This document shows positions 1 through 64,000 of a stretch of DNA of 64,000 nucleotides, piece after piece; the first letter of the stretch is position 1; every line of letters begins with the position of its first letter. Below the pieces are notes generated by a model that was not told the origin of the DNA, made no database searches, and saw only the letters and a list, made by a program, of their open reading frames with translations. The stretch comes from Octopus vulgaris. Its lineage: Eukaryota. The translations under genes were made by a program, and so were the position numbers. Location: contig OX597828.1 in assembly GCA_951406725.2 (NCBI GenBank), forward strand, positions 74,896,001-74,960,000. Reading direction: 5' to 3'.

Positions 1-148
1 CCTGGAATCGATTTTTGTAATTTTTTCAAGACTTATACACGCCCTGATACTGTTGGTATCTACATATCAAATTTGAGCACAATCAGATGGACGATGCCCG
101 AAATCCTAGAAGACACACAGACAGACAAAACGGATTTTATATAAGAGA
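1..148 (-). mobile_element. 5' end of a non-autonomous Helitron-like element
   Basis: Minus strand begins A|TCTCTTATATAAAA followed by (CTGT)n, the same style as the element at 61677-62765. Confidence 0.5.
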
Positions 149-155
149 TTTGGAA

Positions 156-548
156 CAGTTCTACATTTGAGAGATGAGGAATTATGCACATTATTTACAT
201 TATTTACATTTGATGGATATTTGTCCTCATCTTGTTTGTTAAGGAAGGATAGGAAAAAACAAAAAATTAGATTTATAAGCCCTAAAATTCACTCCATAAT
301 TGCCCACAGGAATATGACGTAGTGTTTAAGAGTGCGGACTACTAATCCCAAGACTCCGAGTTCGATTCCAGGCAGTGGTCTAATAATAATAATAATAACA
401 GAAAAATACCTTAGGAATGAGAACTCAGGTTCGAAATTTCCCCAAGACACCTGAAGAAGGCTGGAGGGTATATCAGCCGAAACGTTGTGTTAACAACAAA
501 TAAGATGAGGACAAATATCCATCAAATGTAAATAATGTAAATAATATA
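156..548 (+). mobile_element. tRNA-promoter/hammerhead retroelement (Penelope-like non-autonomous), copy 1
   Basis: Inverted tail copy 156-242, A/B-box-like tRNA segment ~313-380 (GTTCGATTCC), (AAT)n, hammerhead 447-490, then tail to ~548. Confidence 0.7.
447..490 (+). ncRNA. Minimal type I hammerhead ribozyme
   Basis: ACAC-CTGAAGA-A-GGCTG(gagggtatat)CAGCC-GAAA-CG-TT-GTGT: stem I ACAC/GTGT, CUGANGA core, 5-bp stem II, GAAA, palindromic minimal stem III and a GUU cleavage triplet. Confidence 0.7.
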
Positions 549-729
549 TTCAGAACACTGTTTCAGAAAATTTGTTTCTTTTGAGAGCAAAATGTAAATT
601 TGCCTCTTCAGTTCTCCAGAATTATATTTGACAAAAAAGATTGATACACATCGATATCCATCTTTATTCATTAGAAAGATGAGAAATGCAACAACAACAA
701 AAAAAAATTAAAGATATCTAGGTCAAATG

Positions 730-889
730 CAGTGGTCCCTAACCTTTTCACTACCAAGGACTCCCTTTTATTTAAATGATATTTTTGCATGGACCCCAGG
801 ATACTGAAAGATCTGCCAGCTTAACATGTTCACCCCCCCCCCCCACCACCACCACCAGGGATTTGCAGACCACAGGTCGGGAACCACTG
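730..889. mobile_element. hAT-type MITE
   Basis: TIRs CAGTGGTCCCTAACC / GGTCGGGAACCACTG with a perfect 8-bp TSD GTCAAATG (722-729, 890-897). Confidence 0.8.
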
Positions 890-1417
890 GTCAAATGAAA
901 GAGGATCATAAGTAAAATGGTACATGATATGAAATTAGTGAAAACTCAAAAGAAAATCTTTTCTATAGCTTCGTCTTGACCTGCTGGAATGGCTCTCTTT
1001 GTGGTATATATATGTCCCATGCAGGTCAAGAGAAGGAATTATCAAAATTAGTCGTTACTCATTTTGCCCCATCGCAGACAATGTTTTTGAAGGTTGAAAA
1101 TGGTCAAATTAGACATTAGTGTTTGGTGGTGGTGGTGTGTGTGTGTGGGTGGGTGGGTGTTGGGATTGACTTGGAATCCAAGAGAGGAAAGAATTTTGGT
1201 CTGATTGTTAAACACCAAAAATTATCCAGATATTTCATTAGCAACCTCAATTAAAATCAGATCAAAGTCGAGGAGAAATTTGTTGGGGTGGGGTGGGGTG
1301 AGGGGCGGTAAATAAAATCCCCGTCCCCTGACTACGTTTCAAACTCTCTCTCAACTCTAACAACAACAACAACAATTATGCTGACCAATTTTTTACCCTC
1401 AAAGACGATGAAACAGT

Positions 1418-1687
1418 CATTAACGTGCTAGGGAGGGGCAGTAAAGGCGGTCCGTTGTGGGCAATGTGTTTTTTGTGGGGTCTAGAGGTTGCAAATGGAA
1501 GGGCTGCCCTGGGAGGTACTTTTGGGTCTGCTGTAGAGATTATGTGTTTTTTGTGGGATCCGGGGGGTGGCAAACGGTAGGGCCACCCCGGGCAGCACTC
1601 TGCTGTAGACATTGTGTTTTTTGTGGGGTCCTGGGATAGCAAACAGAAGGGCCATCCCGGGCGGCTCCCATTCTAGCTATGCTAGTG
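1418..1687. repeat. MITE-like element with three internal ~72-bp tandem units
   Basis: Units tgtgttttttgtggg...gcaaa...gggc..cccggg at ~1465, 1542 and 1612. Degenerate terminal IRs (cattaacgtgctag / ctagctatgctagtg). Confidence 0.5.
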
Positions 1688-2241
1688 GCAACAGTACAAA
1701 ATATTGATGTAATACTTGCAATGAAACGGTTTCAAAGAGGTAAGAAGAAAATATCCGTGTCCTATATGTGAAGTGGGGTCTATGGCACATGGCTGAATGC
1801 ACCAAAAACTGTCCTGAATAAGAACTGCTGATTGAAATTGTGGTGCGTCTACTGCCGTCAAGTACAACAGGTATGTAGGTTGGTAGGTAGGTAGAGAGGC
1901 GGGTGGATGGGTAGGTAGAAGCGGGTGGATGGTAAGTATATAAATGGGTGGGTAGATGGCTAAATAAATGGATGGATGGTATATGGCAAGTGAAGGGAGA
2001 GAGAGACAGGCAGACAGATGGTATGAATATGGTTTGGTATTTGGCCAAACTTCTTTCTTTAGTGTGTGTGTGTGTGGGGGGGGGGCACGAAGCCATAGCA
2101 GCACAAACTTAGTAAATCTTTTACTGAAGTTTCTGTCCAAAGGCTGGTGTGTGTGAGAGTGAGTGATTGTATGAGTGTGAGTGAGTGAATGTGAGTGACT
2201 GTGTTGAATGAGTGCTTTTAGCAGCTGGAATGCATATCTGT

Positions 2242-2272
<31 letters not shown>

Positions 2273-2629
2273 AGTGAGTGTGTGTGTGTGTTTAGCTCAG
2301 AAACCTGAACCAAAGATGATATAAATCAGTTATAAAAACGTAGTCTTTTACTTGCTTCAGTCACTAGACTGGGGCCATGCTGGGGCAATGTCTTGAAGAA
2401 TTTTTAGAATTGATTCCAGTACTTATTTCTTATTTAAGCCTCGTACTTATTTCAACTTCCGTCTTTTGCCAAACTGCTAAGTTACGGGGAAGTAAACAAA
2501 CCAACACCAGTTGTCAAGCAGTGGTGGAGAGGAACAAACACTGAGACACACACACACACACACACATGTATTGTTCTATTTCGGGATGGTCATTTTTCTC
2601 TGCTAAACCAACACATGCCCCATCTGCTC

Positions 2630-2918
2630 ATCCTTCACTTCTGCCTTAATGAAGGCAGAGGTATTGTTTTCAGTCGTATTTGTTTGTTTTTCCGTGGACA
2701 AAATATCTCAAGAACCGCTGGATGGATTCGGATGAAACTTTCAGGGATGTTTTGCCTCGTGACTGGCAGGAACTGATTAGATTTTGGGATCGATCCAATA
2801 CTGGACAAGGATTCTGGATTATTTTTCCTGTTTTTTTTGAGAGTGGTTGTGTTCACTTTTAGTATTCTCGTTTGTGAGAGAGCAGTCAAGTTTATTTCAA
2901 ATATCCTCATTTTAAAAA
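2630..2918 (+). mobile_element. Dispersed repeat (Helentron/HINE-like)
   Basis: Closely similar to 12240-12540 (gaggtattgttttcagtc...gaaccgctggatggattcggatgaaactttcaggg). Confidence 0.55.
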
Positions 2919-2920
2919 TC

Positions 2921-3515
2921 CTTTGTCTGCAAATCTTTCATCACACATCCTGTAACCACTTCAGTGACTCTCCATCCTAAGTGCCTCTGCCTCTGCCTAT
3001 TCTGTTTAGTTCATCCTCCGTGAATTCATGTGTTTAAACCGATATTGTTATATGTCAGGATAGTCATTTTATTTTTTTCTCCAAACAAACACACACAATA
3101 TACTCGTTCTTCATTTCAGCATTATTATTATTATTATTATTTTTATTTTAGCATCCTTTGTCAGGAAATCTTTCATTACACATCCTGTGACCACTTCAGT
3201 GACTCTCCATCCCAAGTGTCTCTTCCTGTTCTGTTTAATTCATTCTAAGTGAAATTGTATTGAAACAGATATTGTTATACCCCAGGATGCCCCCCCCCCC
3301 AATAAACATGCACTACATTTCAGCTTCATCAGTGTTGTCATTGTTCTTTTTTTTTCTTCGTCCCCCCCCCCACTTGATCTTGACCTCAGCTTTATTATTG
3401 TTCTTATTTTTGTGTCCTTTGTCTGGAAATCTTTCCTCCCACATCCTGTGACCTCTTCAGCAACCCTCCATCTCATGTGTCTCTTTCTGTTCTGTTTAGT
3501 CCATTCTCATCAGGA
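2921..3515 (+). repeat. Diverged tandem triplication (~240-260 bp period)
   Basis: tttgtctg.aaatctttc...acatcctgt.accacttcag at ~2921, ~3157 and ~3418. Confidence 0.7.
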
Positions 3516-4264
3516 ATCTTGCAAAACAAATACATAAATGGACACAGACACGATGGGCTTCTCCCAGTTTCCATCCACCAAATTCACTCACAAGGCTTTT
3601 ATTGGACCAAGGCCATAATAGACGACTCTTGGCCAATATTATACAGAAAGTACAACTTTAAGGTGGTGAGCTGGCAGAAATGTGAGCAAGCCAGGTGAAG
3701 AAACAACAACAACAACAGCAGCAGCAGTAGCTGCCACCGCTGCCACCACCACCACCACAAGGATCGAATGAGTTACAGACTGCATCGTACTCCAGTGACT
3801 GCTTTCACATGGTTCCTATGGCTGGATGTCCTTCCTAGTGCCGACCACTTTATAGAGTGGACTGGAGTGGGGGGCACCAGCACTACCTAGGTGACCATGC
3901 ATCTCGCAAGTCAACAAAACTCGTTACATGTGGATTCAGATTTGAAGGAAGAGGTCAAAGTTGAACAGGTTCTTGTAGAGGAGTTGCATGGCCATCCACA
4001 CTTAGGAGAGGGAGAGTGAGAATGAATTAGGGATACCTCGAAGGAGATAGTGATGATGAAGTGTTCATGTGGTACCCCAGGTAGCAGGAGCAGTGGTAGG
4101 GGCAGAGGACAAGGGGGTTTGCAAGAGTGTGAAGGAGAGATAGGGGAAGTGGGAGAGGGAAGTAGGCAATAATTGTATGGTTTGAGGGGAGGGGCTGCAC
4201 AAGCTGGGGAGGCTACAGGATACGAGCAATGTGATGGTAACAATACTGTCTACAGGGGTAGAAT

Positions 4265-4298
<34 letters not shown>

Positions 4299-5892
4299 CA
4301 TGTTTTGGTAGGCCAACTGATTGACGTGTAGAATAAGATTAATAAAAATGTGTTTAATATATTTTTAACCATTATCAGATCACTATAAACCATCTTTAGA
4401 TCCACATGTGCTAAAATTCCTAACAACAAGATCTGTGAATTTCTCAACTAAAAGCCTTCAAAAAGCTGAAAGTAAGCAGGCCACAGAAAAAGGAAGCGCA
4501 GAACAGAAAAAGGAAGCGCAGGCAGCAGGAAGAGTAAAACTTTTCAGCTTTTACTCCCAGGCAGCCCAAGTTCAATTCCCTAGCAGGGACTGCAACGTCT
4601 TTTCCAGTTTGAGAGGACATACAAAAAAGGGTTACACACACACAGCCTTAGCCTTCTCTATCATGTGGGGAAAAAAAACAAAACAAAAAGAAAAGCACAC
4701 TGAAATTACACATGCAAATAGGGTAGCAGTCGGTGTATGGTTGGCAAATACACCAAATAAATGCTTGTAAGCAGGTTTGGAACCTTGAGTCTTTGGACTG
4801 GATAATCTAGTCTGACACTTTAATCCACTTGGATCATTTACCATTGACAAAGCCTTATATGAGTAATAAAATAAAATTAAAAAAAGAAACACAAAATGCT
4901 TTGTAATGGATTTGAACTCAAGCACTCTGTATTAGCAGACCAATAGCATAACCACTCAACCATGTTATTTGAACCACTGTGGTAACTACAGTAGAAACGC
5001 AGGGTAATTATTGATCTGGTACATGATTAATAATTTACGGTAAAAAAAAAGGAATGGAACTCGTTAAAGACAAGTAGCCCGCGAGGAATAATAATTACAA
5101 GATATTTTAATTAGTGTTAATGGCTTTTAAGTCAAATTAAACATTTCATTTTGTCTGACGGTCATTATGGCAATTCAATTATAGATTGTAATCAGTATCC
5201 ATGGATATTAGACTGATGAAAAAAATAAATAATGAGAGATCAGAATAAAATGGGGGTGGGTGGGGGGGGGGTACTGCAGGTTAAATTGGGTCTCCGGTAC
5301 ATGATTGGTACTGGATCGATTGACCCCAGGAGGATAAAAGTCAGCTCTGGAAACAATGTAAATGGTTTCCTTAACTCAGTCACACATTTTAGAGGAAGAG
5401 CATAGTCAAAACTATATAAACCCCAATATATAACAGGTACTTAGACTCCCTGAAGGATGAAAAGTAAAAGTTGACCTTGGGAAGACTTGAACCAGAAAAA
5501 AAGATATAAGCTAAAACTACTACAAGGTGTTTCATTCCATCCATCTGTCTGTCTTCTCTTCCCACTGTTCCTGGAAAGGTCATGGGAGCAAAGTCCTCAG
5601 GTGCTTCCATCATAGGATCCTATCAGATGAGTCATCCTGTGAAGGACTGGTGTCCCATCCAGGTGGGGAATATATATGCCATCAAACCTGGAAACTGACC
5701 CTTATGAGTCGGCATGACTCCAAAAGGTACTTTTACCTTATCAGAAGCAACCATCATTACACCATCGCAGGTTCAATACCAGCTTGGTACCATCACAGTC
5801 TGCTAACACACATAGCTGGTATTTCATACACACCACCTGGTAATACCATCACAGTACCCTTATTACACAACAGCTGACTTCTCTAAAATGGG

Positions 5893-6226
5893 TAAAGACT
5901 CCCTTCGGTCATGAATGACCATGAGATTGCGCCTAGAATGTTCCTTTCTGAGGCGCAAGTCCGGGCAAGGTTGTTTATGGAAGACCAACAGTCGCCCATG
6001 CATGCCAGCCTCCCCTCTTCACTCCACCAATGTCATCCAAGGCAAAGGGGCCGATACAGTATGGCACCAGTGACATTGTAACTCATTTCTACGGCTGAGT
6101 GAACAGGAGCAATGTGGAATAAAGTGTCTTATTCAAGAACACAATACACAGCCTGGTCCGGGAATCGAACTCACTACCTCATGATTGTGAGCCTGATGCT
6201 CTAACCACTGAGCCATGCACCTTCAC
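5893..6226 (-). mobile_element. tRNA-derived SINE family A
   Basis: Reverse complement of the 21010-21350 copy. Confidence 0.85.
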
Positions 6227-6449
6227 TGACTTCTCTAACACCTGTTTATTTTCTCTTAGCTCCCCTGTGCCCCATCACACATTAACATTATTGATTTCTC
6301 TTCATCCTTGATACATCTTAAACATTCCATGCTAATGTGTCGCAAATGGGTAATATTGTACTCACTAAACACAAGCATCGTACGACCCATTTTCCATACA
6401 GAGAGAGAGAGAAACCCTTCAAAGAGGTAACAGCTCCCTTAAGGAAGGT

Positions 6450-6680
6450 GTATCTACAAAATACCAAGCTACAGCGTACACCAACCTGCCAACTAAATTC
6501 CTCTCTGAACTCATTCCTAACTCTCAATTTACTTACATCACAAGCTTTATTCATTTTTATTCACAAAATATTCATTATCTTAGCAACCACCAGACTCAGT
6601 AATCTTCCAAAACCCTTCTCCAGGTCAAAAAACGCTAACTGCAGTGGCCTGCTCTTGGCTGAGAACTTCTCTTATAGTTG
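6450..6680 (-). pseudogene. RTE-clade LINE reverse transcriptase relic
   Basis: Minus strand gives EKFSAKSRPLQLAFFDLEKGF...VWWLLR...VSKLRVRNEFREEFSWQVGV, resembling the RT segment AFVDLEKAFD...SKVRVGNEYSEEF.VEVGVHQG, with stops and frameshifts. Confidence 0.7.
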
Positions 6681-7211
6681 GTTCACTAAAAGAAGTTATT
6701 AGTGGTTCCTTATCCTGGTACAAATGAATGAATAAATTTCCTCCTGGATAAGATGCTAGTCTACAGCAGGCTAACTTCCCAGGAATGACTATAGTACTTA
6801 CCCCTCAGATTGGCCGGGATAAAAAGACCCTTTATTTAACGCTTCAGCATTCGGATTACTCTGCCAAATGTAATTTCTTATTCATTCACATTCTTTTCAA
6901 TTAATCATGAAGTAACTCATAGCTACAAAGCTTCAGTGATGTAATTGTTTAATTTTAGAATGACATTACCGGTTAGGTTGGATAAGCCAGATCTGGCCAG
7001 TTTATATGCTAAATGATGAATGACTTAGGACACACAGTAGCATCCATTTTCAGGGTTCTAAGCTTGGAAGAAGATAAAGGATCTAGTTGTAGTCAGAGCA
7101 GAGGCCTTCCAACAGAGTGGATTGTTGGAGCCTGCCAAAGATACCCTTGGTTCAGATGATAATGGCGTTAGACCAGTAATGATTTAAGTCCAGCACCCGA
7201 CAACAGAATCA

Positions 7212-7437
7212 GAAGGCAGCGAACTGGCAGAATCGTTAGCACACCGGGCAAAATGCTTCGCTGTATTTTGTCTGCCTTTACGTTCTGAGTTCAAATTCGA
7301 CTTTGCTTTTCATCTTTTCAGGGTCGATTAAATAAGTACCAGTTATGCACTGGAGTCGATGTAATCGACTTAATCCCTTTGTCTGTCCTTGTTTGTTCCC
7401 TCTGTGTTTAGCCCCTTGTGGGTAGTAAAGAAATAAG
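7212..7437 (+). mobile_element. tRNA-derived SINE family C
   Basis: Head ggcagcgaactggcagaatcgttagc, B-box-like gagttcaaattc and the family tail. Many other copies occur in the window. Confidence 0.85.
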
Positions 7438-8319
7438 AAACAATCTCCCACCAGGTTTTCCCCACACCCTGTCAGTTTTTGTCCACTGAATTTTCTTTAC
7501 AAGGTGAAGGCTGACTTGCGGTTAAAACAGAAGGCAATTACCCAAGGTTACCACACAGAGGGTTTTGAACCCAAAGCCATGCAGTTGTGAAGCAAACTTC
7601 TTAACCACACAGCCATGCATATTTGCCCTCCAGCTGGGCCAACAAAGATAACGGACACAAAATAATGCTGCACCTAGAAACACAAACAGCGACCTATAAA
7701 GTACAAACTTTTAATACAAAAGTTCCACAACTTTTCCATCCAATCATAAACTTTAATTCCTCTAAGTCTGTTTGGCTGTTATTTTTCCTATAGAATCTAG
7801 GGAGCGGGGACAAAAAGGGGTGATGGCAGTCTTATTGTAGAACTTTCTTTTAAAAAAATATATATAAACTAAAGGAAAACAAGCAATCGAAATGCATTTA
7901 AGACCCACCGTTGACAAATAAGATAGCAGTAAGAGGTTAAGTAAGTAAACTAGTGTAAAGCTAGTTTTAACTGACCTACTTATTTATCCAGACTTTTTGA
8001 GGTTGTTGTGGTGGTGGTGGGGGTTAGATTTTGGTTTTATAACCAGTCGTACAGGTGTTTGAATCCTGGCTACAGAACAAAGGTGTTTGGTTAATCCAGA
8101 AGAATACAACCCGGAGGACATAATAAGAGTTCTGAAGCCGAATTGCCACCGAGTGCAGACAGTCATAACCAAGAAGGATATCGGCAAACTTTGGGTAAGA
8201 TCTGCCCTGCAGGAATACAGAATATCTGGTTCCGTATCTAAGATAATAGCTGATCTCACACACACACACACACAGAGCCTTGAATGCTTCCAAAACAATC
8301 AACGCACTTTCATTTTTGA

Positions 8320-8710
8320 TCTTGTTTCAGTCATTAGACTGCGACCATGCTGGGGCACTGCCCTGAATAAATTGAACCCTATTTTGTTTTTTTTTTAGGC
8401 CTGTTACTTATTCCATTGGTCTCTTTTGCCAAACTGCTAAGTTAGGAGAATGTAAACACACCAACACCAGTTGCCAAGTGGTGGGGTTAGGGATTAAAGA
8501 CAGACAGACAGACACACAAACACACACACACATATATATGTACTTTATACAATGGGATTCTTTCAGTTTCCATTTACCAAATCCACTCAAGGCTTTGGTT
8601 GGCCCGAGGCTATAATAGAAGACACTTGTCCAAGGTGCCGTACAGTGAGATTGAACCTGGAACCATGTGGTTGGGAAGCAAGCTTCTTACCATAAAGACA
8701 TGCCTGCACT
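8320..8710 (-). mobile_element. SINE family B
   Basis: Reverse complement of the 13211-13590 copy. Confidence 0.8.
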
Positions 8711-10793
8711 TTCATCATTTTTTGTTAATGGTTTACTTAAAACACGAAGAATCACAGTCGTGATTCCCTTTTCTAGATCCCTCCCTCACACTCTGTGATT
8801 GGAAGGAAGAAATGAGGAAGTTATTCCCAGACCTGAGACCTTGGCGCCAGTGTTTGCTACAAAGTGGATCCTACTAAAGGCCCAGGTGGTGGTGGCAGGT
8901 GTCATGCTGTGACCCAAGCAAAACAGGAACGGTCATCCTGATGGACTTCCACCCAGGTCTTGTCTACCAAATTCCAATCTGAAGGTATCGGTTGACTAAA
9001 GGATTTACAGTGGAAGACACCTGGCCCAAGGTGGCACTTGAAGAGAGATTGAACCTGAGACCACATGGCTGTGGACTAAATCTCTAATTCACACAGCCAT
9101 GCCTGCACCTGATCACTGCTAATGGTGGTAATGATGATGATGATGATGATGATGATAGTAGTGACTGTGGAGGAGATTGATGGTGGTGGCAGAGAGGTTG
9201 ATGTTAGTGGTGGTGGGAGGGGGAATCGATGCTGGCAGTGGTGATGGTATTTACAATTGTGATGGTTGAATGAGAGACAACAACAACTGATGGTTATCCA
9301 TGGTACCCATGGCAACAATTATGGTCACTGACGATGACAATCACAATAATTGCTTACGGACTGTAATATTAAACCAATTGTTGTCATCACTGATGGCGAC
9401 AGTGGTGGTTATAATCCATACTTCAAAGCAAGTAAAAGTTGGATGACTTATTGATTGATTATAATCAATCGCACCTGAACACACCTTGCGCTGATTGCAA
9501 GCTTGACTGTGACATCCAGCTTAAAGAAGAAAAGGAAAACATCAAATGGACATTTAGAAATATGATCAGAGTAAAACATGAAGACACCCTCGACAATGCC
9601 ATGACCCCCACACCTCCACCAACACCACTGTGACACCTCAAAGAATCTATCTCAACCCATGGCTATGATGCTCCCTTACTATTTCCTGCCCATGATCAGA
9701 GATGCACATATTTTCAGCCACTGAGGGACATGTTCAAGTGGTCAAGGTCAAGCAAATGTATGGCATTGCACAGAATATTTGCTATAACATTATTTCAGCA
9801 CTGAATCCTGTCTGAAATGTAATGGAGAAATAGGTCAGTTTCAAAACATGGATGTCCAAGTCACAAAGGCAAAATCTGAAGAGAATAGAAGTGATTTCCT
9901 TTGATTTGCAAAGAGGAAATAACACTTACTGAGCAAATGTTATTAGCAATATTAAGTAAACATGTTTTTTATTTTATGATAGCTGGGATGGGCATGGCTG
10001 GCATTGTTCTACTTCACTCAGAGTTGGCTTTGGGTGAGACCTTTTGTTAATGTATTTCTTTTAAATTACACCACCATTGTTTTGATTTTTTGGGGTTTTT
10101 TTTTATAATAATCAAAAATTTTGTAAAACAACTTTGTTGTTGTTTTGCTGGTGTTTGAAGCCTGAAATTTTTCTGGAAGTTTTTAAATAAAATCCTTAAA
10201 GGAATCTAAATAAAAACCTTCTAGCAAAGAAGGGGTTTGTATCAGAGAATAAGGGGCAGTTTCACGTGAATAAGCATCAAAAGGGTTACTGATAAACATA
10301 CAGAAACAAGGATGTCTTTTACTATAGCCCCAGGATAACCAAAGTGTTGCCTGTGGATTTGAAAGATGGAAACTGAAAGAAGGCCATCGTATGTGTGTGT
10401 GTGTGTGCCTTTGTCCACCCACCCACACCACTTGACAACCAGTGTTGGTGTGTTGACGTCCCTCTAACTTAGCAGTTACCGGTACTTTATAAATTAGTAC
10501 TAAGATCAGTTGATTCAATTAAAAATTCTTCAAGGCAGTGCCCCAGCATGGCCACAGTCTAATGACAAACGAATAAAAGATATAAAAGACAAAACAGACT
10601 GGACAGTGGAGAGAGAGGACCTTTGCCCATACATTATGCAATGTGCTCCTTTAGTGGGGTGGGGACATATTAAAACTGCAACAGATCTGCAGATAACATT
10701 GTTCAGTCAAGACTGGATGTTCAACCATATGGAACAGGGCAGCTAGATCACAGCTGACTTCAACAACCTCATTAATGGTCAGAAGCAGGATAT

Positions 10794-11022
10794 TGACCCT
10801 TTTGTTATCCTTTTTCTGTTAAGATGCTCTGTGTTTCTTTCAATTAATTCTGAATATAATCAAGAATTTAGTAGAATAACTTAGTTATCAATAAGCTAGT
10901 GTTAGGAACATAAATTGTGACTAAGGTTTGGTGGAAGATTTTAATTCAGAACTTTTGAAAACAAGACATTTGTACTACAGAGCCAGAGGTGGTTTCAGCT
11001 GGGCTGGTAACAAAAGGGTTAC
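10794..11022. mobile_element. piggyBac-like MITE
   Basis: Termini ttgaCCCTTTTGTTA / TAACAAAAGGGttac. Related copies at ~42800-42922 and ~63574-63770. Confidence 0.55.
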
Positions 11023-12239
11023 ATCTCACAATGTAGTATTTATATATAAAGATATATTTTACAATGTTTTTTTTTCTTTGCCTTTCATCCATTCAAGGCT
11101 GATAAAATGGTGCCCCAGCATGGCCACAGCTCGTGAGCTGAAACCGGTTCAATTCAATTCAGTTAAGCACAGGAGTTGATATAATCAACCTAACACTTCC
11201 CTCGGAATTGCTGGCTTTGTGTCAAAATTCGAAATCATTTATTTTAATGTCATCATCATCAACACCATCACTATCACCAATGCCATTATTTAATATCCAT
11301 TTTCCGTGCTGGCATGGGTTGAAAATCTAAAAGCAGCTGATTAATTATCTAATTATCTAATTAGAAAACTAAGAATCTAAATTCCTAATAGCTTTGCTGT
11401 ATACATGTGTACATGTGTGTACACATTTGTGTTAGTGTGTGTGTGTGTGTGTTATGTTCTATACTGTCCTGGTTGACAGTTGCTAATAAATAAACTTACC
11501 AGGCGACACAACAGAGACAGCTGTTAATCCAGCCAAGCTTATTATATCAGAGAATCTTAATCTTCATTAATCTCATTTCTATAACAATAGCAGGGGGACA
11601 CAGAGGAAACGTTAAGGGTTAGATTTTAACTCATGCTCCCTATAATGGAAGAATATTATAGGCTGTCTTGCTCCCTCCCTCTCTTCTTCCTCAACCTCAT
11701 CTGACCAAACCTTCCACCCATGAGCATCTCCTCTTTTCAGATCTTGATCTGCATGCGGACATGCATACAAAATCAAAAGAACAACACAGCACCCATGACC
11801 TTTGCAAACATTCTTTTCATGCTCAGAATTGCTGAAGCATAGAATAAACAACCCACATCAGTTGTCAGGACATCCTTCAAAGCTTCTTGAAATTCACCAA
11901 CAGCATAACTCATGTCCTGTTCCCTTCCTGTGCATTATTTTATGCTTCATGCACTTTCAGCTACTTTTTCTGATGAATTGTTGTGCACCCAAGCATATAA
12001 TAAGTTCATCATCGTTGGCAGAATCATTAGAACAGGCAAAATGCTCACAGCATTTCATCTGACTTTACATTCTGAGTTCAAATTCCACAGAGGTTGATTT
12101 TGCCCTTCATCCTTTCGGGTCAATAAAATAAGTGCCACTCGAGTGCTGAGGTTGATTTAATTGACTTAACTTTTCCCACCAAACTTGCTGGCCTTGTGCC
12201 AAAATCTGAAACCATTATTATTATCATTATTGTTATTAA

Positions 12240-12540
12240 CTTCACTTTAGTGGAAACAGAGGTATTATTTTCAGTCATGTTTGTTTGTTTGTCCATGGAC
12301 AAGATATCTCGAGAACCACTGGATGGATTCAGATGAAACTTTCAGGGTTGTTTGGCCTCATGACTAGCACTAACTGATTAGATTTTGGGATCAATCTGGT
12401 ACTAGACAAGGATTCTGGATTATTTGTCAAATTTACTTAATTTAATTATTAAGAGCAGTCGGGTTCATTTTCAGTATTCTCGTTTGTGAGAGCAGTCAAG
12501 TTTATTTCAGATATTCTCATTTTAAAAATCATCTCTGGTT
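12240..12540 (+). mobile_element. Dispersed repeat (Helentron/HINE-like), second copy
   Basis: Matches 2630-2918. Confidence 0.55.
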
Positions 12541-13210
12541 AATTGCTGAGAGGACATCAGTTTCTACCAGATTTAATAAAGGAACAAATTTTACAGGTGA
12601 ACAACAGTGTATCATGTTACTCTGCACACCAGGAGATACCTGTTCTTCTTTTATATGCAGACGTGACCACATCCTAGTAGGATTTCCTCCTTCATATCCT
12701 GCTTTTGCTTCCTCCTTGCTTTAAGTTACACAAATAGAAGCTTTGGAATAATAAAGGTATTGTTTACCTTCAGGTCAGACCTGATCATGCAGGTCTGTGA
12801 TCAAAAATTCCTCACTCATGACTCCCTGTCTCTTATCCAGGGCCACTCCCATATTCAATCCCAGTCCTCACTCAGTAGACCCACAACCAAGAGCATTCTT
12901 GCTGTGACCATCCTGTTTTTTGTTCAGCATATCTTTTATCTTTTACATGTTTCAGTCATCAGACTGTGGCCATACTGGGGCACCACCTTGAAGAATTATC
13001 AGTTAAATGAATCAACTCCACTACTATTGTTTTTGATTTTATTAGTCTCTTTTACCAAACCGCTAAGTTGTGGGGGCATCAGACAAGTGATATTTTCAAA
13101 TCATTTCATACATGTCTTTCAGGTTTGTGTAATATACAACAGGAAGTGCATCCATTACAGTCAAAGCATTTTGAAAACATGAAAAAAAATAGATGGGAAA
13201 ATTTCATTAT

Positions 13211-13590
13211 AGACACAGGCATGGCTGTGTGGTAAGAAGCTTGCTTCCCAACCACATGGTTCTGGGTTCAGTCCTATGGCATGGCCCCTTTGGCAAGTGT
13301 TTTCTACTATAGATCCAGGTCGACCAAAGCCTTGTGAGTAGGCCTGGTGGACGGAAACTGAAAGAGCCTGTCGTGTGTGTGTGTTTGTATCTGTGTTTGT
13401 CCCCCATCTCTACCACTTAACAGTTGCTGGTGTGTTTACGTCTCCATAACTTGGAAGTTCAGCAAAAGAGACTAGTAGAATAAATACCGGGCTTTAAGAA
13501 GTCCAGGGTCAATTTGTTAGACTAAAATTCTTCAAGGCGGTGCCCCAACATGGCCGCAGTCTAATGAGTGAAACAAATGTAAAATAAAAG
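13211..13590 (+). mobile_element. SINE family B
   Basis: Head ggcatggctgtgtggtaagaagcttgc...gggttcagtcc, internal (GT)n and tail gcatggccgcagtc...gaaacaa. This is the most abundant repeat here. Confidence 0.85.
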
Positions 13591-13770
13591 ATATATGTGG
13601 TTAGAGTTAAATTTGTGTACTAAGTTAGGTGGAGGAAAGACATGTATTCAGAAAGGACTTCCTGTGTATACATGTCTATCCTCATAGACATGCACGTACG
13701 TGTGTGTGAATGTGTGAGTGTGTGTGCATTTGTATGTGTATATATGTTGTGAATATATATATATATATAT

Positions 13771-14055
13771 TGTTGTAGTGAAAATGGTACTCACCTTCGC
13801 ACGTGACAAAGTGGTATGAACCAGCCATTATAAAGTCAGACAGTCAGTTGGTGTAGCAAGTCAGTAGTAGTAGAGTCGTTGTACAAGTTCTCAGTTGGAG
13901 TCAGTGTCAGTTACGTGATATATGAGTTCGAGTTACCGCCAAGGTAGACATTTCAAAGTCATTGTCTTGTGGAGGTATCAGTAATAGCACAGTAGATGAG
14001 TCAAAGATAATAAGATGTGGAATACTGCCACAACATATTACTGGTGACAAGAATA
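13771..14055 (+). mobile_element. Decayed LTR with primer-binding site (Gypsy-like)
   Basis: TGTTGTAG (13771)...CCACAACA (14035), then TGGTGACAAGAAT at 14042, consistent with a CpG-decayed TGGCGACGAGGAT tRNA-Ser(GCT) PBS. Confidence 0.5.
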
Positions 14056-14198
14056 TTACAGTGCCGACAACAACATTTGAAGTGGACGAGGGTCCACATT
14101 ATAACATACATCTACATAAATATGTATACACGTTCACATAGATATCTTTGTTAACACACGTTCTCTGTTACCTATATAAACACACATCTATCTGTGTA

Positions 14199-14420
14199 TA
14201 TGAGGGGGTGCTGAAAAGTTCCTGGCTATCAGGGTATTGCGAAAAGCCTGGTTGGAGGCCCAACCATCCACATTCTTTTACAGGACTTAGAAGAACTGAA
14301 GGACCACTGCAATAAGTGTGTGAATCTGAGAGGGGGAACATATTGGATAAAATCATAATTAACTGATCATCCTGTATTTTCTATTACCCAAAGCTAAGAA
14401 TATTTTAGCACCCATTCATG
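14199..14420. mobile_element. mariner-derived MITE
   Basis: TIR tatgagggggtgctgaaaagttcctggct versus agctaagaatattttagcacccattcatg. Internal aagtgtgtgaatctgagagg resembles a mariner transposase C-terminus (KCVNLRG). Confidence 0.65.
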
Positions 14421-14425
14421 CATGA

Positions 14426-14468
<43 letters not shown>

Positions 14469-14515
14469 CTAAATTGAATTTTTCCCTGTAAGTTTGGAGT
14501 TATACTCTCTAATGT

Positions 14516-14562
<47 letters not shown>

Positions 14563-15810
14563 CATAAACAACGACAGACTTCTTCTGTCTTCCAAATCCA
14601 CTCCCAAGGTTTTGGTTGGCCTGAGGCTATAGAAGACCCTTTCCCAAAGTGGGATTAAACCTGGAACCAAGTGGTTGGGAAGCAAACTTCTCACCACACA
14701 GCCATCCCAGCGTGTGTACATACATGATGGTGTAGCTGTACACACAACATGTACAAACAGACCCATTCCAACACCTATCCTTAAAATATTTGTTTGCAAT
14801 GAACAAATCATTACCGAGTTCATAAAACCTAGTGACAGTGTGTATGTGAGGGGGAGCACAGTGTGTGTGAGAGAGGGGGGGCACAGTGTGTGTGAGAGAG
14901 GGGAGGCACAGTGTGTGTGTGTATGAGAGGGGGGAAACAATTTGTTTGTATGTATACAAATCGCCACGAGATCCAAATCTATTTTGCAAGACCTATTTAA
15001 TAGCTGTGATATCTAAAGTCAATAAAATATTAGCGCTAGAAGGGGTAGGACGAGCAGGAGGGGGTATCTGATTGTAATCAACAATAAAGAATGCAATTTT
15101 TTTTTTTATATTTTGATTGCTTAGCAGCAACAGCAGTTGAAAGTTAAAGTGATGTGTTGTGGACTGCATGCAGTTCACTCTCCTTAGCACTGAGAAAACA
15201 TCTCAGAGCTACACATATATATATATATATGTATATATAACCCTTGGACAGAAAAAGGGTCAAAGGCAGCCTAAAACTTTTTCTCTGCAAGGGGTGTTTT
15301 CACCCAATGTTTTGCTATTATTAGGGCTTTATGCGTTCTGGGATTCACTATTCCAAAAATGAATTATTTCACATTCTCTTGAAGGTTTCTTTACTCTTAT
15401 GATGTCAACAAAATACTTATACACATATATACACATAGATACATGCATATAAATACAAACACACACACATACACACAAGCGCATATCTAAATAGAACCCA
15501 GGTGGTGCTTTAACATTAGATGTAGACTTGACTGTTATTAGATAAAGGTAGCAGAGAAATTCATCATTTTAATATATTCTCCCAGACAGGTGAGTTTGAA
15601 TGGGTTAAAAAAAAAACATAAAAAACGTGATTTACAACCTGGATCGTTTATATTCATTGCTGCCTTTTCAGTTCAACCTCTCAATCATATGACCCTGAAT
15701 GGTCAGGGACAAAATACTAATGAAAACTTTAGTCTTGCAGGGGAGAAAAGAACCTCAGAATTGTTGGCACCATAATACAATACACCCAGAAAACTCTAAA
15801 ATGGTTGGCA

Positions 15811-15969
15811 TAAAGTTGTGGCCAAAAGCTTGGAACATTTTTTAAAAAGATTAAGATTGTTATGCCCAAGTACATATCGATTCAAATATATACAACGTAT
15901 ATATTTGGGCCTTTAATGTAAAAACTCTAATTTTCAGACCTATGCTCCAAACTTTTAGCCATGACTGTA
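15811..15969. mobile_element. Tc1-type MITE
   Basis: TIRs aagttgtggccaaaagcttggaaca / tgctccaaacttttagccatgactgta. Related copy at ~47330-47575. Confidence 0.65.
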
Positions 15970-16439
15970 TAAGCAGGGTTGAGAAAGCCTTCTTCTAACC
16001 AAGAACACAACAGCCTTACCTCCTACAGCCGGGACCAGAATTTGATGGACCAAGTGTTAAACTCTGTGAAGTAGCTGGGGTTAGGAAGGACAGCTTGCTG
16101 TAGAAACCAAGTCAAAAACAGGAAATGAGCAAGACATGATCCTTTGATCTACCATTAAACCTTTAGCATTTAAATCAACCATACCCGGTCAAAATATTCT
16201 GTTTTATGGTCAAACTGGTCAGATCTGGTCTCTCACACCAACCCTACAATATCGTTCTACAAATTAACAGTTACCTCATCAAACTCTCAAAGCTACAAGA
16301 TACCTTTGGCCTTTTACTTATTTCAATCATTACAGTGCGGCCATGCTGGAGCACCCATGGTTAGTTCAAAGCAATGTGAATAAATAATTATTGCTTTTGA
16401 CAGAATAATGTGAATGCCAAAGGGTTAATCGTAATTTTA

Positions 16440-16799
16440 TCTTTTACTTCTTTTAGTCATCAGACTGTGGCCATGCTGGAGCACCGCCTAGAAGAATTCT
16501 TTGGTCGACTGAATCAACCCCAGGACTTATTTTCTTTTTGTTTCTTTTTTGAGCCTGGTACTTATTCTATCAGTCTCTTTTGCCAAACTGCTACTCTTCT
16601 ACTTGTTTCAGTAATTTGACTGCGGCCATGCTGGAGTACCACCTTTAGTTGAACAAATCGAACCCAGGACTTATTCTTTGTATGCCTAGTACTTATTCTT
16701 TCGGATTCTTTTTGCCGAACTGCTAAGTTACTGGGACGTAAACACACCAGCATCGGTTGTCAAGCAATGTTGGGGGGGGGGACAAACACAGACACACAA

Positions 16800-16833
<34 letters not shown>

Positions 16834-17250
16834 ATGTATAGATATATACGACAGGCTTCTTTCAGTTTCCGTCTACCAAATCCACTCACAAGGCTTTGGT
16901 CGGCCCGAGGCTATAGTAGAAGACACTTGCCCAAGGCGCCATGCAGTGGGACTGAACCCAGAACCATGTGGTTAGTAAGCAAGCTACTTACCACAAAGCC
17001 ACTCCTGTGCTTATGTTAAAGGGATGTAAACATACCAACACCAGTTATCAGGCAGTAGTGGTGGTGATGAGGGGGGGGGGACAAACAGACACACACACAC
17101 AATAATACCATCTACCAAATCCACTCATAGTGCTTCAGTTGGCTCAAGGCCACAGTAGAAGACACTTGCCCAAGGTGCCACATGACGAGATTGAACACAG
17201 AACTATGTGGTTGGGAAGCAAGCTTCTAACCACACAAGCCATGCCGGCAC
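16440..17250 (-). mobile_element. Nested/tandem SINE family B cluster
   Basis: Full copy at ~16601-17010 plus flanking partial copies. Confidence 0.8.
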
Positions 17251-17824
17251 CTAAGGGCAGCTTCTTTCAATAACAAAAAAAACGACAGATTGTGACGACC
17301 CAGCCCACCCATGCCACACAGAAAATCCATGCATAAATTATGATGCTGGTTAATGATAATGACTAATCAATTTTGACTTAAACAGAAGGCTGCATAAATT
17401 ATGCCTTGTCATTCAACCTGATAGAAACAGAATCAAAATCTCCCTCAAATGACACTCCACTATGGAAAGGAACATTGCATAGGATAGTTCTAAAAGTGTC
17501 TGGAGTGGTCATGGATGGATAACTTTAATCACAAAGTGTTCTTCTGCTCCATTGAGTCTCATCTGTTATATGGCACAGAGTCACAACTTTATACGCAAAA
17601 CTGCAACATACAGTAATCCTCAACAGCAGGATCACTGGTTGCTTTATATATAAAGACATGACTTGTGAGAAATTAAACTGCTGAGTAATAACTAGCACAC
17701 ACAATGTAGTAGTAGTGGTAGTAGTAGTAGTAGTAGTGGTGGTGGTGGTGGTAGTAGTAGTAGTAGTAATAATAGCAACAAAAAAATCAAAGCAATTCAG
17801 TACAAAGTGAAGAAATGATTATTA

Positions 17825-18280
17825 TTATTATTGAGTGAGAGAGCAGTGCATGCCATCAAAGTGACACTGGGGTAAAATATACGAAGCCCAGCATACCCAT
17901 CATGACTACCCGTCTGATAAAGGTACACCAGGCACATGCATCACAACCATATGTGCGTGACGTGGTGATCTCATATCAAGATAAACAGCACATGACCTTG
18001 CAGGTGGGGCCCAGTTAGAATTTTCTTCTGGTCGAGTAACCCATCTGGCTCAAATGGTCCCTGAATAAAGGGTTGTTTAAGGATGTTGAACGAAACACCC
18101 ATGTTTCCAGAGGTGAGTTACTGAAACCCCAAAGAATTCCTCTCAACACATGGCTATGATGCTCCCCCATTACTTCTGCTCATGATCAGAGATGCACATA
18201 TCGTCAGCCAATAAGGGACATGCTCAACTGGTTACGGTCAAACAACTGACAAGCAAAATTGTGGTATTGAGCAGAACATT
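17825..18280. repeat. Dispersed repeat flanked by (ATT)n
   Basis: The 3' part matches 9640-9790 (tggctatgatgctccc...atcagagatgcacata...ggacatg). Confidence 0.6.
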
Positions 18281-19526
18281 ATTATTATTAATATTATTAT
18301 TATTACTATTACTATTGAGGTGGTGAGCTGGCTGAATTGTCAGCACACTGGATGAAATGCTTAGTGGTATTTCGCCCATCGCAACGTTCTGAGTTTAAAT
18401 TCTGCTGAGGTCATCTTTGCTTTTCATCATTTCAGGGTCAATAAGTATTAAGCAAGCACCTGAATAGTCCCCTCCAACCAAATTTCAGGCCTATTGTAGA
18501 AAGATTTATTATTATTATTATTATTATTATTAAAGCAACAAACTGGCAGAATCATTAGCATGCCAAGCGAAAAGCTTAGTGGTATTTTGTTTGCCATTAT
18601 GTTCTGAGTTCAAATTCCGCCGAGGTCAACTTTGCCTTTCATCGTTTGGGGTCAATTAAATAGGTACCAGTTATGCACTGGGGTCGATGTAATTGACTTA
18701 ATCCCTTCCTCCAAATTTGAGGCCTTGAGCTTCCAGTAGAAATAATTTTTATTATTAATATTACTATTATTATAATTATTCGTGTCAGTGCCACGTAAAA
18801 AGGCACTTGTGCTGGCCCCACATAAAAGTGCTCATGCCAGTGGCACAATAAAAGCAACCAGCGCACACTGTAAAGTGGTTGGCGTTAGGAAGAGCACCCA
18901 GCTGTAGAAACCAAGCCAAATCAGACAGGAAGAGGTTGGTGCAACATCCCAGCTCTGGTCAAACTGTCCAACCCATGCCAGCATGAAAAACTGACTAGTA
19001 GTAGTAGTAGTCGTAGTAAGGTGGTAAGCAGGCAGAATCATCATCTGTGGACACTACAAAATACTCAGAGGCATTTCATCCATCTTCAGATTCTGAGCTT
19101 AAATATTAAAGGTCAACTCTGCCTTTCATCCTTTCAGGATCAACAAACTGAGTACCAGTCAGATACTGGGGTCAATGTACACAACTAGCCCCCTACCCAC
19201 AAGTTTCAGGCCTTGTGTCTATAGCAGAAAGAACTATTAGTGTTAAGGTGGAAAACTAGCAGAATCTTTAGCGTAGCTTTCCATCCTTTAAGGGTCAATG
19301 AAGAAAGGACTAATTAAGCATTGGTGCCAATTTAATTGATAATATCCTGCCTCACACAAAATTTCAGGCCTTGTGCCTACATTGGAAAGGCTTATTATTA
19401 TTATTATTATTATTATTATGACAGAATTGGGAAAGAAGCAGACAACTGGTTAATTAGATCCTGGGATTAATTACATGCTGCTGAGCAGTTTGTCTGGCAG
19501 GCTAACGATTCTGCTAGCTCAGCACC

Positions 19527-19561
<35 letters not shown>

Positions 19562-19626
19562 TTCAAATTTTGGCACAAGGCCAGTAAGTTCTGGGGAGGC
19601 AGTAAGTTGATTACATTAACCGCAGT

Positions 19627-19773
19627 ACATTATTTACATTATTTAAATTTGACGTATATTTGTCCTCATCTTGTTTGTTGTTAACACAACGTTTCAGCTG
19701 ATATACCCTCCAGCCTTCATCAGGTGTCTTGGGGAAATTTCGAACCTGGGTTCTCATTCCTAAGGAATTTTTC

Positions 19774-19807
<34 letters not shown>

Positions 19808-20002
19808 ATCGCTGCCTGGAACTGAACTCGGAATCTTGGGGTTAGTATCCTGCACTCTTGATCACTATGCCATATGCCCAAGGGCAATTATGGAGTGAAT
19901 TTTAGGGCCTCTCATTCCTAAGGTATGTGTTAACAACAAACAAGTTGAGGACAAATATCCGTCAAATGTAAATAAATCCTCATCTCTTAAATATAGAACT
20001 GT
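19627..20002 (-). mobile_element. tRNA-promoter/hammerhead retroelement, copy 2
   Basis: Same architecture in reverse. It is inserted in a family C SINE with a ~12-bp TSD, attaaccgcagt (19615-19626) / attaatcccagt (20003-20014). Confidence 0.7.
19684..19727 (-). ncRNA. Minimal type I hammerhead ribozyme
   Basis: Minus strand reads ACAC-CTGATGA-A-GGCTG(gagggtatat)CAGCT-GAAA-CG-TT-GTGT. Confidence 0.7.
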
Positions 20003-21009
20003 ATTAATCCCAGTGTTTAACTGGTACTTATTTGATCGACCGTGAGAAGATTAAAGGCAAAGCTAACCTTGGTGGAATTAGAACTCAGAGCATAATAATG
20101 AAAATTCTTTTTATTAAAGGCACAAGGCCTAAAATTCTAGGGAACGGACAAGTGTTGTGGAGTATTTTGTCTGGGATGCTAACGATTCTGCCAGTTCACT
20201 GCTTTAATAATAATAATAAAAATAAAAATGATTTCTAATTTTGCCACAAGGGCAGCATTTTGGGATAGGGGATGTGTCGATTACACTGATACCAGTATTT
20301 AACTGGTACTTAATTTATCGACTCAAAAGGATGAAAGGCAAAGTTGACCTCGGCAGAATTTTGACTCAGAACATAGCAGCAGACGAAATCCTGCGAAGCA
20401 TTTCGCTCAGTATGCTAACAACTCTGCCAGCCTAAAGTATAATAATAATAATGATAATATTTTTATCATTTACAATGTTTTATTGGCCCTGAGGAGATGA
20501 CAAGCAAAGTTAACATTGGTAGGATTTGAACTTCCACCTCTTCTAAGTGGTGGGACTTTGTCGTTCATCCTGCAGGGTTTCATAAAATATAGGAGCATTC
20601 ACCTATTTCGGATGCCAGTCCCCTTCTGAGAGTGGGCAGCAGATTTTAGAGACACACTAGAAATTTACTGCTTCTTTTTAAGGAGCTTGAAAACAATATA
20701 TATATATACACACATGTATACATACAAGAACACACAAACACATATATATATACACAAGCATGTACCCACACACACGTTTGCATACATATACACATATACA
20801 TGCATATTTTGTCTTTTTTCTCTTCTCTCCTGGTGCTGTATGAACATTTAATGTGGTTTTAGAGTCAAGTTTTGACTGCTATTTCCAGCATGGTGGTATC
20901 TCTTAGATACCCTAAATTGTAATTTTCACCTTTGGAGGTTTTTATTCCCATGCTGGCCACCTGGTAAGATCGTTATTTAAATATCAATCTTATCCTTATT
21001 TATATAAAT

Positions 21010-21350
21010 GAAGGCGCATGGCTCAGTGGTTAGAGCGTCGAGCTTACGATCGTGAGGTTGTGAGCTCGAATCCCGGACCGGGCTGCGTGTTGTGTTCTTG
21101 AGCAAGGCACTTTATTTCATGTTGCTCCAGTTCACTCAGCTGTAGAAATGAGTTGCGACGTCACTGGTGCCAAGCTGTATCGGGCCCTTTGCCTTTCCCT
21201 TGGATAACACTGGTGGCGTGGAGAGGGGAGGCTGGTATGCATGGGCGACTGCTGGTCTTCCATAAACAACCTTGCCCGGACTTGTGTCTAGGAGGGTAAC
21301 TTTCTAGGTGCAATCCCGTGGTCATTCATGACCGAAGGGGGTCTTTACCC
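21010..21350 (+). mobile_element. tRNA-derived SINE family A, full length
   Basis: A box tggctcagtggttaga, B-box-like gagctcgaatccc, core cttgagcaaggcactt...cagctgtagaaatg and tail gaccgaagggggtctttaccc. Confidence 0.9.
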
Positions 21351-21426
21351 TTTATGTATATATATATATATACACATATATATATACACACACACACAAG
21401 CACAAATATACATGCATACACATGGG

Positions 21427-21462
<36 letters not shown>

Positions 21463-21930
21463 TATCTATACATACACATGCATACATAAAACACATTGCC
21501 ACTTTGCATGCCACATCATGTGATTCTTAGTCAAAGAATGGGACAGTGTCAGAATGGACAGACACTCTCCCTGTCGCATTAGACCTAATTCCCCCCCCCC
21601 GTTTACTTCAATAAAACAGGGGGTGGTACGTGTGTACAGAACTGGGTATAGACATTTGGTTGAAGTAATCACAACAAGAGAAACAGTTTATTTTCTTTAC
21701 ATATTTTAAGATCAGTAACTGCATATGTCATATTTTGCAGATACATACATACATATATATACACACACATACATATACAAACATATATATACATACATGT
21801 ACATACAAATATATACGCTTTACTCTTTACTCTTTTACTTGGCCTGAGGCTACATTAGAAGACACTTGCCCAAGGTGCCATGCAGTGGGACTGAACCTGG
21901 AACCATGTGGTTGGTAAGCAAGCTACTTTC

Positions 21931-22166
21931 CATCTCTTCATGGTCAGATGAGCATTGCTTGGAGAGCCAAAAAATACCCTCTGCTATTCTAATGGCCTTG
22001 ATCTCATCCATTTTCTTCAGGACGGTGCAGCTCATCAACATGCTATGTCCACCACACTCACTCCTCTCTCATGTTTATCAATGTCTTCCTTCATCAATTC
22101 CATCATAATCAGCTTTTTCTTCTTCTTCACAGCACTGTCCTTTGCACTCACCTTCTTAGGACCCAT
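21931..22166 (-). pseudogene. Tigger/pogo (TIGD1-like) transposase N-terminal relic
   Basis: MGPKKVSAKDSAVKKKKKLIMMELMKEDIDKHERGVSVVDIA, then frameshifted CTVLKKMDEIKAI...LSKQCSSDHEEME. This is a CENP-B-type HTH region, truncated by a SINE. Confidence 0.75.
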
Positions 22167-23160
22167 GGCTTACGCAACCAAGTATTATAAAATGATAACA
22201 AAAATCACACAAAACAAGAGCAAAAAAACACTGAGAAAAACACAATTGGGATGCTGCCACAACACGATAAACATGTGAACTGAACTAGTGGAGGCTGTGC
22301 TTGTTGGGGGAGCGTGAACAAAGCCCAGTGCCGACTGACTGTCACTTGTATGAATCTCACTCATACCACAGATTTCCACTCATACTTCAAGACAGCTTCG
22401 CACAAGCCTCAGCTCATATAGCAAATTACTCGTGCAACGGTGCACTCATACTGCAAAATTCTACTCTATACACATACACAGGTCGTTGTCAACTTACAAC
22501 CATAATTGGTTCCGATTGACTGGATGCAGGTTGATTTGGTCATAAGTCGGCCTGTAGGCCTTATACATAGCTTTGTTTTATATTTTTATATTCTTAAAGT
22601 ACATTCTCAGGTCAAAGTCACACACAACAGTCTGTATTATACTACTAGACTGGCGTTAGTCAAAAATTTCAGAGTCTCAAGCAGTTGTCTTCTAAACAAA
22701 TACAAGGTTGCTTCGATGTCTCCACGACAGGATTTTCACCCAACACTTGGAATAACCACAGTGGCCATCGATAACCAAACCTAAGGAAGTGTTTGTTAGC
22801 TGACATCATCAGTAGAAGGGTTAATTTCTAAGAAATTAAACCCATTAGATTTCAACTGGACTATTTATTACTGCTGCCGAGAGCTGGCATGCCAATCATC
22901 ATAAAGTCGATCGATCGTAAGTTGGACAGGTTCTAAGTCAACGATGACCTCTGTGTGTGTGTGCATGTATATATATATATATATATAAATACAAGATGGG
23001 ACAAGAACGCAAAACATCCAAATAGACGATACAAAAAACACAGACGGGTCATTCGAAGCCTCTCTTCAGTCAAGAACCGGATCATCCTCGCAATTTCGGC
23101 TGATTAATCTTGAGATTGCTCCAATCTGGCCAGCCCCAAGGAAAAATATACACATATACA

Positions 23161-23369
23161 TACAAGGTGGCCCAAAAGTAGGTCTACAGTTATTCAACAA
23201 TCTCTTCCGCATTCATATATTAACAGTTTAGATCTTAATTATAAAAGAAATATGGAACCATTATTCTCTGTTAATTTAGTTAACTTTGTCAGATAGAAAT
23301 TTAAATGTAATAAAATGTTTTAGAAGAAATTTAATGTGCCTACAAGACCTATTTTTGGGCCACCCTGTA
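23161..23369. mobile_element. Tc1/mariner-type MITE
   Basis: TA-flanked TIRs tacaaggtggcccaaaagtaggtct / agacctatttttgggccaccctgta. Confidence 0.8.
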
Positions 23370-23824
23370 TATATGGAGGTGCAAGAGAGAGAAGGGGGAC
23401 AAACAACAACATGGTTACCAGACAATCCTCAAAAATTAGTTAAAATATGTTAAGTACCAAATGTAAGCCAATCCGTAAGCGAAGCAGTGCTGTGCCTGAC
23501 ATTTCAAGACTAGGTTTGATGTTGGGTGTCCATATTACCTTTAATCACCTCTAATCACAGAGAAGTAAATAATGCAAATATGGAATGGTGTGTGTGTGTG
23601 TGTGTGTGTGTGTAGACATGCCTGTGGTTAAAAAATTTTGCTTTACAAGCACAAGACTTTGGGTTCAGTCTCATTGCACAGCCAAATAAGTGAATTTGGT
23701 CAATGAAGTATGGGAACATATATATAGAATAAGAAGAAAAAAGAAAAACCTTTGTTACAGCACATTTAATTAGTGCTCAATATGAGCAAAATATAACAAA
23801 AATCCAAATGGATGACAAATTTTC

Positions 23825-23856
<32 letters not shown>

Positions 23857-23859
<3 letters not shown>

Positions 23860-24270
23860 ATAATATACATATGGGAAATCCTAGAAGGGCTAGTACCTAA
23901 CTTTGGCATTGAGTGTTATGCAAATGCCAGAACTAGCTGCCATTGTATTGTACCAAAGGTACCATCCACTCCATCTAAATTGAGGACCAGGTACTGCAAT
24001 AGTCAAGGGTTCAAAGGCCCACAGCCCTTCAATGCCCTGCCTCAAAAATTAAGAAATTTGCATAAGGTGGAAGTAAATGTCTTCAAAATGGATCTAGACA
24101 TCCTCCTCTCCACAATACCGGATGAACCAACAGCCTGACATGAGGTGAAGACGAGGGCAGTGGAATCAAACCCCCTTATACACCAAATGTACCAACAGCT
24201 GGGACATAGGCACATACAAGAGTGGTGATGTGAAACACCCAGACTGACCATGCCGAAATGAGTAAAAGAG
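23857..24270 (+). pseudogene. CR1/L2-like LINE ORF2 3' end relic
   Basis: IIYIWEILEGLVPNFGI...FNALPQKLRNLHKVEVNVFKMDLDILLSTIPDEPT, a typical CR1-clade C-terminus. Confidence 0.7.
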
Positions 24271-24271
24271 C

Positions 24272-24327
<56 letters not shown>

Positions 24328-24457
24328 ATATGTATGTTTGTCCCCCACCACTTGGTAACCAGTGTTGGTTTGTGTATGTCCTTGTAACTTAGCTGTTGGT
24401 CAAATAGATTCTGATAGAAAAAGTACCAGACTTAAAAACAACAATTAATATTATATA

Positions 24458-24603
24458 GGGTGTGGGTAAGAACCTTGCTTCCCAACCACATGGTTCCGGG
24501 TTCAGCTCCACTGCGTGACACCTTGGACAAGTGTCTTCTACAGCCTCAGGCTGAGCAAAGCCGGGTGAGTTGATTGGTGGACGGAAACTGAAAGAAGCCC
24601 GAC

Positions 24604-24637
<34 letters not shown>

Positions 24638-24935
24638 GTGGAGGTAAAGAATACGAATACCATTCGTTTTTGGCCTAACCCTAACCGCCGAAAGCGGGTG
24701 GTGTGCATATTCTTTACCTTTGAAATATGTGAGTGTGTGTTTGTCCACCACTATCGCTTAATAGATGCTGGTGTGTTTACGTCCCCGTCACTTGGCGGTT
24801 CGGCAAAAGAGACCGATAGAATAAGGTAATAGGGTTACAGAGAATAAGTCCTGGAGTCGATTTCTTCAACTAAAAAACCCTTTAAGGCGGTGCTCCAGCA
24901 TTGCCGCAGCCAAATAACCGAAACGAGTAAAAGAA
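24458..24935 (+). mobile_element. SINE family B interrupted by a small IR element (24637-24721)
   Basis: Family B head and tail. Internal IR ggaggtaaagaatacg...gcatattctttacct, related to 37130-37223. Confidence 0.75.
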
Positions 24936-26117
24936 AGACTAAGAGGTTACGACACACCCTCACACACACACACACACACACGATGTGGTGTATGTGTGAG
25001 GGTGTGTCGTAAACTCATCTGTGCCATTAATAAATTCTTTACGGATGATTTAAAGGAAATCTAAACAAATTGTAAACCTGAAAAATGGTCAGAAGGAACT
25101 AAGACACCGGCGATTGTTCAACAGAGCGCGCACACACGCGGAAACACACGCTTTATACATATAACGTGTGTGTTTGTGTGTCCCACCGCTTGGCAACTAC
25201 GTTGATTTGTAACATAGCGGTTTGGCAAAACGGACCGACAGAATAAGTAGTAGACTTCAGAAAAAAATAAAGTTTCGGTATCGATTTGTCCAACAAACCA
25301 ATCAAGCTGGTGCCCAAGCATGGCCGCAGACCAACGAGTAAAACCAGTTTTATTTACGTCTGTGTCCGAGAAAGTTGTCAATATTGCTGAGTGCAGTAGT
25401 CATCGTGGTGTATATATATGAACGTATGTATGTATACACACACATACACCCATATACAGGACATCGATCCGGCACTCAGAGATCGGAGGCGGGGTGGGGG
25501 CCTTGGACACCAATATGTAAGGGGAGACCCTCCTTCAAAGTAAAGAAGGCTCCTTAAAAGTTTGAGAACCGACCTTTAACTTCCACCCCGCCCTACATTC
25601 AGGAAATAGGTCGAGAGGGGGGGGACCACGATATTACTTCATCTCGCATATTTATACAGGGAAGACCCTAAATAATCCAGTGTGCAAAACGTTATATAAT
25701 TTTGGACCACTTACATAATATGTAGGTATGTATGTATGTATGCATGCATACATGTATATATGTGTATATATATGTATGTATGTATATATGTATGTATGTA
25801 CGTGTGTATGTATGTATGTACGTGTGTATGTATGTATATTTGTATGTATGTATGTATATTTGTATGTATGTATATTTGTATGTATGTATATTTGTAAGTA
25901 TGTATACATACATACACGCACAAATCTAACCAAAACCCTTTTAAAGCCGATAACTATGTTTAAAAACGAGTCTTCTTTCGATTTGGTGATGAAATATTTC
26001 TTCGGTCAGTAATCTTAAAATATTTATTTATCAGAAAACTACGAAATAAAGTTTTCCGTCTCTTCAACACAACTTTAGTCCAGAAAATCCGTTCCTAACC
26101 ATCTCTCGATCAGCTAC

Positions 26118-26264
26118 TATTAGGTTGTCCCAAAAGTTCGTAAACACTTGCGAAAATTGAATTTTTACTCGCCAAGTACTAACAAAAACAACAAAAATTA
26201 TTCCTCAAAATAAAGACCATTATTTTCCAAGACTCTCTACGAACTTTTGGGACAACCTTAAATA
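26118..26264. mobile_element. mariner-type MITE
   Basis: TIRs tattaggttgtcccaaaagttcgta / tacgaacttttgggacaaccttaaata. Confidence 0.75.
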
Positions 26265-26746
26265 TATAAATCTGGCAGTAATTAAAATACACAAACATAT
26301 AGCTACCGAGTAGGCCTTTGTGATAGGTACAAGGCCTAAAGTGTTTGAGGGAGGACCAGTCAATTATGTACATCTACCCCTTAGTGCCCGACTGATATGT
26401 TATCGATCCCGAAACAATGAAAGGCAAAGTTGACTTCGTCGGTATTTTATTTCAGAACGTAATGAAGTATTGATAATTGAACTTATGGCATATTAAATAT
26501 TAGAAACTGAACTGGTATATTAGTATCCATGATTGAAATATAAATATCTGCACTTATTGTATCCAGTGCTCGGGTGCAGCACGGTGCGTGGAGGGCAAAA
26601 AGGGGGCAGAAAGTCGCAGTAATTAAAAAAAACAGATAGCAATTATAGCTAAATCCAGATGCATGATAGAACAGGATATAAAAATACAACAGAGAAGAGA
26701 GATATATTAATTTCGAGAGCAGAGAGAAAGGCAGCGGTTTACTTAC

Positions 26747-26878
26747 AGAGGCTCCAAGAATGATGAAGACATGTGCGTGGCTGGAATCGGTGCAAGCGTG
26801 CACGGCTCCAAGGAATTGTTCGTAGCATTCGGTAGCAGTGACATGGGGTATGCCCGGTTCCGCATCTTGGTTTTGCAT
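26747..26878 (-). CDS. G6PD: Glucose-6-phosphate 1-dehydrogenase, first coding exon (partial gene)
   Basis: 44 codons, MQNQ...DSSHAHVFIILGAS, followed directly by a GTAAGT donor (plus acttac 26741-26746). This matches the G6PD motif HIFIIMGAS|GDLAKKK and the vertebrate phase-0 intron position after GAS. An acceptor ttgttttccttcag lies 16 nt upstream of the ATG (exon starts 26894), implying a non-coding exon 1 as in human. The next exon was not found in the window by eye. Confidence 0.8.
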
Positions 26879-27499
26879 GTTTTAGAAACGGGCACTGAAG
26901 GAAAACAAGATGCTATTAAAAGTTTATTGTTGTTGTTGTTATGTGGGACAGCAGGATACAGCAGTGAAGTTCACTCTATACCCTAATTATTTATATATGT
27001 ATTGGTGTATATATATATAGATAGATAGATAGATGCGTGTGTGCGTATAGAATTAATTAACTGCTGTAAAAGTGTGTTAATAAGAGAAATAAAATAAAGA
27101 GGTGGAGAAGAGAATAATTATAAACGAGCCAGATGTGAGAAAAATTGCGTTGAAATGAAGGAGAATGTTTTTGTATTTAGGAGGATTATAAAGAGGGGTG
27201 GGAGGGGAAGAGGGAGAATGAAAGTAGGAGGTGGATTGATAGAAAGACAGAGGGTGGGAGAGAGAGGGGGAAAATAACTAAGGGTGTGGTGAGAGAGAGA
27301 TAGTGATTAGAGAGAAATAGAAAGAGAGGCAGACGAGTGAGAGAGAAAAAAAAACAGCTTGTGTATGTGCGTGTGTTTATGTGTGTATGTGTATGTGTGT
27401 ATGTGTGTGCGTTTGTGTGGTGTGTTTGTTCGTGTGTGTGTGTGTTTCAGCGAGAAAGTTCATGTGAGTGACAGAGAAAGATAGAAATCAAAAATGTAT

Positions 27500-27950
<451 letters not shown>

Positions 27951-28273
27951 AGATTTTTATCAGAGGAAGAAAGCGAGAGAAACAATAAAATATATTGAGA
28001 GAATGAGGAGATGGTGAAAGTAGTTGAAGAGAAACGAGAGCAGAAGTTAAGACGATGATGAAATTAAATAAGAATGTGAGGGGAGAGAGAAAAGGAAAGT
28101 GAAAGAGGAATTCAGAGAGAGAGAGTGAGAGAGAGAGAGAGAGAGAGAGGGAGAAAGGGAATGAAGATGAAGATAAAAGTGAGTAATATAAAGAAGGAGC
28201 AGGATTAGACAGAAAGATATGATGAGAGAAAAGGGAAATTGGATACGGAAAGAATTAAGGTAAAAGTAGATGG

Positions 28274-28305
<32 letters not shown>

Positions 28306-28379
28306 TATAATGATATTTATATGAAGAGAGAAAAAGAAAGAGAGAGAAACACACACACGGAGAGAGAATGTAAATTAAG

Positions 28380-28430
<51 letters not shown>

Positions 28431-30589
28431 AAAACGATGTAAAGATGTTAGAGAGAAAGAAAGAGAGAGAGTGAGAGGAAATAGACGGAAAGTTTTGTGA
28501 AAAGAGAAGGAGAGAGAGAGTGTGTAAGTAACGTCGAGATTGAGACAAAGAGAGACAGAAAGATGGACGATATGAAAGTGTTAAGAAGAGAAGACAGACT
28601 GAAAGATATAACGATGTTTATATATGAAGAGAGAGAGACAGACAGAGACAGAGAGAACAGTGGATATCTGTTGTTTAGTGTTATTTAGCTTCAGTTCATT
28701 TCTGATCGGGCAGGTTTACAATCAAAGACATTCTAACCGTGACTGTAATATCTTTTTATAAAATATCAAGGATGACCATCACCTAATGTCTTTTCCTAAT
28801 GTCTTTTCCTAACGTATGATTTGAGAGAGTGAACATGTTTGTACTTCAGGCAGATCGAGACCGACGACCACCCATTAGGTAAATGTTGATGTCCCGAAAT
28901 GGGGTTCCCCCGAAGGATTTCTGGAGTCTCTCCATGTTGAGTTGTTGCTTCTCCGCACTGAGACATCACGACCCCAGTACTACAGACATAGGAATAGAAA
29001 TGTTAGAGGAAAGAATCGTGAGACGGATTCTTTAAGACGAAGAAGCAACCGCCAGAACACGTTGGAGTAGAGCCAAAACGAGATGGTCGAATAATATCCA
29101 TGGTCTCCGTTGGTCGCGCTTAGGGATCCAACCGGAAAGTGTAATGAAGTGTAACGACGGTTGTTTCTGAAAGGGGGTGGAGGCACGTAACACGTAACTT
29201 AGTGGTTAGTATGATTGGACCCATGACTGTAAGATTCCGATTTCGATTCCTGGACCGGGCGATGTGTTGTGGGTGCTACTTTGGCGTGGGATCTACAGCT
29301 TCAAGGGCGATTACTTTAGTTTCCTTCCGTGACAAACCAAGCGACTGTCAAACTTGTATGATCTACGTGCTTATTAAATTGTTTATTCGTGGTTATTATT
29401 ATTTTCTAAGACATAAATGGAACATGGTTTTATTATTATTAAAATAGTAAGAATTCTGGGAAAATACACTTACAATACTAAGTGTGTACAAAAGAATTTA
29501 TTGTAAAAAATGTTCAGCCAACATCTTAAGAGTTTTTAGAAATTGGAAAGCAAACAAAAAAGTAACCTTAAGTAATCGCCCTTTTGATTGTAGATCCCAC
29601 GCCAAAGTAGAACCGCGTTGTGTTCAATTCACGTTGCTTCGGTCCATTCAACAGGCTAAAATGAACAATCCTGTAGAGGACCGATGTCCCGTCCAGGTGG
29701 GGAGTATATATTCTCCACAGAAACCGGCCATATGAGTAGGGAAGGATCTTTATCCCATTTCATCTCTCTGATAGAACCATATGGAGGAGATACCAGAGGA
29801 TTTTACCCCACGACCCTCCCAGGAATAATGGACAGAGAAAATGGATGTATGATCCGACGCCATATATGGGACTGGTCCTCTGGACTTAGACTGTTGTCAA
29901 ATATCTTATAAGGGATGGGAGAATTTGAAGGGCATTAAGGGAGATGTCTCCAATAGTCAGCGTGTGTTTAGCCCTAACTCAGCTCACATTGAGCAGAGGT
30001 CTACGACGAGTGACATTCCAGCTAGGACATCCATGTCTTTTCAGAAATATGTAGGACTATATTATCTGAGTTTTTCCCTTGGTTAAGACAGTGGTAGAAC
30101 GTGATTTGAGGGGGATTTCGCTGTTATTTCTAGCAAGTAGGATAACCACATAAAAGCGCCTTAGTTTAAGTTTCATTAACTAATTAGCCTTGACCGAGTA
30201 GGCTTACAACCAAGGACATTCCAGCTGTGACTATCTCGTCTTTTTTCTATGCTCATAAAAGCATCGCCCATAGCAGACTTTCCTCATTGCCTATGCTACT
30301 CAGGGGATGTACTCGACAGAAAATCTGAGTACACACACAGCTTACACAGTTTGGTAATCTATTCTGTAATGAAGTCTGTTTTTCTTTTATTTTTAATTAA
30401 AAGAAAAACTTGGTAACCAGAACTAAACAGCCACAACTTTGAGAAGTGACCAAAAAAGACTAGTTTTTCTACAAAATTCGAGGGTTATAGCCGAAAGTAA
30501 TGCAGAAGCGGGCATAACATTTTCTTTTTATTCGGTGACAAAAGTTGTTCACATTGCACATGTTAGTAGAGTTATCTTTCCTTTTTTAC

Positions 30590-31500
30590 AGAAATCCTAC
30601 TCAACAAATTCTCCATCATAGGCGATGCATTGGCGTCATCTTTGGGCCCAACTCGCGAATCTTTGAAAACAATTCAGATACGCACTGTTCAACCCACTTC
30701 TTCACAGCCATTTTTACCTCGTCTGTATTGAAATCGTTGCCCTCGAAAAACTGTCCTTTATTGGGCCGAACAGGTGAACTTAGGAAGACGCCAGATCCAG
30801 GCTGTATGGTGGATGGGTAATCAATGACCGTCCAAACTCGCCGATTGCTTGGTTTGTTGCCAAAGATGTGTGGTGAAGATACACTGTCATGGTGAAATTG
30901 GATAATCTTCAGAGCCTGGTATCGATCTCTTCCTTCTAAAGGCTAGTCTTGTCTTTTCGAGTGTCTCAGTTTACCACTTGCTTTTCACAGTAGAGCCTCG
31001 TTCCAGGAAAACCAAGGAGAAGGACGTCTTTGTCACTCCCTAAAATAATCATCGCTGGCTCTTGAACCTCTTCAACCTTGAGTAAGAGGTGTGCCGCTCT
31101 TCCATTGCTTCAGACTTCTTCCCCGGGTCATAAAGATACGGGCTACGTTTCATCCCGTTACCAGTTCGGAAAATAAATACGTGTCTTCATTGGCTTCCAG
31201 TAGATTTCCAATTTTTCTCCTTCAAATCGAATGTCGGCCATCTTTTGTAATGTATCACGACTATAGTTCCGTTGCATAGAAACCTCTCGTATCATGACTT
31301 GTCTATACACATAAATCAATTCATTCACTCGCTCGCGATTCGTGTCAGTGAATGCAGCTGATGGTCGCCCATATCGTGTTTTTCCTCTTCTTTACAATTC
31401 TTTATCCATCTCTACACATTGCTCCTGTCAGTGATGTTATCTCCATTAAACAAGTTGTAGCCTTTTGTGGATGTCGGACAACCTGCGATGCTCCTTTGTC
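30590..31500 (-). pseudogene. mariner transposase relic
   Basis: Minus-strand fragments DIHKRLQLV (HTH), LVTG-ET...YDPGKKSEAMEERH and HPPYSLDLASS*VHLFGPIK (compare HPPYSPDLAPSDFHLFGPLK), with many stops and frameshifts. Confidence 0.85.
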
Positions 31501-31514
31501 AATAACTTAATCCT

Positions 31515-31901
31515 TTCTACTCTAGGCACAAGGCATGAAAATTTTTTTTGGGGAGGGGCAGTTGATTACATCGACCCCAGTGCATAACTGGTACTTATTT
31601 CATCGACCCCGAAAGGCAAAGTCGACCTCGGCGAAATTTGAATTCAGAACGTAGCGACAGACGAAATACCTATTTCTTTACTATCCACAAGGGGCTAAAC
31701 ACAAAGAGGACAAACAAGGACAGACAAACGGATTAAGTCGATTATATCGACCCCAGTGCGTAACTGGTACTTATTTAATCGACCCCGAAAGGATGAAAGG
31801 CAAAGTCGACCTCGGCGGATTTTGAACTTAGAACGTAACGGCAGACGAAATACGGCTACGCATTTCGCCCGGCGTGCTAACGTTTCTGCCAGCTCGCCGC
31901 C
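31515..31901 (-). mobile_element. SINE family C (young full copy 31670-31901 plus partial copy)
   Basis: CpG-intact head ggcggcgagctggcagaaacgttagcacgccgggcg on the minus strand. Confidence 0.9.
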
Positions 31902-32097
31902 TTCTTCGCGGAGGAGGAGGAGGCGAAGAAGAAGAAGAAGAAGAAGAAGAAGAAGAAGAAGAAGAAGAAGAAGAAGAAGAAGAAGATGAGTTATTCTATT
32001 AACGTGCATAATGAACGATCAATATCGGTTAATAAAGTAGTTACGCCCATTTACGCTTTAATTTCGAGACATCCCTCGTATTGATGCCTAAAATAGG

Positions 32098-32400
32098 GTC
32101 AAAGTCAGGTCCCATCAGGTCAGGTCAGGCATAGGAGCATGCGCGGTCTTTGTTCGAATCGTCCTGGGCAATCCAACGAGCAGTGTCCCAGACAGTTCCC
32201 ATCTCTACATGATACTTCCTCATCCTCCATGACCATGTGACATGTGGCCGATCGACACAAGCCGTCAGCCCAATATCAGAAGAGAGAACATGGTACACAG
32301 GATCCAACTCGTAAAATCGAGCAACATCATCAAATAGTCCAAGCAATCATTCTAAGCCGACGCTGCTGAGTCGTACAGGTAACATTTGTTTCTTCCGAGA
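32098..32400 (-). pseudogene. RTE-type LINE 3' end relic
   Basis: LFDDVARFYELDPVYHVLS...RPHVTW...ACSYA resembles LYGHVARFPE.DPAHRVL...GRPR.SW. It ends in a (CCTGA)n-like tail. Confidence 0.6.
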
Positions 32401-32652
32401 GTGGGAGGTCGGCTAACAGCCGATTATATCGATCTCAATGTTTGAGTGGTACTTTATTTTATCAACTCTTGTCCTCAAAAAGAGTCTAAAATAAGAGCAA
32501 CTGTGACCCGCGAGAAATCTGAGGCATAACCAGTTTACCACTCACCCTATCCGACTTTGTTTCCTCATAACTTTCTTATGATGTTTTTAATTAAAATTAG
32601 CAGACATATATTATTGGAGGTAGAAATTAAGATTGTATTTATTCTTTTCGTC

Positions 32653-32834
32653 CACTTGTCTCAGTCATTTTGACTGTGGCCATGCTGGAGCATTGCCTTT
32701 AGTCGAACAAATCGACCCCAGGACTTATTCTTTGTAAGCCTAGTACTTATTCTATCGGTCTCTTTAGCCGAACCGCTAAGTTACGGAGACGGAAACACAC
32801 TAACATCGGTTGTCAAGTGATGGTGGTTGGGGGA

Positions 32835-32905
<71 letters not shown>

Positions 32906-33062
32906 GACGGGGTTCTCTCAGTTTCCTTCTACCAAATTCACTACAAGGCTTTGGTTGGTCTGAAGCTATAGTAGAAGACACTTGCCCAAGGTGCCAAGCA
33001 GTGGGACTGAACCAGGAACCATGTGGTTACGAAGCAAGCTTCTTACCATACAGCCACTCCTG
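32653..33062 (-). mobile_element. SINE family B
   Basis: Full-length reverse copy. Confidence 0.85.
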
Positions 33063-34802
33063 CTATTATAACTGATTTTTGTTTGTTTGTTTGTTTCAAT
33101 TTTTTTTTCGTTCACAAAAGAAATTCATACTTTTTTTTTCACCATTCAACAACTTGTTAATGATGGAAGCATAACCTAAAAAAATAAAAGTTCACGATAT
33201 CCACTTTAATGTCACCCAATAACAGTAGCGGACCGAAGAGAGAAAACTTAATATTTAACTGACTTCAATACAAATCAAAAGTATTGATTGATAAGAATAT
33301 CGACAAACTAGTCTCCTCCTACGACAGTTACAGATCGAAAATATTGGAAACAAAAACCATCCGGCAACGAGTCTTTATCTTCTTTCTCGTCCGACGTCAT
33401 TTATATTGCGCAATAAAGTTATTCAATGGCTAAAAACGTACAGACTTCGTTTCTTTTGCAATAAAATTAATGATAAAAACTACCAAAAAAATTCATTCGA
33501 CACAATCGTAATCTACATCATCGAAAACGTATTTTTGTAAAATTTCATTTCAAAAATGAATTATTTTTTTAAGTAGCTTTTGAGGAAACAAAATCAGAAG
33601 TGGGTGGGCAGTAAGTTAGTTTTGTCGAATTTTGTTATCAAGCTCACACGATTTCATCGCTTCGACTCATTAAAATATTGGTTTCTAATTTAGGCCCAGA
33701 GCCAACAGTTTTAATGGAAAGGAGTTTGTTGACCAGTTCAGTTTATCGACCCAGAAAGAATGAAAAGAAAACTTGGCGGTGACATGATTTGAACTCAAAA
33801 CACTAAGAACCGGAACAAATACTGCCAATCCTCCTCTCCATTTTTTGTTTGTCCCGATGCTCTACCGATTCTGCCAGGTCGCCGTTTTCTTGATTCTGTA
33901 GTTTGAAACTTTGTATACTGGTGGAATGTCTCACACACAACACGGTTTACTTTGAACATTTTTGACAAAATTTGGTATTTTAGAAGTTATTTGGGTAATT
34001 TCAACCAATCAACGACGTGTATTTGGTCGAAGGAAGCAACTGCTGTTTCTTCATCGTCTTTTAAAAAAGACGAGGTTTCCAAAACTGTATGATTTCCAGT
34101 AAAAGACACACACGCACCAAAGGGTGGTGCTAAAGTGTGTATGTGTGTGTGTGTGTGTGGGAGTTATATTAAGTCTTTAACTTGACGTCAAATCAATTAG
34201 ACACAAGCAGCGTCCAGTTCCCGTTTGCCAAATTTCATTCAGTTTTGGTAGACAAGAAACTAAAACAAAAGACAAAAAAAAAAAAATCTTGTCCAAAGTA
34301 TGACTTGGTCACATCGTCGGATCGGGTGAGAAGTAGACTTCTTAAACACACATCGTCTGCCCTCATCAACGAACACCAACAACCCAACCCAACGAAGGGA
34401 CATCACGAAATGGGCTTCGCGAAAACAATTCCAAGCTTCAAGATAAACGGTTTTTTCTTTTTTTGGAGGGGCTGCATATCTACATAAGAGGAACCCACCA
34501 ACGATTTTGCTTCTTCATAACTTCTAGAAAAATGTATATTTTTAATGAAAATTTAAAAAAAAAAGGCTTCAGATGGTGTGGATTCCAATCATGCCTGAAT
34601 TTGTTGTGAAGGAAAAAAAAAAAAAATTCCCGAGTGGGGTGAGGAGTTTCTAAAAATTCACGTGAATGGGTCTTCTTTCCTGATAACTTTCAGAGAAGAA
34701 AAACAAAATGGCTATTTTTAAATGAAACTTTCTGCAAATACTTTTCAGAGTGTCTAACTTACAATCACATCGAAATTTAATGTAGAAAGAAAAATGCTGA
34801 TA

Positions 34803-34839
<37 letters not shown>

Positions 34840-34984
34840 TAGACACATCAGAATATTTTTCGAAATTTCAAGTTTCATTTCATAGATGTATGTGATGTGT
34901 GTATGTATGTGTGCAAGACTACCAATTTTGTGGGGGTTTTTTTTTTGATTTAAAAAAAATATATAATCCTAATCTACACACTTT

Positions 34985-35394
34985 GGATCTTTTCGGTTTG
35001 AAAGGCAGTTTTTAAAAATAATTTCCACGTAACTAAACACTTTTAAACTTCGTATACGGGTAGAATGTGTTTATAAAACATCTTTTTCTCTTGGCGTTAT
35101 TGAGAAAATTCTATGGTTTGTAAGATATTTGTTGGTTTTTTTTTCTTTAATTTCTGCAATTTCAACCAATCAATGATGTTTATTGAGGTGAAAACATTCT
35201 GTGCCGTATGAATATGTCCCTCGTTTAAGAAACAGATTGGGTTTATTTACATTTCTAAAGATAAAAAAAAATACCCTTCCCCCTAACTCTAAAACAGATT
35301 GAAATGCAATAGATTGATACTAGGGTAATAATTATGGGTGACAATTTCATATGACACCGCTAGAAAAAAACTGTCGTTCAAACCGAAAAGATTC
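34985..35394. mobile_element. Merlin-like MITE 1
   Basis: GG-starting ~28-bp TIR (ggatcttttcggtttgaa.ggcagtttt) with an 8-bp TSD CACACTTT (34977-34984, 35395-35402). Confidence 0.75.
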
Positions 35395-35844
35395 CACACT
35401 TTGAAAGGTAGTTGTAGAAAATCTCATCAAAAAATAAAAATTTTTCTGAAAGTTATGAAGAAACAAACCGACTCGCGTGAATTTTCAGAAAATCTCCCAA
35501 ACCACGGGAAATCTTTTCCCAACCAATTCCGATATAATTGTAATTATCCCATCTGAAGCTATTTGTGGAAAATTTCATTAAATATATCCATTTTCCTGGA
35601 AATAGTGAGGAAACAAAGTCGGAGGAGGGACTGGCGTAGGTTGTTTGCCTTTTTAAAATAAAATTTTAAAATTCAGTTCATAAAAAAAAATGTCATTCAC
35701 CATTTTGAAAATAATATTTTGTTATTTTATGGGTTTTTTAAAAAAAATATATGGATAACTTTTCCCGCCAAAACAATTTTTTTGTTTTATTCAACGTCTT
35801 TTTTAAAAGGCGACGTGGTTTGTCTATAAAATATAACTATTTTT

Positions 35845-36276
35845 GGCGATCTTTCGTCTCTAGTAGACCTTTCCGTCAATTTCCGTAAAAATTTTTTTTT
35901 TTTACATATGGGCTTGCGGGAACTTTTGAAGTAATATACATACATATACACATACACCGAGTAAAAAATTTCAGTTATCTCTTTCTTTCACACATTACTC
36001 TGTCTCTTCACACACACTAACAGAAGCACTTCACTTACACAACATACTGTCTGTCTCCCACACCCCATCAAACACACACACACGCACACACACATGTACA
36101 TCAATGCTTCCCCTGAACGGTAACTTCAAAAGAACTTCCCTCGTCATAAAATGGCTTTCTCTTAAGTCTCTTTCGCTCTCATTACTTCAAAAGTTCCCGC
36201 AAGCCCATATGTAAAAAAAAAAAAAAAAATTTTTACGGAAATTGACGGAAAGGTCTACTAGAGACGAAAGATTGCC
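35845..36276. mobile_element. Merlin-like MITE 2 (young)
   Basis: ~90-bp near-perfect TIRs GGCGATCTTTCGTCTCTAG... with an 8-bp TSD CTATTTTT (35837-35844, 36277-36284). Confidence 0.85.
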
Positions 36277-36799
36277 CTATTTTTTTTTTTTTGGTGGGGG
36301 GAGTATTTCTTAAAATGGTATCAGGGTGCTGTGACAAACTAAGTATAAGAACCACTGCGCTATGCAAGAAATAACAGCTAAAATCCCTAAAGTCACAGCA
36401 AAGCAGAAAACTATTTTTTGTACCAAAGTAAAATTGAGCCAATGAAGAAATTTCCAAGTGCTCCAGTCATCTGTTAGAAATAACAGCCAAATCTCCTCTA
36501 AATCACAACTTATCTCCTTAAAAAGGTGGGGGTGATCACAGCTGGAACGCCCAATCGTTATTCAGTAAATTTGGCGGTCTCCTGGAGATATTTAGTTCCT
36601 ATATAGCAATTGGAAAAGATTATTGTCGTTGCTTTTAGTTTTCCAACTGGAAACTGCATTCTAGCGGCGGCCAGGTTGACAAAGGGAGTGTTTGTAACTC
36701 GATGTAGAACAAATGTGTCAAAGAACTCCGTTTTTAAAGCCGGTGTATATTTTCTTCAACAATATATATATTGATAACACATATATTGATATATTGATG

Positions 36800-37022
36800 A
36801 GGGCATCGAGCTGGCTGAATCGTTAGCACGCCGGGCGAAATGCTTAGCAGTATTTCGTCTGCGGTTACGTTCTGAGTTCAAACTCCGCTGATGTCGACTT
36901 TGCCTTTCATCCTTTCGGGGTCGATTAAATAAGTACCAGTTACACACTGGGATCAATGTAATCGACTTAATCCCTTTGTTTGTCCCCTCTATGTTTAGCC
37001 CCCTGTGGGCAATAAAGAAATA
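36800..37022 (+). mobile_element. SINE family C
   Basis: Full-length copy. Confidence 0.85.
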
Positions 37023-37666
37023 AATATATATATTGATGACACACACATACATACATGTATGCCTGTATGTAAGCATCCATGCATGCATATACTTGCATGT
37101 ATGCATGTCCACCTCCATGAATGCATTAAGGGGCGAAAGTAAAGAATCCGTACACCCTATGGTTGGCGTTAAGGTTTTTGCTACGCCGAAAAAGGGTGGT
37201 GTACGTATTCTTTACCTCCGCCTATTCATGTAAGTATGCATATATGCATCTACATATGTACACACGCATGTATGTATCTGTATGCATGCGTGTAGGAATA
37301 TATATATAAATATTCATGTATATAAATGTGTGCGTGTGTATATTTGTATGTATGTATCTATGTATATGGACATCTATGTATATAACAGGAGTGGTTCTTG
37401 TGTTGCACAAGCGTCTATCGCTATGATCCAATGTACAGATGTCTCTTTTTGGTGACCTCATTTGCCATTCCGTCCACTACAGTGAATATGGCGACAGAAG
37501 AATGGCAACGCGTGCAGACCTAACCAGGTGGAAGCGCACAAATTACGACTTTCGTCTGTCACTTCTGCTCCAAACCATGCACATCTGCCACAGGACTGAG
37601 TAGTCAGCTGAGAGGTCAGGGGTGGAAAGTCAGAAATGCCATTGATAGTGAGCAAGCCCAACGCGA

Positions 37667-37745
<79 letters not shown>

Positions 37746-37811
37746 GTTTAAATATTTGTTGTTTTTATTGGCTAAACTGGCAAAATGACCATTCCGAAAT
37801 ATAACAATATA

Positions 37812-38077
37812 TGCGTGTTGTGTTCTTGAGCAAGGCACTTTATTTCACGTTGCTCCAGTTCACTCAGCTGTAGAAATGTGTTGTGACATCACTGGTGCCA
37901 CGATGTATTGGCCCCTTTGCCTTTCCCTTGGATGACACTGGTGGCGTGGAGAGGGAGAGGCTGGTATGCATGGGCGACTGCTGGTCTTCCATAAACAACC
38001 TTGCCCGGACTTGTGTCTAGGAGGGTAACTTTCTAGGTGCAATCCCATGGTCATTCATGACCGAAGGGGGTCTTTAC

Positions 38078-38078
<1 letters not shown>
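37812..38078 (+). mobile_element. SINE family A, 5'-truncated
   Basis: Near-identical to 21084-21350. Confidence 0.85.
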
Positions 38079-38150
<72 letters not shown>

Positions 38151-38767
38151 TATGTATGTGTGTGTGTGTGGATGTATGTTTGTATGCATAAATATATGTA
38201 TATTGGAGCGATCTTTGAGGCGATGTGCCTTACTTTCACTTTTGTCTGCAACAAAGATAAAACTGAAAGTAAAACTCTAAGCAATGACTGCCACAAGAAG
38301 AAAACAAATATTAACTGGTAGATCAGTGGTTAATAATGTCCATCCATCACAGCAATGGGTTCCGAGTTTATCTGGCTGCAGAAACCTGAAATACCACGGA
38401 ACAGTCTTTAAGAATCTCATCCTGGGGGGAATTTGGGTGGTTCCATGAGAGACCAGCTGTGCCGGTGTATTCCCGGTAAAGGAAGACAGATAAAACAATG
38501 TCCTGACGTCAACCAGATATATCATTATCAGTCAGCTGTTGTCCATCAATAAATATATGGAGATTCATATAAAATATAATTCATGATACAAAAAAAAAAA
38601 TAAGGAAGAAAGTGAATATCTAAACCTCGTTTACCTTTCTTTTATAATTTCCTCGTCCACTGTACACGGTTAGAAACTAGGGCGGTTCTATGAAGCAGTG
38701 TCCCCGGTTAAACTTATGCCCGGCCGGATATATTGTTATAGCGAACATCTTTTTGCTTTATACATTT

Positions 38768-38974
38768 TTACTCTTTTACTTGTTTCAGTCGTTTGACTGC
38801 GGCCATGCTGGAGCACCGCCTTTAGTCGAGCAAATCGACCCCGGGACTTATTCTTTGTAAGCCCAGTACTTATTCTATCAGTCTCTTTTGCCGAACCGCT
38901 AAGTGACGGGGACGTAAACACACCAGCATCGGTTGTCAAGCAATGCTAGGGGGACAAACACAGACACACAAACA

Positions 38975-39035
<61 letters not shown>

Positions 39036-39195
39036 TACGACAGGCTTCTTTCAGTTTCCGTCAACCAAATTCACTCACAAGGCATTGGTCGGCCCGGGGC
39101 TATAGCAGAAGATACTTGCCCAAGATGCCACGCAGTGGGACTGAACCCGGAACCATGTGGTTGGTAAGCAAGCTACTTACCACACAGCTACTCCT
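38768..39195 (-). mobile_element. SINE family B
   Basis: Full-length, CpG-rich copy. Confidence 0.9.
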
Positions 39196-39403
39196 GATGA
39201 TATTTATAATAGGGTTATTGAGATTCTTTGCTTGCTTCGTTCTTCTTTCCTTCTTCATCGCAGAATCTTTGTGAAGATCCAGTGTCGTCGTAAACGTGTT
39301 ACTCTGAGCGAAGGATATTCGGCTTTTGCATGTCAATGACCGCAAAAAGTGGAAAACAAATGTTGAGGCCCTATGCCCCAGAAGGGGCAGAAAAAAAGGA
39401 TTA

Positions 39404-39875
39404 GGAAGAAGAAGAAGAAGAAGAAGAAGAAGAAGAAGAAGAAGAAGAAGAAGAAGAAGAAGAAGAAGAAGAAGAAGGAGGAGGAGGAGGAGGAGGAGGA
39501 GGAAGAAGGAGGAGGAGGAGGAAGAAAGAGGAGGAGGAAGAAGAAGAAGAAGGAGGAGGAGGAAGAAGAAGAAGAAGAAGAAGAAGACGAAGAAGAAGAA
39601 GAAGGAGGAGGAGGAGGAGGAAGAAGAAGAAGAAGAAGAAGAAGACGAAGAAGAAGAAGAAGGAGGAGGAGGAGGAGGAAGAAGAAGAAGAAGAAGAAGA
39701 AGAAGAAAAAGAAGGAGAAGAAGAAGAAGACGGAGAAGAAGAAGAAAAAGAAGGAGAAGAAGAAGAAGACGGAGAAGAAGAAGGAGGAGGAGGAGAAGAA
39801 GAAGAAGAAGGAGGAGGAGGAGAAGAAAAAGAAGGAGAAGACGAAGAAGACCAAGAAGAAGAAGAAGAAGAAGAG
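39404..39875. repeat. ~470-bp (GAA/GGA)n polypurine tract
   Basis: Read directly; it has very few pyrimidine interruptions. Confidence 0.95.
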
Positions 39876-40299
39876 AGTTATTCTATTAACGTGCATAATG
39901 AACGATTTTGTGGGGTTTTTTTTTTAAATATCAAAATCCTAATCTTCACACTTTGGATCTTTTCGCTTTGACCGGCAGATTTTTAAAATAATTTCCACCT
40001 AACTAAAATACTTTTAAACTTTGTATACTGGTAGAATGTGTTTATAAGACATCTTTTTCTCTTGGCTTTAGATGTTTTATAAACACTTTCTACCAGTTTA
40101 CGAAGTTTAAAAGTGTTTAGTTACAAATAACTTATTTTTAAAATCTGCCGTTCAAACCGAAAAGATCCCCAAAGTGTCTTTCACTGTTTAAGGTTTGAAA
40201 GTCGAAGGAGATTTTGCTGTTATTTCTAGCATGTCGAACGGCCACCTGGTGGAGTCTCTCACGCCTCCACCTTGTGTCGTCTGCTCTTCGTTTTGCAGC

Positions 40300-40530
40300 A
40301 TATCTCTACGCATGCGCAAATGAAAAGGCAAGAGTTTAAAACGTCCGGAAAGTTTGCGCCAGTATTCCGGAAAACGAGAAATAGCAACTTAAAAAATAAA
40401 TCGAAATCTTAAAAAGTTTGTTTTTTGTCAAAATTCATTGCTTTGTTAGTAAAAAGGTAGAATCTGAAGAAATTAAACAAAAAAGCGAAAAGAAAAATTA
40501 TGGGTGGGTTCTTCTCGGACACTTCCGGCC
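40300..40530. promoter_or_regulatory. Housekeeping-type promoter motifs upstream of TAF11
   Basis: NRF1-like ACGCATGCGCA (~40308), ETS-like CCGGAA (~40345, ~40367) and ACTTCCGG (40521) in CpG-rich unique DNA. Confidence 0.5.
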
Positions 40531-41100
40531 TTTGTCTATAAGTTCAATGAGGACTGAGTGCCCTTCAAAAACAGCATTTGATTTTATTTCTCCTTTTAAA
40601 CGTTAGGAAAAAGGAACATACCATTTTATGCCGAATATACCATTTTCGGTATGTTTGGCAACATATAACTTACCGACTGGCTAAAATGACATAATTTTAA
40701 TAAAAAGTAACTTCTTTTATATTATTTCTAGATTAAAAAAAAAAAATGAATGCAATATTCGTCATCAGCAAACAAAACTACATCAGAAATACATTTTTGA
40801 AAATAATTTGGTGAAACTTTCGAAAACTTCAAGTGGTTGGAAGAAATTTAACAAAATTCCCGTCGTTTGCGAAGCTATCACGGAAATTGACGAGTGATAC
40901 GTACGCCAAAAATTAACTCGGAGAACAAATAATTTCAGTGATCAATAACTTGTAAAAAATATTTTGATACACCTCCGAATGATATAGTATTAAATAAATA
41001 CAATGAAAATAAAAAATAATATTAATCTATATTTACACAAACAATTATATTAAAGATTTCCCATGGTGCAGTTCGTTGGTCGTCAAACCATCAACAAGCA

Positions 41101-41933
41101 ATGGACCCGAATCGTTCTAACGTGTGTAAGTCTTTGATTGAAGATTTAGGTTTAGACAGTAGCATGGAAGAAGTATGCGAACCAAAAATTAGTTCTGTGG
41201 TAGCAGACGAAGGCGATATTCACAGCCTTACCCAAGAATTATCTTCAGAGAATGAAAACAGACTGGCAGACGTTGGCGAGACTCGAACGTCGACCGGCGC
41301 GGGAGAAACGAAACTAGAATCTACTTTCACTATTGGCAAGAAAGACGACGATAACAACAACACCAACAATAACACTAACGACAACAAGAAGAGCGACACA
41401 TCATTTGGTACCAATGACGACGATATTTTACCTCACAAACCACCGGATTTCCTTTCGTCTCCATTCTCGACTGATTTTCCCTGTGTCCCAATTCTACCCA
41501 GCGTCACTCCAGATGAGATTTTGCCAAAGACCACCGATTCCTCTTCATCTAAAAGTGATAACAAAGATAGCAGTAGCAACAACACTACCACCACCACCAC
41601 CACCGCAGCCGCCGCCACGACGACCACGACAACCACCACCACCACCAGCAGCAGCAGCAACAACAACAGCAATAATACTACCAATAATGATTCGAAGAAG
41701 ACAACAGACAGTAGTAGCGTCCCGGAGAAAAGTTCTTCGAGCCAGTCTGGTAGTTCCGATGCCAATTGTGCCGCTTCGACGTCGAAGGATGGTACCACAT
41801 CAAGCAATGATGACAAAACCGATGCGAAACCAACGTCGTCCGATGAAAAACACAAACTCGAAAATGCCGACGAGGGAGATGCCACATTGGCGAAGCAGAA
41901 AAAGGAGAAACACGAAGAACGGTTAAAGATGCA
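41101..41933 (+). CDS. TAF11: TFIID subunit TAF11, exon 1 (long acidic/S/T/N-rich N-terminus)
   Basis: Open frame from ATG 41101 ending ...KHEERLKM(Q) with a CA|GTGAGT donor at 41934. It joins in frame to the histone-fold exons. Confidence 0.9.
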
Positions 41934-42917
41934 GTGAGTATAACGATTCTTTGAAGGAAGAATTCACTTTTGGGTTGCAGAACCAGTTTTTGAAATAGGG
42001 TGGTCACCATCTTACATACTGTTGTTGCTGTTTTGCTCCAAGATCTTTGTCTTAATTTTCCTTTATAATACCTATTTCTTTATTACCCACAAGGGGCTAA
42101 ACATAGAGAGGACAAACAAGGACAGACATAGGTATTACATCGACCCCAGTGCGTAACTGGTACTTAATTTCCTTTATAATACCATTCACGTCTAGGATGT
42201 TTTGCAGAAATTTTAACTGAGCCTTAACGCTGTGAGTTGGCAGAATCGTTAGCAAAACTGACATAATGCTTGGCGGCATTTCCTGCTACAAGCAAACTCC
42301 ACCGAGGTCGACTTTGCCTCTCTTCATTTCGGGGTCAATAAAATTGAGTACTGGGGTCGATGTAATCAACTTACCCACTACCGTGAAATTGCTGGCCTTG
42401 TGCCATTATTTGAAACCAATATTAACTGGGCCTCAATACTTGATTAATACTTTATTTTATGCACCTGGAATGAGCAAAAAGTGGAGTTCACTTCAACTGG
42501 ATTTGAACTCAGAACATAACAAGGAGTATGTAAATGCTGTAAGGCATTGATGTTCAAATCTCAGGCCTGCTGCATAGCACCAATAGGGCAGAGGAACAGC
42601 TCACCTTGCTCACTTCTATTGGGGTAACTACAAGACACCTACTGCTGGCATAAGCTTGACAATGGAGAGAGAACAAAATGTAATTAACCACAGCAGGTTT
42701 AAAATGTTTTTTGAGAAAATTTAACTGACCTGTGGAAGAGGAAGACGTAGAATAAATGGTGAGAAAGGAACTTCAGATGTTGGGCCTCACTGAAGGGCCA
42801 CAATTTATGTTCCTAACTCTAGCTTAATGATAAAGTTATTTTACTAAATTCTTTATTATATTTAAAATTAATTGAAAGAAACACAGAGCATCTCAAAATA
42901 AATCCGGTAACGACAGG

Positions 42918-43347
42918 GTTAACATCCAGATTACTCTGTCAAATCTAATGCTTATTTATTCACTGAACATGATCGATGCCAGGCCTGCCTGTCTGGCTCC
43001 TGTGCCGGTGGCACGTAAAAAGCACCCACTACACTGAGGGAGGGGTTGACATTTGGAAGGGCTTCCAGCTGTAGAAACATTGCCAGATCAGATTAGAGCC
43101 TGGTGCAGCCGCTGGCTCTCCAGACCACAGTCAAACTGTCCAACCCATGCCAGCATGGAAAACGGACGTTAAACGATGATGATGATGATTGTTTTGAATT
43201 AATCGTGCATTATCTTGTCGCTTCGATTGTTTTTAGAATGACATTGTAGGGTAGGTGTGAGAGGCCGGATCCGACCAGTTTAGTTTGAACAAAAAACAGT
43301 TTAAATATTTGGGCCGGATATTCCTGGTTTAAATGCTAAAGGATTAA
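42918..43347. mobile_element. piggyBac-like MITE interrupted by an RTE-tail repeat (~42975-43188)
   Basis: MITE body matches 6836-7015 and 60818-61039. The insert ends in ccaacccatgccagcatggaaaacggacgttaaac(gat)n. Confidence 0.65.
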
Positions 43348-43859
43348 TGGTGTTTCTTCTGACCCTTTACATTCTGAGTTCAAATCCCGCCAAGTTCAAC
43401 CTTTACTTTTCATCCTTCTGGGTATCAATATAATCGACTAAGCTTGACCCCTTGAAATATCTGGCCTTGGGCCAAAATTTGAAACAATTTTTATTATTAT
43501 AAATGGTGGGCTTGCAGGGTCGTTCAGAGCATTGAAAAACACACAACACACACATAAATACATATAACGCAAATACACACACATCAATACACATACAAAC
43601 ACACACACATAGATACATGAAATGCAAATACACAAACGAACACTCTCATAAATACATGCAACGCATAAATATTCTGCATTTAACCCTTTAGATACCAACC
43701 TGGTCATGCTGGAGCACTGCCTCTAGTCGAACAAATCGACCCCAGGACTTATTCTATTGGTCTGTTTTGCCAAACCGTTAAATAATGGGAATGTAAACAC
43801 ACCAACATTGGTTGTCAAGTGATGGTAGGGGGACAAACACAGATGCACACACACACGCG

Positions 43860-43897
<38 letters not shown>

Positions 43898-44148
43898 CAC
43901 ACACATATATATACGACAGGCTTCTTTCAGTATCCCTCTACCAAATCCACTCACTAGGCTTTGGTCAGCCCAAGGCTATAGTAGAAGCCACTTGCATGTC
44001 CTAAACCTCAGCTGAATAATTTCAGAGTTTAATAATTTTTTTTATTTTCAAAATCAATTTAAAAAAAAAAAGCAGTGTTATTTCAACAGAAATAACAAAA
44101 TAATTTTAATGATTTTACTTGTTTGTTCTTCTTCTTCTTCTTCTTCAG

Positions 44149-44236
44149 AGTTCTTGTGTCCAATTTCTCTGAGGAACAATTGAACCGTTATGAGATGTAC
44201 AGGAGAGCAGCTTTCCCCAAAGCTGCCATCAAAAGA
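44149..44236 (+). CDS. TAF11: TAF11 exon 2
   Basis: (ttc)n-ttcag acceptor and GTGAGT donor at 44237. Encodes (Q)[29 protein letters not shown], the TAFII28 histone-fold signature. Confidence 0.97.
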
Positions 44237-45058
44237 GTGAGTCTTGTACTGTAGTTTTTTGAACACTATTTCAGTGGTTGTGTAACCCCTGGATCAACCT
44301 TGGTCTGTTGCATATATTATAATGGCCAAATGTGTGTCTTGGCATTAGACATGGGGATCTCTTGTAGCAGTGTGATGATACTGAACGATGTACAAAGATG
44401 TCTTTCATAGCATAAGGACTGCATAGCTTGCATTGCACCAGAGCTTGAGTGCATTCTATAACATGCAGTTGTTGCTGCAGTTTTGATACATTCTGTTATT
44501 AGAGAATGCATTTTTTAGCAGCTCTTTTCCATCAACTGCAATGATGACATTTTCTGTTTCTTCAGCTACATAATGATGGCAGTGCATTGAGTTCCAGTAG
44601 AGATGGAATTTCATGGTTTGTTAGTGAGACCCACAATGTCATGCCTGACTGGTGTTGAACTTGGAAGGAACAGCAGACCAGTGGTTTACAAACTGAAGAG
44701 AAGCAAAGATTGGTTCAAAAGTGTGAGAGAGAAAGTCCCCCAAAACATAAATCTTCAGTAAATGAGACAAAATAACCTGTGGGTGGATTTAGTTAATCCT
44801 GGTTGGTGTGGAGTCTGCCTGGATGACAGGAGATAAAAAATGTGTAAGATGTGGGCCAAAAAGACTTGGTATTCTCTGATGGTGTTGGTTGGATACAACT
44901 AGAGGGAGTGGTATTGACAAATCTTTGTGTTATGATCTGTGTGCCTTGCAGTTGACAGCTCATGTTGGTAAACCCGTATATATGTATCTCTCTCTCTCTC
45001 TAAATATATATGTGTGTGTGTGACTAGCTATCTATCTGTCTGGTCTGTCCATACATCC

Positions 45059-45101
<43 letters not shown>

Positions 45102-45616
45102 TAAAAGTAATCCATCCATCCATATATGTATATATAAGAAAATTTAGAAAAATCTGCAAAAATCTAACATATACTCTTACAGCTGTTTCAATTTAGCCTA
45201 AAATATTAAATTACAATAATTAAATCATTATAGTAGGCAGAATCTCATCAGAGGGGTTGAAAAGATATGCTATTAGGTTATTATGTTTCGTGTTTTTGAA
45301 TCATCTCAGCAGACTCAGTATATATATATGTGTGTATGTATAAATATATATATATATATAATTGTTTCCTGTCTAATGAATGAGAATGAGAAAGAACTAT
45401 TCAATATATTTGTTGTAAAGGATATGGTTTTCTTTTACTGAAACTGATTTTGTCTTGTGACTCAAATTTTACGCCTGAAGATGGCAACATGAAACTCTCA
45501 ATTTCCGTTCCAAAAAAAAAAAAGTTCTATACACACACATATTTTATAATATTTTTAATTTCAAATGATGTTTACATATGTTTTCAATATTGTTTTGTAC
45601 TTTCTCTTTTCCGCAG

Positions 45617-45713
45617 TTAATGCAGTCCATCACAGGATCCTCTATTTCACAGAATGTTGTCATAGCAATGTCTGGCATAGCTAAAGTTTTTGTTGGAGAA
45701 GTTGTTGAAGAAG
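45617..45713 (+). CDS. TAF11: TAF11 exon 3
   Basis: tttccgcag acceptor and G|GTCTGT donor. Encodes [32 protein letters not shown]. Confidence 0.97.
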
Positions 45714-48005
45714 GTCTGTGAAATGCCAAAATTTCTTTGTTTCTATGTTCTGTCTCTACCATTCTGCCTTTTATGTTGGAATCTCAACTCCTTCCATTTC
45801 ATCTTTGTCAACCTTAGAGTGATGGTCCTTACACTAACAAACATTTGCTCTATTTTCCAGCATATTATTCAAAATAATATACAGTGCTTACATGTTGTGT
45901 AAACCTTCAAACATTGTCCTTATCTTTCCAAATATTGTTGCATTTCGCAAGGAATTTTTGGTCCTCTAAAATAGTATTTGTGTATAAATCAACCCACATT
46001 TTTTTGGCTGTAAATATTTTGATTAGATAAGTTTGACCTGTATGCTAGAGAAAACAATATGTATTCTGAGATCATCATCATCATTTCCCATGCTGGCATG
46101 GGTTGGACGGTTTGGCAGTAGCTGGGAAGCCAGAGGGCTGCACCAGACCTCAGTTGTCTGTTTCGGCAAGGTTTCTACAGCTGGATACCCTTCTTAATGC
46201 CAACCACTTTACAGAGTGCTTTTTATGTGGCACCAGCACCTTAATTCACCAAAATAGTTTAGATCATTCTCAAGACAAGTTGAATAAAGTTGGATTTGGG
46301 TTAAGACCTGTAAACTTGTCAGTACAATTACCTAAAGACAATAAGGGAGGTTTTATGAGGATGCTGGATGTGCTCAAATTAGCTGCCACACCTGTTTTTA
46401 AATTACACCATATCAGTTTAAAAAAAAGGAAACATTGAATGATGTATTCCTAGGTAGGCTGTATCTGAAAGAACAAGATATGATTGTTGTGACTGGAATA
46501 ACCCTTGGCTATAATTGTTTGTTTTGGGGAAATATCTGAATGTGGTGTGTTCCTGGTTACCATGAGACACCGCGACCTCTGCATGTTTGAAGAAGGGATT
46601 AAAAAGCTGAGCAACCGGAAAGGAATCCAGCTATGAAACACTGCCCCAGACAAGCCATCCATCCGAAGCTAGCGTGGAAAAACGAACGTAAAACCAACGA
46701 CAATGATGATGACATGACCCGAGTTCGGTTTAAATGTCAGATGCCATTTTTGTATTGCAAGGGACACAACTCTGCCATACTTTTATTCTGTTATATTTAG
46801 AGATGAATATTAATTTTTTAAAGTAGTTGTAAAAAATTATCTTTTGTTTTATACACTGGAGACTGAAGTTTAATCATCCTTTTATCGAGGATGAAAATTA
46901 TTTTGAGGTACAAGGACTATGTGGGGTTGAAGGGCTGCACTAAACTGTTCTGGTTGAGACCAGGGCCTTATGAGCAGCATTAAAAGCTTCCATTCAAATC
47001 TTTCTCATGATCTTTCACCTCTCTCTCTCTCCCTCTGAGGTTTGGTGCAGGTATGGCTGTATTCATTAGGAATTTACCTTGTAACCACGTGATTCCAGGT
47101 TCAGTCCCACTGTTTGGGGTCTGTAGAAGATCAGACATAACTGTGTGGTCAACAAGTCTGTTTTGCCTGCGTGCTTTTGGTGTGTGTCTCACTGTGCAAC
47201 ACCTTAGGCAAGTGACGTCCACTATAGTCCTGAGCTGAACAATGCCTTGTGAAAGAATTTTGGTAAACAGAAATTGTACAAAGCCTGTCGCGTGTGTGTG
47301 TATATTGCACTCACTTATGAGTGTGTGTATACAAAAGTTTAGAAGATTTTTTTAAAAATAAAAGTTGTTATGCCCGAGTAAAATTCGATTCAAATATATA
47401 CAACGTAGAAATATATTTATCTAATAACTGATGGTTGGATTCTAATTTTCCAATCTTTTTTGTTCCAAACTTTTGGCCAAGAAATCATATATTGCAAATT
47501 AAACATGATTTTGGACATTTGATATAAAAATTCTGTTTTTCAAACCTATGTTCCAAACTTTTGGCCACAACTGTATATATATCTGTGTGAAAGTTTAGAT
47601 TCTTTACTGGACTCAGCTATGGATATTAGTGACGCTTGTTGTCATTTCCCTGTCAACAAATCATTCACTGGCTCTGTTCTTTCAAAGGGAAAGTGGAAAG
47701 GAATCTCCCTCACTCGTGTAACAGGAAAGGGTTAGCAACAGTTCAGGCATTTAGCTGTAAACCAATGTCTCAATAACGTATTCATCTAACTCATGCTGTC
47801 ATAGAAAAACAGATGTAAAGCAAGTGTGATATATATATATACACACTTACACAGTTATATGATGATGATATACATGTATATATATATATATATATATATC
47901 ATCATCATCATCGTTTAGCGTCTGTTTTGATGATGATGATGATGATGATATATATATATATTTATATACACATGTATATCATCATCATATAACTGTGTAA
48001 GTGTG

Positions 48006-48039
<34 letters not shown>

Positions 48040-48529
48040 AAATATAACATGTCTTGAATGGCACAACTCTGCAGAGTGGACTATAATAACTGTTATAATT
48101 TAATTATTCATAGACTGATATAATATTTTGGAATATAAGAATTCCTTCTTCAGATATTGCTAGGAATTGATCGAGTCACTGCTATAATTGTTTTATATAT
48201 ATATATATCTATATATATATACACACAATACTATTTTATATCCAAACACATGCACATTTTTTCTATTAAATGTCTTTAATATTCTGTGTAAGTCGATCTG
48301 CCTAACTTGCTTTCCATTACATTTACTCATCTATGTCTTTCGGGATTTATATCTGAGTAAGATCTTAGCATTCATTGAGAAAACTGATAGACTGGTGCTT
48401 TCAAACAAAAAAAAAAGCAACATTTGATATTCGTTCCCCATCAAATTGCATAACCAGTCGTTTGTTACTCTCATCATCCAGAGTGCAGGATGTTCCTTTC
48501 GAGCTTTGGGCCTCAGGGAAGCAATATGG

Positions 48530-48900
48530 CTGAGTTCCTTTCAAGCGTTGGGCCTCAAGGAGGCTATGACCAAGACCTTTGGCATTATGTTGTGCTTGAG
48601 AAGAAGAAGACCCATCAAGCTGAGCAAAATCGCAGCCGTGGCAGATACCAGTGTCACGCAAATTGGCACCCATGCCGGTGGCACACCCTGATGTCATACA
48701 AATGGCACCCATGCTGGTGGCATATAAACACACCTATTACACTCTTGAAGTGGTTGGCATTAGGAAGGGCATCCGGCCATAGAAAACTGTACCAAATCAG
48801 ACTGGAGTCTGGTGCAGCCTTCCAGCTTACCAGCCCAGTCAAACCGTCCAACCCATGCCAGCATGGGACAACGGATGTTGGATGATGATGATGATGATGA
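48530..48900 (+). mobile_element. RTE-like LINE/SINE 3' tail with (GAT)n
   Basis: Same tail as at 18780, 43000, 46075(-), 49490(-), 50340(-), 51000, 52155(-) and 59285(-). Confidence 0.7.
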
Positions 48901-49203
48901 CGATCTGCTTAGTTGCAGTTGAAAATACATAGTGACAGAACCATTGGAGCGATGTGAGTGTTTTATTCTGTTCTCCGTTGCCATTGGTGATGCTTTAAAT
49001 CTTAATTATTCTTTGGATTTCATGTTTGGCATCTAAGGGTGATTTTCGTTAGGCTCACATTCCATCCTGTACACTGACTCGACATTCATGTAAATAAATG
49101 GAGTTAGTTGTCTCCCTTTCATATTTGTTACCTTGGAAACAATAAATATTTTTGGTCTTTTATTTTTAAAATAATTTCTTTATTTTGTTTTTGTATTCTT
49201 CAG

Positions 49204-49337
49204 CCCTGGATGTGCTTGAACAGTGGGGCGAGAGTGGACCACTCCAGCCAAAACATTTGCGTGAGGCAGTCCGCAGACTGAAACATCAAGGCATTGTACC
49301 GACAACGAAATTTAAGAAAAGTGCTTTTTTTAGATAA
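49204..49337 (+). CDS. TAF11: TAF11 exon 4 (terminal)
   Basis: ttcttcag acceptor. Encodes (A)[43 protein letters not shown]-stop. Total CDS is 833+88+97+134=1152 nt (383 aa). Confidence 0.97.
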
Positions 49338-49400
49338 ATAAATGATATAAATGACTGCTTTTGTAAATAAATATTTATTGAAATTTATACTGTGTCTTGT
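49337..49400 (+). terminator. Probable TAF11 polyadenylation signals
   Basis: AATAAA at 49337-49342 and 49366-49371, followed by GT-rich tgtgtcttgt at 49391. Confidence 0.5.
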
Positions 49401-50639
49401 CAGGTTTTATGAACAGAGCTTGCCAGTGCTGGTGCCTCATGAAAGGCACCTGTCCACTCTGTGACAGGGTTGGTATTCGGAAATGCATCATCATCATCAT
49501 CATCATCATTGGTTAATGTCTGCTTTCCATGCTGGCATGGATTGGACGGTTTGACATGGAGGAGGCGAGCAGGGAGCTGTCCAGCCTGGTTTTTACGGCT
49601 GGATGCACTTCCTAAATGCCAACAGCATCCAGCTATAAGAACCCTGCCAAAACGGACAGTGGGGTTTGGTGCAGTTCTCTGGCCTGGCCAACTCCTGTCA
49701 AACCGTCCAACCCGTGCCAACAGGGAAGATGGATGTTAAATGATGAGGAAGGCTGATAAGAAAGAAGATGCACACGATTCACAGGATTTGTATTGTTGGA
49801 TCGTGTAAATGTTGGAGCACACATGAGTGGGGGGGGGGGGGATGAGGACAAACACACACATATATGCTTGCCTAAGGCACTGTACAGTGGACTGGACCTG
49901 GAACGATGTAGATGGGAAGCAAGCATCTTACTACACAGCTATATTTGCACCTATGAATATATATTTATATATGTGTATGTATGGCGAGAGAGAAGGAGAT
50001 GTTTTGGCTGAGGAACCATGAACAAATAAATTACAGTTTGTTAAAATATTAGGTACCCTAACCATTAAATGGTGGTGGGAATGGATGGATGCAATTTCAT
50101 GTCTGCCACTAAATAATTTGTATTATGGCTCTTCCTTTCTTCTTCTCTTTCTGCTCGTTAGTTTGTTTCTCCATCAGTTGAAGGGCAAAGATCTGACTTG
50201 TTGCCAGGACACCACCATTGACCCACTCCAGCCTCTCACCCATACATGCATCTTCTCTCAGTTTTCTTCTATTGCTGCTGCAATGACCTCTATGTTGTGC
50301 CACCAACTCGTCTTGTGCCATTGTGACCACAAACCCATCATCATCATCATCGTTTAGCGTCCGCTTTCCATGCTAGCATGGGTTGGACGGTTCGACTGGG
50401 GTCTGGGAAGCCAGAAGGCTGCACCAGGCCCAGTTTGACCTATACTAATCTCTAATCTTTTTTGATTCCAAAAGTTTAGTCCTCTACAAATTCTTTCCCT
50501 GCAGCAGTTGTTTAAGCAGAGCATAAACAGCATCAGTTTGTTGCTGGTCTTGGAGTGTCTATGAAGACAGAAAGGTGAACCTGACTGGTAAACGTTCACT
50601 CCTGAATGTTTGTATGAGAAACCATGTTTAAAAGAGTGA

Positions 50640-50971
50640 AGACCCACCCCCACTTTGGTCGGGAATGACTTTGGGATTGCAGCTGGAAAGTTACCCTTCT
50701 GGGGCACAAGTCTAGGCAATGTTGTGTATGGTCACCCAGGCATACCAGTTTCCCCTCTCCATGCCACCAATGTTATCCAAGGGAACGGCAAAGGGGCCGA
50801 TACAGCTTGGCACCAGTGACATCACAATTCATTTCTACAGCTGAGTGAACTGGAGCAACGTGAAATGAAGTGTCTTGCTCAAGAACACAACACACAGCCC
50901 AGTCAGGGAATTGAACTCACTGTGTTGTGATTGTGAGCCCAACGCTCTAACTACTGAGCCGTGTGCCTTCA
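50640..50971 (-). mobile_element. SINE family A
   Basis: Reverse copy of 21010-21350. Confidence 0.85.
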
Positions 50972-52984
50972 AATAATTAAGTTAATGTGCTGCTAAAGAT
51001 CACCTGTGTCGGCACCACATAAAAGGGCACATGGGACAGTGTCACATATGAAGCACTTGTGCCACATGGAAAGCATCTCTGCTGGGACCATGTAAAAAGC
51101 ACCCAGTGCACTCTGTAAAGTGGTTGGCCTTAGGGACGACATCCCGCCGCAGAAACCAAACCAAAAACTGACAATTGGAGTCTGGCACAGCTCTCTGACT
51201 TGCCAGCTCCTGTCAAACCGTCCAACCCATGCCAGCATGGAAAACGGATGATGATAAGGACGAGAATCAGAAGAATCCTTTTGTGCTCTTTGAGGGTTTT
51301 GCTCTGGTATTCATCACCACCATCTTACCTTCTTGGCTTCTCTTGCTCAACTTTATATAATGCAGGGCAGCCATGTATCTTTTTTTCCCTACCATCAAAT
51401 CACTTCTTCCCCACCATCAAATGCTCCCACCACCACTTATCTGGTGGAGGGACAAGAGGGCTTTTTTCCCCCTTTTTCCTTTTCTTGTTCTTTACCTGTC
51501 TTGGAAGTTGGTATCCTCACTAACGCTGGTGGTGCCAAGAAAAAAGGCACTGCAAAGTGGTTGGCACTAGAAAGGCATTCAATGAGAGGAACCACACCAA
51601 AGCAGACACTGGGGCACAACGCACCCCTGCTGTTCACCAGATCCTACAGACATTAATTGAGGATGATGATGGTGATGATGCTGTTGTAGTGATCAAAAGA
51701 CACTAATTAATCATTGACAAATTACTGTTACTGCAAGTATGGGAGACAACTCAAACATTTTTGATCTTATTATGTCCTCATCAGTAAAATTAAAACATAG
51801 TCTTCATGTTCTTGCTGAATTAACGGTGGGAGGAAAAAATCACTGAAGCATACGACAATGTACATAGATTCGTGCCTAAAGACAGACTTAATAGAGAGTA
51901 GCTACAAATTGGTACTGCCCCCCCCCCCCTCTTTTTTTTTTAAATCTCAAATTTAAAAATTAGAAAAAAAAAATGCTTTGGTCTTGGCCCCAGTGGCTAA
52001 ATAATGGTATTCACAATAATTTTCGTATCTGTGGGCTCTGATTAAACAATATATTAAATAATGAGTAATTATTTAATATAATTCAGCTCAATGTTTCTTC
52101 CCTTGATCCAGTGGTGACCATCACACCTTTTTCTCAAACGTATATATATCTGCTATCATCATCATCATCATCATTTAATGTTCATTGTCCCTGCTGGCAT
52201 GGGTTGGACAGTGTGACCAGGGCTGGCAGGCCAGAGAGCTGCTCAAGACTCCAGTTTGATTTGGCATGATTTCTACAGCTGGATGCCATTCCTAATGCCA
52301 ACCCCTTTACAGAGTGTGTGAGGTGCTTTTATGTGGAACCACCCAGAAGGATGGTCTTAACACTTCTGCTGCAGGCCATGGGTGTTCTCAGTCCTTTGTT
52401 AAACTTGCCTGGAAGGTTCAGCTTCTCAAGTTTATTCTGAATATGTCCTTCCTGTTTTAAAAACGTAAGGTGCGATTTGTTATTTCTGGAATTTCATGGA
52501 TTAACGGAATTGTTAAAGCGTTGGACTAAATCTTTTGTGGTATTCATTATGGCTCATTATGTTCAGAGTTCAAATCTCGCTAAAGTCAACACTATGATAT
52601 TCTGGGATGTGAATATAATTATAATAATAAAAATTTATGGATAATTATTGACTGAATGAGGAATGTATAAAGATCACTTGTCTGTCCTGAGTGATAGAAA
52701 CAAATAATATTTAAATCTTATTATATATATTTGGCTCTTAACAGAATAGATATAAATTTCTCTTCCTAAATTTCTTTTCTAAAAATTATCAACGGCAGCC
52801 TTTGACTTTTATATTCAAAGGATTTTTTATTCAGATATTTACAATATTATTATAGCTTAATTTGCTTCGAGATCCAATGTTCAAAGAAAAAAAAAATCGT
52901 AATTTTTTTTTTTTAAATGACTCACTAATTTTTAACAAGTGGAGTGAACTAATCGGTGATGCTGAGAGATAAAAATGGTAATCC

Positions 52985-53815
52985 ACAATAGCTTACTTTT
53001 ACTTCTGGTCACCAAAATGAAAAACAAAAAACTAAACAAGTGTCTTAGGTGTAAAAAAAAAAAGTGTATTAAACAAATATGAAAACAAAGATTTGCGCTA
53101 ACGAACCTGGATGGGGTGAGGAGAGGACTTTTGGGAAAATTCACAAGATCCGATTTTCCCCCCTCATCACTTTTAGGAAAATGGATATCTTTTGTTGAAA
53201 TTTTATATAAATACCTTTTAAACGGCATAGATTACGATTAGAAAGAAATTTGTGGGGGAATTTTTTTGAAGGGGATGGGAAGAGGACTTTCAAAGAGAGA
53301 GAAATTCATAAATTATTTTTTTGCTTGAGATGTGCTAAAAACAACAGCTTAAATCGCCCTTAACTTTTTTTCCATAGTGAAACCATATTCGACACCGTAT
53401 TTATGAATTTGTTTCTCTCTCCATGATACTTATGATTGTTTTAAAAACCTTTTTCCATTACTCAAACGAAAAATAGATGAATCTAATTTTTTTTTCAAAC
53501 TTGTTTCCATTACACTCAAGCAAAAAAGTCTTCGTAAGTCCCCCCCACCCCGAAAAGATTTTCCCCTCAAATTTCTTTTTGCCGTTTCAAAGGTATTTAT
53601 ATAAAATTTCATAAAAAGATATCCAATTTCCTAAAAGTTATGAGGGAAAAAATCGGATCTTGAGAATTTTCAGGAAGTCCTCTCCTCCCACCATCCCTCT
53701 TCGTTGGCGCATATTTTTGTCTTCATATTCGTCTAATACACATTTTTTTAAACACCTTTTACACTTTGTTTTTTTTTTGTTTTATTTTGGTGACCGCGAA
53801 TCAAAATAAACAATA
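52985..53815. mobile_element. Fold-back element with ~290-bp inverted arms
   Basis: 52985-53292 is the diverged reverse complement of ~53530-53815. Arm relatives occur at ~34500-34790, 35400-35640 and 56575-56800. Confidence 0.7.
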
Positions 53816-54169
53816 ACGTAACTTACTTTTAATATTTTTTAATATTTAAGTTATTTTTCTACACTAAGTACTGGGGGCAATTTGTTCGACCAAAATTCTT
53901 CAGAAAGCTGCCCCAGCATGGCCACAGTTTAATGAGTGAAACCAAGTAAAGAATAAAAGACCTATCACTGTCGTTTTTATTTTAATTGATGCCGCTAATT
54001 GCCAATTCCAAATTCTTGGAACACGATTCCAATAAAATACGAAAATATGAGGATTATATAAAACAAGTATCAGTCCAGTTTCCCTAGATTTCAATAGTTG
54101 CAGGTGAAAATGGAATTATTATATAAAAAAGAATAATACTAAAAATAAATTTCTAATCTAGAAAGTAAA

Positions 54170-54320
54170 TATCTGTCGACGAAGTAAATACGAAACCATG
54201 GCTGTAAAGGTTACTGACTTCCGGTTAGTGAATTTTTTCCTCGTTCTTCATCTTTTGCCGTTTCCGGTGTCGAGAGACAAAAGTTGGGAATCGAGATTCG
54301 TTGCCGTCGTTAATTACTTT
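54170..54320 (+). promoter_or_regulatory. Promoter of the 54393 gene
   Basis: ACTTCCGG (54217) and TTTCCGG (54261) ETS motifs in CpG-rich DNA 130-180 bp before the ATG. Confidence 0.55.
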
Positions 54321-54392
54321 CCACTAATTAATTACCTACACACACACAGCGTTATATATATATATATAGATTAAGATTGTATTTGTTGGGCG

Positions 54393-54735
54393 ATGACGGA
54401 AACGGCTGGAATGCTTTCCATTGGGACTTACGGGGAGAATTCGGACGATGAAAACGATGAGGAAGCCTTGAGCGACGAAGTTGACTCCCCGAGTCACCCT
54501 CAGCATCACCACAACAACACCAACAACAACAACACCATCACACCACCCGGCAAGGACAGCACAGAAGCCGTGGTGGCCGTCGACAATATTTCAGACGATG
54601 AGATTAGACCCGACAGCGAAGACAACAACAACAACAGCAACAATGCCATGAATTCCGTGAAGTCTTCTTTGCTCGATTTCAAAGACAATCGATCGGACGA
54701 CGGAGCGAAAGACTACAAACTAAAGAAAGCCAAAA
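54393..54735 (+). CDS. SAP30BP: Probable SAP30-binding protein, exon 1
   Basis: Acidic ORF MTETAGMLSIGTYGENSDDE... ending in an A|GTAAGT donor. It is CpG-rich with ETS motifs just upstream. The N-terminal LS..TY..SD pattern resembles SAP30BP. The exon is secure, but the identity is tentative because the HCNGP domain is outside the window. Confidence 0.6.
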
Positions 54736-56964
54736 GTAAGTCAAATTATTGCTTTTATAATATTATCTTGTCGTCTTTTATGCTTTTACTCGACATTCTT
54801 TGCCCTCCTGGGGCACAACTCTACCATAAAATAATTTGCTTGGAGCATATTTTCTCTTCTTATTCCATCTTTTTGCCAATCTGGGACATCAATGTCTTTT
54901 AATTATTTTTGTCCACCCGACTATTTTTGTATCTCGGACTTATTGGCATTCCTACAGATGGAGGATCTAAGAAAAGATCCCAGATGGAGACTCCTAGAAT
55001 TGAATAGGAAATTCTTTGGACAATATCGAAAGATGGCCAAAGAGTTTTCACCAAAGAAAACAACCGACTGATTTCTTGTCCTTTTCCCTTCTCCATTCCG
55101 TTCCGAAGGTTCTGGAAAGAGGTACTAAGAGGTAGGTACTACCCTACGATACTCGTACCCTGCTAAGATGTGTAGGAAATATTTTAAAAGATAGAAGGAA
55201 AATAAATGAAGTAAAATTTGCCTTAATTTTTATCGAAATTTCTCAATCAAATTATCGTTGTAAGCCTCGGTAGACACATCGTGGAACTCCTACATGGACG
55301 CTTAACCGGCTAGATATAGCAGCAGTGTCTTCCCCAAACGGCACAAACTGAATAATTAATTATTTCGTTTGTATATTATGGTTTTATGTTTTTTTGTTTC
55401 AATAATTGTTATTGCAATTAAGAAACTATTTTATTTCCCAGTTATTCGAGTGAATAAAATAATATTAAATAAACCGGTGGAGCAATTTCTGGTCACCGTT
55501 ATTCGATGGTGAATTTGACTTCAAAATTTATCGTTCTGTAGCTTGGATGTAAATTTGTTTCACCCCCCACTGCAATCTGAGGTTACCCCCTAAAATAAAA
55601 CCTGTTTTATTTAAATAGTATTTTCTCCAGGCAATCTTTTACTGTATTGTGTTGAAGCAGCTCAGTAAAATTTAAAAAATCGACTCGGCAAAATCGAAAC
55701 GTATCCAAGGATCTTGTGTGGATCTAAATTTACGGAGAAACGAACTTCTTTTCGGAATTTCATTTCTTGCCTAAATAATATATTCTATAGATGAAAATAT
55801 TCAGTAAATACTCTTTCAATGGCGCAGGTAAAGGACATGGAACTTTCGGTTATTGTTTTTAGTTGTTTTTTTTCTACAGAAACCTGCTTTTGTGACTGCG
55901 GGGATTCCGAATCTGCCCCCAAAAAACAAAAAAAAAAACGGCATTTCAAAATTTTAATAGCCCCTACCCCACTTCCCAATTTTTTAAACCTTTTTTAGAA
56001 ATTTTTTTGTGGGGGGGAATACGACTTCCCCCAGACACAATGGAGAATGTGATTCTGAAAAAAAAAAATTTTTGTAAAATTTCAATTTTTCACCCCCTCC
56101 ACTCCGCCTTCTCCACCTTTAAATATCTGAGCCAGATCCAAAAGCTGGATTTTTGGGCGGTGTGTGTTGGGGGCACAGTGCACAAAAAATATGTAAGTAA
56201 AAAATCGGCACAACTTAAATACAGAGGTTCCGTAGGGTTAGGGTAAGTTTTTAGGGACCTCTGTATTTAAGTAGTAGCGAATAATATATTTAAAGAGGGA
56301 AAATCGTCGAAGGATGCCCGAGGGCCGCACTTTATAATCGCTGCATTAGATTGGGACCATAAAGTAAATCTTTCGAAATTTCATTATATTGAATAGGGTT
56401 CTTTTCTTTTTCTTTCATAAATAAAATTTTTAGTATTCCTGTGTTTCATGCAGCGGGAAATACGATTGTGAAAGAAATCTTTTTGGTTAATGTCGACATT
56501 ATTACCCTTTACCCCCAACACCCTTTTTCCGAAGAAAAATAAGGGGTTTGCGGCACATTAGGCATCCGTAATGCAAGCCGTTTAAAAGGGATTTATATAC
56601 AATTTCATTAAAAGGTATCCGTTTTCCTCAAAGGTACGTGGGAAAACTCGGATCTTGTGAATTTTCCGAAGTCCCTTCCCCCCTATCCCCATTGTTTTCG
56701 CCGCATTTTTGTTTTCAGATTCGTTTACTACACCTTTTTTTTGGATTGTATTTTTGATCCCCAATTCTGTGCCCTTTTCTTTCCCCATGAGGTAGTTATG
56801 TTCTTAGAAGTTCAACATGTGTGTGTATTTCAGCCGGCTTTATGTACGGAAGCGTCTGTACATGTCGTCGTCTGTGATTCCGAGTCAGCTTTTCCATTTC
56901 TTCTGTCCTTTTCCTTCCACTCTGATTATTAGAGACATTTTTAATTAGCCACAGGGGCTCATAC

Positions 56965-57374
56965 TCTTACTCTCTTTTTACTTGTTTCAGTCATTTGACT
57001 GCGGTCATGCTGCAGCACCGCCTTTAGTCGAATAAAATCGACCCCAGGACTTATTCTTTGTAAGCCTAGTACTTATTCTATCGGTCTCTTTTTGCCAAAC
57101 CACTAAGTGACGGGGACGTAGACACACCAGCCTCAGTTGTCAAGCAATGGTGGGGAGACAAACACAGACACAAACAAACACATACACACACTCACACATA
57201 TATATACACACGTCAGGTTTCTTTCAGTTTCCGTCTACAAAATCCACTCACAAGGCTTTGGTCAGCCCGAGGCTATGTTAGAAGACATTTGCCCAAGGTG
57301 CCATGTAGTAGGACTGAACCTGGAACCACACGGTTGGGAAGCAAGCTTCTTACCACACAGCCACTCCTGCACCT
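56965..57374 (-). mobile_element. SINE family B
   Basis: Full-length reverse copy. Confidence 0.85.
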
Positions 57375-59533
57375 ATGTGCAATTTTAAATTTATCTTTCC
57401 CATAAATCTTATTAACATGGGATTCTTTCCCCTTCCTGTGTATGTAATTTAAACCAAGAGATGACTGTTTTTAATGCCATCATTTCTGTTTCGGGTTTTG
57501 TGACTGACTTTCAGTCTTGTGTGTAGGCGTAAGAATTTATCATTGCTGCTGGATCAGATTTTGTGGTAATTGCGAGTAGAGCAGGGGGTCACCTGAATCA
57601 GAATCAGGTTGCCTCCCCCAACCCCGCCGGAAGTAATTGGAAATTGATTTCAAAGACTAGGGTGGGTGGCAACCTTGTCGTCTACTGTGTGTATTAAAAT
57701 GTTTAGTAGTCGAACAAATCAACCCCAGAACTCATTTTTTGTTGAGTCTTGTACTTATTCTGTTGGGTTATTTTGCTGAATGCTAATTCACAGGAACATA
57801 AACAAACCATCACTGGTTGTCAAGCAGTGGGTGAGTGAAGGACAAACACAAAGATATACGCACACACCCTCGACAGGCTTCCACACAGTTTTCATTACTT
57901 GCAAGGCATTGGTCGGTCCAGGGCTACAATCCTATAATAAATTCGAATGATGTTTCTCTGTCTGTTTCGTTTTTATGTTTGTTAACTCTTAGACCCTTCA
58001 TGCGAGAGCAAAGAAACTCAAACCAGCAACTCTCCTAATCTCAGGGAATGTCCTAAGGGGATCTGTTTTTTCAAGGGTCGTCTAATTGGGGCCCAACTGC
58101 CTCCCCTCCTATTTTTACTGCATTTTAAACTAAATACATGGCATTCGTGACCAAATTGGAGCAATGGCATTGAATTTCATACCATGAACTCCCAGGGAGT
58201 ATCATCGTAAGGAGGCTCAATTTCTGAAGGGCTGCTTAAATGGGGCTCTGCTGACCTCCCCCTATCCTGTTTTTACTGCATTTACCTCACTCCTACACTT
58301 ATTGATTAAACCATGATCAGCATTTGCAGAAATAAGTTTGAGTATTCTAAATACCTTCACGTACACGTTTCAGGTGCGGTAGTGTGGATATTTATATTTT
58401 GTAGTTTATGAAACCTAGGTTTAGTAGAGTATACTCACCCAAATTACTGTGCTGTGGGACTGAGCCTGAAGCTATATGGTTGCAAGGCGAGGTAAATGAG
58501 GGCTGCTTAGATCTTCTGGCCCATCAAATGTTAATAAGCATTGTCGCATCAATAAATCGTGACATATTCTTTTAATATTAATATAGAGCCAGATTAAGAC
58601 CAACCGATGCCTTAAGCACATCCCAACAATGGTTCCTCCCTTCTCCACTCTGCCATTGTTCAACTGACAAAACATTAACACACAATCCTTTCTATTGTAG
58701 GAACAAGGCCAGAAAGTTTGGAGGAGGGGTCTAGTTCAACACATCGACCCCAGTATTCAACTGGTACTTATTTTATTGACCCTGAAAGGATGAAAGGCAG
58801 AATCGACTACGCTGGAATTTGAACTCAATGTAAAGCTGGAAGATATACAGCTAAGCACTCTGCCGATTCTGCCAGTTTGCCGCTTTCATTATTAAGACAC
58901 AAAATTTACTGTTCTAAATGTGAAATTGTTTTCTTCTCAGCCAGACTCTGCAATTCTTAAATACAACCTGTTTTATGATTTTAATTTATTTCACACTAAA
59001 TAGCAGTAAACAGGTGTTTCATATTGCTTTATGTCTGTTTTTCCAAGGTAGCTTGGCTGAAACAAATGTATCATCCTTATTTAAAACCAAGCAAGAGTTA
59101 ATGATGCCTTTCCTGTTGCTAACCTTCACCTGTTTTTTCTTGTAGGGATCTCTTATTTTATGTCTTCAAAGGCACAATGCCAGCAGACAGGCTGTTGACC
59201 ACAATGTCACCACGTCTAGCAAATCAGTTTTACAAAGAACTACAGCAAATATAAGCAATAATAGACACCTGCATGTCTATATATATAACGTCTGCTTTCC
59301 ATGCTGGCATGGATTGGACGATTTGACATGTAGCTGATTAGCAGGGAGCCATCCAGACTCCAGTTGTTTTTCATAGCATAGATTTTTATGGTTGGATGCT
59401 CTTAATGCCGACCACTTAACAGAGTGTACTGGATGCTTTTTATGTGGCACCGGCACCTGAAAAGACAAGCCTGCATGTATGGAAGAGAGCAATTTTACTT
59501 AGCTTGATGCACCTTATCTATCTATATATCTAT

Positions 59534-59578
<45 letters not shown>

Positions 59579-59581
<3 letters not shown>

Positions 59582-59963
59582 AAGCACTCCGTCGGTTACG
59601 ACGACGAGGGTTCCGGTTGATCCGAATCAACGGAACAGCCTGCTCGTGAAATTAACATGTAAGTGGCTGAGCACTCCACAGACACATGCACCCTTAACGT
59701 AGTTCTCGGGGATATTCAGCGTGACACAGAGAGTGACAAGGCCAGCCCTTTGAAATACAGGTACAACAGAAACAGGAAGTAAGAGTGAGAGAAAGTTGTG
59801 GTGAAAGAGTACAGCAACGATCACCACCATCCCCTGCCAGAGCCTCGTGGAGCTTTAGGTGTTTTCGCTCAATAAACACTCACAACGCCCGGTCTGGGAA
59901 TCGAAACCACGATCCTATGACCGCGAGTCCACTGCTCTAACCACTGGGCCATTGCGCCTCCAC
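59579..59963 (-). mobile_element. tRNA-derived SINE family D
   Basis: Minus-strand head ggaggcgcaatggcccagtggttagagc...gtttcgattcccagaccgggcg with a distinct body, inserted in (TA)n. Confidence 0.85.
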
Positions 59964-61628
59964 ATATATATATATCCTCATTGTCATCATTTCCCACCAT
60001 CCCTGCCTGCCTGCAGTAGAATGTGTATTAACCTGTGATAATTACCTCCATAGCAGGAATCTGTATTATTGGACATTCCTCCTCATGTTATTTTCATCGA
60101 CCATACTCTTCCGTGCTGGTTTAGAGCATGTTGGAAGTGGGTATTGATTAAATTGGGAGCTTTCCTTCTTCTAGATTCGTTGATTTCACTGCAATTAAAC
60201 AGCTCAATCCACTTGTACAAAAATATATTTAATTCCATTGGTGGGACTCTAGCAGGAACTACAGTTCTGGGTCAGAATGGACTTGTGAGTAATGGTAATT
60301 AAGGGTGGACTCTAGGCTCCTTAGAATTCCAGGACATTTGAACCAGAGCCTCACCATCAGACCCAGCTTAATGTCACACCCATAGTGCATATGTGTGTGT
60401 ATATAAATATATATATATATATGTGTGTGCTTGTGTCTCTTTGTGTCTGTTTGTCCCCTGCCACCACTTGACAGCCACTTGGAGTGTTTACATTCCTGTA
60501 ACTTACCAATTTGGCAAAAGAGACTGATAAAATAAGTATGAGGCTTAAAAATATGTACTGGGGTTGGTTCATTCGATTAAAAATTCAAGGTTTTTATCCC
60601 AGCGTGGTCACAGTCTAATGACTGAAACAAGTAAACGATCAGAGAGACACACACTCGTGTATAACTATATATGGCAGGCTCCTTTCAGTTTTCATCTATC
60701 TAATCCATTTACAAAACATTGGTTGGTCTGGGATTATAGGGGAGAACTCTTGCCCCAAGGTGGCATCTATTAAGTAGCAAGTTTCCTTGCCAACAAAATA
60801 TTTAAAAAATAACCTTTACCCCTTTATCATTCGGGTTACTCAATTAAATGTAACGCTTGTTTGTTCACATTGCAATTAATCATGCATTATCTCCTAGCTT
60901 TGAGATTTTGATGATGTCAGCATTCATATCTGGAATGACATTGTAGATTAGGGATTGTAGATTAGGGGTGGAAGGTCAAGTCTGGTTGGCTTGAACATAA
61001 AACAGAATATGTGGGTCGGATGTAATGCTAATGGGTTAAGAATACTCAGAGCTGTGGCTTGGGCTGTTGATGCTCACTGCCCTAAATTCTGCCAAGGATT
61101 TTTCCTAATGGATGTTAGTTATTGGTGTAAAAGCCAAAGAGACACCATTCATCAACTGGCAGTTAATCCTAAGAGAGAAAGAAGAAACAAAGAACAGCTC
61201 CTTCCCTCACTCAGGATGTGGAGGTGTGTGGCTTTGTGGCTAAGGTGTTGGACTCGTGGTTATGCAATTGTCGTTTCAATTCCTGGACCAAATGACACAT
61301 TGTGTTTTTGAGCAAAACACTTCATTTCACGTTGCTCCAGTCATCCACTCACCTGGCAAAAATGAATAACCCTGCGATGGACCGGCGTCCCGTCCAGGTG
61401 GAGAATTTATATGCCAGGGAAACCGCGAAACTGGTCTTTATTGATTTGGTATGACTCAAAAAAGAAACTTGACCTTTTTTATGAACCTTGGCAGGATGAA
61501 AAACAAGTTTCACCCTAGTGGACTTGAACACAGGGCACTGACAAATTAAGTACCAGAAGGTATTCTCTTTTTGTCACTGAAATGAAGTTTAAACTTGGTT
61601 CTCCTTGTCTTCCGTGTTGAGCTTAAAA

Positions 61629-62952
61629 TACAGGGTGTTCAAAAAGTCTCTCCGCACTATGTATTTTATTATAAGACTAGCTGCATAGCCCAGCGTTGCC
61701 CGGGTATGTAAGAGCCCCTAGTAGGCAACGACTAATCCCAATCTAGTCCTTTCCCTCTAGGGAACGAAGGCGCATGCGTAGGTTGCAATGTCTTCTCTTC
61801 ACTCCCAAATAACTATCAAACAACTATCGATAATTCAACCCAACCAATTCCTACCAGGAAGAAATTACATTCGAGACTTTACCCCCAACTTTACCCACTT
61901 CTGCTAATAGCTGCTGCAGCCGCAAGTTATTCGAATACTCTTTTTGTTTAAACTTTACCTTAAATTTTTGACGTACCCTAAGGGTCCTCGGACGCTACTT
62001 GCAAACTCTTGGTTTATTATAAACCGCTTTTGTCGTGTGCATCAAAAAACCTTTTCCATTCGTTTGTTCAGTTTGGTCACTTTTGACTTTTTCGTTGTTG
62101 TCACATTGCTGCCTGCTTATTTGCCGTTTTTGTACATTTTTATACATTTTGGAATACTTACCCCACGTATTCCGAGAGTTAAAAAGGTCGAGTTGCGTCC
62201 CCTAGACAGTCTGTGGTTTGTGTTTAATACACAAATCGGTTTGCTATGTGTGCCACATATGATTTAATTAACCGATTTTTTCCAGTAATAAAGTATCCTA
62301 TTGGAATAAAAAGGGCCATAGAGCTCCTTGGAGCAGACATGATGCTCGCTGTGAATTTAAAAAAAAATTCCTGCCAATTTGTGAAAGATATTGTTGAAAA
62401 TATGTCATCTTGAATTTGAACGCGATTTCCCAAAATGGCATGATTTTATCTAATGGTAAGGTATTGCATGGAAAACTAACGTCAGAATTAAGTTTCTTAG
62501 GGTAACATTAAGCTTCACCATGAGTTTGGTGAACATCGATTGCAAGTTGCGAAAACTACAATAGAAAATGTGTTGCATATAAAAAGCTTAGATTCTCGAC
62601 CCCATGTCGAATTTATCGATTTTCAAAATTTTCGCTGCATTAGTTTTGAATTATGACATTGGGCTATGTGTGTGTCAAGTTTCATCAGAATCGGTTGAAA
62701 GCCATGGTGAGGGTACAACCTGACAGACACACAGACAGACAAACTGCCATTTATATATAGAGAGATGGTATAAGACTACAAAAGAATATATTAGACTTTA
62801 CAAGAGTTTAAAAAAACTTTATAAGAGGTGTTGAAAGTGTTGTTCTTCATTTTCGATACATAACTTGACTCTTCTCCACATGTTTTGAAATACATCCTGA
62901 AGAGTCAGGATGAGAAAAATTCACTGCAGAGAGACTTTTGGAACCCCCTATA
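61629..62952. mobile_element. Tc1-type MITE split by a Helitron
   Basis: TIRs tacagggtgttcaaaaagtctctccgca / tgcagagagacttttggaaccccctata. Confidence 0.7.
61677..62765 (-). mobile_element. Non-autonomous Helitron
   Basis: Minus strand has 5' TC plus (CTGT)n, and a 3' GC hairpin (cccgggcaacgctggg) then CTAG. It is inserted between A and T with no TSD. Confidence 0.8.
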
Positions 62953-62961
62953 CTTTTAAAT

Positions 62962-63207
62962 GGGCCTGGATGTGTGGTTAAGATGCTTGCTTCCCAGCCA
63001 TGTGGTCTTGGGTTTAATCCCAGTGTGTTTGGCACTTTGGAAAAATCTCTTCTACAATAGTCCTGGGCCATTCAAAACCTTGTAAGTAGAACCTTGGGCA
63101 AGTATCTTCTACTGTAGCGTCAGGCTGACCAAAGCTTTGTGAGTGGATTTGGTAGACGAAAAGTGAAAGATGCCCGTTCTAAGTATGTGTGTGTGTATGT
63201 ATGTATG

Positions 63208-63242
<35 letters not shown>

Positions 63243-63445
63243 ATTTATGTCTGTGTTTGTCCCCTCATCACCACTTGCCAGCTGGTGGTGGTGTGTTTAT
63301 GTCCCTGTAACTTAGCAGTTTGGCAAAAGAGGTCGATAGAATAAGTACCAGACTTAACAGAGAAAAAAAAAATACTGAGGTCGATTCACTTAGCTAAAAA
63401 AATTTGTTCAAGGTGGTGCCCCAGCATGGCCGAAACAAGTAAAAA
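62962..63445 (+). mobile_element. SINE family B (with internal duplication)
   Basis: Head, (TA/GT)n and tail present. Confidence 0.75.
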
Positions 63446-63926
63446 CAGAAAAAGATACATACAGACAGACACACGCATATCCCCCCCCCACACACACACA
63501 CAGTTAAGACTAAGGTTTTCTTGAGTTAAGGTTTTTAAAGTGAGAAAGTTAAAACTAGGGGGCAGATGTAAACAAACCCTTTTGTTACCATAGTTCTGTT
63601 GGGGTACATTGCTATGGATTTTGAACATAATGGAAGAATTCAGTAAAGTAACTTAGTCGTTAATAATCTGGTGTTTGGAATATAAATTAGCATAAAATTT
63701 TACTCCAAAGACTTCAGTTGACTTTAAAACAGGAATTATCTATCGTAGAAACTGGAGCACACGCAGGTGGGTTGCTCTGTATGGAAATGGTTTCAGAGGT
63801 CTGTGGAACCCTAATTAGTTCTGCATCTTTGATTTTTCAATGAATTGTTCTTGTTGTTGTTGTGACTCACAGAACTTTACCATTTCCACATTCAGTGACG
63901 TGTGTCCACCTCTTCGTTTTTTGCAG

Positions 63927-64000
63927 CTCGTTTAGTGTCCTATGGCAATGATTTTGAAGATAAAAGTGAATCGGAGAAGGAAGATAGTGATGTCGACCCT
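63927..64000 (+). CDS. SAP30BP: Probable SAP30BP exon 2 (runs off window)
   Basis: ctcttcgttttttgcag acceptor. The phase-1 join gives (T)RLVSYGNDFEDKSESEKEDSDVDP, similar to SAP30BP LVSDAYGEDDF. Confidence 0.6.

Follow-up and report, generated by a model that had tools for sequence, protein, structure and literature searches.

What kind of element carries a tRNA-like A/B-box segment and a hammerhead ribozyme within a single unit of about 390 bp? The unit in question occupies positions 156-548 of the window, by which we mean the whole stretch of 64,000 nucleotides of Octopus vulgaris contig OX597828.1 analysed here. An earlier note, made from the letters alone, described it as a SINE-like family of its own, of the retrozyme or Sm-alpha kind, transcribed by Pol III, self-cleaving, mobilised by a Penelope-like element (PLE) and possibly producing circular RNAs. 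We read the unit instead as the pseudo-LTR of a decayed Penelope/Poseidon-type element; at odds that we put slightly above even (roughly 55%), its tRNA-derived head is an internal Pol III promoter from which Pol III would start the element's RNA and read through the element.

The unit in the window

All features named at the outset are found in the window: the A/B-box segment, the (AAT)n tract, the full minimal hammerhead at 447-490 and the inverted tail. The following features were assigned, the two boxes from the A/B box consensus.

155-240, minus strand: inverted partner copy, 5'-truncated, with the post-ribozyme tail and a Penelope extension of ~30 nt
155-189: the Penelope extension (~30 nt), within the inverted partner; the forward window copy is without it
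237-240: TTAA overlap, the joint of inverted partner and forward copy
238-322, plus strand: final codons of the ORF for reverse transcriptase (RT) and a putative GIY-YIG endonuclease, with the stop codon at 320-322, inside the A box
301-312, plus strand: short palindrome bordering the head on its 5' side, with two changes in the window copy
308-380, plus strand: tRNA-derived head, closest to tRNA-Arg among the 7 amino-acid types sampled; without a tRNA call
315-325, plus strand: A box, with two substitutions relative to the family majority
358-369, plus strand: B box, intact, and present in sister family B too
381-399, plus strand: (AAT)n tract of varying length, a second hot spot of 5' junctions
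417-545, plus strand: start of the element's ORF (ATG at 417), in frame across hammerhead and tail
447-490, plus strand: minimal type I hammerhead with palindromic ACGU stem III and GUU triplet; predicted cut after 486
447-450 and 487-490: hammerhead stem I (ACAC/GTGT)
451-457: hammerhead core CTGAAGA, with an extra A at 458
459-463 and 474-478: hammerhead stem II (GGCTG/CAGCC)
479-482: hammerhead 3' core GAAA, followed by CG and then TT
491-545, plus strand: tail; the window copy ends close to the first of two preferred 3' ends
19626-20002, minus strand: another copy of the family, likewise with an inverted tail and extension

The tRNA-like segment is where the earlier note saw it, except that it starts at 308 (the first G) and not at 313. 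The forward copy is truncated 70 nt ahead of the head, and the palindrome at the head's 5' edge is the site where most copies of the family begin or fold back. Stems I and II both form in the minimum-energy fold of the hammerhead (-10.7 kcal/mol), and 17 of 79 related PLE loci carry the same core. The ribozyme is, as the earlier note held, a minimal one of Penelope type. While the ribozyme of the window copy is intact, its A box is damaged and the ORF begun at ATG 417 meets a premature stop at 501-503. Rfam (with E-value thresholds) and ARAGORN, run on the unit, called neither a tRNA nor a hammerhead and returned chance matches only. Elsewhere in the window, other tRNA-derived SINE heads, weakly similar to this one, lie at 6158-6218, 16947-17001, 21013-21074, 24458-24510, 29197-29253, 39136-39183 and 50907-50968.

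Element identity and copy forms

What had been overlooked is that 238-322 holds the end of an endonuclease ORF and 417-545 its beginning. Among the best matches to the unit, some extend upstream into endonuclease-like coding sequence and, conversely, 27 of 30 loci picked by the coding part alone (four near-identical duplicates among them) continue into the tRNA head. The single ORF contains an RT domain (Pfam RVT_1, E 5e-12) and is still open over 569 aa at one locus (L251). Its homologues are PLE-like and share a C-terminal endonuclease motif, recognised by eye, which we take to be of GIY-YIG type; Pfam yielded no GIY-YIG match. The endonuclease is thus assigned from motif and homology, and the Penelope/Poseidon placement was made without an RT tree. 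Compared by eye, the linker between RT and endonuclease (EN) is short in L055 and Cys-rich in L361, and the element appears to have no zinc-finger linker of the Neptune/Nematis type.

Near-full-length copies (L181-L183) show a repeat-ORF-repeat layout; the autonomous, RT-bearing PLE that the earlier note proposed to look for was found in them. The ORF ends inside the A box, then restarts at ATG 417 and runs through hammerhead and tail into a conserved N-terminus, which matches that of homologue P0005 (11/20 identical, E 1e-5). The order along the element is an ORF stop in the A box, a spacer of ~95 nt made of head and AAT tract, the ATG, the hammerhead within the first codons, the tail, the RT and the endonuclease.

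We also sampled 90 ribozyme-anchored copies, taken from the ribozyme matches listed for contig C1 (all but one of the first 91). In 59 of them an inverted partner lies upstream, and the 3' ends of 80 fall into two clusters ~25-30 nt apart, near +241 and +265 as counted from the head. Pseudo-LTRs in partial tandem, inverted 5' copies and an optional tail of 30-40 nt are all present. Inverted 5' copies and paired 3' ends are described as Penelope signatures (PMC8557442, PMC11167929). Taken together, the inverted partners, the two 3' ends, the RT ORF and the repeat-ORF-repeat layout identify the unit, with near certainty as regards its PLE identity, as the pseudo-LTR of a decayed autonomous element of Poseidon type. 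Mobilisation by a PLE, as first suggested, is thereby upheld; a separate SINE or retrozyme family is not, because the whole unit, head included, sits in the autonomous element.

Two other families were seen alongside this one. The first is a young PLE family (L356-L369) with a Neptune-type Cys-rich linker, many open frames of 700-1,200 aa and a minimal hammerhead-like motif of its own ~500 nt past the stop; a related motif occurs at L081:340-390. The second is a young LINE family (L317, L325, L336 and many more) in which numerous open frames of about 950 aa are nearly identical.

A 34-nt hammerhead sequence has 2,232 exact matches across the genome (227 contigs, 2.8 Gb) and a 34-nt head sequence 1,081, against 0 for either reversed control. 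Exact agreement with the core pattern is seen in only 4 of 57 ORF-selected copies, so the hammerhead count corresponds to roughly 30,000 decayed copies, with a wide error. The family is old and decaying: long copies are ~8% off the majority sequence, and core and stem II are intact in only 6 of the 57 ORF-selected copies, so that present copies show no selection on the ribozyme. We propose that the family now decays neutrally.

A distinct short subfamily was considered and rejected, there being no alternative fixed alleles between short and long copies at 224 positions. In 81 long and 95 short alignments every difference has the short copies closer to the majority base, and the short copies in this comparison were partly chosen for likeness to the majority. 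Copies were counted as independent throughout; 4 of the 10 long copies form one local cluster (L107-L110, G000:C1:7.9-9.05 Mb) of head-to-head copies with a common junction, probably duplicated after insertion. Five chimeras (L451, L455, L469, L475 and L476) join ~270-330 nt of tail and ORF start to a second, 5'-truncated end repeat, and look like RT template jumps from the RNA 5' end. At nine further loci (L106, L112, L117, L131, L135, L136, L139, L152 and L162) the 5' end runs into AAT-type tails of other repeats, which suggests microsatellite microhomology at the 5' junction.

Head, hammerhead and the start of the RNA

The head is tRNA-derived, as the earlier note held. Compared with 30 tRNA loci of 7 amino-acid types, it aligns best to host tRNA-Arg genes, with scores of 62 and 60 against 46 for the best shuffled sequence. 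On the head profile, no other SINE head within 670 kb of fetched sequence scores above 18.5 bits, and in 79 related PLE loci from a metagenome the profile finds no match (best E 3.7); a search for tRNA heads in these relatives by relaxed ARAGORN was discarded as noise. The tRNA-Arg-like head is the unusual part of the element, the hammerhead and the Penelope anatomy being already known. It is also stably linked to the body. An independent SINE with the same head, only occasionally adjacent, was rejected because 25 of 30 head-anchored matches continue straight into the body, three have an inverted partner with body or tail, and two end after the AAT tract.

Copies of the family frequently end at the head. 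Among the 90 ribozyme-anchored matches, 11 have their 5' end at +96 to +150, 26 in the AAT tract (+65 to +95), 7 at +21 to +64, 36 at -20 to +20 and 10 farther upstream; 36 of the 46 copies that reach +20 therefore stop within -20 to +20. The per-base 5'-end rate at the head edge is 0.032 versus 0.002-0.003 elsewhere (ratio 12, Fisher p 3e-19). The same picture emerges from an independent sample anchored on the head, in which 28 of 30 matches end at the head edge. Six of 30 repeat-ORF junction copies reach the head, of which three begin at -7 to +3, two inside it (+28 and +31) and one continues into the upstream ORF; the 5' end of L183 is at -2. RNA reads of a related organism depart from the reference at -7 (318, 261 and 264 reads). 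These reads are unstranded, show no start or end peak at the head or the cut site, and have a depth that tracks genomic copy number. Type 2 Pol III promoters start 10-20 nt ahead of the A box, and with internal priming, 5' ends at the head would mark the 5' end of the RNA itself.

T4 terminates Pol III transcription, and the majority coding strand contains none (0 T4 runs in 2,653 nt vs 5.0 expected). Clusters of four T in five positions are likewise scarce (4 vs 14.9 expected, a ratio of 0.27). In 77 related PLE ORFs (the 79 loci minus two duplicates) the ratio has a minimum of 0.56 and a median of 1.24, all above that of the element, these controls being single copies and the majority strand a composite. 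Thirty decayed copies of the family have 21 T4 runs vs 94 expected, and five other retroelement families of the genome (four LINE-type and the Neptune-type PLE) have T ratios of 0.75-1.7. Synonymous-codon resampling gives p 0.045 and 0.013 for the depletion; under Markov nulls fitted to the element itself the absence of T runs is not significant (p 0.07 and 0.18). G4 runs are similarly scarce (0 vs 3.3 expected in the majority strand, 9 vs 45 in decayed copies), though G 4-in-5 clusters are ordinary. Zero T4 runs are found in 3 of the 77 control ORFs as well. One related locus, L390, has an ORF without T4, but a T-rich spacer and no head.

Sister family B (at least 1,021 candidates, e.g. L176:25-345 on the minus strand and L220-L249) is older and more diverged, and keeps a homologous tRNA-like head with B box, a palindrome at the head start and the same ATG context, with an open N-terminal frame through a GUA hammerhead; it is without the AAT tract and has no T3 within 330 nt. 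No autonomous partner of family B was found: 30 loci have no upstream ORF, and there is none among the matches to homologue P0001. Because of the missing upstream ORF, family B may truly be a SINE-like offshoot.

The pile-up of 5' ends at the head, the T-run depletion and the head kept in family B together argue for a Pol III start with read-through. On the Pol III promoter role of the head, the earlier note was probably right. We hold more tentatively, at rather less than even odds, a fuller version: an autonomous coding retrotransposon whose 2.7-kb messenger and template RNA would be made by Pol III from a captured tRNA promoter, with its whole ORF purged of T-run terminators, internal priming dispensing with a defined 3' end, and its own 5' end shed as SINE-sized copies. 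On the main reading, Pol III would start a few bases ahead of the head in an upstream pseudo-LTR and meet no T4 terminator across the element. The RT/EN protein would bind the 5' part of the ORF and prime internally at two tail sites, as in the Poseidon element of Anolis carolinensis (PAc), for which two internal priming sites of the RT, and mainly uncut RNA as its substrate, are reported (Frangieh et al., 2024; PMC11167929). Primed in the upstream repeat, the RT would copy ~250-270 nt back to the RNA 5' end and yield the abundant SINE-sized head-to-tail copies; priming in the downstream repeat, or template jumps, would yield the ORF-bearing ones. The palindrome at the RNA 5' end could let the cDNA fold back, creating inverted partners. 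The hammerhead would be mostly uncut in the copied RNA; if it did cut, as a dimer or helped by protein, the ORF would be parted from its start codon. Both Pol III use and self-cleavage are what we infer from the sequence. Kojima (2024; PMC10886601) regards Pol III as too weakly processive for long autonomous elements.

Perhaps the element has two promoters instead, with the head-driven Pol III making only short non-coding RNAs, copied in trans in the manner of SINEs, and the protein translated from RNAs that Pol II or read-through would supply. The usual Pol III product is a short RNA without a cap (PMC10886601), short copies starting at the head outnumber long ones (28 vs 2 of 30), many repeat-ORF junction copies stop a few hundred bases into the ORF, and family B has no upstream ORF in 30 loci. 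A division of labour of this kind nevertheless seems improbable to us, as it leaves the T-run depletion across the entire 2.3-kb ORF unaccounted for; moreover, the short copies have no subfamily alleles of their own and the short unit has no terminator after it.

We give no higher odds to a passive head, a piece of a tRNA or SINE that once landed at the end of the ORF; the pile-up would then reflect an RT stop at the hairpin or simply Pol II transcription starting there. Stalling or folding back of RT at the palindrome could by itself produce this pile-up, and many 5' junctions do read as palindrome fold-backs. The (AAT)n tract also resembles a SINE tail, and transcription of D. virilis Penelope and Chlamys-3 is reported to start inside the pLTR (PMC8557442). 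Against passivity, however, the head and its B box are retained in two diverged families, and no T depletion like that of this family is seen in the 77 relatives, all of them without a head-profile match. The ends also cluster at the start expected of a type 2 promoter, going by the general box spacing.

On a deeper time scale the ribozyme motif is conserved. Its core recurs in 17 of the 79 related PLE loci, with 8 different paired stem II sequences, a combination of conserved core and variable stem II that fits the minimal hammerhead described in PMC4209133. The stem covariation that the earlier note had looked to as a check was neither expected nor found within the family and is present, as paired stem II variants, among distant relatives. 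Covariation comes from these relatives only, because the main family (A) and family B share stem II.

As to tandem and circular forms, the 90 ribozyme-anchored matches contain no full head-to-tail multimer and two partial tandems; in the copies, sequence is present both before and after the cut site, and joints in the unstranded RNA reads of the related organism mirror genomic inverted and repeated forms. The retrozyme and circular-RNA part of the earlier description is not supported by these counts. The only array found (L189:2835-3882, on G000:C22 near 14,416,000) has ~4.4 head-to-tail units of 240 bp, each running from -7 to +235 with the hammerhead and with private changes in common; it is a candidate nascent retrozyme. 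An independent, non-autonomous retrozyme or Sm-alpha-like family, spread by tandem transcripts, self-cleavage and circular RNA, is very improbable: that array could give cleaved monomers and animal retrozymes are reported to derive from PLE pseudo-LTRs (bioRxiv 10.64898/2026.07.22.740005), but the unit is part of an autonomous element, its copies are nearly all solitary or inverted pairs that start at the head instead of the cut site, and uncut RNA is the main substrate in Anolis Poseidon (PMC11167929).

Relation to known systems

The putative captured tRNA promoter within an autonomous element is the part for which we found no description in the literature. Our literature search brought up no PLE whose promoter is of tRNA or Pol III type; Repbase, Dfam and the supplement of PMC13282606 lay outside it and may have a consensus under another label. 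Nor, in line with the earlier note, did we find an octopus hammerhead element described. A 2026 repeat annotation of Octopus vulgaris lists Penelope families, with neither ribozyme nor hammerhead in its main text (PMC13282606). In the text of bioRxiv 10.64898/2026.07.22.740005 there is no mention of tRNA, Pol III or promoter, and in that of PMC7229834 there is none of Pol III, its tRNA passages being about ligases and background.

If Pol III does make the full RNA, this would run counter to the usual working premise that coding retroelements depend on Pol II, and would provide a natural example of a long, translated Pol III transcript and a Pol III counterpart to R2's use of Pol I. It would also show how offspring of the Sm-alpha or retrozyme kind could arise directly from an autonomous PLE, with no SINE having to be born separately. 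The start site of a PLE would become readable from genomic 5' ends and, for annotation, tens of thousands of such copies would be misfiled as SINEs.

The closest likeness is to PAc and other EN+ Penelope/Poseidon PLEs, as described in PMC11167929: one ORF with RT and, in our element by motif, a C-terminal domain of GIY-YIG type, pseudo-LTRs, and an ORF start lying over a minimal hammerhead. As in PAc, two internal RT start sites would account for the optional tail of 30-40 nt, and there are inverted 5' copies. Unlike in PAc, the gap from ORF stop to ORF start is taken up by an A/B-box head of tRNA origin, T4 is absent from the coding strand and the head is where most copies begin; the ATG lies upstream of the ribozyme core, whereas it is at the start of stem II in PAc (PMC11167929).

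In layout the element agrees with Sm-alpha and Sj-alpha of Schistosoma, in which a type I hammerhead comes after a promoter of Pol III type (PMC6765202, PMC8490949). Sm-alpha, however, is a SINE-like repeat needing tandem copies (PMC6765202), whereas this is an autonomous coding element with a minimal hammerhead and solitary or inverted copies. Metazoan non-LTR retrozymes are likewise PLE-derived repeats of ~250 bp with a type I hammerhead (PMC7229834; bioRxiv 10.64898/2026.07.22.740005), but are defined by tandem units and circular RNAs (PMC7229834), and we found one array. A small-RNA-derived Pol III promoter in the terminal repeat of a retroelement is also known from the TRIMp3 elements Cassandra, Helenus and Ajax; these are non-autonomous LTR elements below 1.3 kb, whereas here the carrier is an autonomous PLE, and Kojima expects the autonomous partners of TRIMp3 elements to use Pol II (PMC10886601).

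Finally, the head resembles those of the octopus tRNA-derived SINEs, having a tRNA-Arg-like sequence with A and B boxes, the comparison with OR1 and OR2 being by description only. Octopus SINEs derived from tRNA were reportedly presented by Ohshima and Okada in 1994, and OR1 and OR2 are said to derive from tRNA-Arg. Membership among such SINEs was rejected: the A/B-box head is there, but the element is not a non-autonomous one sharing only its 3' end. In part it would seem to work like a SINE, and it resembles Sm-alpha, but its place is in the EN+ Penelope/Poseidon kind.
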